From positions 300 through 64,299 of the forward strand of contig VMFZ01000004.1 of NCBI GenBank assembly GCA_007376285.1: 64,000 nt of DNA. Reading direction: 5' to 3'. The position numbers and the translations under genes are program-made. Positions 1 through 64,000 of this stretch are shown piece after piece. The notes under the pieces are model-generated. The model worked only from the letters and a program-made list of their open reading frames with translations. It was not told the DNA's origin and did not search any database. Every line of letters begins with the position of its first letter. The stretch's first letter is position 1. This stretch comes from Parcubacteria group bacterium Gr01-1014_17 (GTDB lineage: Bacteria; Patescibacteriota; Minisyncoccia; Phycocordibacterales; UBA10002).

Positions 1-1167
1 CTTTCAAACGACCTCTGCTCCTTAAACCCCGACGAAGATAAGTTTGCATTTTCCGCCGTGTTTGAAATCAACGAAAAAGCAGAGGTGCTTTCGCGTTGGT
101 TCGGGCGCACCGTCATCCGCTCCGTCAAACGATTTACCTACGAAAACGCGCAAGAAGTTATTGATGCAAAAACGGGAGCGCTCTCCGAAGAACTTTTGAC
201 GCTGAATCGCCTCGCGAAAATAATGCAGGAGAAAAATCGCAAGGCGGGCGCGATTGATTTTGCGCAAGATGAAGTGAAGTTTGAACTGGACAAAGACGGC
301 TGGCCGGTGCGCGTGTATAAAAAGCCCCATCTGCAAACGCACAAGCTGATTGAAGAATGGATGCTCCTTGCGAACCGCGAAGTCGCGGAGTTTCTTTCGC
401 ACGCGCGCCCGCCTGCCGATCGGCGGGCAGGCGAAAAGCAGAAAAGCAAAGCACCCGTCTTATACCGCATCCACGACTTGCCCGACAGCGACAAAATAAC
501 CGAGCTTGCCCTATTTGTGCGTGCGCTCGGGCACCACTTGCCCATTACAGGTAAAAGTGTAACTGGTAAAGACCTTCAGCAATTGTTTAAGAAAATAGAG
601 GGCTCTGCGGAAGAAGCACTGATTAAAACAACGGCGCTCCGCTCAATGTCCAAGGCAATCTATTCAACCAAAAACATTGGACATTTTGGGTTGGCGATGC
701 CATTTTATACGCACTTCACCTCCCCTATCCGCCGCTACGCGGACTTGCTTATACACCGTATGCTCGCGGGGCATCTCCACGGAGAAAAGATGGATGAACA
801 GGAATGGTCGGAATATGAACGACTTGCGGCGCACATTACAGAAAAGGAAATCGCGGCGGCAGAAGCCGAGCGTGAGTCGGTGAAAATCAAGAAAGTAGAG
901 TATATGTCGGAGCGTGTGGGGCAAGAGTTTAGTGGTGTTATTTCCGGTGTTACCGAATGGGGCGTATATATAGAAGAGAACGACACCAAGGCGGAAGGTA
1001 TGGCGGCGCTCCGTAACTTTGGAGACGACTTCTACTCGTTGGATGAGAAGCATTACTGCATTGTCGGCGCGCGCTCAAAGAAAAAATATTCCCTCGGCGA
1101 CAAAGTGCGCTTCAAAATTCTCAGCGCCGACACGGAGCGCAAAACACTAGATTATCAGATTGTGTAA
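1..1167 (+). CDS. rnr: RNase R / RNase II family 3'-5' exoribonuclease, C-terminal part (5' end outside window)
   Basis: RNB-domain motif HFGLAMPFYTHFTSPIRRYADLLIHR and C-terminal S1-like region. The frame is open to the window edge. Confidence 0.8.
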   Translation, partial: LSNDLCSLNPDEDKFAFSAVFEINEKAEVLSRWFGRTVIRSVKRFTYENAQEVIDAKTGALSEELLTLNRLAKIMQEKNRKAGAIDFAQDEVKFELDKDGWPVRVYKKPHLQTHKLIEEWMLLANREVAEFLSHARPPADRRAGEKQKSKAPVLYRIHDLPDSDKITELALFVRALGHHLPITGKSVTGKDLQQLFKKIEGSAEEALIKTTALRSMSKAIYSTKNIGHFGLAMPFYTHFTSPIRRYADLLIHRMLAGHLHGEKMDEQEWSEYERLAAHITEKEIAAAEAERESVKIKKVEYMSERVGQEFSGVISGVTEWGVYIEENDTKAEGMAALRNFGDDFYSLDEKHYCIVGARSKKKYSLGDKVRFKILSADTERKTLDYQIV

Positions 1168-1177
1168 AAAAGAAAAC

Positions 1178-1211
1178 CGGCGAGGACGCATATTGCGCAC
1201 CTCACCGGTAA
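1178..1211 (+). terminator. hairpin followed by T-tract downstream of rnr
   Basis: accggcgagg...cctcaccggt stem followed by tctttttg. Confidence 0.4.
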
Positions 1212-1639
1212 TAAGACGATTACTTCTTTTTGATTTGAGTAACTCGGTATGTTACCCTTACGACGGTGTCTCGTTGGGGCATTGGTCCCGTCATTCGAGT
1301 CGGTCCACAAGGAACAGGGGCATGGTAATTGCTGACCGACACATAGTCCCAGTCCTCACACATAATCCGTCAAGTTGCGCGTGGTTGCGGGGTTTGCTAG
1401 TATGCAGATACAAATGCCTTCGGGCCGGCCCCCGCAAGGGGGAGAAAAGGAAAAGCCGTTAGAGTAAATCTCTCGCGGCTTTTCTTATTTTCTCAAACTT
1501 CTTTTTGTTCAAGAATCCTATTTTCTATATCTGGTGCCGGAAAAAGAGAGCGAGCAGAACCTCGTTGAGGCGCGCCGAGAAAGAGTTTTGCGAGCGCCTT
1601 ATTTGCCCATAAAACCAAAGTCGTGCAATACTGGACGGA

Positions 1640-3835
1640 ATGGCGCACAAATTGTTGATTGTTGAATCGCCTGCAAAGGCGAAAACCATCGGGAAATATC
1701 TCGGCGCGGATTTTGTTGTCAAAGCATCTATCGGTCATGTGCGGGACTTACCGAAGTCCAGTAAAAACGCCGTGGACATCGCGGCGGGTTTCGTACCGCA
1801 TTACGAAATCGTCAAGAAAAAAGAAACGGTAGTTGCAGAAATAACCGAAGCGGCGAAAAAAGCAAGCGAAGTGATTCTCGCGACCGACCCCGACCGCGAA
1901 GGCGAAGCAATCGCGTGGCACATTGCCGAAATCCTTAAAGAAAAACTCGGGAAAGCACGACCGCCCATAGCGCGCGCCGTCTACCACGAAATTACCAAAG
2001 AAGCGATTGAAGACGCGCTCGCGCATCCGCGCGCGGTAGACCAAAACCTGCGCAAAGCGCAAGAGGCGCGGCGCGTGTTGGACCGTCTTGTGGGCTATGA
2101 CCTTTCCGGGCTCATTTGGAAAAAAATCCGCTACGGGCTTTCCGCGGGCCGCGTGCAATCCCCCGCGCTCCGCATCCTTGCGGAGCGCGAGCGCGAGATT
2201 CTGGCGTTTGTACCAGAGACCTTCTGGGTGATTACCGCAGATACGGAAACGCCGTCTCGTGCAAAGCTCTTGCTCACCTGCTCAGAAGAACCGCGCGACA
2301 ATAAACTGGTAGAGAAAATTCTTGAGGAAGGAAAAAAGGGCGCGTGGAGCATTACGGATGTATCCGAGACCAAAACAAAACGCGCGCCGAAGCCGCCCTT
2401 TATTACTTCAACGCTCCAACAAGCCGCATCAACGCGCCTCGGTTTTTCTCCAAAGCGGACGATGCTCCTTGCGCAAAAGCTCTACGAAGCGGGACAGATT
2501 ACCTATATGCGCACCGACTCCACCAACCTCGCCGAGTCGGCGCGCGCGCAAATTGCGGGCGTGATTAGCAAAGAGTTTGGAAAAGAACTTGTTGCGCTTC
2601 GCACCTACAGCGGCAAAGTGAAGAACGCACAAGAGGCGCACGAGGCGATTCGCCCGACTCATTTCTCGCAAAAAAACGCGGGCGCAACGCCCGAGCAGAA
2701 GAAACTCTACGACCTTATCTGGAAGCGCACCGTTGCCTCGCAAATGCCTGACGCGGAAATGCTTCGTACCAAAATTACGGCAAATATTGCCGAGAAAAAC
2801 ATTCCGGATTTTGCGGCAAATGGCGTACGACTCTTATCGGAAGGGTGGCTCTGTGCCGATCCGGAGGCACACGGCGAGGATGTGGAATTACCCAAAGCAT
2901 CAGTTGGCGATGCACTCGCGCTGCTCGCGCTCAACACACAAGAAAAACAGACCGAACCGCCTTCGCGTTACAGCGAAGCGGGGCTGGTAAAAGAACTTGA
3001 GAAGCGCGGCATCGGGCGACCATCCACCTACGCCTCTATTATGGAGACATTAGTTGAACGCGAATATGTAACGCGCGAAAATCGTTCTCTCAAACCCACC
3101 GACACCGGTATGGTGGTCAGCGGCTTTTTGGAAAAACATTTCGCTTCTTACATCAACGATTCGTTCACCGCAGAAATGGAAGACAAACTAGACGACATTG
3201 CAAACGGAAGCCGCGAATATGAAAAGACCTTGAAAGAGTTCTATGTTCCTTTTCACAAAGATGTGAAGTCAAAAGAAAAACTTGATAAAGCAACAACACT
3301 TGGCAACGCGCCGAAAGAATTCAAATGTCCGCCTTGCGGAGGGCCGATGGTTTGGAAGCTCGGGCGCAGCGGAAAGTTTCTTTCCTGCGAACGCTTTCCA
3401 GATTGCACTGGAGCGCTCACCGCAGAGGGGCAGGAAATAAAACCAGACGAGCCGATCGGAAAAGACACGAACACCGGCGAGGATATCTTTCTACTGAACG
3501 GCCGATTCGGCTTTTATGTGCAGGTAGGAAAGTTAGAAAAAGGCGCGAAAAAAAAGGATGCCCCTAAACTCCGGCGCGCGAGCGTTCCGCGCTCGTTTGA
3601 TGTGTCCAAACTCACGGTTGCGGATGCGCTCAAGTTCCTTTCGTTGCCCCGCGTACTAGGCACACACCTGGCGACCGGCAAAGACATTAGTGCAAACATA
3701 GGCCGATTCGGTCCATATATCGTGCACGATGGCGACTTCCGTTCGCTCAAACCGCCCGACAACCCGTACGACATCGCCCTCCCCCGCGCGCTTGAGATTC
3801 TGAAAGAAGAAAAAAAGACCAGAGGCAAAAAATAA
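1640..3835 (+). CDS. topA: DNA topoisomerase I
   Basis: N-terminus MAHKLLIVESPAKAKTIGKYLG (Toprim); C-terminal zinc ribbons CPPCGG...CERFPDC; 731 aa. Confidence 0.95.
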   Translation: MAHKLLIVESPAKAKTIGKYLGADFVVKASIGHVRDLPKSSKNAVDIAAGFVPHYEIVKKKETVVAEITEAAKKASEVILATDPDREGEAIAWHIAEILKEKLGKARPPIARAVYHEITKEAIEDALAHPRAVDQNLRKAQEARRVLDRLVGYDLSGLIWKKIRYGLSAGRVQSPALRILAEREREILAFVPETFWVITADTETPSRAKLLLTCSEEPRDNKLVEKILEEGKKGAWSITDVSETKTKRAPKPPFITSTLQQAASTRLGFSPKRTMLLAQKLYEAGQITYMRTDSTNLAESARAQIAGVISKEFGKELVALRTYSGKVKNAQEAHEAIRPTHFSQKNAGATPEQKKLYDLIWKRTVASQMPDAEMLRTKITANIAEKNIPDFAANGVRLLSEGWLCADPEAHGEDVELPKASVGDALALLALNTQEKQTEPPSRYSEAGLVKELEKRGIGRPSTYASIMETLVEREYVTRENRSLKPTDTGMVVSGFLEKHFASYINDSFTAEMEDKLDDIANGSREYEKTLKEFYVPFHKDVKSKEKLDKATTLGNAPKEFKCPPCGGPMVWKLGRSGKFLSCERFPDCTGALTAEGQEIKPDEPIGKDTNTGEDIFLLNGRFGFYVQVGKLEKGAKKKDAPKLRRASVPRSFDVSKLTVADALKFLSLPRVLGTHLATGKDISANIGRFGPYIVHDGDFRSLKPPDNPYDIALPRALEILKEEKKTRGKK

Positions 3836-3838
3836 GAG

Positions 3839-3859
3839 GACTGCACGCCGTGCAGTCCT
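3839..3859. terminator. bidirectional hairpin between convergent topA and sigma genes
   Basis: ggactgcacgccgtgcagtcc perfect stem. Confidence 0.55.
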
Positions 3860-4743
3860 CAAGGTCTTCGTTTCCATTCCGACTCGCCAAGGAGTATCCG
3901 CATACGCGAAGGCGTTCGAAGTTTACGAAGTGCTCGCGCCTCAATTTGGCGGATGCGCTCGCGAGTTACCTTGAACTTTTTCCCGACCTCCTCAAGCGTC
4001 AATCCATAACCGCCGTCAGAGAAACCAAAACGATCTTTGAGTATGTGCTGTTCTCGCTCCGAAAGTGTCCCAAGCGCCTGCTCAAGACTGGAGAGAAGCG
4101 TCTCCCGTTCCACACGAGCCGAGGGATCAACCGCATGCTCATCGGGAATCACATCACCAAGGAATGTCTCGTGGCCTTCATCGTTCCGCGAGATTGGGAT
4201 ATTTAGCGATACCGTGAAGGCAAGATTGAGGCATCGTTCGACGAACTCGGGGGTCTCTCCGGTCGCCGCGGCAAGCTCAATTGTTGAAGGTACCCGCCCA
4301 AACTCCTCAGCAAGCTCGTCGCTTATGCGCAGAATGCGCCAGCGACGGGAAAGTGCGTGTACTGGAATTCTGATGACACGCGCTTGATTTGCTATCGCGC
4401 GCATCATGCACTGCCTTATCCACCATCTCGCATAGGTAGTGAGCTTAAAACCTTTGCTTGGCTTGAAATGTTCAACCGCTTTCATGAGGCCAATATTTCC
4501 TTCCTGTATCAACTCCAAGAAACTTAGTCCGTATCCGACATATCCTTTTGCTAACAAAATCACAAACCGCAGATTGTGCTGGATAATTTTATCCCACACA
4601 CCGCGATTTTTGGTTTTCTTAAACTTTCGGCACAAGCGGACAGTCTCGTCTGGAGGTAGGACAGGAAATTCGCTGACTTCACGAAGGTATGCTGCAACTG
4701 AATCGCTCTCCTCCCACATCCTCTGACCATTTTTGGTCATCAT
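3859..4743 (-). CDS. rpoD: RNA polymerase sigma-70 family factor (compact group-1-like)
   Basis: region 2 TYARWWIRQ and region 4 [18 protein letters not shown]. Confidence 0.85.
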
Positions 4744-4816
4744 AATGAACTCCTTTCTTTAATCTCGCGCCATACTACTATATAACAAATGGATTCGCAA
4801 GAAGACATTTTCACCA

Positions 4817-5440
4817 CTATTTCAAAATCACTTTTTCCAAGATAATCGGGGATTTTGGAATATCGCGCGCGCCGACTTCGGCGTGGCTTATGGCGAGCGC
4901 GACATCAAGTCCAGCCGTCACTTTTGCAAAAATCGTGTGCTTGCCCGCGAGCCATGGCGTTTCTTTCGCCGTTACCACAAAAAACTGGCTGCCGTTTGTG
5001 TTAGGCCCTGAGTTCGCCATAGCGACTGCTCCGCGCATAAATTTTTCATCATTTATTTCGTCCGCAAACTGATAACCGGGCCCGCCCGTGCCCCACAACT
5101 CGCTATGCGTGTCGTCTTTGGAAAGCGGGTCGCCACCTTGAATCATAAAGTCCGCAATCACGCGATGGAACTTGGTGCCGTCAAAAAAACCTTTCTCGAC
5201 AAGAGCGATAAAATTTGCAACTGTCTTCGGCGCTTTGTCGTGCAAAAACGAAATCTGAACCGAGCCGTAGTTTGTTTTGAGCGTTGCACCGCTCCACTGC
5301 CTTGCGACGCGCTCCGCGCCGTTTGCTTCTATTGCCTGCTTTACATCTTTTGCGCCATTAGCAAAATACCACCAGAGCCCAAGTGCCGCGGCAACCAACA
5401 CCAGCGCAACAATAAATGGAATTCGAAATTCTTTCATCAT
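4817..5440 (-). CDS. cyclophilin-type peptidyl-prolyl cis-trans isomerase, membrane-anchored
   Basis: FHRVIADFMIQGGDP motif. The N-terminal TM helix follows the internal MMKEF start; the upstream part of the track ORF is probably untranslated. Confidence 0.8.
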   Translation of the reverse strand: MMKEFRIPFIVALVLVAAALGLWWYFANGAKDVKQAIEANGAERVARQWSGATLKTNYGSVQISFLHDKAPKTVANFIALVEKGFFDGTKFHRVIADFMIQGGDPLSKDDTHSELWGTGGPGYQFADEINDEKFMRGAVAMANSGPNTNGSQFFVVTAKETPWLAGKHTIFAKVTAGLDVALAISHAEVGARDIPKSPIILEKVILK

Positions 5441-5441
5441 A

Positions 5442-5909
5442 TTATTTCTTCCACCACTTCCACTTAATAGATGGCACTTTGAAACGAGGCATGCGGGGCA
5501 TCTTGAAGCGCGGCACGCGCACATACTTCTTGCCCGTGCCATACCAACCGCGAAGCATTTCCTTCACGGCGCGCCGACTACGGCGCAAAAACGAAATATA
5601 TCTTCCCTTCGCGCGGCCGAGCCCTGTCTCAAGCTCATCGCGCGCATCACTGATTGCCGTATGAATATCGCTCCGCTCCGCAACGGCGCGGAATGTCCCG
5701 CGCCGCGAACGAATGTTAAACTCGGCGCGGAATATATCGCCTTTTTCATGATGATGCGTCGTGCGACCCACCTCAATTTGCACCTTGAGCGTCGGGTCGT
5801 CAAGAGCAATCAAACCCGCGAGCGACAAAAAGCGGCGCTCCACAAACTCGCGCAACTCCGGCGAGAGCTCTATGTTGGTTGCTTTTATGTTAAAAGAAAG
5901 CGGCAACAT
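5442..5909 (-). CDS. hpf: ribosome hibernation promoting factor (S30AE/HPF family)
   Basis: N-terminus FNIKATNIELSPELREFVE is typical of HPF/RaiA. It has a basic C-terminal tail. Confidence 0.75.
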   Translation of the reverse strand: MLPLSFNIKATNIELSPELREFVERRFLSLAGLIALDDPTLKVQIEVGRTTHHHEKGDIFRAEFNIRSRRGTFRAVAERSDIHTAISDARDELETGLGRAKGRYISFLRRSRRAVKEMLRGWYGTGKKYVRVPRFKMPRMPRFKVPSIKWKWWKK

Positions 5910-5925
5910 TATTTTCTATTATAAC

Positions 5926-6576
5926 TTACTTTATATTTACTTTGTAACGCGCGATAAGTTCTGTTTGCGCCAACACATACCCTTTCATCTCCGTCAATAT
6001 CTCCGCCTTAGTACTTCCCACACGAAGCGGGAGCGTGCGGCTCAATGCATATACGCGAAATACATACTTATGTTCTTTTTGGTCGGATGGACACGAACCA
6101 CCATATCCGATTTTTCCCCAAGAATTAAGGCCTACTCTACCCGGCGGCTCTTTGCCTTCAGGAATTTCGCGAACTGTAGGCGGAATGTTGAACACAACCC
6201 AATGAGTCCGCGTTCCTCCTACTGCATCAGAGTCATCCATAATTAAAACAAGCGATTGCGCTTTTTCCGGCACGCCAGATATAGAGAGTGGTGGAGATAT
6301 ATTTAAACCACTTGTGGTGAGCGCAGTCGAACCATCACAAGTGTAGCGCGCAGGCATCACGCTTCCGTTTGCAAACACTGTACTTGAAAGCGCAAATGCT
6401 TGTTTCTTCGGTTCTGCGTTTATTTCAGCGCTTCCAATTCCTGCAACTTGCTCGGTACTGGGTGGTGTGGAAAGAAATTTTATAAACCCATCAAACCACG
6501 ATGTGCCCGACGGGTTAAACGCGAGCAAAGAAAACAAAAGTGTGATTCCCAAAATAATTCCTCCAGCGAGTTCCAT
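5926..6576 (-). CDS. YbhB/YbcL family PEBP-like protein, membrane-anchored
   Basis: PEBP motifs SLVLIMDDSDAVGGTRTHWVVFNIP ... GYGGSCP ... HKYVFRVYAL. Confidence 0.7.
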   Translation of the reverse strand: MELAGGIILGITLLFSLLAFNPSGTSWFDGFIKFLSTPPSTEQVAGIGSAEINAEPKKQAFALSSTVFANGSVMPARYTCDGSTALTTSGLNISPPLSISGVPEKAQSLVLIMDDSDAVGGTRTHWVVFNIPPTVREIPEGKEPPGRVGLNSWGKIGYGGSCPSDQKEHKYVFRVYALSRTLPLRVGSTKAEILTEMKGYVLAQTELIARYKVNIK

Positions 6577-6597
6577 TCTTGTCTTATAACACAAAAA

Positions 6598-7182
6598 TTA
6601 CTTGCGCGCAACCTTGAGCGCATTCCCCCACCACGCAAGTTGCGCGAGCATTTCATCTGCGGACTCGGTAAGCGTGTCGGTTTTGAGCTTGCCGCTTTTA
6701 TCAAGCAACCCCCAGAAATTTTGGATGTGCACAGCGTTTCGGATAGGCGCCATTTGAAGTTCAATCGCCACGAGCCGCAGTTGTTCAACAACGCGCGCGC
6801 CACCAACGCCACCCCAACTCACAAATCCAACCGGCTTGTTGTTCCATTCCGCGTACGCATAATCCAGCGCGTTTTTCAACACCGCAGGATATCCGTGATT
6901 GTATTCTGGCGAACAAATAATAAACGCGTCTTTTTCTTTTATTTTCTCCGCCCACTTTTTAACCGCGGGGTTTTTGTAGTCCGTTCCCCCCATAAATGGC
7001 GACGACGACTGGTCAAAAAATGGTAACGGGTAGTCGCGCAAATCCAAAAGCTCCGCCTCAATGCCCACGCGCTTGTTCGCCTCGCCATATATCCAGCGCG
7101 CGGGCTGTTCGCCAAACCGCCCCTGCCTCGTGCTCCCCACAATTACTCCAACCTTCAACTTTTTTCCACTTTGTTTTTTCAT
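6598..7182 (-). CDS. NAD(P)H-dependent FMN reductase (flavodoxin-like fold)
   Basis: KVGVIVGSTRQGRF ... FIICSPEYNHGYPAVLKNALD. The start is taken at the internal MKKQ. Confidence 0.75.
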   Translation of the reverse strand: MKKQSGKKLKVGVIVGSTRQGRFGEQPARWIYGEANKRVGIEAELLDLRDYPLPFFDQSSSPFMGGTDYKNPAVKKWAEKIKEKDAFIICSPEYNHGYPAVLKNALDYAYAEWNNKPVGFVSWGGVGGARVVEQLRLVAIELQMAPIRNAVHIQNFWGLLDKSGKLKTDTLTESADEMLAQLAWWGNALKVARK

Positions 7183-7297
7183 AGAATGTAAATGATACCA
7201 TACGCGCTTATTTTTCCACCACAACCCTCCTACTTTCCTAGGAATGTAGGAGGAACAGCACAACATTCAATACGCCACCCGTGTGGCGTATTACGAC

Positions 7298-7603
7298 TTA
7301 CAGTAAACGGTAGGTTACATAGTGGCCTACCTTACCCACTTGCTCCACCTTGCCCTCGCGCTCAAGTTCGTCTAAGTAGCGCACAGCGGTGCGTGGAGAT
7401 ACGCCGAGCGCGGCGCGGATTTCGGTGTTGGAGAGTTCGCGTTTATCTTGAAAAAGAGAAAGTATTTTTTGCTTGCGCGCCTGTTTTTGCGACGCTGTCT
7501 CAATCGCCGAGGCACAAATACCGACAACCTGCTCCCTCGTTCTCCTTGAGAGCAAAAGAACAATAACAACAATCCCGATGATGATTAAAATTATTTGCGT
7601 CAT
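7298..7603 (-). CDS. small membrane-anchored winged-helix DNA-binding protein; last gene of the R-M island operon
   Basis: N-terminal TM helix plus wHTH NTEIRAALGVSPRTAVRYLDELEREGKV. It lies 9 nt downstream of the res stop. Confidence 0.5.
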   Translation of the reverse strand: MTQIILIIIGIVVIVLLLSRRTREQVVGICASAIETASQKQARKQKILSLFQDKRELSNTEIRAALGVSPRTAVRYLDELEREGKVEQVGKVGHYVTYRLL

Positions 7604-7612
7604 TGGGTTAGT

Positions 7613-9922
7613 TTATTTATGCTTTTTTATCGTCTCAACAATGTCGTTTGTTTTCACCTTTTCCGCCAGCAAAAATTGAAACCGCTCACCGCTCAGTTCC
7701 GCCCATTTCTCGCCAAGTTCTTTTTTATAGTTCGTATCTTCCGAACCTTTCAGTTGTCCGCCTTTGTATTCAATTAAAAAGATATCTCCATTTTTTGTAC
7801 TTACCACGAAGTCGGCGAAAAATCGCGCCTTTTTCCAGCCGCTCAAACAGAAACCACTGTCTTTCGGATTTCGCACCCACCATTCAACATTTTCCAAATT
7901 ATCAATCTTTTTTATGAACTCAATCTCTTCTTTGTTTAAGTAGTCCGCTTTATCGTAGACGCACTTGCTGAACGGTTCGCGTGAAATACGCGCAAAAGAA
8001 AACTCTTGCGGGAAAACAAAACTCTCCCCATTTGATTTCAGCATCCCTTTTTTCTCTAAATCCACAAATCGCTTTCGCGCCACTTTCTCAATAATCGCAT
8101 CAAGCGCGACATCTAGTTTTTCTTTTAATTCATATCGCACGCGATTGAGCGTCTTAAGCGACACTCCTTCCTTTTGAAGCAACCCAGCCAGCACGCGCCC
8201 AACGAACGCTGACATTTCTTTCTGCGAAATAAACTCTCGTCTTACTTTCTTACAGAGCCACGCGATAAGCCGTTCAATGTTTTCTCCTCCCCATTCGTCA
8301 GACACAGTGTATGTCCCTAACTTTTCTCTTACCAACTCGCCTTTTCGGTTGAAATCAATTTCAATCATCTCGCTCGCGCCGCTACCGACAGAAAATCCTA
8401 TATCAGCCGCCACTCCCACAAGCAGAGGCGCGTTTCCGATAATATCTTCCACATAGTCAAGTTTCCTCCACACGCCGTTTTCTTTTTGCATATTAATATA
8501 CGGCAATTTTATCTCTTCGCGCACTTTCTTTTGCGCGATACCGCCTCCAAGTGCAACTCCACCGTCTTCAATTTCTATCTGCTCGTAGCCGTTTTTCTTG
8601 AGTGCTTCAATAACTGCATCCGCCGTTTTGGTAAAACTGTTTGTTGCACCGAACACATACGCTTTGTTAAGTTCCTCCGCCGCGTGCTCCCGAACATACG
8701 GCAAACGCATTACCCGCCCGATGGTTTGCTCCACCGAGAGCGCGGCGCCAAGATTGGAAACAGACACAAGAATATACGCAAAGGGACAGTCCCACCCCTC
8801 TTTAAGCGCATTGACGGTAATAATGTAACGAATCGGGCAGTCGCTCTTCAAGAGTTTTTCCCCATCCGGCAAGTCGTCATTTTTTGCCGTTTTAATCGCA
8901 ATTTCTCCTTCATCTATTCTCGCCTCATCAACCAGAAACTTCTTAATCTGCTGAACAAACACCCGTTTTTCGCTCTCTTTTTCTTGCTCCGCCTGTATGA
9001 GCATAATCGGGCGAATATATCCGGTTTTGTTTTTGTCTGCCGACTCTTCCAATTCTTTCCGTTTTTTTATGCCCGCCAAAATTGTCTCTTCCCACGGCGT
9101 TACATTCAGCAAACGAATCGGCATCTTTATCATCTTTTGCTTTTGCAATTCCCGCGCCTCTATTTCAAGTAAGATATTGCTCTCGGCGCGCGGCGTTGCC
9201 GTGAATTCAAGCACAAAAGATGGATTCAGCACTTGTATCGTCTCAAAAGACAAGTCCGCTCCGATATTGTGCCCCTCGTCCACCACCACAAATGGATTAT
9301 GCAAACGAATCACATTCGCCAAAGAAAAAACAACCTCGTTATTTTTGCTTTTTTGCAAAAGCGGAGCCACTCTTTCCGGCAAGTCCTCAAAATGCCCCAT
9401 CAGTTCTCCATTGCTCTGAAATACTTTCAGCGCGTCTCTCTGCTCCCGCCGAAACGCGCTCAAGGTTGAAACGACAATGCACACATTTTCCGCAATGTCG
9501 CTTTTCTTGATTGTTTTCGCTTCGCCTACATTAAACACCTTCACCTTCGCGTCAAATCGCGCGTCAATCGCGCTACGAATATCATTAGTGCGATTTTTGA
9601 GCACGCGAAGCGTTTGTTTCAGAATCGCGTCAGACGGCACAAACCACATAACTAAACCAGCATCCCCGCGCTCTTTCAGAAATGAGTCAAAAATAACACC
9701 AACGGAGTGCGCCGCGATGAGCGTTTTGCCTCCGCCGGTCGGCACTTTAATGCATACAATCGGCGCGTTGTTTTCGTCAGAAAAATCCTGATACTGCCGC
9801 TCCGAAACGCTTAATTTTCCAAACGCAAAACGCGCGCCGTCTTCCGGCGGATATTTTTTGCATTCCACTGCATACTCGCGCAGTTTATCCAGACAATCCT
9901 GTTGGTATTTTTTGAGTTGCAT
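7613..9922 (-). CDS. res: Type III restriction endonuclease Res subunit (SF2 helicase plus endonuclease)
   Basis: Walker A VPTGGGKTLIAAH and DEAH box VVVDEGHN; 769 aa. Its start overlaps the gene X stop in a TAATG arrangement. Confidence 0.85.
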   Translation of the reverse strand: MQLKKYQQDCLDKLREYAVECKKYPPEDGARFAFGKLSVSERQYQDFSDENNAPIVCIKVPTGGGKTLIAAHSVGVIFDSFLKERGDAGLVMWFVPSDAILKQTLRVLKNRTNDIRSAIDARFDAKVKVFNVGEAKTIKKSDIAENVCIVVSTLSAFRREQRDALKVFQSNGELMGHFEDLPERVAPLLQKSKNNEVVFSLANVIRLHNPFVVVDEGHNIGADLSFETIQVLNPSFVLEFTATPRAESNILLEIEARELQKQKMIKMPIRLLNVTPWEETILAGIKKRKELEESADKNKTGYIRPIMLIQAEQEKESEKRVFVQQIKKFLVDEARIDEGEIAIKTAKNDDLPDGEKLLKSDCPIRYIITVNALKEGWDCPFAYILVSVSNLGAALSVEQTIGRVMRLPYVREHAAEELNKAYVFGATNSFTKTADAVIEALKKNGYEQIEIEDGGVALGGGIAQKKVREEIKLPYINMQKENGVWRKLDYVEDIIGNAPLLVGVAADIGFSVGSGASEMIEIDFNRKGELVREKLGTYTVSDEWGGENIERLIAWLCKKVRREFISQKEMSAFVGRVLAGLLQKEGVSLKTLNRVRYELKEKLDVALDAIIEKVARKRFVDLEKKGMLKSNGESFVFPQEFSFARISREPFSKCVYDKADYLNKEEIEFIKKIDNLENVEWWVRNPKDSGFCLSGWKKARFFADFVVSTKNGDIFLIEYKGGQLKGSEDTNYKKELGEKWAELSGERFQFLLAEKVKTNDIVETIKKHK

Positions 9923-10755
9923 TATTGCTCTTTTTTTAGATCGTAATAATAGTTGCCAGCATAGGCAGAACCTATTGGGAAATTCTCAAATTCGCTTTCA
10001 GCTAATACTATCAGTGTTCGACTATTTTTTTCATATTTCATTAAGTAATAATGCTTTTCTTCGTCGCCTGTAGAATCTTTATAACCAATAACTAGATTTA
10101 TCAAATTTCCATCTTCCCTTAACCACAAGATATCCTCCTTATTCTCAAGATTCAATTCAATACTTCTGGATATTCCAGGTCCGATATCCCCCATCGTAGT
10201 AGGTACAAGCATTATCCCGCTTTGACCTGTTTCAGGAGCACGCACTTCTAAAGTCAAGAAGTGGCCTGGAACCGCTCTATATTCAAAAGCTTTTTGTCCC
10301 AAATCAGGACTATCTTCAAATTTTGCAAAAACAAAAAACACATCCTTAGCTACAGACTTTCCTGGATTCAAGAGCTTAAAATTTATAGTTGTGTTGCCGT
10401 CATAACTTATGGAATCCAAATTAATATAGGGTCTATTGGCTGCTTTGTACATCTCAACCCCCTGTATGAAAGAGGAGATTCCTACCGAAGCGGTTACTAA
10501 AGTCAGAAAGACCAATGCACAATTTAACCAAAATGTCCTTCTTTGATATTTAAGTAGGATATATTGCTCTATATAACGGGAAGATGGGTCAACATACCAA
10601 CTTGTAGTAGTGCCGTTTTTCTCAGATGTATTAGCGTAACTCTGTTCCTCCTTAGAAGCATGACGAAGAGCGTCAAACAATTCCTTATCTGAAGACTTTG
10701 GGTTGAGCAATTTTGCTACATTTTTACCTTTATTAAACAATTTCGGAATGTTCAT
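9922..10755 (-). CDS. uncharacterised single-pass membrane protein encoded between mod and res (gene X)
   Basis: 277 aa with one TM (FWLNCALVFLTLVTASVGISSF). It is very AT-rich and translationally coupled on both sides. I recognise no homolog. Confidence 0.6.
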   Translation of the reverse strand: MNIPKLFNKGKNVAKLLNPKSSDKELFDALRHASKEEQSYANTSEKNGTTTSWYVDPSSRYIEQYILLKYQRRTFWLNCALVFLTLVTASVGISSFIQGVEMYKAANRPYINLDSISYDGNTTINFKLLNPGKSVAKDVFFVFAKFEDSPDLGQKAFEYRAVPGHFLTLEVRAPETGQSGIMLVPTTMGDIGPGISRSIELNLENKEDILWLREDGNLINLVIGYKDSTGDEEKHYYLMKYEKNSRTLIVLAESEFENFPIGSAYAGNYYYDLKKEQ

Positions 10756-10756
10756 A

Positions 10757-12334
10757 TCAATATACCCTTACTTGGTAAGGGATTTGCTTAAAGGTGATAT
10801 TGTAATCATTCAAAATCTCCTCACTCAAAAGGCATTTATCCGCATAGACAACTTTTTCCTCGCCGTCTTTTTTCATACCTTTGAGCGCGGTGCGGTTCAA
10901 GATATTGTCGTCCTTCTGCTTGAATAAAAGATAGTATTCGGTGCCGCTATGCTCTCCGATAAACGCGCCTTTGATTTTCCGCTTATCAATATGTGAAAGC
11001 GTCTCGGTAAAATACACATAACTCGCCATTTCCTCAAACGACACTTTCTCGTTGATATTTCCGTCCGCCTTAAAAAGCGGTACGCCAAGTTCCGCGTACT
11101 CAAAATCCCCCTTTCCTAACTTTTTCGCTACGCGCCGCACTCGTTCTTGCGTAATCTCCCGCGCAATTTTCTTTTCCATTTCAACCAAAATAAACTTGCG
11201 ATCTCCGCCGTCTTCTTTATTCAATTCCATAACTGCATGCGCTGTTGTGCCGGAACCCGCAAAAGAATCAAGGATAAGAGAATTTTTATCACATGTTAGC
11301 TCAATTAAATACTCAATCAATTCTATTGGTTTTGAATAGTTAAAGACTGCTTCTCCGAAAATATCTTTCAACAGTCTATTTGACTGGGTGGTTGAATATT
11401 TTGAAATAACACCTATTGGCTGAATCAATCGGTCTATCAAGTTACCTTCGTTGTCACAATTTAAGTATTGTTTTGTGTACACAGCCCATTCATTGTTTTT
11501 ATCTTGTTTAATAACAACAAAATCATTTTTTGTTCCCCAAATCAATTTTTCTTTTCCCCATCTCCAACGGCTTATCTTTTTAGAATCCTTATTCGGATAA
11601 ATCAACTTACCATCGGGTGCTTTAATTGGATAGTCTAGGGATTTTACATAACCAAGACTTGCACTATCTAATTTTATTAGTTGATATTTACCTCTTGTTG
11701 AGACATACTTATCGGCCAATTTATAACGGTCTTCGTCTTCAACGGGTAAGCCGAATATTCTTGAATTTTTTATCTCTTTCGCATATACCAAAATATACTC
11801 GTGTTTTATTCTGAAAAAGTTACTGTCAGATTTTCCTCCTCCTTCTTTGTTTTCCCACACAATATTCGCAACAAAATTTTCCGAACCGAAAATATCGTCC
11901 ATAATCATTTTCAGGTTGCAGTGCTCGTTATCGTCAATGGAAATAAAAATTACGCCGTCGTCGCGAAGCAGTTGGTGGAGCAATTTCAAGCGCGGGTACA
12001 TCATACAGAGCCACTTGTCGTGTCGCGTTAAATCCTCGCCTTCGGGACCCACCACCTTTCCAAGCCATTCGCGGATGTGCCCGGAATTAACTCGGTCGTT
12101 ATACACCCACTTTTCATTGCCGGTGTTGTACGGCGGGTCAATGTAAATGCACTTCACTTTTCCGTAATAAAACGGCAGAAGTGCTTTCAACGCTTCAAGA
12201 TTATCCCCTTCCACGATTAAGTTCTCGCTATGCTCTCCGAGCGACAGCGATTTGTTTTTCCGAAGCAGGCGGAACGGCACCTCCTTATCGTGCCCCACCA
12301 CCTTATCTTTTCCTATCCATGTAAATAACGGCAT
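10757..12334 (-). CDS. mod: Type III R-M DNA methyltransferase Mod (beta-class N6A/N4C MTase)
   Basis: DPPY motif IYIDPPYNTG followed by FxGxG ILDSFAGSGTT. The start is taken at MPLFTW, 1 nt after the doc stop. Confidence 0.85.
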   Translation of the reverse strand: MPLFTWIGKDKVVGHDKEVPFRLLRKNKSLSLGEHSENLIVEGDNLEALKALLPFYYGKVKCIYIDPPYNTGNEKWVYNDRVNSGHIREWLGKVVGPEGEDLTRHDKWLCMMYPRLKLLHQLLRDDGVIFISIDDNEHCNLKMIMDDIFGSENFVANIVWENKEGGGKSDSNFFRIKHEYILVYAKEIKNSRIFGLPVEDEDRYKLADKYVSTRGKYQLIKLDSASLGYVKSLDYPIKAPDGKLIYPNKDSKKISRWRWGKEKLIWGTKNDFVVIKQDKNNEWAVYTKQYLNCDNEGNLIDRLIQPIGVISKYSTTQSNRLLKDIFGEAVFNYSKPIELIEYLIELTCDKNSLILDSFAGSGTTAHAVMELNKEDGGDRKFILVEMEKKIAREITQERVRRVAKKLGKGDFEYAELGVPLFKADGNINEKVSFEEMASYVYFTETLSHIDKRKIKGAFIGEHSGTEYYLLFKQKDDNILNRTALKGMKKDGEEKVVYADKCLLSEEILNDYNITFKQIPYQVRVY

Positions 12335-12335
12335 A

Positions 12336-12767
12336 TTATTTTTCAGATTCTTTAAAGTCCTCCATATAAAGACCGACAAACTTCTGTACTGCATCAACCG
12401 TTGCGTCTTTAACATGCGCATTACTCTCCGCAACCCACTTCGCAAAGTTATAGAGTTCTTGATTGCTCACCCGAAGCCATTTCTCATTCTTATACAAGAA
12501 ATATAGGAGCGTCGTAACTGCAATTCTCTTATTGCCATTCTGAAAAGGGTGATTCTTGATGAGAAAATAAAAAAGCACCGAGGACTTTTCAATAAGCCCT
12601 TGATACAGATATTTCTTGTCAAATTTCTGAAAGGGGGCGATAAGGCAACTTTCCAAAATGTTTGGATTTCGTGTTTTAAATTCCGGAATCGGCTCATTCC
12701 ATGTCATCCATTCTTTCGCCAGCGTGTGAGCGATATATTCAACTTCTGTAATAGAAATGGGTTTCAT
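12336..12767 (-). CDS. doc: Fic/Doc family toxin (death-on-curing)
   Basis: Fic motif HPFQNGNKRIAV; 143 aa. Confidence 0.85.
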   Translation of the reverse strand: MKPISITEVEYIAHTLAKEWMTWNEPIPEFKTRNPNILESCLIAPFQKFDKKYLYQGLIEKSSVLFYFLIKNHPFQNGNKRIAVTTLLYFLYKNEKWLRVSNQELYNFAKWVAESNAHVKDATVDAVQKFVGLYMEDFKESEK

Positions 12768-12769
12768 AA

Positions 12770-13039
12770 TTATTCCTTTCCAAGCAAACGAAGTGCTTCA
12801 CCATATTCTCTTATGGTTTTTGCGACAGACGCTTCAATATCGTTCTTTTTTTTGTCTGTTAATTCTCTGCCGAGTATTCGGTTGAGCTCATCGTACGCGA
12901 TAATGTAGTTCCTACCAACTTTTTGCGCTTTAATATCGCCACTTTGTATTTTATTAAATACAGCAGTTCGGCTTATACACAAGATTTTAGCCGCTTCCGT
13001 TGCAGATATATACTTTTGAGTTTTATTTTCCATAGTCAT
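12770..13039 (-). CDS. HTH (excisionase-like) DNA-binding protein, putative antitoxin partner of Doc
   Basis: ISATEAAKILCISRTAVFNKIQSGDIKAQKVGR HTH; its stop is 2 nt before the doc start. Confidence 0.55.
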   Translation of the reverse strand: MTMENKTQKYISATEAAKILCISRTAVFNKIQSGDIKAQKVGRNYIIAYDELNRILGRELTDKKKNDIEASVAKTIREYGEALRLLGKE

Positions 13040-13124
13040 ATTATAATCGTGTTAACTTAATAGTCAAGTGTGAACATATGTTAACTTGTGTATAACCGTA
13101 TTTACCGATACGACATACCGCCGC

Positions 13125-13817
13125 TTAAAGCAATCCTTTTTCCTTAAAACTCAAAAACTTATTTCCAGCCACGATAATATGATCCAGCACTTCTATTCCC
13201 ATAATCTTTCCCGCTTCAACGAGCCGCTTGGTTGTCTCTATGTCTTCCTTTGACGGCTCAGTATCGCCCGATGGGTGGTTGTGGGCAAAAATTACTGACG
13301 CGGCTTTATTTTTGATTGCCTCCGCGAACACCTCGCGAGGATGAACAACACTCGCATTGAGTGAGCCGATTGATACCTCCGCTATTGAGTGGTTTCTGCT
13401 GTTGAGGGCTATGCTGTAAAAATGCTCTTTGTGGTAGTCCTTGAGTTTACTTTTCACAAGCCGACATACTTTTTCGGGGTCAGTGAGTTCTTTGTTTTTG
13501 TATGACGGAGTTTGTGTAGACAATCGCCGTCCAATCTCAAAAACCGCTTTTATTTGCGTTGCTTTTGCTAATCCAATTCCTTTGATTAAAGACAATTCCT
13601 CAATGCTTGCCTCAGCTAATTTCTGCAAACTGCCGAATTGCGATAATAGTTTTTGTGCCGTTATGGAAACCGATTCGCCGGCAATACCGCGACCCAAAAT
13701 AACCTGCAATAATTCTTGCGCCGATAGCGCTTGCTCGCCAAACTCCACCAATCGTTCGCGCGGTCGCTCTTCTTTCGGTAAATCGCGAATCGTGAATGAC
13801 TTAATCATAGAATACAA
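13125..13817 (-). CDS. radC: RadC-like JAB/MPN domain protein
   Basis: JAMM motif HNHPSGDTEPSKED and a helix-hairpin-helix N-terminus. Confidence 0.85.
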   Translation of the reverse strand: MYSMIKSFTIRDLPKEERPRERLVEFGEQALSAQELLQVILGRGIAGESVSITAQKLLSQFGSLQKLAEASIEELSLIKGIGLAKATQIKAVFEIGRRLSTQTPSYKNKELTDPEKVCRLVKSKLKDYHKEHFYSIALNSRNHSIAEVSIGSLNASVVHPREVFAEAIKNKAASVIFAHNHPSGDTEPSKEDIETTKRLVEAGKIMGIEVLDHIIVAGNKFLSFKEKGLL

Positions 13818-13884
13818 TAAATCCTAGCATTTTTTGACACATAAAAACAGCCCCGCTTCGCTCGGGCTTCGGCAGTTACAAGCC

Positions 13885-13929
13885 CCCGCATTTCTTTATA
13901 CCAGTGTTTTGCAAAACACTAGTATAGAT
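13885..13929. repeat. repeat A copy 1 (palindrome ACCAGTGTTTTGCAAAACACTAGT) at the 3' end of the ArsR-like gene
   Basis: near-identical to 14201..14247; it encodes the C-terminal ILVFCKTLV of the regulator. Confidence 0.7.
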
Positions 13930-14168
13930 TCACCGCGGGCGGTGAGCCGGTGAAGTACGCTCGGACCAGAGTTCCGTTTCATAATAAGGCCTGCAATCGC
14001 CAATTTCCGAATGTGGTCGGAAGCATTCTCGTACCCAAGTTTAAGCCGCTTGGTAATAGCGGCAACCGAGAGTTCAGGTTCTTTGTGCAGTAATTCAAGA
14101 ATCTTAATCCGATTGTGATTTGCAAAGCCGCGCACCACGCGCTCCGCTTTCCTATATTCAAAAGCCAT
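13896..14168 (-). CDS. ArsR-family HTH transcriptional regulator (paralog 1)
   Basis: ANHNRIKILELL ... AITKRLKLGYENASDHIRKLAIAGLI; start taken at MAFEYRK. Confidence 0.7.
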   Translation of the reverse strand: MAFEYRKAERVVRGFANHNRIKILELLHKEPELSVAAITKRLKLGYENASDHIRKLAIAGLIMKRNSGPSVLHRLTARGESILVFCKTLV

Positions 14169-14200
14169 ATCTATTATTATACTACCACACATCCCACGTC

Positions 14201-14247
14201 CCCGCATTTCTTTATACTAGTGTTTTGCAAAACACTAGCATAGACAT
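14201..14247. repeat. repeat A copy 2, upstream operator candidate of the ArsR-like gene
   Basis: cccgcatttctttatactagtgttttgcaaaacactagcatagac. Confidence 0.7.
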
Positions 14248-14362
14248 ATCCCATGTCACTTTTTTACAAACAAAAGCAACTGTTTTTTGTGTGGTGAAGC
14301 ATTTGACATATTGAGTTGGCTATAGTACTATCTTCTCTAGAAAATATTATCAGTGAGGTTCT

Positions 14363-14881
14363 ATGAGATTTGAAAAAACAAATAAGTTCTTCATAACTGG
14401 GTGGCATTCATTCAAACAAAACTTCGTTGTACAACGTATCGTTCTTGCAATTCTTTTGTTTGGCGCAGGATTCAACATTGGTCTTCCTCTTGTTGTGGAA
14501 GGAACGCGAATGGAATTTCTGTTCCATGTGTGGTTTATCATTGTTACTATGCTGTGCCTCGGTATTCACATTGGTTACGCGCTTCGATATCGGCCGGAGG
14601 AAAAAAATATTTTTTTGCCCTTTGTGTTTCCGGTTGAGTTTCTGGCTCCATTTTTTTTCATCGTCGGTGGGCTTGCAACAGCGCGGGTGCTTATCTACTG
14701 GACCGTGTATGCAAAGTCCTTCGGGTGGGAAACAGTACGCCGGCAAATCTACTTTGACGGAAATGTGTTCCTAATCTGCTTCATCCTTGGCACATATTGG
14801 CTTGAACTTGGGCTTGCACGCATGCGCGGCAAAAAATCGCTGCGCATATGGCCATTCATACTCAAAGCAAATAAGAACTAA
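14363..14881 (+). CDS. hypothetical polytopic membrane protein
   Basis: 172 aa with 4-5 hydrophobic helices. Confidence 0.45.
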   Translation: MRFEKTNKFFITGWHSFKQNFVVQRIVLAILLFGAGFNIGLPLVVEGTRMEFLFHVWFIIVTMLCLGIHIGYALRYRPEEKNIFLPFVFPVEFLAPFFFIVGGLATARVLIYWTVYAKSFGWETVRRQIYFDGNVFLICFILGTYWLELGLARMRGKKSLRIWPFILKANKN

Positions 14882-14890
14882 AAGCAATTC

Positions 14891-14919
14891 GGCACGGCGA
14901 GATGGTCTCGCCGTGTTTT
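14891..14919. terminator. hairpin ggcacggcgagatggtctcgccgtg followed by a T-tract
   Basis: perfect stem followed by ttttt. Confidence 0.6.
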
Positions 14920-15061
14920 TCATATTTTATTTCGGCCCGCACTTTTCACCCGACAAAAACAGCCATGCTTTGCTGAATCTACGCAGGACAAGCCGCCCAT
15001 CCGCCCGCTTTGAAACCCTCCAAAACTCTATGGAACCCTTCGCCCGAAGGGTCCCCTACAA

Positions 15062-15092
15062 AACATTCTCACTTTCTTAAGAATGTGAGAAT
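15062..15092. repeat. repeat B copy 1 (30-bp palindrome ACATTCTCACTTTCTTAAGAATGTGAGAATGT)
   Basis: three copies in the window (15062, 15682, 15990); this one overlaps the tag 3' end. Confidence 0.75.
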
Positions 15093-15670
15093 GTTTTTGT
15101 AATGTCGTTTTTACGGAAACACCGCTCCATATGGTCGTTCACCATCCCCACTGCCTGCATATGTGCATATAGCGTTGTAGGACCGAGAAATCGAAAACCG
15201 CGCGCTTTGAGGTCGTGCGCCCAGCGAATTGCCTCGTCGCTCGTCTGACGATAATCTTTGATTGTTTTAATTCTGTACTGAATTGGCGTACCGCCGACAA
15301 AACCCCACATATATTTTGAAAAATTACTAAATTCTTTCTGTATCTTCAGAAATCTTTTTGCATTGTTAATTGTCGCTTCTATTTTCGCGCGGTTGCGCAC
15401 AATACCGGCGTCGCCAAGAAGCCGCACCACATCTCGCTTTTCAAACGCTGCAATTTTCTTTGGGGAAAAATCCGCGAACATTTTTCTGAAATGCTCGCGC
15501 TTATGCAAAATCGTGCGCCAACTTAACCCCGCTTGAAAGATTTCCAATACCAAGAATTCAAAAATCTTTCGGTCTTCATAAAGCGGAACGCCCCATTCCG
15601 TGTCGTGATACTCCTTCATACGCGCATCATTCTCATCTACCCACGCGCATCGTTTTCTTTTTTCTTCCAT
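15077..15670 (-). CDS. tag: DNA-3-methyladenine glycosylase I
   Basis: EYHDTEWGVPLYEDRKIFEFLVLEIFQAGLSWRTIL is typical of Tag. Confidence 0.85.
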   Translation of the reverse strand: MEEKRKRCAWVDENDARMKEYHDTEWGVPLYEDRKIFEFLVLEIFQAGLSWRTILHKREHFRKMFADFSPKKIAAFEKRDVVRLLGDAGIVRNRAKIEATINNAKRFLKIQKEFSNFSKYMWGFVGGTPIQYRIKTIKDYRQTSDEAIRWAHDLKARGFRFLGPTTLYAHMQAVGMVNDHMERCFRKNDITKTFSHS

Positions 15671-15681
15671 ACAAGTACGAA

Positions 15682-15712
15682 ACATTCTCACATTCTTAAG
15701 AATGTGAGAATG
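15682..15712. repeat. repeat B copy 2
   Basis: aacattctcacattcttaagaatgtgagaatgtt; encodes the KTFSHS C-terminus of ArsR paralog 2. Confidence 0.75.
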
Positions 15713-15971
15713 TTTTTATGAGCTGTATCATACGGTGGCCGTACGGAGAAAGCGAGTGTGCCACTTCCCTGCCGCGATATTTCTTATCAACAAGTCCTGC
15801 ATACACGAGGCGGCGAGTATGTTCAGCAATCGTTTTCAGATTGCAGTCCAAATGCTCTGCTATGCCATCAAGCGAGACGCCCTCTGAAGTATGTATTAAG
15901 AAAAGTATCTGAAGGCGTCGATGGTTCGCGACTCCCTTAAAATGCCGTTCCAATTGTTTAGGTGTTTTCAT
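15696..15971 (-). CDS. ArsR-family HTH transcriptional regulator (paralog 2)
   Basis: ANHRRLQILFLI ... IAEHLDCNLKTIAEHTRRLVYAGLV; homologous to paralog 1. Confidence 0.7.
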   Translation of the reverse strand: MKTPKQLERHFKGVANHRRLQILFLIHTSEGVSLDGIAEHLDCNLKTIAEHTRRLVYAGLVDKKYRGREVAHSLSPYGHRMIQLIKTFSHS

Positions 15972-15989
15972 TCTTATTCATTATACTAG

Positions 15990-16020
15990 CACATTCTCAC
16001 TTTCTTAAGAAAGTGAGAAT
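15990..16020. repeat. repeat B copy 3, operator/promoter candidate between ArsR paralog 2 and typA
   Basis: acattctcactttcttaagaaagtgagaatgt. Confidence 0.7.
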
Positions 16021-16112
16021 GTTGTTATGCGGATATTCAATGTTTGCGTTCTTTTGCATTTTATCGTATTATGAATGTGAAATCGTGGCCGCGAGGCCAT
16101 TTTCATTTGTAT

Positions 16113-17918
16113 ATGCAAGAAATTAGAAACATCGCCATTATCGCCCATGTTGACCACGGCAAAACCACGCTCACTGACGCGCTTCTCGCGCAATCGGGTG
16201 TTGGGAAAGCCGGCGCGTCTATGGATTCAAACGCGCTCGAGCTTGAGCGCGGCATTACGATTTACGCGAAAAATACTTCTATTCCCTACAAAGGCGGAAA
16301 AATAAATATCGTAGACACGCCCGGGCACGCAGACTTCGGAAGCGAGGTGGAGCGCGTCTTGCGCTCCATTGATTGCGTGCTCCTTGTCGTAGATGCACAA
16401 GAAGGACCGATGCCTCAGACGCGCTTTGTGCTTAAGAAATCGTTGGAACTCGGGCTTAAGCCGATTGTCGTTATAAACAAAATGGACAAGACGGCGGCAG
16501 ACGCACAGGTCTTGGAACTTTTTTTTGAACTTGGCGCTACGGACGCGCAGGCAAACTTCCCTATCGTGTACGCCATCGGCCGCGAAGGAGTTGCGAAAAA
16601 GAATTTGACCGATGAATCCAAAGACCTCTCGCCACTTCTTGATACCATTCTGGAACATGTGCCGAATGTCTCTTTGCCGGAACTTGCGGCGAAGCCGCTT
16701 CGCCTCCAACCATTCAATCTCGCGTACGACAACTTTCTCGGCAGAATGGCAGTCGCGCGCGTGTATGAAGGTGTTGTAAAACCCGGAATGAATGTGTTTA
16801 TAAAAAATCAAAAAGGCGAAATACGAAACGGAAAAATCATTAAGCTTTTCACATGGAACGGAATGGAAAAAAACGAGGCGGCAGAGGTAGTGGCTGGAGA
16901 TATCGCGCTCGTTGCTGGGCTTACCAACATTGAAATCGGCGAGACCGTGTCTGCTGAAAAAGATGCGGATGTGCTCCCCACCATTTCAATTGACGAGCCC
17001 ACGATTGAACTGCAATTTCTCGTCAACAATTCGCCGTTCGGCGGCCGCGACGGAAAGTTCGTGACTTCGCGCCAAATTCGCGACTACTTGGAGCGCGAGC
17101 TTGAAGTGAATGTGGGGCTCAAGGTGGACTTCTCTTCAAATGAATTCTTCAAGGTACTCGGGCGCGGCGAACTCCACATTGCGATACTTCTAGAAAATAT
17201 GCGCCGCGCGGGCTACGAAGTGCAAGTGTCACAACCGCAAGTTATTATCCGCGAAGAAATTGTAAGTAAGGAACCACTTGTGGTGAGCAAAGTCGAACCA
17301 TTTGAAGAAGTAATTATAGACACGCCGCTTGCGTACCAAGGTGTTGTTATTGAGAAGCTTGGCCGCCGCGCGTTTATCATCAAAAACATACACGAGCACA
17401 ACGGCTCAGTTCGTCTCACACTGGAAGGCCCGACGCGCGGGCTCTTGGGCTATCGCAACCAGTTTGTGGTAGACACGCGCGGCGATGGAATTATGTCGTC
17501 GCGCGTCGTCGGCTTCAAGCCGTACGCGGGCGAAATTTCAAAACGCGCAGTTGGTTCTATGCTCTCAATGGCAACCGGAAAAGCGCTCGGCTACGCGCTC
17601 TGGGGTTTCCAAGAACGCGGCATACTTTATATAGGACCCGGAACGGAAGTGTATGAAGGAATGGTCATAGGCAATACTTCAAAAGGCGAGCAGATGTCGG
17701 TAAACCCGACCAAAGGCAAACAACTCTCCAATGTCCGCGCTTCTGGCACCGACGAAGCGATAGACCTTGTACCGCCATACGAGATTACAATTGAACGCGG
17801 ACTGGAAGTAATGGCGGAAGACGAATATCTGGAAATTACTCCAAAAAGCGTGCGCCTACGGAAAAAATACCTTACCGAAATAGATCGCAACCGCGCGAAG
17901 CGCAAGGAGGGGAAATAA
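16113..17918 (+). CDS. typA: translational GTPase TypA/BipA
   Basis: [25 protein letters not shown]; ~600 aa EF-G-like. Confidence 0.9.
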
Positions 17919-17940
17919 TAAAAATATATTTCGTTCGTTT

Positions 17941-18013
17941 TGGACCGTACCGGTTTCGAACCGGTCACCTTTGCTATGCCATAGCAACGCTCTACCAAAT
18001 GAGCTAACGGCCC
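17941..18013 (-). tRNA. tRNA-Ala (GGC)
   Basis: cloverleaf with G3:U70, anticodon loop AUGGCAU, T-loop UUCGAAA; no encoded CCA. Confidence 0.85.
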
Positions 18014-18031
18014 GAAACGCCACTATAGCAT

Positions 18032-18487
18032 CTACTCAAAATACAATTCAATTTTGTCTTTGTCTTTCATTGGGTAGTCAAGCAGTTCGGCATTTTCTGT
18101 TCCGTTAACTGTCATGCGCGGAGTCGTGGTGCCGAAATCTTCCAACTGTTTATTCCACACCGCAAAGAAATCTGCCAGAGTGAAATCTCTCTGTTCGGGC
18201 GATTCAACATGTATCGTTCCGCTGGTATCGTGCGTGTGGAGCGCGTTCATGCAGATTCGTGTGACGCCGATATTGGCGGGAATCTCCACGCGCTTGCCGC
18301 TGGCGAAGATGGCAAGGTTCGGATGGATGTGAAATTGGGTCGCCATATCCGTGGTACAGGTAAGCGCTACCTCACGATTGGTCCGCGGCGTTGACGGCCC
18401 GGAAAATACTTTCGCTACGAATATACCTAATCCAACTACCGCCACAAGCACCCCTATTACGACAAATGTAAGTTTTGATTCCTGCAT
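18032..18487 (-). CDS. hypothetical membrane-anchored protein
   Basis: N-terminal TM, 151 aa, no recognised domain. Confidence 0.45.
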   Translation of the reverse strand: MQESKLTFVVIGVLVAVVGLGIFVAKVFSGPSTPRTNREVALTCTTDMATQFHIHPNLAIFASGKRVEIPANIGVTRICMNALHTHDTSGTIHVESPEQRDFTLADFFAVWNKQLEDFGTTTPRMTVNGTENAELLDYPMKDKDKIELYFE

Positions 18488-18515
18488 AGTGTTATAATCA
18501 TACTATACTATTCGT

Positions 18516-19028
18516 ATGGATGCATCACTTTTCCACACACTGAACAATCTCGCAGGGCAATCACCTGTGTTTGACGCGGCGATTATTTTTCTCGCCAAGT
18601 ATTTTCCCTACGCGGTTGTACTTGCGTTTCTCGCTCTGCTCTTTTATTCCGGCTATGCAAAACGAGAAAAAATCCGCATCTTTTGGGTAACTATGTTTTC
18701 GGTAGCGATTGCCCGCTATGGAATTACCGAACTCATCCGCTTTTTCTACTACCGCCCGCGGCCGTTTGTTGCGTATGAAATACAGCCGCTCTTTGCAGAA
18801 CATTCATGGTCGTTTCCTTCCGGACATGCAGCATTCTTTTTTGCGCTCGCAACTTCATTATACTTTTATAACAAAAAATGGAGCGCGTGTTTTTTTCTTG
18901 CGGCAATACTCATTTCCATCAGCCGTATCATCGCCGGCGTCCATTACCCGTCTGATATTTTAGGCGGTGCGTTTGTCGGTATTGCGATTGCGTATGTGGT
19001 GTGTCGTATAACAAAAAAATCCCGTTAG
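18516..19028 (+). CDS. PAP2 family phosphatase (undecaprenyl-diphosphatase-like)
   Basis: PSGH motif FPSGHAAFFF and SRIIAGVHYPSDILGG. Confidence 0.8.
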   Translation: MDASLFHTLNNLAGQSPVFDAAIIFLAKYFPYAVVLAFLALLFYSGYAKREKIRIFWVTMFSVAIARYGITELIRFFYYRPRPFVAYEIQPLFAEHSWSFPSGHAAFFFALATSLYFYNKKWSACFFLAAILISISRIIAGVHYPSDILGGAFVGIAIAYVVCRITKKSR

Positions 19029-19035
19029 GGATTTT

Positions 19036-19058
19036 TTTGTTACTGGACTCTTTCCAGT
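19036..19058 (+). terminator. hairpin cactggactctttccagtg after the PAP2 gene
   Basis: stem actgga/tccagt. Confidence 0.4.
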
Positions 19059-19088
19059 GTCTAGCTTCCAGTTTCTAGCCATCTAGAG

Positions 19089-19400
19089 TTAGAAGCTCAT
19101 GCGGTCTCCGCCGCGGTGGTAACCACCGCCGCCTCCGCTTCTCGGAGGGCGTTCCGCCATCGGGCGCGCTTCGTTTACCGTCACCGCGCGACCGTCCATC
19201 TCCTTACCATTCCACATATCAATCGCTTTCTGTGCATCCGCGTCTTCCATTTCAACAAAACCGAAACCGCGTGAGCGGCCCGACATTTTGTCCATAATGA
19301 CATTCGCAGACACGACCGCGCCTGCTTTCGCAAACGCTTCGCGCATTGACTCTGAAGTGGTAGAGTAGGAAAGATTTCCTACATACAATTTCTTTGCCAT
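19089..19400 (-). CDS. RRM-type RNA-binding protein with Gly-rich tail
   Basis: RNP1 RGFGFVEM, RNP2 LYVGNLS, C-terminal GGGGGYHRGG. Confidence 0.8.
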   Translation of the reverse strand: MAKKLYVGNLSYSTTSESMREAFAKAGAVVSANVIMDKMSGRSRGFGFVEMEDADAQKAIDMWNGKEMDGRAVTVNEARPMAERPPRSGGGGGYHRGGDRMSF

Positions 19401-19622
19401 AGTGAGAAAAAAATACTGCTAACTGTCGTCCGACCTATCTCAATACGGCGCTTAAGCTTTCGCTTTCACTGACCCCCTTGAGAAAACAACGACACTTATA
19501 TCGTAGCATAGTTGCTATTTTTATGCAACTTCTGTATAAAGCACGAAGCGGAAAGCGAAATTTTGGTCCGCGTAGGACCCCCGTAGAGAGGGTAAAGCGG
19601 CCGAAATTTTTCTTTCCGCAAA

Positions 19623-20075
19623 GTGCTTTCCATGGCCAAGCCCAAACAAACCTATATGAAAAAAGTCCTTTCGTTTTATTTCGCGCCGCTGTGGCGCACC
19701 TTTTTCACCACGCTCTATCTCCTCTGTTTCGGCTACTTCGTCATATTCTTTTCCGACTATGTCATTCTCGCCATCCGCTTCCTCTACTATACCTTCACTC
19801 TCCCAACCATCGCGCTAACGCTTGACTATCTGTTTTGGGGCGCGTCGTTTATCGTGATGCTCGTTATCCCTTTTTCCATCTCGCTCTACGCGATTTTCAT
19901 TCCGTTTGAACTGATGAAAAAATTGGACTGGACGCGGAATCAGAAAATTGCCGTCGCATTCATCGTCGCGCTTGCGACGATTGACATAGTGGTCGCGTCC
20001 GACATCTTCATTCGTCTTATTGAAAAACAACCGCCCATTGTCCGCTTTTTGCAAGAGATTGAGTTGATAAAATAA
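19623..20075 (+). CDS. hypothetical membrane protein
   Basis: 150 aa, 4 hydrophobic helices. Confidence 0.4.
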   Translation: MLSMAKPKQTYMKKVLSFYFAPLWRTFFTTLYLLCFGYFVIFFSDYVILAIRFLYYTFTLPTIALTLDYLFWGASFIVMLVIPFSISLYAIFIPFELMKKLDWTRNQKIAVAFIVALATIDIVVASDIFIRLIEKQPPIVRFLQEIELIK

Positions 20076-20088
20076 ATAGCGTACAATT

Positions 20089-20673
20089 TTGCGTATGCGC
20101 AAAATTGTTTTTGACATAGAAACGACGAATGACTTCGCCGAAGTGGGGAGCCGCGAACCCGCGGCGCTGGAACTCGCCATCGTGTGTATCTACGATTCGG
20201 AAAGCGATTCTTACACAAGTTTTCTCAAAAGCGAACTCAAAGTCCTCTGGCCTATTTTGGAACGAGCTGACCTGCTTATCGGATTCAACATAGAGCACTT
20301 TGATTTGCCTATTCTTGCGAAATATTATTCGGGCGACCTCTCGCGCATCAAAAGCGTAGACCTACTCAAAGAAGTGAAGACCGTGCTCGGACGGCGGCTC
20401 AAACTGGACACACTGGCGGAAGCTACCCTCGGAAAGAAAAAACTGGGGCACGGAATGGAGTCGCTCGTGTGGTGGAAGAAAGGCGAAGTGGAAAAAGTGC
20501 GAAAGTACTGCATTGAAGATGTGAAAATCACCAAAGAACTCTATGACTATGCGCGAACGCACCACATTCTCAAATACAGAGACGGAAAAGTACTCAAAGA
20601 CATCGCGCTTCCAAACGCACCGCAATGGGAAATATTCAAAACCAGCACCCTCACCCACACCTTGCCGTTTTAA
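20089..20673 (+). CDS. DEDD-type 3'-5' exonuclease (RNase H-like fold)
   Basis: Exo I FDIETT, Exo II FNIEHFDLPIL, Exo III YCIEDVKITKELY. Confidence 0.65.
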   Translation: MRMRKIVFDIETTNDFAEVGSREPAALELAIVCIYDSESDSYTSFLKSELKVLWPILERADLLIGFNIEHFDLPILAKYYSGDLSRIKSVDLLKEVKTVLGRRLKLDTLAEATLGKKKLGHGMESLVWWKKGEVEKVRKYCIEDVKITKELYDYARTHHILKYRDGKVLKDIALPNAPQWEIFKTSTLTHTLPF

Positions 20674-20719
20674 CTTGTGCGCGTATACTGGGGACATTAC
20701 GAACTAAACTTTTTGAACT

Positions 20720-21514
20720 ATGGAACCCCAAGCGCAACAGAGTAATTTCTTGACGATTCCGCTCGCGATTGTGGTCGCGGGCATTGTGATTGCAGGCGCA
20801 ATATTTTTTGGCGGGAGAAGCGGCGGCACGGCAACCAACAATCAACCGACAGACACGCAACCTGCGGCAGTTGCAGTTGCGCTTCGAGAAGTAAGTAGCG
20901 GAGACCACATCCGCGGCAATCCTGATGCAAAGATTATGCTCGTTGAATATTCCGACACCGAGTGCCCATTCTGCAAAGCATTTCACGGCACGATGCAAAA
21001 ATTGATGGACGAGTACGGAAAAAACGGCTCGCTTGCGTGGGTGTATCGACACTTCCCACTTGACCAACTCCACCCGGTGAAGGCGCGCAAAGAAGCCGAA
21101 GCAAGTGAGTGTGCCGGGGAGCTCGGCGGCAACATTGCATTCTGGTCGTACATTGACCGCATTTTTGAAATCACACCGTCAAACAACGGACTAGACCTTG
21201 CCGAACTTCCGAAAATCGCTACATTCCTAAAACTTGATGAGAAAAAATTCAATGAGTGCGTTGCAAGTGGAAAGTATGCGGAAAAAATTGAAAAGGATTA
21301 TCAAGATGGCGTCTCCGCTGGCGCATCTGGAACACCATTTAGCGTACTTGTACTGAAAAACGCAATCACTAAAACACAGGAAGCCGCGCTCGCGCCGTTT
21401 ATCGCGCAATTCCGCGGCGGCGTTGCCATTTCTTCCGACAAAACCAAAATCACCCTAAACGGTGCGCTTCCCTATAATGCCGTAAAAATGATTCTTGATG
21501 TGTTGCTTAAATAG
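20720..21514 (+). CDS. DsbA-like thiol:disulfide oxidoreductase, membrane-anchored
   Basis: N-terminal TM, thioredoxin-fold CPFC active site. Confidence 0.75.
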   Translation: MEPQAQQSNFLTIPLAIVVAGIVIAGAIFFGGRSGGTATNNQPTDTQPAAVAVALREVSSGDHIRGNPDAKIMLVEYSDTECPFCKAFHGTMQKLMDEYGKNGSLAWVYRHFPLDQLHPVKARKEAEASECAGELGGNIAFWSYIDRIFEITPSNNGLDLAELPKIATFLKLDEKKFNECVASGKYAEKIEKDYQDGVSAGASGTPFSVLVLKNAITKTQEAALAPFIAQFRGGVAISSDKTKITLNGALPYNAVKMILDVLLK

Positions 21515-24428
21515 ACTGGCATAACCGACACCAGTCGCAATCTTTTTTGCTACAGCCGTTTTTGAGAAACGACAAGTTCAAAATTTGCGAGGCGGCTTCT
21601 ATAATTTGCTGTTTGAGCGAGCTCACTTCCCAATCCGATATTTCAAACGCCTCGCGGTGGTAGCGGCCGCTTTTGTCGAGCTTGATAAAATCAATGACGC
21701 CAGTTCTCATATTCCAATTTTTTCCGCCGCTTCGGCGGGTCGCCGATGAGGCGACTTGTATTTCGTCCAAAAGCAATTTGTAGAACACGAGTTGGCGGTA
21801 ATAATTGCCGTCGCTTGCTTTCGTTTTCCCCAAAATCTCGTTCCGCGTCCGCGGCTTCCCTGTTTTATAATCCACCACTGCTACGCTACCGTTCTGCAGC
21901 ATTTCCACTTTGTCCAAACTGCCCGTAAGTTCCAATTTTTCTTTCCCAACGGTGAGAAAAATGCCAGCGACGCGATACTCGTTCCACGAAACGCGCGAAA
22001 ACTGCCGTGAAGAGAGATACCCTTTCAGTTCACGCTTCCCTTCCGCCAAGTACACTTTGAAATCGCGTTCCGAAATATGCGTGCGCCGGAGTGTGTTTTC
22101 AAACACGCGAAATATCTCGGTAAAAGGTTTGTCGGCGTCGCGGGCGCGAGCGGCGAAGTGCGCTGCGAGCGCGGTATGTATCGCCGAACCGTACAGTTCC
22201 GCGCCAGATTGCGCGCGCGGGACGCGTACGAGGTTCAAGAAAAAATATTTGAGCGGACATTCCAAAAAATTATTGAGGTGCGTTACGGCAAAGCCTTGTC
22301 CCAAAAACAAGGCGTTCATGTATTTTCTTTCTTTTAAACATCCCCCGCCCTTCGGGCACCCCCTTCCAAGGGGGATTGCAGAAATCTCACCTTGAGGGGA
22401 GTACCCGAGCGGAGCGAGTGGGAGGGATGTAATTCGTGTATGTTCCCGCGCCGCCTCCTCCATCTCAAAAATAAAACGGCTGGGCAGAACAGCGCGGCCA
22501 TCGGTATTTTTCGCATGCCAACTCACCGATACTTCTTTGCGCGCGCGTGTTAGCGCGACATAAAATAAACGCCGCTCGTCGTGCGTATCGTTTTCCGCAT
22601 CATCATCCACATATATAGGAAGCTCAAAAAGCGCGCGGCTACGCTTCCCGCCCCATTTGCCGTCTTGCGCGAAAGCGATAAACACATAATCAAACTCCAA
22701 CCCTTTTGCTTTGTGCGCCGTACATACTAAAACGCCGTCGGGCGCTTCCACCGAGGAAACAATACCGATACCGTGCGCCTCCGCCCGTTCCAAGCGCGCG
22801 AGAAAGTCCGCGAGCTTCGCGCGCTTATCGCGCTCAGCGAGGCGCTTCGCGCTTTCAAGAAACGCCGCGTAATGCGCGAGCGCTTCTGGCGCGTCAGGCC
22901 TGCCGAGCGCGATTTCCAAAAATCCGGACTCGTGCGCAATGCGTTCAAAGCCCTCCATGAGGGGTTCATTGTGCGCAATCGTCTGCCATGCAAAAAGCTT
23001 TTTCTGAAATGCGGCGAGTTCTTTTCCGTATTTTACGATACGGAGAATGAGCAGGCCTCCTTCACGCACGCGCACCGCTTCCATTACAGAAAGCAATGGC
23101 AATTTCAGAAAGTCATAAAACAAAACCGGTGCCAGAGACGCATCATCGGCTGGATTCAAAATCGCGACAAACAATTTGCGTAGCGCGTCAATGCGCACCG
23201 ACTGGAGCGCATCCGCATTCCCCCGCCGCGCCGCGGGAATGCCGCGCGCGTGGAGTGCTTGCTCCACCTTCTCTGCATCTTTGTTCTCACGCGCAAGCAC
23301 CGCAATCTCTCGCGGCACGACACCATTTTTAATCAACGCTTCAATCCTACCTATAATCCACGCGAGTTCGCTCGCTTCACTCTGCGCTTCAACGACGCGA
23401 ATGGCGAGTGGCGCGTGCCCTGCACGCGCCGCGAGTCTCTGGTGAACATTCCCATCTCCCGCCGCGAATTTTTCCATAAGCGAATGTGCTGCAGAAAGCA
23501 CCAGCGGCTGTGAGCGATAATTGTCGGTAAGCGCAATCGCGCGCGCGCTTGGAAATCGCTTTTTGAAATACAGAAAGTTTTCGAGCGACGCACCCTGAAA
23601 ACGGAAAATGGCTTGCTTCTCGTCGCCAACGATAAAGAGGTTCGGTGAAGGGTCGTAATCGCATAAAAGTTCCAGTAAGCGGTTCTGGCTCCGGTTCGCA
23701 TCTTGGTGTTCATCTGCAAGTACATATTGATGCTCCTCTTGCAAACGCAATTTGAAATTGGGAGATTGCTCAAGCGCGCGGACAGCTTCTATTATCATAT
23801 CTTCAAAATCGTACAGGCGGCGCTTCACGAGTTCTTTTTCGTACGCGCTGTAGAGTGTCGCGAACTCGCGGCTTCGTTTCCACTTATCGCTTTTTGTATC
23901 AGCACTTCGCGTCAAAAGTTTTAGAAACTCCACAGGAGAGACATTTTCGCGCTTCAATTGTTTAATCGCGTCAATCACAGGCAGAACATAGTAAGCAGGA
24001 GAATTTTTCGGACGCAAAAGTAAAGAGCGTATGCGGTTAATTAAGGTCTCTATAATACGCACCTGTTCCAAATCCTCCATATGTTCAGCGCCTACGATGC
24101 GCGAGAATTCTTCCGGATAGCGCTTAATCAAATCATTCGCAAAACTGTGGAAGGTGTGTATCCGAACTTCGTATGCCCGCGGGCCGATGATTTCCAAAAG
24201 CTTCGTGCGCATCGCCTTCACTCCCGCTTCAGTAAATGTGAGCGCCAAAATCGCGTCCGCAGGCGTGTCGGTCTGTCGTAGAATGTTCGCAATGCGGAGC
24301 GTTAGAATTGAGGTCTTGCCAGTCCCAGGACCTGCAACGACCACCACTGGCCCGTCAATTGCATCTACCGCCTCGCGTTGTGCTCGGTTGAGTTTTTTAT
24401 AGAGGTCGTTAAATATCGTGTCGATCAT
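21507..24428 (-). CDS. UvrD/PcrA-family helicase with C-terminal nuclease-like domain (AddA-like), carrying in-frame hairpin insertions
   Basis: VVVAGPGTGKTS Walker A and C-terminal Cys cluster CDWCRLC. The start is probably MIDTIF; the track ORF extends into a palindrome. Confidence 0.8.
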   Translation of the reverse strand: MIDTIFNDLYKKLNRAQREAVDAIDGPVVVVAGPGTGKTSILTLRIANILRQTDTPADAILALTFTEAGVKAMRTKLLEIIGPRAYEVRIHTFHSFANDLIKRYPEEFSRIVGAEHMEDLEQVRIIETLINRIRSLLLRPKNSPAYYVLPVIDAIKQLKRENVSPVEFLKLLTRSADTKSDKWKRSREFATLYSAYEKELVKRRLYDFEDMIIEAVRALEQSPNFKLRLQEEHQYVLADEHQDANRSQNRLLELLCDYDPSPNLFIVGDEKQAIFRFQGASLENFLYFKKRFPSARAIALTDNYRSQPLVLSAAHSLMEKFAAGDGNVHQRLAARAGHAPLAIRVVEAQSEASELAWIIGRIEALIKNGVVPREIAVLARENKDAEKVEQALHARGIPAARRGNADALQSVRIDALRKLFVAILNPADDASLAPVLFYDFLKLPLLSVMEAVRVREGGLLILRIVKYGKELAAFQKKLFAWQTIAHNEPLMEGFERIAHESGFLEIALGRPDAPEALAHYAAFLESAKRLAERDKRAKLADFLARLERAEAHGIGIVSSVEAPDGVLVCTAHKAKGLEFDYVFIAFAQDGKWGGKRSRALFELPIYVDDDAENDTHDERRLFYVALTRARKEVSVSWHAKNTDGRAVLPSRFIFEMEEAAREHTRITSLPLAPLGYSPQGEISAIPLGRGCPKGGGCLKERKYMNALFLGQGFAVTHLNNFLECPLKYFFLNLVRVPRAQSGAELYGSAIHTALAAHFAARARDADKPFTEIFRVFENTLRRTHISERDFKVYLAEGKRELKGYLSSRQFSRVSWNEYRVAGIFLTVGKEKLELTGSLDKVEMLQNGSVAVVDYKTGKPRTRNEILGKTKASDGNYYRQLVFYKLLLDEIQVASSATRRSGGKNWNMRTGVIDFIKLDKSGRYHREAFEISDWEVSSLKQQIIEAASQILNLSFLKNGCSKKDCDWCRLCQSI

Positions 24429-24457
24429 TGGGGTAGTATACGCGCTTTTTTCCCACG

Positions 24458-24492
24458 ACACCCGATGTCTGCAATTTAGACATCAGGTGTCG
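24458..24492. repeat. P element (35-bp palindrome CACC[AC]GATGTCTGCAATTTAGACATC[TA]GGTG)
   Basis: 14-bp arms around a gcaattt loop; further copies are listed below. Confidence 0.8.
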
Positions 24493-24571
24493 TTGGTACA
24501 AGTATTTTGCAAAATACTGAAATACACTATCTCTGGCGACCGCTAGAGATAATGTAGGTATTCGTCTAACT

Positions 24572-24605
24572 ATTCCAATTAACTGCTATAGCAAGTAGTT
24601 GGAAT
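24572..24605. repeat. palindrome C copy 1 (TTCCAATTAACTGCTATAGCAAGTAGTTGGAA), upstream of the helicase
   Basis: related to the perfect 28-bp palindrome at 59283..59316 upstream of clpB. Confidence 0.6.
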
Positions 24606-24879
24606 AGTGACAAAAATCACGGAGGCACCAAATATCTAAATTGAAGACATCTGGCACGAAAGAAAAAGCGGAGGAATGTGCTTTTGCTGAACGGCGAGGA
24701 GCCGAGCGGGCATGGCTTCCGAGTCTGCGAGGAAGAGCGAGGCGAGCGGATAAGGAAAATTTCCTCGCAGGGGAAATAAATGCCTGTCCCCGCCTCATCG
24801 GCGGAGGCGCTATGCATAATCCCCTCCACTACGGTCGGGGTGAAAAGGCAATTATTAGTAATTTTCTACATTTAATTTT

Positions 24880-25989
24880 GTGATTGAAAAAGCAACGGCT
24901 TCAGTGAAGATTAAGAAAGAAGCTAAAAAAGAAAAGGAATCTCCTCACGCAAAAACTCTTGCCGGAATTAAAAACCCTCCGAAAGTAGGAGATCTTGCCG
25001 AGGGCACGGTTATTGCGAATGCGCGCGGTCGCGTCTACATAGACCTGCCGCCTTTTGGCACTGGTGTTATTTATGGCAGAGAATATCTTGCAGCGCGCGA
25101 GATCCTTAAAAAGGTTTCTATCGGGGACTCCGTAACTGCGAAGGTCGTAGAAACAGACAGTAAGCACGGCTACATTGAGCTCTCGCTCAAAGAAGCACGG
25201 CAAGCGATGCTCTGGAGCGAAGCCGAAGCCGCGGCGCGCGAACGCAAACCCTTTGACATTACTGTGAACGAAGCGAACAAGGGCGGCCTCATTATGGAAT
25301 GGCAAGGCATCCAAGGATTCCTCCCCGCCTCCCAGCTCGGAGCCGCCCATTATCCGCGCGTGGAAGACGGCGACAAAGACAAAATTTTGGATGAGCTCAA
25401 AAAACTCGTGGGGCAAAAGCTCACCGTTGCGGTCATCTCCGTGCTTCCCAAAGAAGGTAAGCTTATTTTCTCGGAGAAAGCGCTCACGGAAAAAGACCGC
25501 GCGCAAATGGTCGGCAAGTACAGTATCGGCGATGAGATGGACGGCGCGATTACCGGCGCTGTGGACTTCGGCGTGTTTGTAAAAATTGAGGACGGACTGG
25601 AAGGACTCGTGCATATTTCCGAAATGGATTGGGCACTCGTGGAGAACCCGCGCCTACGCTACAAAACCGGCGATGCGGTGAAGGTGAAGATTATAGACAT
25701 CAAAGACGGTAAAGTGTCGCTCTCTATCAAGGCCTTGAAACCAAACCCATGGATGGATGCGGAGAAGCGTTTCAAGAAAGGCGACCGCGTGCAGGGTGTC
25801 GTCATCAAATACAACAAGTACGGCGCGCTTGCTTCTATTGAAGAAGGAGTCGCTGGACTCGTGCATATCTCGGAGTTTGGCGGAGACGAAACCAAACTTC
25901 GCAATTCGCTTGAACTCGGCAAATCATACACCTTCACCATCACCCTCTTTGAACCCAAAGAACAACGAATGACGCTGTCGTATAAATAA
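24880..25989 (+). CDS. rpsA: 30S ribosomal protein S1 (short, multi-S1-domain)
   Basis: four S1-like repeats (GDLAEGTV..., GQKLTVAVISV..., GDAVKVKIIDI..., GDRVQGVVIK...). Confidence 0.8.
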   Translation: MIEKATASVKIKKEAKKEKESPHAKTLAGIKNPPKVGDLAEGTVIANARGRVYIDLPPFGTGVIYGREYLAAREILKKVSIGDSVTAKVVETDSKHGYIELSLKEARQAMLWSEAEAAARERKPFDITVNEANKGGLIMEWQGIQGFLPASQLGAAHYPRVEDGDKDKILDELKKLVGQKLTVAVISVLPKEGKLIFSEKALTEKDRAQMVGKYSIGDEMDGAITGAVDFGVFVKIEDGLEGLVHISEMDWALVENPRLRYKTGDAVKVKIIDIKDGKVSLSIKALKPNPWMDAEKRFKKGDRVQGVVIKYNKYGALASIEEGVAGLVHISEFGGDETKLRNSLELGKSYTFTITLFEPKEQRMTLSYK

Positions 25990-25994
25990 TAGTG

Positions 25995-26029
25995 GACACC
26001 AGATGTCTGCAATTTAGACATCTGGTGTC
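25995..26029. repeat. P element copy
   Basis: gacaccagatgtctgcaatttagacatctggtgtc immediately after the rpsA stop. Confidence 0.8.
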
Positions 26030-26075
26030 TTTTGCTGTATAGTCAATATCGGAATAGTAAAACGAAAGGACGGTT

Positions 26076-26411
26076 ATGGCCCATATAAGTGAATGTATCT
26101 ACTGCGGACAAGCAATAATAAACGCCGAATGGCACCCGGAGTGTCGGCTCGCACATTTTGAAGACCTGATCGCGCGGATTCAAATACATTTGAGAGGCTC
26201 ACCTGTACAACCGCTTCCATCTGACCTGCAAGAAGAAATCAGAACAGAGCCCGCGAGAACATTCGCGGTGTTTGAAAAAATGCGCCAGCAACGGGAAGAT
26301 AAAACATATAGAAAAGAACGTTGGAAATCGGCACGAGAAGAGCATCTCCGAAAATGCGCTGACCAGTGGGAAAACAAACACCCGGACCCAAACCCAATTG
26401 TTTACGGATAA
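26076..26411 (+). CDS. hypothetical Cys/His-containing small protein, flanked by P elements
   Basis: CIYCGQAI...HPEC possible zinc ribbon; 111 aa. Confidence 0.4.
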   Translation: MAHISECIYCGQAIINAEWHPECRLAHFEDLIARIQIHLRGSPVQPLPSDLQEEIRTEPARTFAVFEKMRQQREDKTYRKERWKSAREEHLRKCADQWENKHPDPNPIVYG

Positions 26412-26430
26412 TTTATCCGCCAAACCAAAC

Positions 26431-26463
26431 ACACCCGATGTCTAAATTGCAGACATCGGGTGT
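26431..26463. repeat. P element copy (inverted loop orientation)
   Basis: acacccgatgtctaaattgcagacatcgggtgt. Confidence 0.8.
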
Positions 26464-26474
26464 TAATTATATTG

Positions 26475-26990
26475 CTAATTAAATTGACTCATTGCTTTTT
26501 CACGGCCGTCGGAAATGATGAACGCAACTGCTTCGTCTATTTTTTTGTGCATCTTTTTGAGTTCGGAAAGCTCCGAGGGTTTGAATTTTCCTAGAATGTG
26601 GTGTTCTACCGCTTCCTCTCCTTTTGGTTTCTTAAGTTTTCCGCTCGGGGTCATCGGAGAAATACCGATGCGAATGCGTACAAACGCCTGGGTCTTAATT
26701 GCTTTTACAATTGACTCCACCCCCCGATGCCCACCCGCGCTTTTGTTGAAAGAAATCTTAAATTTTCCAAACGGCAAGTCCAAGTCGTCGTGAATGACGA
26801 TAAGCTGCTCCGCTTGTTTTGCGCTTTTTATAAGCGGCTTCACCGCATCGCCCGATTTATTCATAAAAGTATCAGGGGTGACGAGTTTTGCGGAGATATC
26901 TTTGAGTGTGGCGACCGCCGCGCGCCCCGCGTTGTGGCGCGTGTTTTCATATTCCGCCCCCGGATTTCCTAAACCGACAATAGTATACAT
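26475..26990 (-). CDS. pth: peptidyl-tRNA hydrolase
   Basis: MYTIVGLGNPGAEYENTRHNAGR. Confidence 0.9.
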   Translation of the reverse strand: MYTIVGLGNPGAEYENTRHNAGRAAVATLKDISAKLVTPDTFMNKSGDAVKPLIKSAKQAEQLIVIHDDLDLPFGKFKISFNKSAGGHRGVESIVKAIKTQAFVRIRIGISPMTPSGKLKKPKGEEAVEHHILGKFKPSELSELKKMHKKIDEAVAFIISDGREKAMSQFN

Positions 26991-27108
26991 ATAAATGTAT
27001 TTCTACCACACTCTTTGCCTGCGCGCCACACCTTTTTTCTCGCCTCTTCGGCGAGTCGTCGATGAGACGACTTGCTACGCGCGCGTGGCGCGATATAATA
27101 GAGAGCAT

Positions 27109-27606
27109 ATGGCGAAGAATTTTTCAGAACTCCTTCGTTTTGCTCTCATTGCCGCCGTAATTGTCATTCCATTTCGCCTCCTAGTTGCCCAACCGTTTCT
27201 CGTGTCCGGCAACTCAATGTTCCCGACCTTCAAAAACAACGACTATCTGATTGTAGACGAACTCACCTACCGATTCCGTGCTCCATTGCACGGCGATGTA
27301 GTTGTCTTTCGCTCGCCCGTTGAACCGAGCAAGTATCTTATCAAAAGAATAATCGGAACCCCGGGCGAGACGATTCGATTTGCGCCTCCAAACGGGCTAT
27401 TCGGGAACAGCGGCTTTTCTTCTGATGTGACCCTGAAAGACGGCGAATACTTTGTTGAAGGCGACAATCGCGCCGAGAGCTTTGACTCGCGCTACTGGGG
27501 AGTTCTCCCGCGCGCGAATATAAAAGGAAGGGCGTTTGTGCGCCTCTGGCCGCTGACAAAAATACAATTCTTGCCGGGCGCGACCACGACCACGCTCGTT
27601 CCTTAA
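27109..27606 (+). CDS. lepB: signal peptidase I
   Basis: GNSMFPTF (Ser box), GDVVVFRSP, FVEGDNRAESFDSRYWG. Confidence 0.85.
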   Translation: MAKNFSELLRFALIAAVIVIPFRLLVAQPFLVSGNSMFPTFKNNDYLIVDELTYRFRAPLHGDVVVFRSPVEPSKYLIKRIIGTPGETIRFAPPNGLFGNSGFSSDVTLKDGEYFVEGDNRAESFDSRYWGVLPRANIKGRAFVRLWPLTKIQFLPGATTTTLVP

Positions 27607-27620
27607 TAACTATTATCTCT

Positions 27621-28796
27621 ATGCACCCAATCGCCCTACCGCCGCCAATTTCGCAATCCGCAACGCGCGCTCCGCGCGCGCTGTCGCGCGCCGCAGGCGT
27701 CGCGCTTCATTATGGCTTCATCCCGACCGAAGCGCTCCGCATTTCCAGAGAGGACCGTGAGAAAGCGCGCGCGCTTATGGAAGAGCCGCACGCGCCGCTC
27801 ACGCCCGCGTACGCGGAAGAAAAAGTTGCGCTCGTTAGATTGTACGACGATGAAAAGATGGACCGCTTGCACCAACCGGCGATGTTTTACCGCGAAGAGC
27901 GCGATAATGCGCGCGGTATGCTCACCGTACACTTGGATGTACTCGGAAGCGCAAAAAGCGTGGTGGAAGCGCTCCTCATTAAAACTACGGTAGAGACCTT
28001 GCGCGAAGCCGGCGTTTCGCGCGCGATGCTCCGAATCAATTCCGTGGGCGACCGTGAGTCGCTTGGAAAATTTATCCGCGAGCTTCAGGGCTTTTACCGC
28101 AAGAAAATTGCCGAACTGCACGCGCCATGCCGCCAAGCGCTCAAAGAAAACATCTTTGCGGCGCTTCTGTGTGAACACGAACACTGCGCCGCGTTCAGAA
28201 GCGATGCGCCGCGCGCGATTGGATTTCTTTCTGAACCAGCGCGCGTGCATTTCAAAGAGGTGTTGGAATACCTGGAACGGATGGAAATCACATACGAACT
28301 GCACGAGCACCTGTTGGGACCAGCCGGTGTCTGTTCGCAGACGGTTTTTGATGTACGCGACGAGAGCGGCGCCCTGCTCGCATCGGGCTTCCGCTATAAC
28401 CACCTTGCCCGCCGACTTGGCGGGCGGCGCGAGGTGCCGGCGCTCGGCGCAACGCTTTTTCTTTCCGGACACACTGTGTTGGCGCGGGCAAAGCGCTTCG
28501 TGCCTATATGCCCGCAAGTGTATTTCATCCAACTTGGACGGGAAGCTAAACTGCGCAGTTTGCACATCATTGAAATGCTACGGCGTGCCGCTGTACCTCT
28601 CGCGCAATCAATCGCACACGACAAACTCTCGGTGCAAATCGCACACGCCGAATCCTTACATATACCCTTTATCGTCATTATGGGGCAAAAAGAAGCGACT
28701 GATGACACTGCGCTCGTGCGCGACCGCGAACGAAGCTTCCAAGAGACATTGCCGATTCCGAAGCTCGCGGTATTTCTCAAACGCTTGCTCGCATAA
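27621..28796 (+). CDS. histidyl-tRNA synthetase-like class II aaRS (divergent; HisRS/HisZ family)
   Basis: HisRS motif 3-like GFRYNHLARRLGGRREVPALGATL, insertion-domain-like LRINSVGDRESL, C-terminal anticodon-binding-like IPFIVIMGQKE. GC is markedly higher than the neighbours. Confidence 0.5.
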   Translation: MHPIALPPPISQSATRAPRALSRAAGVALHYGFIPTEALRISREDREKARALMEEPHAPLTPAYAEEKVALVRLYDDEKMDRLHQPAMFYREERDNARGMLTVHLDVLGSAKSVVEALLIKTTVETLREAGVSRAMLRINSVGDRESLGKFIRELQGFYRKKIAELHAPCRQALKENIFAALLCEHEHCAAFRSDAPRAIGFLSEPARVHFKEVLEYLERMEITYELHEHLLGPAGVCSQTVFDVRDESGALLASGFRYNHLARRLGGRREVPALGATLFLSGHTVLARAKRFVPICPQVYFIQLGREAKLRSLHIIEMLRRAAVPLAQSIAHDKLSVQIAHAESLHIPFIVIMGQKEATDDTALVRDRERSFQETLPIPKLAVFLKRLLA

Positions 28797-28815
28797 CAAA
28801 AAGATGATATCTTGA

Positions 28816-29082
28816 TTGCTCTATATGATGACAAATGCAGAGGTATCGCGAAGCGACGATGAAAATAATATAAGCATCTTGCGCCGCTTTACTAAGCGCG
28901 TGCAGGGTTCGGGCGTCTTGAATCGTGTCCGCTCCATACGGTTTTTTGAGCGCACACCGTCAAAATACAAGCGCAAAGCGCATGCGCTGAAGCGCATCGT
29001 ACGCCGTGACGCGTTTCAAGAGCTTGCGAAACTCGGGAAGGTGAAAGAGGGCGAGTACAAATACAAACGAGGTAAAAAATGA
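28816..29082 (+). CDS. rpsU: 30S ribosomal protein S21
   Basis: LRRFTKRVQGSGVLNRVRSIRFFERTPSKYKRKAHALKR. Confidence 0.75.
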   Translation: MLYMMTNAEVSRSDDENNISILRRFTKRVQGSGVLNRVRSIRFFERTPSKYKRKAHALKRIVRRDAFQELAKLGKVKEGEYKYKRGKK

Positions 29083-29537
29083 GTGGCGATTTCTTAATCG
29101 TAAATCTCACTAAATGCACGACGCTCGGAACGCGGGCGCGTTTTCTGAATATAAAAAATAAAACGGTAGGTAGAGCGTTCTCCATATCTCTCGTCTTTGC
29201 AGGAGCGGCACAAATGCGCCGCTTGAACCGCGCATACCGCAAAAAATCTTACACGCCGAATGTTCTCTCGTTCCGTCTTGCGAAAAATGAAGGGGAAATC
29301 TTTATATGCCCATATGTTGCCGCGCGCGAAGCCCGCGCAGAAGGGGTTGCGCTCTCGGCACGGGTCGCATACCTCGTTATCCACGGTTTACTCCATTTGA
29401 AAGGATACGCGCATGGCGCTACAATGATTAAGTCAGAGGAGCGGCTGTGCAAATCTTTTAAATTGCCGCAACCTGCACATTCTAAATCGTGGCGCAAAAA
29501 ATCTCCTGCGGAATTGATATCGGCACCGACCGCGTAA
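29079..29537 (+). CDS. ybeY: rRNA maturation endoribonuclease YbeY
   Basis: HGLLHLKGYAH metal-binding motif. Confidence 0.8.
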   Translation: MSGDFLIVNLTKCTTLGTRARFLNIKNKTVGRAFSISLVFAGAAQMRRLNRAYRKKSYTPNVLSFRLAKNEGEIFICPYVAAREARAEGVALSARVAYLVIHGLLHLKGYAHGATMIKSEERLCKSFKLPQPAHSKSWRKKSPAELISAPTA

Positions 29538-30658
29538 AAGTGCTCATTATGGAGCAGGGCGTTCCTGTGCCGCATGTTTTGGGTTGCGGCTCTGCGGAAA
29601 GCGGAGGCGTACATCAAGGGTACATAGAGCATCCTGAAGAAACCGCGAATGCCGTGCGCGAGGCACTTTCTGTAGCGGCAAAAGCCGCGGGGGTAATGCC
29701 GCGGCGCGCCACAGTCGGAGCTGGTGGCATTGGGCTATCTTCAGTCACCGCAAACGGCGCTATTGTGGTTTCGCGCGCAGATGCTGAAATTACCGAACTT
29801 GACGCAAGCAAAGCAGTTGAGACGAGCCGCATTTCAATTCCGACATCTCTTCTTCAAAATAGGCGCATAATCCATACGACACCGCTCCAATACAAAGTTG
29901 ATGGAAAATCCGTGCCTACCTCCCCAGTCGGTTTTAAGGGCGCGAAGCTTGAAGTGCGTACATTTTTCGTTACCTGCATGGAACAACATCTTGAGAATCT
30001 TTTTGAAGCAGTGGAAACCGCGGGTATTGCCATAGAAGATGTGGTTGCAACACCGCTCGCGGCAAGTACCGCAACAATAACCCGCGCGCAAAAAGCCGCA
30101 GGAGTCGTGCTTGCGAACATCGGCTCAGAAACCGTGTCTATCGCAGTGTTTGAAAACGGATTGCCTGTTTCAATTGAAGTGTTTCCAGTAGGAAGCGTTA
30201 ATGTAACAAACGACATTGCGCTCGGGCTACGCATTCCTTTGGAAGAAGCCGAAAGCGTGAAGCGCGGGGCGATTATCGGCGCTTCGTTTCCGCAGAAAAA
30301 ACTTGATGAGATTATTGCGGCGCGGCTCACAGATATTTTTGAACTGATTGAAGCGCATCTTAAAAAAATGGGGCGAAGCGGTCTTCTCCCCGCAGGGGTC
30401 GTGCTCACCGGCGGCGGCTCGGCGCTTGCAACAATTGATGACCTTGCAAAAGCGGCGCTTAGGTTACCTGCGCGCATTGCGTCTGCAATTACCGGAGAAA
30501 GCGGAAAGAGCCAAATAAAAGACGCGAGTTGGTCCGTTGCCTACGGGCTTGCAGCAATGGGGCTCCAAGACGCGGCGCGCGGGCTTCCTTTGGGCATTGA
30601 AACCGCGCGCCGCGCCAAGCACACAGTGGTGGGGTGGTTTAAGCAATTTTTGCCGTAA
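29489..30658 (+). CDS. ftsA: cell division protein FtsA
   Basis: actin-like ISCGIDIGTDRVKVLIME; 389 aa. Confidence 0.9.
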   Translation: MAQKISCGIDIGTDRVKVLIMEQGVPVPHVLGCGSAESGGVHQGYIEHPEETANAVREALSVAAKAAGVMPRRATVGAGGIGLSSVTANGAIVVSRADAEITELDASKAVETSRISIPTSLLQNRRIIHTTPLQYKVDGKSVPTSPVGFKGAKLEVRTFFVTCMEQHLENLFEAVETAGIAIEDVVATPLAASTATITRAQKAAGVVLANIGSETVSIAVFENGLPVSIEVFPVGSVNVTNDIALGLRIPLEEAESVKRGAIIGASFPQKKLDEIIAARLTDIFELIEAHLKKMGRSGLLPAGVVLTGGGSALATIDDLAKAALRLPARIASAITGESGKSQIKDASWSVAYGLAAMGLQDAARGLPLGIETARRAKHTVVGWFKQFLP

Positions 30659-30838
30659 GAGCCGCTCGCATAGCTCCCGTGTCCGAACACGCATACCCGC
30701 CGCCAGCGCGGCGGGTTGCTCTGCTCGGCTCGGCGTTGTCAAGAGCCCTCGCTTCGCTCGGGTCGTTGACAAACCGTGCCGCCTCGCCTCCGCAAGGTCG
30801 CGGACACGGGACTATGCTCGCTTTTGTTTTCATTTCCG
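30659..30838. repeat. MITE-like element R copy 1 (~180 bp with ~22-bp terminal inverted repeats GCTCGCATAGCTCCCGTGTCCG / CGGACACGGGACTATGCTCGC)
   Basis: starts at the ftsA stop; ~95% identical to 33041..33228. Confidence 0.75.
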
Positions 30839-30873
30839 GCACCAGATGTCTGCAATTTAGACATCTGGTGCCT
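30839..30873. repeat. P element copy
   Basis: ggcaccagatgtctgcaatttagacatctggtgcc. Confidence 0.8.
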
Positions 30874-31026
30874 CGGGAGACACCCTGCCCGCTCGGCTCC
30901 TCGCCCGCCCGTACCGAATGGTACATTCGGGCGGGCCGTTCCGCAAAAGCACATTCCTCACTCTGTTTTTTTCACCATCTGTACATACAGACATTTTGCA
31001 AAATGTTTGTATAAAACAGGCAAAAG

Positions 31027-31058
31027 AAAACCCGCGACCGTTTGACGGTCGCGGGTAG
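31027..31058 (-). terminator. hairpin cccgcgaccg-tttga-cggtcgcggg downstream of the minus-strand gene 31076..31732
   Basis: 10-bp GC stem; A-tract on the plus strand equals a U-tract on the minus strand. Confidence 0.6.
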
Positions 31059-31075
31059 GATTGAATGTGAAGAAA

Positions 31076-31732
31076 TCATGCTTTCCGCTTCTGCTCGTAG
31101 CCGGGTTCTTCCCAAACCTCAACATAATATTCCTCTCCATCTCCCCGGACAACCAAGAATGGATCCCTCTGCACTTTCTCCACGATCATCTCGTCGATGA
31201 AAAAAGTTGCACCGCACACGCGCTGGTGAATCTCTTTGGCGGTAGCCAATGCGAATCCGGGTACAGGACCGCTATACTCCTTGAGTGGAGTAATTTTCCA
31301 GAACGCCCTGTCTTTAGTAGACATGGAGCACACGAGAATGATGAACAGAACGACAAACATGGCGACGAAACCGGAAGCACAAACTGAACTAATCGTCTTG
31401 ACCAAGCCAGCATCATTTGAGACAAAGATTATTGAACTTGCAACCGCCAAAACGATAGATACTCCAAAAAACTTAAACAGCGGAATTAATCTGTTGTCGT
31501 CCCCGAATTTCTTTATCTGCTCTTCTTTGTATTTCCGCACCGAATCGTGACTGAATGGAGTGATACCGGCAATACGCAATGCACATGCAAGCGACCCCTC
31601 CTTGCAGAGTTTTTCTTTTTGAGGATGGTGGTAGCCCAATTGTTCGTGGGCATAGTCCAAGACATCCTGTGTCATGGCTTCTTCTGGATCAATTTTTGGC
31701 AAAGAACGCCGTTCGAGTGTGGTAGTATTCAT
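31076..31732 (-). CDS. hypothetical membrane protein inserted between ftsA and ftsZ on the opposite strand
   Basis: 218 aa with two hydrophobic helices in the middle; no recognised domain. Confidence 0.5.
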   Translation of the reverse strand: MNTTTLERRSLPKIDPEEAMTQDVLDYAHEQLGYHHPQKEKLCKEGSLACALRIAGITPFSHDSVRKYKEEQIKKFGDDNRLIPLFKFFGVSIVLAVASSIIFVSNDAGLVKTISSVCASGFVAMFVVLFIILVCSMSTKDRAFWKITPLKEYSGPVPGFALATAKEIHQRVCGATFFIDEMIVEKVQRDPFLVVRGDGEEYYVEVWEEPGYEQKRKA

Positions 31733-31884
31733 CTTTCTCCCGTCCTTTCTTTATTTGTTGTTATTCGTTGGAACTTGCAGTGTAGGTAAAGACACACATC
31801 TTTATCTGGGTCAGAGTATAGCACACCCCATTTTTCCTGTCAACTCTTTTTTTTAAGAAAGGGTGATATGATGCCCGTACATTT

Positions 31885-33039
31885 ATGCCTTTAATTACAC
31901 CGGATGTAGAAGCGTTTGCGCGGATAAAAGTGTTCGGTATCGGCGGCTCGGGCAAAAATGCCTTGAACCATATGATCAACTCCAAGGTCAAAGGAGTTGA
32001 GTTTGTCGCAATCAACACAGACGCGCAAGACCTGCATAACACGCTCGCCAAAAAGAAAATCCATATTGGAAAGAATGTTACGCGCGGGTTGGGCGCCGGT
32101 ATGAATCCTGAAGTGGGCAAGCGCGCCGTTGAAGAAACGAAAGAAGAAATACAGGAAGCGACGAAAGGCGCGGATATGGTGTTCATTGCTGGCGGGCTCG
32201 GCGGCGGCACTTTCAGCGGCGCCGCGCCCATGGTAGCCAAAACCGCGAAAGAACTCGGTGCGCTTACTGTCGCGGTAACGACTAAGCCGTTCTTTTTTGA
32301 GGGCTCGCAGAGAATGAAAATTGCGGAGCAGTGGCTTGAAGAACTCCGTAAGAGCGTTGACGCAATTATTATCATTCCGAATGACCGCTTGCTCGCTTCC
32401 ATCACCAAAGACACGACCGCCAAAGCCGCGTTCGGCACCTGCGACGAAGTGCTCCGGCAAGCCGTGGAAGGAATTTCTGACTTGATTACTACGCCGGGTA
32501 TTATCAACTTGGACTTTGCAGATATTCGTGCGATTTTGGAAAATGCTGGCTCGGCGCTTATGGGCATAGGGAGCGCAACCGGCGACAAACGCGCCGAGGA
32601 AGCCGCGAAAGCCGCCATCAATTCCCCGCTTCTTGAAGTGTCCATCAACGGCGCGAAGGGCGTGCTCTTCTCTATTGCGGGCGGCGACGACCTCACGATG
32701 TTTGAAATACAAGAGGCCGCAAAGATTATTACGGAATCAATAGACCCGAATGCCAAAGTGATTTTCGGCACCATCCGCGATGAAAAGCTAAAGAAAGGCG
32801 AAATTAAAATTACAGTCATTGCATCTGGCTTTCCAGAAAGCGCACTGCCGCGCAAATCGCTTTTTACCGGACTTATGAATAGCGGCGCAGACGACGACAA
32901 GCGCGGGAAGCAGAACACGGTTTCTGCATCTGCTTCCATTATTACCAAAGAAACAAAGTCGGACGAGAAAAAAGGGTCCGCTAGCGAAGACGACGACTGG
33001 GGTTCTGTGCCTGCGTTTCTAAGACGGGCGAAGAAGTAA
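31885..33039 (+). CDS. ftsZ: cell division protein FtsZ
   Basis: GGGTGSG-like GLGGGTFSGAAP, NTDAQDL, tubulin signature. Confidence 0.95.
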   Translation: MPLITPDVEAFARIKVFGIGGSGKNALNHMINSKVKGVEFVAINTDAQDLHNTLAKKKIHIGKNVTRGLGAGMNPEVGKRAVEETKEEIQEATKGADMVFIAGGLGGGTFSGAAPMVAKTAKELGALTVAVTTKPFFFEGSQRMKIAEQWLEELRKSVDAIIIIPNDRLLASITKDTTAKAAFGTCDEVLRQAVEGISDLITTPGIINLDFADIRAILENAGSALMGIGSATGDKRAEEAAKAAINSPLLEVSINGAKGVLFSIAGGDDLTMFEIQEAAKIITESIDPNAKVIFGTIRDEKLKKGEIKITVIASGFPESALPRKSLFTGLMNSGADDDKRGKQNTVSASASIITKETKSDEKKGSASEDDDWGSVPAFLRRAKK

Positions 33040-33040
33040 A

Positions 33041-33228
33041 GGGCGCTCGCATAGCTCCCGTGTCCGAACACGCATACCCGCCGCCAGCGCGGCGAGTTGC
33101 TCTGCTCGGCTCGGCGTTGTCAAGAGCCCTCGTCCGCCTAAGGTGGACTCGGGTCGTTGACAAACCGTGCCGCCTCGCCTCCGCAAGGTCGCGGACACGG
33201 GACTATGCTCGCTTGCGTTTTTCTTTCT
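33041..33228. repeat. MITE-like element R copy 2
   Basis: same TIRs; carries a 16-bp extra apical segment relative to copy 1. Confidence 0.75.
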
Positions 33229-33263
33229 GGCACCAGATGTCTGCAATTTAGACATCTGGTGCC
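33229..33263. repeat. P element copy
   Basis: ggcaccagatgtctgcaatttagacatctggtgcc. Confidence 0.8.
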
Positions 33264-33334
33264 TCTCTATCCAAGTATTTTGCAAAATATTTGTAGGGAC
33301 TAATTCGTGAGAATTAGAGAATAGACAAAGAAAA

Positions 33335-33366
33335 ACCCGCGACCATATTTCAGATCGCGGGTTTTA
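33335..33366 (-). terminator. hairpin acccgcga...tcgcgggt downstream of the minus-strand gene 33391..34038
   Basis: 8-bp GC stem plus T-tract. Confidence 0.5.
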
Positions 33367-33390
33367 GTTAGATGGTATTTCCAAATCCAC

Positions 33391-34038
33391 CTAACATGAC
33401 ACCAGTCCAGCTTCGCGTAGGGTGCGATCGAGGAACTGCGCTTTCACTAACACCTGCCGTGCGAGGTCTCGTCGGCTGCTATAATACATCGGTGCACTCA
33501 GCAAGAGTTGGAACGAAGCGAAGCCGAGACCGCCGAGGATGCCCCACTTCAGGAAAGTGAGGAACATTCCCAGATTCATTCCCAGATTGAAGACCGCTTT
33601 GTTGATCTGTGTCTCGCTGTAGTAGCCGATCGCGAAGATCACCATGGCAGCGATCACCGGAATCAAGAACGTCATGCCGAACTGGAACTTAGGAAACCTC
33701 ACGGGTGAGGCCATGTGTATGTAGCTCGGAATGCGGCCCATGATAATCCAGTCGTCGAGCGACAGGACATTCTTGAGGTGTTCTGTGGTGCTCTCCGCTT
33801 CGCGCTGATACTTCTTCGAGCAACACGCATTGTTATGGAAGTACGGGAAACGAATGCGTAGGTTCTCCTTCACGAGCGGCTCCACAACTTGTTCGAAGGT
33901 GTAGCGTCCAAGGAGTACTTCGTTGACGACAGGGGCCTTTTGCTTCCATATTTCGACGAGATTGAAGAGGGATTGCCTTCTGTCCACATATTCGGGGAGC
34001 GATACTGCTTCACGGACGGATGAGTAGAATTCACTCAT
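33391..34038 (-). CDS. hypothetical membrane protein
   Basis: 215 aa; C-terminal half has 3 hydrophobic helices. Confidence 0.45.
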   Translation of the reverse strand: MSEFYSSVREAVSLPEYVDRRQSLFNLVEIWKQKAPVVNEVLLGRYTFEQVVEPLVKENLRIRFPYFHNNACCSKKYQREAESTTEHLKNVLSLDDWIIMGRIPSYIHMASPVRFPKFQFGMTFLIPVIAAMVIFAIGYYSETQINKAVFNLGMNLGMFLTFLKWGILGGLGFASFQLLLSAPMYYSSRRDLARQVLVKAQFLDRTLREAGLVSC

Positions 34039-34314
34039 AATTTTCCTTTCGTTATTGATTTTTTTACCAAAGAACTTTCACTACTAGCCTAGCATAAGAT
34101 ATATATCTTGTCAAGTTGTTGTACTCGTCCGTAACATACGGCCCTATAAAGCCCTATTTCAATAGGCGGTGGGAAAACGAAAACACCGCCCTTGCGGGCG
34201 GTGTTTTCTATCCAACTGACGAAAGCACAGAATGCCATCGCCGGACTTGGTATGCAGTGAGTATAGCAAACGCTTATTTTGTGTCAAGTTGTTCTGTGGA
34301 TAACACTCTCGTAC

Positions 34315-34383
34315 AGCCGGTAGAGGGATTCGAACCCTCGTCAGTCGGAATACCAAGTCCGACAACGGAACCATCCTACCGGC
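34315..34383 (-). tRNA. tRNA-like gene, possibly tRNA-Thr (GGU), with a shortened D-arm
   Basis: 7-bp acceptor GCCGGUA/UACCGGC, canonical T-arm GAGGG-UUCGAAU-CCCUC, anticodon loop UUGGUAU. Only 69 nt, with D region GGAUGGUUCC. Its 5' end abuts the TTG start of trxB. Confidence 0.4.
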
Positions 34384-35364
34384 TTGAGTAAAAGTATATC
34401 ATATTCATTTTTTGATTTGCTTTCATGTTATACTTTTTCTATGACTTACGACTTAGCTATTATTGGCGGAGGACCGGCTGGCGTGGCGGCAGGAGTGTAT
34501 GCGGCGCGGAAGAAATTGAAGACGGTTTTTATTACGAAGGACTGGGGCGGGCAGAGTAGCGTTTCTACTGGTATTGAAAACTGGATAGGAACGGTGCGGT
34601 TGGACGGCGCGGAACTGGCGAAAAATCTGGAAGTGCACCTGCGCGCGTACATAGCCGATACGGTTACGATACAAGACGGCGAATGGGTACAGCATGTCGC
34701 GCAAAATGGCGCGGATTTTCGCATTACAACCGACGCGGGTGCATATGACGCGCGCGCGGTCCTTGTTGCAACAGGGAGCGCGCGCCGAAAACTGCAAGCA
34801 AAAGGCGCGGACCGGCTAGAGCATAAAGGAATCACCTACTGCGCGTCTTGCGACGGACCTGTGTTTGCGGGGAAAAATGTGGCAGTTATAGGCGGCGGCA
34901 ATGCGGCGTTTGAAACCGCGGCACAGCTCCTCGCCTACTGCCCGACGGTTACTATTATTCATCGACGCGATTCATTTAAGGCAGATGAGATTATTGTTGA
35001 GCGCGTGCTTGCGAACCCAAAAACACGCGTCATTAAAAATGCAGACATTACTGAAGTGAAAGGCGAAAAGTTCGTTCAAGAAATTATATACAAAGACAAA
35101 ACAACTGGCGTGGAACAATCGCTCGCAGTGGAAGGCGTCTTTGTAGAAATCGGCTCAACCCCCGCGACGGATTTCGTTGCGGAGATTGTGAAGCGAAACC
35201 ACTATAATCAAATTATTACTGACTCGAAGACGCAACGCGCGAGTATAGAGGGCGTTTGGGCAGCCGGTGACTGCACCGACGGCTTATACCACCAAAACAA
35301 CATTGCCGCGGGCGACGCCGTCAAAGCGCTGGAGGATGTTTATTTATACTTGCATGGGAAATAA
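34384..35364 (+). CDS. trxB: thioredoxin-disulfide reductase-like FAD/NAD(P) oxidoreductase
   Basis: AIIGGGPAGVAAGVYAARK FAD site, redox CASC, NAD site VAVIGGGNAAFE; TTG start. Confidence 0.8.
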   Translation: MSKSISYSFFDLLSCYTFSMTYDLAIIGGGPAGVAAGVYAARKKLKTVFITKDWGGQSSVSTGIENWIGTVRLDGAELAKNLEVHLRAYIADTVTIQDGEWVQHVAQNGADFRITTDAGAYDARAVLVATGSARRKLQAKGADRLEHKGITYCASCDGPVFAGKNVAVIGGGNAAFETAAQLLAYCPTVTIIHRRDSFKADEIIVERVLANPKTRVIKNADITEVKGEKFVQEIIYKDKTTGVEQSLAVEGVFVEIGSTPATDFVAEIVKRNHYNQIITDSKTQRASIEGVWAAGDCTDGLYHQNNIAAGDAVKALEDVYLYLHGK

Positions 35365-35365
35365 A

Positions 35366-35438
35366 TGGGCGGTATAAGAATTGCACTTATTGCCTCCTCG
35401 ACGTCAACGAGGCGCTCTGCTAAATGAGCTAACCGCCC
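35366..35438 (-). tRNA. tRNA-Val (GAC) with non-canonical T-loop UGCAAUU
   Basis: acceptor GGGCGGU/ACCGCCC, D-stem GCUC/GAGC, anticodon loop UUGACGU, A73. The D-loop lacks GG. Confidence 0.7.
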
Positions 35439-35470
35439 ATACTGACGCGAGTTTATATCAAAAACTCGCA

Positions 35471-35561
35471 TGGCGGAAGGGGTGGGATTCGAACCCACGT
35501 TGGGCTTGCGCCCACATCCGATTTCGAGTCGGTGCCGTTATGACCACTTCGGTACCCTTCC
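35471..35561 (-). tRNA. tRNA-Ser (CGA), class II with long variable arm, CCA encoded
   Basis: acceptor GGAAGGG/CCCUUCC, G73, anticodon loop CUCGAAA, variable arm GUGGGCGCAAGCCCAAC, T-loop UUCGAAU. Confidence 0.85.
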
Positions 35562-35624
35562 ATCGCAATTTTTTAACTATATCATTTTTTGAGATTTTCT
35601 CAAAAAGTGTTATGCTTTTCGCAC

Positions 35625-35699
35625 GGCCCTATCGTCTAGCCTGGCCTAGGACGCGAGCTTTTCAAGCTTGAAACCCGGGTTCGAATCCCGGTGGGGTCA
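35625..35699 (+). tRNA. tRNA-Glu (UUC)
   Basis: D-arm GUCUAGCCUGGCCUAGGAC is typical of Glu; anticodon loop UUUUCAA; T-loop UUCGAAU. Confidence 0.85.
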
Positions 35700-37220
35700 A
35701 TGAATCTCATAGAACTCCTTGAACCGAAACCGGAAAATGGGGAGCGGCCGTTTGTATTTTGGATGCAAAAACACGCGGCAGTGATGGTGCTTTTGGTGTC
35801 GCTGTTTGCTTTATATGGATTTTTCCTTACGCATAAAATTGATTTAACTACAGCCGACATCGGGAGGCACATCAAAAACGGAGAAATAATGTTTAAGGAC
35901 TCAGCTGTTCTTTCCAAAAACTACTACTCGTACACGAATCCGGATTTTCCTGTTTTAAACCACCACTTTGCAAGTGGCGCGCTATTTTACTTCGCGTATA
36001 AACTCGGTGGATTTCCGGCGGTACAGCTTTTTTTTATTCTACTTTCTTTTTCCGCATTCGCTGTATTTCTCCTTGCATCGCGCGGACGCGCGCAATGGGG
36101 CATCATTGGTTTTGTTGCGCTTCTTGCAATCCCTCTCCTTGGTGAACGGACCGAGATTCGCCCAGAGGTCTGGAGCTATCTTTTTGCCGGATTATTTTTT
36201 TTCGTACTATCGCGCGCTTCGCGTAGCGCGCACACCAAAACCCTTTGGCTTTTGCCGCTTCTGGAAATATTCTGGGTAAATACGCATATATATTTTCTGC
36301 TGGGACCGCTTTTGGTTGGCGCGTTTTTGGTAGAAGCGCTTTTACAAAAACGCATTGCTTTTTTGCGTCTATTTGCTGTATTTGGAACTACACTTGCGGC
36401 GATGTTTGTAAACCCATTTGGTTACCGTGCCATTACTGAAGCCGCAGGTATTTTTGAAAATTACGGGTACCGAATTGCGGAAAATCAATCGGTTTGGTTT
36501 TTGGAACAGCTCGGCATGCACAATCCGAACTTTCTTATATTTCAAATCGCGCTCGCACTGCTTGTACTATCTTATGTTGTTGTGCTTATAAAAAATCGCG
36601 CAGAGTTTCATCTCGCGCACTTTTTTGTTATGGCTGGCGTCGGCACGCTTGCTGTGTTTGCGACACGGAACTTTGCGCTCTTCGGACTTTTTCTTATTCC
36701 AATACTTTCAGAAAATATTACAGGTGCGTGGAAAAACCGCGGAGCGCATATACAATTGGAGCAGAGTGCGGCGTTTTGCGCTGTACTAATTTTCGCACTT
36801 TTTGTTATATTTTCCATACCGCGCCAATTCCCATACTGGCGAACATTCGGCATCGGGCTTGAATCTGGCAACAGTGCTGCGGAGAATTTTCTGCGCGAAA
36901 ACAAAATCCAAGGACCTTATTTCAATAACTACGACATCGGCGGATATCTTATTTTTCATCTATTTCCACGAGAAAAAGTGTTTGTAGACAACCGTCCTGA
37001 AGCGTACCCTGCGGCATTTTTCCAAAATGAATACATCCCAATGCAGGAAAACGAAGAAAAATGGAAAGAAGCGCTCGCACGCTATAACTTTAATGCGATT
37101 GTGTTTTCACAAAGAGACGCAACGCCGTGGGGACAAAAATTTCTCATCGCGCGCGTGCAAGACCCGCAGTGGGCGCCTGTGTTTGCCGACGGTCGGATTA
37201 TTATTTTTACGCGCCGATAA
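35700..37220 (+). CDS. polytopic membrane protein, GT-C-like (polyprenol-phosphate-sugar-dependent glycosyltransferase candidate)
   Basis: ~12 predicted TM helices over 507 aa. The ATG is immediately after tRNA-Glu. Its stop overlaps the GT2 start (TAATG). Confidence 0.5.
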   Translation: MNLIELLEPKPENGERPFVFWMQKHAAVMVLLVSLFALYGFFLTHKIDLTTADIGRHIKNGEIMFKDSAVLSKNYYSYTNPDFPVLNHHFASGALFYFAYKLGGFPAVQLFFILLSFSAFAVFLLASRGRAQWGIIGFVALLAIPLLGERTEIRPEVWSYLFAGLFFFVLSRASRSAHTKTLWLLPLLEIFWVNTHIYFLLGPLLVGAFLVEALLQKRIAFLRLFAVFGTTLAAMFVNPFGYRAITEAAGIFENYGYRIAENQSVWFLEQLGMHNPNFLIFQIALALLVLSYVVVLIKNRAEFHLAHFFVMAGVGTLAVFATRNFALFGLFLIPILSENITGAWKNRGAHIQLEQSAAFCAVLIFALFVIFSIPRQFPYWRTFGIGLESGNSAAENFLRENKIQGPYFNNYDIGGYLIFHLFPREKVFVDNRPEAYPAAFFQNEYIPMQENEEKWKEALARYNFNAIVFSQRDATPWGQKFLIARVQDPQWAPVFADGRIIIFTRR

Positions 37221-37909
37221 TGAACCAGTTGCTTTCAATCATCGTGCCAGCATACAACGAGGAGAAAACCATCGCTCGCGTATTGGCGCGGCTTATCGCA
37301 CTTTCATTTCCAAAAGGCGCGCTTGAAATTATCGTAGTGAATGACGGCTCAACTGACGGTACTGCCGCCGTGCTTGCGCAATTTCTCCAGAAAATCATTC
37401 TCATTTCGCATACGCAAAACCGCGGGAAGGGCGCGGCCATGCGCGCGGGCCTTGCCCGCGCGCATGGCCTGTACACAATCGCGCAAGACGCGGATGCGGA
37501 ATATGCGCCGGAAGAAATTCCTGCACTACTTGCAGAACTGCAAAATAGTCCCGACGCGGACGCGCTCTACGGCTCGCGGAACCTAACGCCAACTGGCCGC
37601 GGTTATGCGCATTATGTACTGGGCGCGTGGCTCCTGACGAAATGCGTCAATCTCGTTTTCCGCGCGCATCTAACCGACACTTATTCGTGCTACAAAATTA
37701 TGCGCACCGACTTATTCCGCTCGCTTAACCTAGCAAGCAACGGATTTGAAATTGAAATGGAAATCACGGCGCGACTCCTCAAAAACAAAAAGAAAATAAT
37801 TGAAGCGCCTATCTCGTACGCGCCGCGCGCGTTCCAGGAAGGTAAAAAAATCCGCTGGTTCGACGGCATTCGCGGGTTAGCGACGCTTCTACGCATCGTG
37901 TTAGAGTAG
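37220..37909 (+). CDS. family 2 glycosyltransferase (polyprenol-phosphate glycosyltransferase, DPM1/ArnC-like)
   Basis: IIVPAYNEE, VVNDGSTDGT, GKGAAMRAG, IAQDADAEY (DXD). Confidence 0.85.
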   Translation: MNQLLSIIVPAYNEEKTIARVLARLIALSFPKGALEIIVVNDGSTDGTAAVLAQFLQKIILISHTQNRGKGAAMRAGLARAHGLYTIAQDADAEYAPEEIPALLAELQNSPDADALYGSRNLTPTGRGYAHYVLGAWLLTKCVNLVFRAHLTDTYSCYKIMRTDLFRSLNLASNGFEIEMEITARLLKNKKKIIEAPISYAPRAFQEGKKIRWFDGIRGLATLLRIVLE

Positions 37910-37914
37910 TTTGT

Positions 37915-47502: not shown

Positions 47503-47736
47503 TTGACACACAAAGACAAGATGCTACCATTAAGGAATAAAAGAGATATGTTGTGTGCTTCTTTTGTAAAACCAGGAATCGCCAGCGCCATTAGCCGCGA
47601 TGTCGCGCAAGTGTTTTTTGCATCGCTTTTTGTTGGACAACTAATTGAACAAACGATTAATTTTAACGCGGTAATCATAGGATTAGTTTTGGCTCTTTTA
47701 TTTTGGTTTTTAAGCGTGTTATTAGCTAAAGAATAA
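47503..47736 (+). CDS. small hydrophobic protein (first of three tandem small TM peptides)
   Basis: 77-aa ORF, C-terminal TM. Confidence 0.35.
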   Translation: MTHKDKMLPLRNKRDMLCASFVKPGIASAISRDVAQVFFASLFVGQLIEQTINFNAVIIGLVLALLFWFLSVLLAKE

Positions 47737-47739
47737 ATT

Positions 47740-47853
47740 ATGGAGAATATTGATGTAAATAATGCATTGGTTAATTTCTATCTCATTGGCGCAGTACTTG
47801 CGATCATGTTTATTTCTTTTGGCATTTATATAAAAGGAAAAAGTAAAAAATAA
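47740..47853 (+). CDS. 37-aa hydrophobic peptide
   Basis: MENIDVNNALVNFYLIGAVLAIMFISFGIYIKGKSKK; not in the ORF track (below 60 aa). Confidence 0.3.
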   Translation: MENIDVNNALVNFYLIGAVLAIMFISFGIYIKGKSKK

Positions 47854-47856
47854 ATT

Positions 47857-47937
47857 ATGACAAAACTATACATTCTTTATGGTCTAATGGCTATCGCTAT
47901 TGTTCTACTCGTTATTTTGGCGAGAAAAAGCAGATAG
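47857..47937 (+). CDS. 26-aa hydrophobic peptide
   Basis: MTKLYILYGLMAIAIVLLVILARKSR; 4 nt after the previous stop. Confidence 0.3.
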   Translation: MTKLYILYGLMAIAIVLLVILARKSR

Positions 47938-47978
47938 ATAAAAAGAAAACCAGCGGCCATTTTTGGTTGCCGATGTGA

Positions 47979-48992
47979 TTAAACCGTAAAATTGCGGACG
48001 GAGTAGAGGGTTTCTTCGTCTTCTTGTGGTTCCACTGGTATAGGAGGAATCGCGACTGGCGGCTCGCCTTCTTCGCCATTTTCTTGGGCTACCGGCGGCT
48101 TTTCTGCTTTCATGCGCGCAAGATGGCGGTCAATCATTTCGGATGGGCTTCGCTTTTCTTTTGATTCAAGCATCGCCAAAATGGCGAGCAGGTCGTCTGT
48201 TGAAAAGAAGTCAATCAGAATTTTGCCACCGGTTTCGCGCTTCAAGATATGCACGCGCGTTCCGAGAGATTCGCGGAGTTTGCCTTCAATTACCACGAGC
48301 TCCGGGTCTATGGCGACATCTTTCTTCCGCGCGCGGTCAACCGCAATCTTGCGTGCCGTTTCCTCCGCCTCGCGTACCGTGATTTTCTTCACCGAGATTT
48401 CCTTAAACAAAACCAGCTGCTCTTCTGGGCGGTCTACCAACATCAAAAGAGGTCGAGTGTGCCCTTCGTTTATAACGCCGCTTGAGACAGCATCCAGAAT
48501 CTCATCGGGTAAATCCAAAATCCGCATCGTGTTGGTCACATACACGCGGCTTTTGCCAACACGCGTGCCGATTTCGTGGTGTTTGAAGCCGAAGTCCTCG
48601 GCGAGCCGCTTGAACGCGCGTGCGCGCTCCACGGCGTTCAAGTCCTCGCGCTGGAGGTTTTCTATAATTGAAATCTCAAGCTTTTCGCGGTCGCTGTTTT
48701 CCCCCGCGCGGATTAAGACCGGCACATGAGGAAGCCCAACAAGTTTTGATGCGCGCAAACGACGCTCACCCGCTAAAAGCTCGTACTCCACGGCAATGCC
48801 GCCGTCATCTTTCGCTGTTTCTTTCCGCGTGACGACAAGTGGCTGAAGTACGCCGTATGCGCGGATGGATTCGGAAAGGTCGCGTAGTTTCTCGGGGTCA
48901 AACTCGCGGCGCGGCTGAAACGGGTTCGGCTTTATCTTGTCCGTCTCAATCCAAAATATCGCATTGTTCTGAAAACTTTCTGCTAGATTCAT
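47979..48992 (-). CDS. parB: chromosome partitioning protein ParB/Spo0J with Pro/Glu-rich C-terminal extension
   Basis: GVLQPLVV, ELLAGERRLRAS ParB box. Confidence 0.85.
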   Translation of the reverse strand: MNLAESFQNNAIFWIETDKIKPNPFQPRREFDPEKLRDLSESIRAYGVLQPLVVTRKETAKDDGGIAVEYELLAGERRLRASKLVGLPHVPVLIRAGENSDREKLEISIIENLQREDLNAVERARAFKRLAEDFGFKHHEIGTRVGKSRVYVTNTMRILDLPDEILDAVSSGVINEGHTRPLLMLVDRPEEQLVLFKEISVKKITVREAEETARKIAVDRARKKDVAIDPELVVIEGKLRESLGTRVHILKRETGGKILIDFFSTDDLLAILAMLESKEKRSPSEMIDRHLARMKAEKPPVAQENGEEGEPPVAIPPIPVEPQEDEETLYSVRNFTV

Positions 48993-49061
48993 AAGATAAT
49001 AAGCAGTATAGCATACGAAGAAAAAAAGACAGGGGAATAAAATTGTGTATAATTGCGGTAC

Positions 49062-49145
49062 GCCGGAGTGGCGGAATCGGCAGACGCACGGGACTCAAAA
49101 TCCCGCGATGGCAACATCATGAGAGTTCGACTCTCTCCTCCGGCA
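49062..49145 (+). tRNA. tRNA-Leu (CAA), class II
   Basis: acceptor GCCGGAG/CUCCGGC, A73, anticodon loop CUCAAAA, long variable arm. Confidence 0.85.
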
Positions 49146-49170
49146 ATTTTGTTTTTATAAACCATACTTC

Positions 49171-50073
49171 ATGAATCTTGAATCTAAGATTCTAGTCATT
49201 GTTGGACCGACTGCGAGCGGGAAAAGCGCGCTCGCGGTTACGCTCGCGCGCCGATTCAGAGGCGAAGTGATTTCCGCCGATTCACGACAAGTGTATCGTG
49301 GGCTCGATGTCGGTACAGGAAAAATCACAAAAAAAGAAATGCGCGGCGTCCACCACCATTTGCTTGATATCGCGAACCCGAAAAAGCAATTCACGGTTGC
49401 AGAATATAAGAAGCTCGCCCGAGAAAAGATCTCCCAGATTCAATCGCGCAACAAAATTCCCATCATCTGCGGTGGCACTGGTCTTTATATTGATGCGCTT
49501 CTTGGAAATATCGCCATCCCAGAAGTACCTCCAAACCTCGCACTCCGCAAAAAACTAGAGAGAAAGACGGCCCCTGAATTGTTCGCTCTGCTCCAAATGT
49601 TCGACCCACAACGCGCAAAAACCATTGACCAGCACAACCCGCGACGACTTATTCGCGCGATTGAAATTATAAAAGCCATTGGTTCTGTCACTCCATCACA
49701 ACATACCAACATTCTGCAGAATATGAGAATGATTGGCCTCATACTCCCACCAGCAGAACTCAAAAAGAAAATATCTAGGCGCTTATTCGTGAGAATTAGA
49801 GAATATAAGATGATACAAGAAGTCCGAGAGTTGCACCGGAAAGGATTGTCGTGGAAACGGATGGAATCGCTAGGGCTTGAGTACCGCTACCTTTCCCGCT
49901 ATTTACGCGGCTTCCTTACTAAAACAGAAATGATTGAGAAACTCAAAACCGAAATCTGGCGCTACGCAAAACGGCAGATGGTGTGGTTCAAGCGGAATAA
50001 AGAAATAAAATGGTTTACACCAAAAGAACAAAGAAAAATATTTTCTGCAGTTCAAGTGTTTTTGTGTCAATAA
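49171..50073 (+). CDS. miaA: tRNA dimethylallyltransferase
   Basis: ILVIVGPTASGKSALAV, ISADSRQVYRGLDVGTGK. Confidence 0.9.
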   Translation: MNLESKILVIVGPTASGKSALAVTLARRFRGEVISADSRQVYRGLDVGTGKITKKEMRGVHHHLLDIANPKKQFTVAEYKKLAREKISQIQSRNKIPIICGGTGLYIDALLGNIAIPEVPPNLALRKKLERKTAPELFALLQMFDPQRAKTIDQHNPRRLIRAIEIIKAIGSVTPSQHTNILQNMRMIGLILPPAELKKKISRRLFVRIREYKMIQEVRELHRKGLSWKRMESLGLEYRYLSRYLRGFLTKTEMIEKLKTEIWRYAKRQMVWFKRNKEIKWFTPKEQRKIFSAVQVFLCQ

Positions 50074-50127
50074 ACCAGTTTTTCTATCTTACTTGCAAGT
50101 AAGATATGGCTTTCAGGTGAACTAAAC

Positions 50128-50922
50128 TTAATTTTTATTAAAAGAATCCTGTATAGATTTGACGACAACTGATACAAAGTTACTTACGGGAAAATCCTTT
50201 ACATCAAGCAAAGAAAGATATGGACACCAATCCTCAATTTCTAATAGAAGTATTTTATTTGTGTATGTTTTCAAGAAGTCAATTCTTTGAATACCAGTCA
50301 TAGGATTCCACTCAACGAATTGATAAGCCAAAGAAGACTCTTCCGCAGTTGGGAAATATAATTCTAAATCCCATCGCCCACCTTTTGTTTTGAGCGCGTG
50401 ATGAAAATTATTATCTATAAAAAAGAAAGAAATCTCAGAGGCGAATTTTATCTTTGGCTGAATGATATATTTTTTGGCGTCAAAGTATTGTTTGAGGTGG
50501 TTTGTCGGAACAGATACGATTCCTTTTCCGCTTCCACTATAAATTGGTTTCAGGAGGTATTCTTTTGAATCCTGTCGCAAAGCTTTTTCATAGTTATTGA
50601 ATGATGGGACAACTTGATATTTTGTATTATACAATTTTACAAGATATCGTTTTCCTTTTTGATCCCCCATTCCAATAAATCGATTGTTGTGATATATATT
50701 TCTTCTAGAAAAGTTGTGATAGATTTTGAGCATGCGTTCCGAGCCGTTAAAACACCCCCATACATTCCTTATTAAGAAAAAAGAGTTCTTGGAAAATATG
50801 GAATCGTCAAAGAGATCTAAAACTTCTGTTCGAAAATATTTATCCAGGAGCTTAGCCAAAGCAATATCCTCAGATCTAGAATCCTTATTCTTCAGGTTAG
50901 AGATAATGGTTACATTCTCCAT
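50128..50922 (-). CDS. ATP-grasp-like hypothetical protein (AT-rich, probably acquired)
   Basis: KPIYSGSGKGIVSV, IIQPKIKFASE, LLLEIEDWCPY resemble ATP-grasp motifs. Confidence 0.45.
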   Translation of the reverse strand: MENVTIISNLKNKDSRSEDIALAKLLDKYFRTEVLDLFDDSIFSKNSFFLIRNVWGCFNGSERMLKIYHNFSRRNIYHNNRFIGMGDQKGKRYLVKLYNTKYQVVPSFNNYEKALRQDSKEYLLKPIYSGSGKGIVSVPTNHLKQYFDAKKYIIQPKIKFASEISFFFIDNNFHHALKTKGGRWDLELYFPTAEESSLAYQFVEWNPMTGIQRIDFLKTYTNKILLLEIEDWCPYLSLLDVKDFPVSNFVSVVVKSIQDSFNKN

Positions 50923-50973
50923 GTGAATATTTTCTCTTAAACTCTCATTAAGAGAGTAGGTATGACATCTTGA

Positions 50974-51044
50974 CGGGCCCAGCAGGACTCGAACCTGCAG
51001 TCACGGATTTGGAGTCCGTTGGTTTGCCATTAACCGATGGGCCC
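50974..51044 (-). tRNA. tRNA-Trp (CCA)
   Basis: acceptor GGGCCCA/UGGGCCC, G73, anticodon loop CUCCAAA. Confidence 0.85.
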
Positions 51045-51698
51045 ATATTTTTCTAAAAATGCGGTCGCAGTCATTAAAAGCCGTTTGGCAAGATCGTTGC
51101 TATGATACCGAAGCGACAAACATCCTGGATAATCTTTTTTAATTCGCTTACCGGTATGCGGTTTGCGATACGGTTTAATGAATTGCCCCCTATCTATATT
51201 AGTTACTTTTGACCAAAACGCAATTTGTTTCTCAGCATCATGGTATTCGTGCAAATGTATACAAAGACGAAATTTCTTTTCATCGAGCGGAAACGAGTGT
51301 CGCAAGAGTGTGAGGAATGTCTTAATTAATTTTGGATCAGAATTTGTAAAGCAAGTCCCTTTTGAGATACTTTTGAGCCCTTCGCACCAATATAATAAAG
51401 CACATATAATTCGCTCCACGGAAATATCATTAATTTTCGGAAGAGTTGTCGAAGCTTGTTCTTTATACCGCAGAAGCAAATCTTGAGTTCTTTGTCGTTT
51501 TCTTTCAGCCGAAAGAACTTGACCTAATTTTATTTTTGTCAGCAGTCGCTTCCGCGCTTTATCTGACATTGTAACATTTCTTACCCATGTTGAAACCGAA
51601 CTCTTCGCAACCGCAACTCTCCTAACAATTTCATTTACAGAAAAACCTTTTTCTCGGAGACGAATAGACTGCAATCGTTCTTTAATTTTCAGTTTCAT
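51030..51698 (-). CDS. hypothetical protein with N-terminal HTH (AT-rich); last 5 codons overlap the 5' end of tRNA-Trp
   Basis: KGFSVNEIVRRVAVAKSSVSTWVRN HTH; C-terminal ...YGPIG is encoded by the tRNA acceptor stem. Confidence 0.5.
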   Translation of the reverse strand: MKLKIKERLQSIRLREKGFSVNEIVRRVAVAKSSVSTWVRNVTMSDKARKRLLTKIKLGQVLSAERKRQRTQDLLLRYKEQASTTLPKINDISVERIICALLYWCEGLKSISKGTCFTNSDPKLIKTFLTLLRHSFPLDEKKFRLCIHLHEYHDAEKQIAFWSKVTNIDRGQFIKPYRKPHTGKRIKKDYPGCLSLRYHSNDLAKRLLMTATAFLEKYGPIG

Positions 51699-52102
51699 AA
51701 AAACTAAAAGATAAGTTATATAACCTATACTACCAGTCCATACGAATACAACAAGAAAAAATGGGGATAACTTCCCCATTTTCTACTTTTTCGTCTCTTT
51801 GTGCTTCGTGCGCTTGCGGCATCCCATAGGACAAGCATACGGGACAGGCCAATTGCAAATTATTTCTTGGTTTCCTTATGTTCCGTCCGGACTTTGCACC
51901 AACGACAAAATTTCCTGAGCGTTATCTTGCGCTCCACTTTTTTCTTGTTTTTCTCGCTCCAGTAGTTTATGCGCTTGCACGAAGCGCACGCGAGTTTGAT
52001 TAACCTATCCTGACTCATAATTAAAACATCATAGCGCACTTTTATAAAAAAGAAAAGCCCCGACTCGCTTTCACGAATCGGGACTGTGTATCAAACTAAA
52101 CC

Positions 52103-53173
52103 CTAACTTTTCCCGCCGCTGTCTCTACTGAACGACTGCTGGCGTTTTCCGAAGGTCGGCCAGTCAATGATGATGTCGTAGATGCCTGACACCAACTCAA
52201 TGGTGGAGTAAAGACCGCTTACGATTGGAACATAAGTCCAAGAAGTTGCCGATGTCGATGAGACACGAATCCAAAATCCCTTTGCAACACCATCGCTTGG
52301 ATGTTCGGCGTAGAAAGAGAGAGGTAGTGTTTTAGTGAATCTGATTTGCACTAAAGGCGACACTCCGTTATTGAACGCGCGAGCAACCTGCTCGTCAACT
52401 CTGTTTACCGTAACCGAATTGATGTCCGGCTTGACCACAATCACACCCTCCAATGTCGCCGATGTGGTAACCGACCGCCCGAGTATCGGCTGTCTCGCGC
52501 CTGTTTGCGCCGAGTATACCGCTTTGACGGTAATTCCGTCTTCGCGATTGTCAAACGCCATAATGAGAACATTTTTCTGTCCCGCGAGATATACGGGAAA
52601 CAAGAAATTTCCGGTCCTCTGGTCTCGGTCAAGCGAACGGGTCTCCGTCGTCTCCCCTTGTTCATTCAAGAGAGCAACTTCAGCCCAATCCGCACCAGCG
52701 ATTTCCAAAGGCAAATCGCCAGCCGGCCACATCCGCACTTTGATTTCTGTGGTTGGCGAAGCGTAATTACCGTCAGATTGCTTTACTAACTTGAACGACT
52801 GGTTCCCTTGGAACAACTCCCGCCCACCCTTGTCGCGGAACGCGACTCGCACCTCAATCGGGTCCAACGGGTTCCTCGTCTCAAACGAGAAATTCGCGGT
52901 TGAGACAATGGCGAGTAACTCGCCGAAGTCGGGCTGGTTCGGCACCGACGGCACATACCCTTTTTCAAGGTAGGTAACCGTCCCGGGCGTTCCATACACG
53001 AACCCACGCGAGTTCACATTCACCGTAACCTTCGTTACGAGTCGCTTTGCGTTCGCGATAAGCACCTCCGGAGAGGTAATCGGGAGCGTGGACGGGAGGT
53101 CAACTGGCTGGGCGAACACTGACGCCGACACGAACAACAACATTGCTGAGAAAACTGACATTTCCGTTTTCAT
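52103..53173 (-). CDS. hypothetical secreted protein
   Basis: signal peptide MKTEMSVFSAMLLFVSASVFAQP; 356 aa. Confidence 0.5.
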   Translation of the reverse strand: MKTEMSVFSAMLLFVSASVFAQPVDLPSTLPITSPEVLIANAKRLVTKVTVNVNSRGFVYGTPGTVTYLEKGYVPSVPNQPDFGELLAIVSTANFSFETRNPLDPIEVRVAFRDKGGRELFQGNQSFKLVKQSDGNYASPTTEIKVRMWPAGDLPLEIAGADWAEVALLNEQGETTETRSLDRDQRTGNFLFPVYLAGQKNVLIMAFDNREDGITVKAVYSAQTGARQPILGRSVTTSATLEGVIVVKPDINSVTVNRVDEQVARAFNNGVSPLVQIRFTKTLPLSFYAEHPSDGVAKGFWIRVSSTSATSWTYVPIVSGLYSTIELVSGIYDIIIDWPTFGKRQQSFSRDSGGKS

Positions 53174-53209
53174 TTTTTTCTTTCTTTCTAGTTTTTGGTT
53201 TTTCTTGTT

Positions 53210-53476
53210 TTACTGACTTTTTGCTGAGGACTGCACAACAGGGCTAACTCGAAAGCTCACCCGATATGTTTTCTGTTCCGCGCGAACAGGCGCCGAAACA
53301 GCTTGTTCCGATACCACGGCGGCGGGCTTTTTGGCACGCCAGTCGTGGTATTTGTTGACACTGAACAGCGCAATATTTAACAGAATAAGCGCCACGAGAA
53401 TGTAACCGAACTTTCTCATAGGTTTTAAGTTTTTAACTGACAACGAACTGTTTGAAACGAAAAAAGGTCCTACCAC
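53210..53476 (-). CDS. hypothetical small membrane protein
   Basis: 88 aa, one TM. Confidence 0.35.
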   Translation of the reverse strand: MVGPFFVSNSSLSVKNLKPMRKFGYILVALILLNIALFSVNKYHDWRAKKPAAVVSEQAVSAPVRAEQKTYRVSFRVSPVVQSSAKSQ

Positions 53477-53533
53477 AAGGTAGAATCAACCCTTTCTCGA
53501 CTGTCGTACAGTATACACGACTTTGACTATATG

Positions 53534-54697
53534 TCAAATATAAATCCTTTTTATGAGCGGGTTCAGGCGCGTAACCACCTCGTACCACGAGCTGTCGGTG
53601 ATAAGTGAAATGCCTTCGGCAGACGCCGGTGATTTTTGATTTTTCGTAATAATCACAACCTCATCTCCGACGCGCAGATTTTTTATTTTACTTACATCTA
53701 CCGTCAGCATATCCATAGAAACGCGGCCTACTACTTTACATTCTTTCCCTTGTATCAGCACGCGGCCGATTGACGACAGCGCGCGTGAGTAGCCATGCCA
53801 ATAGCCGATTGGAATAATAGCGAGCGTCGTATCTTCTTGAAGCATCTCCGCAAAATCGTAGCCAACGCGCGCGCCTCTCGGAAGCTTTTTTATTTCGCTT
53901 ACGATTGATTTCCATTCAAGTGCCGGACGGAGCGTAATTTTATCTTTCAGAAACTCCCGCACTTCGCGTGCAGGCCACAACCCATAGAGCCCAATGCCGA
54001 TACGCACCATATCATAGTGCGTTTCTGGAAAGAGCATTGTGCTCGCGGTTGCTGCGGCGTGAACGAGCGGCTTTAACCCCGCTTTTTTGAACGCTATAAT
54101 CCATTGTTCAAACTCCGCGATTTGAGCGCGGGTATCTTTTGGAAACGCGGGATTTTTCGCATTTGCAAAGTGCGTATATAACCCTTGAAGCTGGACACTG
54201 GATGCTGCCTGCCCGCCGATTGGCAGGCGGGGATGCTGGAAAGACAAAAGAACTCTCGGAAGGTCGCCTTTCAAAAATCCTTGGCGGTGCATCCCCGTAT
54301 CAACTTTAATATGAATCTTTAACGGTTTTGAGAGTTCTGCTTTTTTAAGCGTATCAAATATTTCAAAGGAAGAAACCGTAAGAGAAATATCATTTTGAGC
54401 CGCCTCGGCAAAAAGCTCCGGCATAGTGTAACCGAGAACGAGAATCGGAATCTTGATTCCTTCGCGTCGAAGCGAGCGTGCTTCGGTTATGGAATCAACA
54501 CCAAGAAAATCCGCGCCGAGCCGTTCCATTTCTCGCGAAAAATCCACGAGCCCGTGCCCGTAAGCATTGCTCTTCACTACCGCCATCAGTTTTGTCTTTT
54601 TCGGAATAAGCCCGCGGAAAATGCCAAAATTATGTTTAATCGCCTTTTGGTCAACTTCAATCCAAGTACGGAGGCCTTCTCGTTCTGATATAGACAT
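53534..54697 (-). CDS. alr: alanine racemase
   Basis: PLP site AVVKSNAYGHG; start taken at MSISERE, adjacent to tRNA-Tyr. Confidence 0.9.
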   Translation of the reverse strand: MSISEREGLRTWIEVDQKAIKHNFGIFRGLIPKKTKLMAVVKSNAYGHGLVDFSREMERLGADFLGVDSITEARSLRREGIKIPILVLGYTMPELFAEAAQNDISLTVSSFEIFDTLKKAELSKPLKIHIKVDTGMHRQGFLKGDLPRVLLSFQHPRLPIGGQAASSVQLQGLYTHFANAKNPAFPKDTRAQIAEFEQWIIAFKKAGLKPLVHAAATASTMLFPETHYDMVRIGIGLYGLWPAREVREFLKDKITLRPALEWKSIVSEIKKLPRGARVGYDFAEMLQEDTTLAIIPIGYWHGYSRALSSIGRVLIQGKECKVVGRVSMDMLTVDVSKIKNLRVGDEVVIITKNQKSPASAEGISLITDSSWYEVVTRLNPLIKRIYI

Positions 54698-54700
54698 AAA

Positions 54701-54783
54701 TGCGCCGGGGTGGACTCGAACCACCGATGCCCAATGGGCGGGAGATTTACAGTCTCCTGGAATGGCCGCTATCCGACCGGCGC
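54701..54783 (-). tRNA. tRNA-Tyr (GUA), class II
   Basis: acceptor GCGCCGG/CCGGCGC, anticodon loop CUGUAAA, long variable arm. Confidence 0.85.
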
Positions 54784-54829
54784 GACAGAAAGATAATAGC
54801 AGATTTTTTCCAAATAGGGAACACAAAAA

Positions 54830-54860
54830 CACCAGATGTCTGAATTGCAGACATCTGGCG
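54830..54860. repeat. P element variant
   Basis: caccagatgtctgaattgcagacatctggcg followed by ttttttt. Confidence 0.75.
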
Positions 54861-54874
54861 CTTTTTTTGAACAA

Positions 54875-56425
54875 CTACTTCTTTTTCAGCGTCTGAATTG
54901 ACTTTCCAATTGCCGCACCCGCCCTTTCAGCAGTACCGCTCTGGAACTGCTGTTCAACGCTTGATGGTTTGCCTCGTAGGTGCTGAAGCTCTGCTTCCGC
55001 ATCGTTGCGGATATTTTCTGCGCTGCTCATTACCTCAAACAAATCATCGTGGTCCACATCTCCAGAAGACATAACGCCCTTTACCTCGGCGAGCTTCCTT
55101 TTCATATCTGCGATAAGACCTCGAAGCGCTGAAACATCTTTCTGTTGCTTTTCATACCGAGTTGCCTCTTTTTCGTACCGTGCGATTTCTTTCTCCGCCT
55201 GCTTCACGACCCGTGAAAGATTGGAAATGTTTTCAAGCACGCGCATTGAGTCGTACGCATCTTGCGAACCCTCAAATACGCCGTCGCGCAAGGTCTCCAT
55301 TGCGGTCTCAATATCCCCTCCCGATGCCTCGCTTTTTGCTTGCGCGAGCGCGCCGCTGACGACTCCGACACTCGCCTCAACTTTGGCGACTAATTCAGGA
55401 TATGCCGCCGTGGTCTTGCTTTTTTTGATGCGCGCAAATTGTGTCGTAAGCCGCTTCACCTGCGAGTCTGCTTGTTTCAAAGTCATCGGCCATTGCGCAA
55501 GCGCACCGAGACGCGGACCTACATCGCGCAATTCTTCGCCGCGTTCCATAATAACTTCCATAGCACTTTGCACATCATCAGTCATTTCAGTTGCGCCTTT
55601 CACTACTCCAAGCGCTTGCGTTAAATCAGACACCAATGTCATATATTCTGACGGAATCGGCACATTTTGTTTCGCAAGTTTATCGATCATTTGCTTAATC
55701 ATTTTGAGTCCCTGTTCCATACCGCGCAAATTGCGTTTCATTTCAGTCAACTGCCGTTTTTGCATTTCCGCCTCGCGCGCCTCAAAGTCATCTCCTTCAT
55801 CACCACCATAACCTCCTGATTCTCCGCCAAACCCTCCTCCACCTTCATGTCCATACTGACTGCCAGATCCAGAATCGCCGCCAAAATCCCCTCCGCCGCG
55901 CATCATTCCACCTTCAGAACCACCACGCGAACCGCCGGATTGTTGCGACCCTCCGCGCATCATTTCTTTTTGGCGCATCATCTGCTCTTTTCCCCCCATC
56001 ATTTCTTGCCCTTTCATCATTTCTTGCGGAGAACCTTTTTGATTATACATTCCCTGTTCCGAACCTCCGCGCATCATTCCACCTTGCGGTGGCATCGGAC
56101 GCTGCTGGTATCCGCCTTGCTGTCCGCCTTGCTGTCCGCCTTGCTGATAGTTCCCTTCTGGCGGTCGTTGCTGATATCCACCCTGATATCCGCCGGAACT
56201 GCCAGGCGGAGGCGGCATATGATCTCCCCCAAAACTACCTTGCGGTGGCGGAGGCATCATCGGCGGTTGATGGCTTCCTCCACCAAAATCACCTCCACCT
56301 GATGGTGGTGGCGGAGGAGGCGGTGCGCCTCCTTCCTGCGCGAACGCCAATGCCACACAACTAAATACAAACGCGGTGCTTAATACCACAACAATACCAA
56401 CGCTTCTCAATCGTAATAAATACAT
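54875..56425 (-). CDS. secreted low-complexity (G/Q/M/P-rich) protein with C-terminal coiled-coil domain
   Basis: signal peptide, a PPPPPPPSGGG run, GGYQQ/GGQQ/GGMMRGG repeats, then a ~300-aa helical domain. Confidence 0.55.
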   Translation of the reverse strand: MYLLRLRSVGIVVVLSTAFVFSCVALAFAQEGGAPPPPPPPSGGGDFGGGSHQPPMMPPPPQGSFGGDHMPPPPGSSGGYQGGYQQRPPEGNYQQGGQQGGQQGGYQQRPMPPQGGMMRGGSEQGMYNQKGSPQEMMKGQEMMGGKEQMMRQKEMMRGGSQQSGGSRGGSEGGMMRGGGDFGGDSGSGSQYGHEGGGGFGGESGGYGGDEGDDFEAREAEMQKRQLTEMKRNLRGMEQGLKMIKQMIDKLAKQNVPIPSEYMTLVSDLTQALGVVKGATEMTDDVQSAMEVIMERGEELRDVGPRLGALAQWPMTLKQADSQVKRLTTQFARIKKSKTTAAYPELVAKVEASVGVVSGALAQAKSEASGGDIETAMETLRDGVFEGSQDAYDSMRVLENISNLSRVVKQAEKEIARYEKEATRYEKQQKDVSALRGLIADMKRKLAEVKGVMSSGDVDHDDLFEVMSSAENIRNDAEAELQHLRGKPSSVEQQFQSGTAERAGAAIGKSIQTLKKK

Positions 56426-56524
56426 AAAAAATTCATTACCTAATAAATCATTGCAAAAAGACCACCCTGCATTCTACAAGACGGCTACATGAAAAGCAAA
56501 ACTGCAAAAGTGGATAAATACACA

Positions 56525-64000: not shown

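Follow-up and report, generated by a model that had tools for sequence, protein, structure and literature searches.

A structured non-coding repeat beyond the stop codons of ftsA, ftsZ, and htrA in Parcubacteria: a candidate terminator or insulator

In the 64-kb stretch of DNA that we analyzed (the window), ftsA and ftsZ are followed by a trxB-like gene, and each of the spacers between these three genes is occupied by extra DNA (Table 1). In seven close relatives, whose FtsZ proteins are 89-95% identical, the genes run ftsA-ftsZ-trxB with spacers of 17-84 bp, and the element that we describe below is absent from both sites. This agrees with the initial annotation of the locus, which had treated ftsA and ftsZ as normally adjacent. 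Because the relatives have bare and short spacers, we conclude that the window carries two lineage-specific insertions. Each insertion has a copy of the element at its gene-proximal edge, together with a different opposite-strand ORFan that has its own promoter and terminator. The initial annotation had reported an opposite-strand membrane protein of 218 amino acids, with its own terminator, between ftsA and ftsZ, and this was confirmed: the protein has two hydrophobic helices, and its gene has a sigma70-like promoter (31843-31815; 11/12 consensus positions) and a canonical minus-strand intrinsic terminator (31056-31030). Two aspects of the locus had been missed. First, an unrelated ORFan of 215 amino acids likewise separates ftsZ from trxB. 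Second, the element belongs, with the opposite-strand gene, to two lineage-specific insertions in an otherwise tight operon.

We found no match for the 218-aa ORFan in Pfam, PADLOC, or PHROGs, or by a sequence-profile search of the PDB, and comparing its AlphaFold model (pLDDT 74) to the PDB with Foldseek also gave no match. The homologs of this ORFan that we examined in other genomes lack the element, so the element is not tied to its cargo. The cargo in the spacer between ftsA and ftsZ differs between sister strains. We rejected three other views of the insertions. The ORFans are not paralogs from a segmental duplication, as their sequences are unrelated. The element does not belong to the 218-aa gene family as its 3' module, since it is missing downstream of four homologs in other genomes. 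And the insertions as a whole are not transposons with terminal repeats, as they have no matching far ends.

Table 1. Features of the ftsA-ftsZ-trxB locus, with positions in the window.
Feature	Position	Strand	Remarks
ftsA	29489..30658	+	Identified with Pfam
Insertion 1 (~1.17 kb)	30661..31834	.	In place of the 66-84-bp ftsA-ftsZ spacer of relatives
Element copy 1, core	30664..30821	.	158 nt, 68% GC; four-way junction (closing stem P1 and three hairpins)
T-rich spacer, copy 1 (TTTTGTTTTCATTTCC)	30822..30837	+	Abuts the closing stem; terminator-like U-run if read on the plus strand
P palindrome 1	30838..30872	.	14-bp arms, 7-nt center; family of seven sites in the window
TTTTGCAAAA-centered palindrome	30985..31012	.	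Downstream of ORFan 1 (218 aa)
218-aa ORFan, G01um101417_242	31076..31732	-	Two hydrophobic (transmembrane) helices
ftsZ	31885..33039	+	Identified with Pfam
Insertion 2 (~1.38 kb)	33041..34425	.	In place of the 17-25-bp ftsZ-trxB spacer of relatives
Element copy 2, core	33045..33212	.	168 nt; aligned to copy 1
T-rich spacer, copy 2 (TTGCGTTTTTCTTTCT)	33213..33228	+	Differs from the copy 1 spacer at 5/16 positions
P palindrome 2	33229..33263	.	Same sequence as 30838-30872
TTTTGCAAAA-centered palindrome	33272..33293	.	Downstream of ORFan 2 (215 aa)
215-aa ORFan, G01um101417_244	33391..34038	-	Not related to the 218-aa protein; terminator at 33365-33332
tRNA-like sequence in insertion 2	34315..34383	-	8-nt anticodon loop, degenerate D arm
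trxB-like pyridine-nucleotide disulphide oxidoreductase	34441..35364	+	ATG at 34441 is probably the true start

The element had been described as two copies, about 95% identical, that begin at the stop codons of ftsA and ftsZ. Both copies are real, but their boundaries are better placed as in Table 1. With these boundaries, the cores begin 5 nt past the stop codons (which end at 30658 and 33039), and if the tip of the long arm is left out, they agree at 145 of 146 positions. At the tip, 5 nt in copy 1 are replaced by 15 nt in copy 2, for a net gain of 10 nt; this corrects the extra apical segment of 16 bp that was attributed to copy 2. The terminal inverted repeat is also real, but it is not a clean 22 bp as had been estimated. 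Instead, 11 bp are perfect (TCCCGTGTCCG/CGGACACGGGA), or 16-17 bp if one bulge is allowed, with two more G-C pairs on the outside. The cores are 67-68% GC (versus 48% for the window). A 19-mer from the core occurs exactly twice in the 64-kb window, as compared to 0.01 expected occurrences, and the terminal repeat has no other occurrences in the window.

As had been noted, a palindrome follows each copy: an identical 35-nt sequence (the P palindrome) lies behind a 16-nt spacer in both. Including these, the duplicated unit spans approximately 30661-30874 and 33043-33265, with 214 nt shared. The spacers of the window copies are identical at 11/16 positions. The P palindrome forms a separate family, with 14 arm matches (7 sites) in the window versus 0.18 expected. 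These sites are placed just past stop codons, and their stems show compensatory changes. Many other palindromic modules are found throughout this genome.

The element does not encode a protein. A hypothetical protein is annotated on it (G01um101417_241), but this is spurious, as no frame is common to the copies: the open frames differ among copy 1, copy 2, and the copy from a sister genome (L086) that is described next, and P0137 switches between the frames of the two window copies across a 1-nt indel. As a protein query, the spurious ORF on the plus strand matched none of 1.84 billion representatives, whereas the one on the minus strand led to the third copy.

The third copy is in L086, 2 nt past the stop codon of htrA. 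It has 93% identity in the core and the same orientation, and its terminal inverted repeat is partly degraded. HtrA from this genome is 93% identical to HtrA from the window's own MAG, where the locus tag is G01um101417_88. The third copy sits between convergent genes whose stop codons are separated by ~270 bp, and it has the same T-run; beyond it lies a Dam-like methyltransferase operon that ends in a 92-aa ORFan. The known copies thus number three, each at its own locus, and are divided between two sister genomes. Further searches gave no more. A pattern anchored on the inverted repeats matched 65 loci in genome contigs, all by chance in high-GC genomes, and an 18-mer that is conserved in all three copies matched 57 loci in metagenome contigs, again all by chance. 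Four viral scans, and blastn against phages and plasmids, found nothing homologous. A search of 212 kb of related loci with a covariance model of the three copies yielded no others.

Given the copy at the unrelated htrA locus, sequence comparison indicates that the element is a dispersed repeat, which is neither ftsAZ-specific nor a local duplication; the latter was the alternative named in the initial annotation. The same annotation suggested that the element may be a 3'-UTR RNA that regulates the division genes. Since the third copy follows htrA, and since relatives have ftsA-ftsZ without the element, specific regulation of these genes does not fit. The known copies belong to a narrow clade of Paceibacteria near Taylorbacteria, within the Parcubacteria group.

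The element's locus varies between sister genomes, and in this it resembles non-autonomous repeats of the MITE, ERIC, or Correia kind, which move or recombine. The idea that it is a mobile MITE is thus partly sustained: it has terminal inverted repeats, it is dispersed, and it is present or absent at a given site. It does not have a MITE's target-site duplication, however. None is seen at any of the three copies, whose flanks are TAAGAGCC..TTTTG, TAAAGGGC..TTGCG, and TAATC..TTTTT. GCTCGC is found at both ends of the element in all copies and is absent from the empty sites in L066; as it is the same in every copy, it is part of the element. The ftsA and ftsZ sites in relatives lack the element, but each insertion contains cargo as well as the element, which leaves no clean element-only empty site to compare to. 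Among the 27 window ORFs that we checked, there is no transposase, integrase, recombinase, or reverse transcriptase. The small number of known copies, the lack of a target-site duplication, and the lack of a transposase in these ORFs all count against a mobile repeat, and because no collection that we searched contained further copies, we call the element MITE-like instead of a MITE proper. We also considered two systems that rely on reverse transcriptases. We dropped the template/variable repeat pair of a DGR, because the copies lie outside coding sequence, they do not differ specifically at adenines, and we saw no reverse transcriptase. We dropped a retron non-coding RNA because none of the 27 ORFs is a reverse transcriptase.

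Each copy folds as a four-way junction in which the closing stem, P1, encloses three hairpins. This fold is far more stable than that of shuffled sequences on both strands (z = -8.0 to -10.2 across both window copies and both strands; z = -8.0 on plus and -9.9 on minus for the 222-nt region of copy 1 with its flanks and P palindrome). All three copies are 2-5 nt past the intact stop codon of a housekeeping gene (ftsA, ftsZ, or htrA) and have the same relative orientation. Also, all three border strain-specific DNA whose adjoining gene runs towards the element, and each separates convergent genes. A T-rich spacer is common to all of them: on the plus strand, the bases directly 3' of the closing stem are TTTTGTTT, TTGCGTTT, or TTTTTTTC, and at least 5 of 8 are T in every copy.

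Our best explanation, which is tentative, is that the element is a new, low-copy, non-coding, MITE- or ERIC-like structured repeat that is probably mobile and that stands between convergent genes as a terminator of 3' ends or an insulator. The transcript of the upstream gene (ftsA, ftsZ, or htrA) would carry the element at its 3' end. The transcript would then fold into the four-way junction, with a GC-rich closing stem of ~17-21 pairs and a U-run directly after it. The folded element may terminate and stabilize the upstream mRNA, and may shield it from the convergent cargo gene. We infer the transcription of the element, the termination, and its mode of movement. The same genome ends its ORFans with canonical terminators, which have a stem plus a U-run. 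The element has both of these features, but not the simple short-loop hairpin: its closing stem encloses three hairpins, or ~115-125 nt of branched structure, instead of the canonical 3-8-nt loop. A terminator consensus scan of the window did not call the element. Two other observations also argue against a terminator: folding favors the minus strand, and the inner closing stem of the L086 copy has three broken pairs.

The preference for the minus strand raises the possibility that the element is a small structured or processed minus-strand RNA, antisense to the ends of ftsA, ftsZ, and htrA, which would act in trans, as an antisense RNA, or as a cargo-side 3' element. The minus strand has the better fold in every copy. 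For the cores, the minimum free energies are -98.9 kcal/mol on minus versus -87.2 on plus (copy 1) and -104.1 versus -92.0 (copy 2), and the consensus fold of the three copies has 63 pairs on minus (-91.1 kcal/mol) versus 56 on plus (-77.6 kcal/mol). Three independent transitions (columns 50, 122, and 145 of alignment A5) preserve G-U pairs on the minus strand but give A-C or C-A mismatches on plus; however, for three of three transitions to favor one strand has p of only ~0.125. P1 also has one compensatory change, from C-G to U-A. On the minus strand, purines dominate the internal GA/GA loop and the GCGAAGC tip. The tip of copy 2 counts against the minus strand, as it pairs better on plus (G-U) than on minus (A-C). 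The 93% identity of the core is above the neutral expectation for intergenic DNA; coding DNA from the comparably related L066 is 77-86% identical to the window. On the other hand, no copy has a sigma70-like promoter upstream on its minus strand, there is no minus-strand U-run after the element in the two window copies, and the strong terminators of the ORFans stand between them and the element. Rfam had no match to the window at the gathering score, and with E up to 10 on both strands, there was nothing meaningful over the element. Also, single-copy RNA genes do not normally change loci between sister strains, nor are they duplicated 2.4 kb apart. We consider a minus-strand RNA to be possible but somewhat unlikely.

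A further possibility is a selfish or neutral repeat without a function. The ftsA and ftsZ copies would derive from one local duplication or gene conversion, and their proximity to stop codons would reflect where insertions are tolerated. The whole 214-nt unit is common to the window copies, including P palindromes with a unique GGCACC outer stem that is missing from the L086 copy, and this fits one local copying event. Because the ancestral spacers are only 17-84 bp, any tolerated insertion would necessarily lie near a stop codon, and other palindromic modules abound in the genome. But the mismatches between copies 1 and 2 are uneven: 1/146 in the core and 0/37 in the palindrome (with the TC that follows it), versus 5/16 in the spacer (Fisher p = 1e-5 for 5/16 versus 1/183 in the structured parts). 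This suggests that the structured parts are constrained or homogenized. Furthermore, the L086 copy abuts the htrA stop codon despite its longer spacer, and still has the same orientation and T-run. We think that a functionless repeat is unlikely.

The composition of the insertions could instead indicate a DNA-level recombination site, folded as single-stranded DNA like attC or a transposon end, that marks the capture of promoter-bearing ORFan cassettes near stop codons. In 3/3 cases, the element sits precisely where a conserved gene gives way to DNA that is specific to the strain (the 218-aa ORFan; the 215-aa ORFan and the tRNA-like sequence; or the Dam-like methyltransferase operon), and the cargoes of the two window copies are unrelated. 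A variable tip on a conserved stem is reminiscent of the variable terminal structure of attC, the asymmetry of folding between strands would suit a single-stranded substrate, and sister strains have different cargo between ftsA and ftsZ. However, the ends of the element (GCTCGCATAG...CTATGCTCGC) lack RYYYAAC (R'') and GTTRRRY (R') boxes, and neither an integrase nor a recombinase is among the ORFs checked. The far ends of both insertions have no partial or inverted copy of the element. In L066, an ORFan insertion (2497-3174) lacks the element, according to the covariance model, and has only the P palindrome and the TTTTGCAAAA module. Nor do the ORFs checked include an IntI integrase, or the cassettes form a co-oriented array at an attI site: the cassettes are single, they are scattered at two separate sites, and they have their own promoters. 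We consider a recombination site to be quite improbable. A broader version, in which the element is a site of integron-independent gene capture in the candidate phyla radiation and ORFan cassettes are exchanged via folded single-stranded DNA after the stop codons of essential genes, would explain why the cargo between ftsA and ftsZ differs between sister strains, but we consider it very improbable.

If the element is a structured repeat that terminates or insulates, as we tentatively prefer, then it represents a new family of structured extragenic repeats for the candidate phyla radiation. Our literature searches on this group turned up no account of such repeats. It would also imply that even in a tiny genome, the insertion of opposite-strand ORFans into the core ftsA-ftsZ division operon of particular strains is tolerated, given strong insulating structures, and G01um101417_241 would drop from the annotation. 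The element is of value as a candidate terminator/insulator module or small RNA that is directly testable; at present, it does not open a long-standing question.

Among known systems, the element is similar to the attC sites of integrons in that it is an imperfect palindrome that folds and whose terminal structure varies, at the edge of small cargo of unknown function, and the site is conserved while the cargo varies. It differs in lacking R'' and R' boxes and in having no IntI in the ORFs checked. Also, its cassettes have their own promoters and terminators and are not arrayed at attI, and at ~160 nt, it is longer than the usual attC (57-141 nt). The 35-nt P palindrome is REP-like, with seven sites in 64 kb that lie past stop codons and show compensatory changes in their stems. 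Unlike REP or BIME sequences, the 160-nt element is much larger, branched, and low-copy, and no RAYT transposase was seen. As in intrinsic terminators, a U-run follows a GC-rich stem in 3/3 copies if the element is read in the sense of the upstream gene; unlike them, the element has a large branched structure inside the stem, and its sequence is kept as a repeat family. The Correia/NEMIS repeats of Neisseria and the ERIC/IRU repeats of enterobacteria are co-transcribed with flanking genes and can terminate, process, or stabilize the mRNA in an orientation-dependent way. A single genome contains tens to hundreds of their copies, and Correia has a TA target duplication. In contrast, our element has three known copies and no target duplication, its interior is a four-way junction of three hairpins with a hypervariable tip instead of a single long hairpin, and its copies are all 2-5 nt past a stop codon in one orientation. 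Like these repeats, it is ~100-170 bp long, its terminal inverted repeats pair into a long closing stem, and it is extragenic, lies beside the ends of genes, and varies in its presence between strains.

Two copies of a GC-rich repeat (67-68% GC versus 48% for the window) lie just downstream of ftsA and ftsZ, whose identities were confirmed with Pfam. Both cores begin 5 nt past the stop codon. The initial annotation had described them as about 95% identical copies, and the pair is real: the cores agree at 145 of 146 positions when the tip of the long arm is set aside, and in the tip itself copy 2 has 15 nt in place of the 5 nt of copy 1. Downstream of each core come a 16-nt T-rich spacer (11/16 identical between the copies) and an identical 35-nt palindrome (P) plus TC, GGCACCAGATGTCT-GCAATTT-AGACATCTGGTGCC, so the whole duplicated unit is ~214-223 nt. 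Because the mismatches cluster in the spacer (5/16, versus 1/146 in the core and 0/37 in the palindrome; Fisher p = 1e-5), the structured parts are either under purifying selection or else being homogenised. Within the window, a 19-mer from the core is found at these two copies only; the source MAG has at least two copies, as judged from the window.

Coordinates of the element and of the features around it (L066, L074, L075, L079, L080, L082 and L086 are contigs of other genomes)
Feature	Contig	Position (strand)	Remark
Element core, copy 1	window	30664-30821	158 nt; after ftsA
Element core, copy 2	window	33045-33212	168 nt; after ftsZ
Element, copy 3	L086 (GCA_964406265.1)	3618-3777	on contig of P0137
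G01um101417_241 (TSC84435.1)	window	30639-30926 (-)	over copy 1
Insertion 1	window	~30661-31834	ftsA-ftsZ
Insertion 2	window	~33041-34425	ftsZ-trxB
P palindrome	window	24457, 25995, 26430, 30838, 33229, 44338, 54828	
P palindrome	L066	2198-2229	
P palindrome	L082		ftsA-ftsZ spacer
TTTTGCAAAA-centred palindromes	window	13879-13928, 14195-14244	flank ArsR-like ORF
TTTTGCAAAA-centred palindromes	window	30985-31012, 33272-33293, 24495-24520	
TTTTGCAAAA-centred palindromes	L066; L080	2437-2470; 72-103	
ArsR-like ORF	window	13929-14168 (-)	
ACATTCTCAC...GTGAGAATGT palindromes	window	15057-15098, 15676-15717, 15985-16026	
MarR/ArsR-like gene	window	15696-15971 (-)	91 aa
3-methyladenine glycosylase gene	window	15077-15691 (-)	
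37-nt segment	window; L086	59659-59694; 8154-8190	
tRNA-like sequence	window	34315-34383 (-)	Rfam tRNA, 33.9 bits
Inverted anticodon-arm copy	window	34211-34253	partial
Putative small RNA	window	promoter 34287-34260, terminator 34208-34179	~85 nt, minus strand
trxB-like gene, start region	window	34384-34440	TTG 34384, ATG 34441
pth site	window	26412-26474	
225-aa ORF	L066	2497-3174 (-)	after pth
Homologs of 218-aa ORFan	L074/L075; L079	around 6001-6657; 6001-6657	

The deposited annotation has a minus-strand 95-aa "hypothetical protein" (G01um101417_241) over copy 1. With this protein as the query, we found one other spurious ORF, P0137, and on its contig a third copy of the element. Because each of the three copies has different open reading frames, the element is non-coding and G01um101417_241 is spurious. 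The genome with the third copy is a close relative of the window's MAG (their HtrA proteins are 93% identical). The third core is 93% identical to the window copies (134-135/145 positions), which exceeds the 77-86% nucleotide identity seen in coding DNA when the window is compared with L066. As no gene is common to L086 and the window, we carry this benchmark over by inference from L066, whose genome is comparably related. The third copy starts 2 nt past the intact stop codon of htrA (the C-terminus LEEFK is conserved), in the same orientation to the upstream gene as the window copies. It is followed by a T-run (TTTTTTTC) and a hairpin different from the window's, and its long-arm tip is a third, distinct hairpin. 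It adjoins non-core DNA, namely a Dam-like methyltransferase operon whose last gene, a 92-aa ORFan, points at the element.

Scans of genomes and of metagenomes for more copies gave chance hits only, and the only hits in viral scans were two chance ones. With blastn, there were no hits in phages and one weak partial hit in plasmids. The plus-frame ORF had no match among protein representatives, and a covariance model found no new copies in 212 kb of related loci.

The window's FtsZ places it in the Patescibacteria (Parcubacteria group), near Taylorbacteria. Seven distinct relatives (FtsZ 89-95% identical) have 66-84 bp between ftsA and ftsZ (in contigs with both genes) and 17-25 bp between ftsZ and trxB. 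Because these spacers are tight, the window carries two lineage-specific insertions. The element opens each insertion, on the side of the housekeeping gene, and the cargo is one opposite-strand ORFan per insertion, of 218 aa in insertion 1 and 215 aa in insertion 2. The two ORFans are unrelated to each other, and neither has a match in Pfam or PADLOC or a meaningful one in PHROG. Each has a canonical intrinsic terminator of its own, and the promoter of the 218-aa gene matches 11/12 consensus positions. Judging from the relatives' contigs, the ftsA-ftsZ spacer is a hot spot whose content differs from one sister strain to the next: in L080 and L081 it holds another minus-strand ORF, of 84 aa, and a TTTTGCAAAA-plus-terminator module of a similar kind, in L082 a P palindrome only, and in L066, L067, and L083 nothing.

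The 218-aa ORFan belongs to a two-transmembrane family of only 9 members. Its homologs sit at unrelated loci, either between rpoC and dnaG or beside genes for a large serine recombinase, SIR2-like, DUF87, and MmeI-like restriction-modification proteins, and the family behaves as a mobile accessory gene. In L066, the closest relative of the window, a strain-specific 225-aa ORF is inserted after pth; at this site the window holds a P palindrome alone. This ORF resembles a glycerophosphodiester phosphodiesterase by eye, with no Pfam hit on record, and its insertion has the TTTTGCAAAA module without the element. Insertion 2 also holds a tRNA-like sequence, missing from all relatives, that ARAGORN calls at a lowered threshold only; its D arm is stunted, and its 8-nt anticodon loop has the four-base anticodon UGGU (Pro or Thr). 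The anticodon arm recurs as a partial, inverted copy inside a putative small RNA whose promoter matches 11/12 consensus positions. For the trxB-like gene, the mechanical ORF start is the TTG, and alignment with relatives gives the ATG as the real start.

The 35-nt P palindrome is a family in its own right: the window holds seven sites, versus 0.18 arm matches expected by chance. It is REP-like: the core and the asymmetric 7-nt centre are conserved, and the stems have compensatory changes. Most copies are just 3' of stop codons, several having a T-run on their own 3' side. It is probably a shared terminator or protein-binding hairpin. Variants of the TTTTGCAAAA-centred palindrome were found after all four of the strain-specific ORFans seen, and two such palindromes flank a small winged-helix ORF (ArsR-like from a reading of its translation, not from Pfam). 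These palindromes could serve as operators or be a module that travels with the cargo. The ACATTCTCAC...GTGAGAATGT sites, which flank a MarR/ArsR-like gene and a 3-methyladenine glycosylase gene, look like operators. A 37-nt segment (AATCCACCCCCTTG.ATTCCCCCTCCTTT) is 92% identical between the window and L086, where it lies directly past the gene for RNR; the segment may represent one more family of small repeats or terminators.

The element is predicted to fold into a four-way junction (z -8.0 to -10.2 on both strands; 0/200 shuffles as good). The terminal inverted repeat makes the closing stem, P1 (11 bp perfect, or 16-17 bp if one bulge is allowed, with two further G-C pairs outside), and the arms are a 12-bp hairpin, the long hairpin with the variable tip, and a short 6-bp hairpin. 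Rfam had no matching family for the plus or the minus strand, even with E values up to 10. Covariation across the three sequences is weak: both partners have changed in three pairs (two belong to the unalignable tip), and 12/500 shuffles did equally well.

We tentatively favor a new MITE-, ERIC-, or Correia-like structured repeat. Forming the 3' end of the housekeeping gene's mRNA, it would be a large terminator or insulator that separates this gene from the convergent, recently acquired cargo. On the plus strand, a U-run comes straight after the closing stem in 3/3 copies, and a stop codon is immediately 5' of every copy. Other genes of this genome use terminators with a stem and a U-run, and the ORFans' terminators are located between the ORFans and the element.

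A minus-strand small RNA is a somewhat doubtful alternative. The consensus fold has 63 pairs and -91.1 kcal/mol on the minus strand, versus 56 pairs and -77.6 kcal/mol on the plus strand, and each of three independent transitions leaves a G-U pair on the minus strand where the plus strand gets an A-C mismatch. P1 has one compensatory change, C-G to U-A, and the internal mismatches are purine-purine when read on the minus strand. Against this reading, and for the plus strand, no minus-strand promoter was found upstream of any of the three copies. A neutral or selfish repeat with local duplication is unlikely. The simple local duplication that the initial annotation held out as the alternative, with two copies only and no inverted-repeat signature, does not fit the terminal inverted repeat, the third copy at an unrelated locus, and the lack of the element at the orthologous sites in relatives. 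As a strict MITE, the element fails on the target-site duplication; no partner transposase was found among the 27 window ORFs screened. Regulation specific to ftsA and ftsZ, also suggested at first, is unlikely because one copy follows htrA and close relatives lack the element. An attC-like recombination site at cassette borders is improbable: the attC end boxes are absent, there is no recombinase among the 27 window ORFs screened, the element has no far-end partner in either insertion, and the ORFan insertion in L066 exists without it.

The feature is real and comprises more than was first noted: two insertions, three copies, and a hot spot. Besides the terminator or insulator function that we tentatively favor, the element itself is most likely a new family of structured extragenic repeats, which are a known kind.
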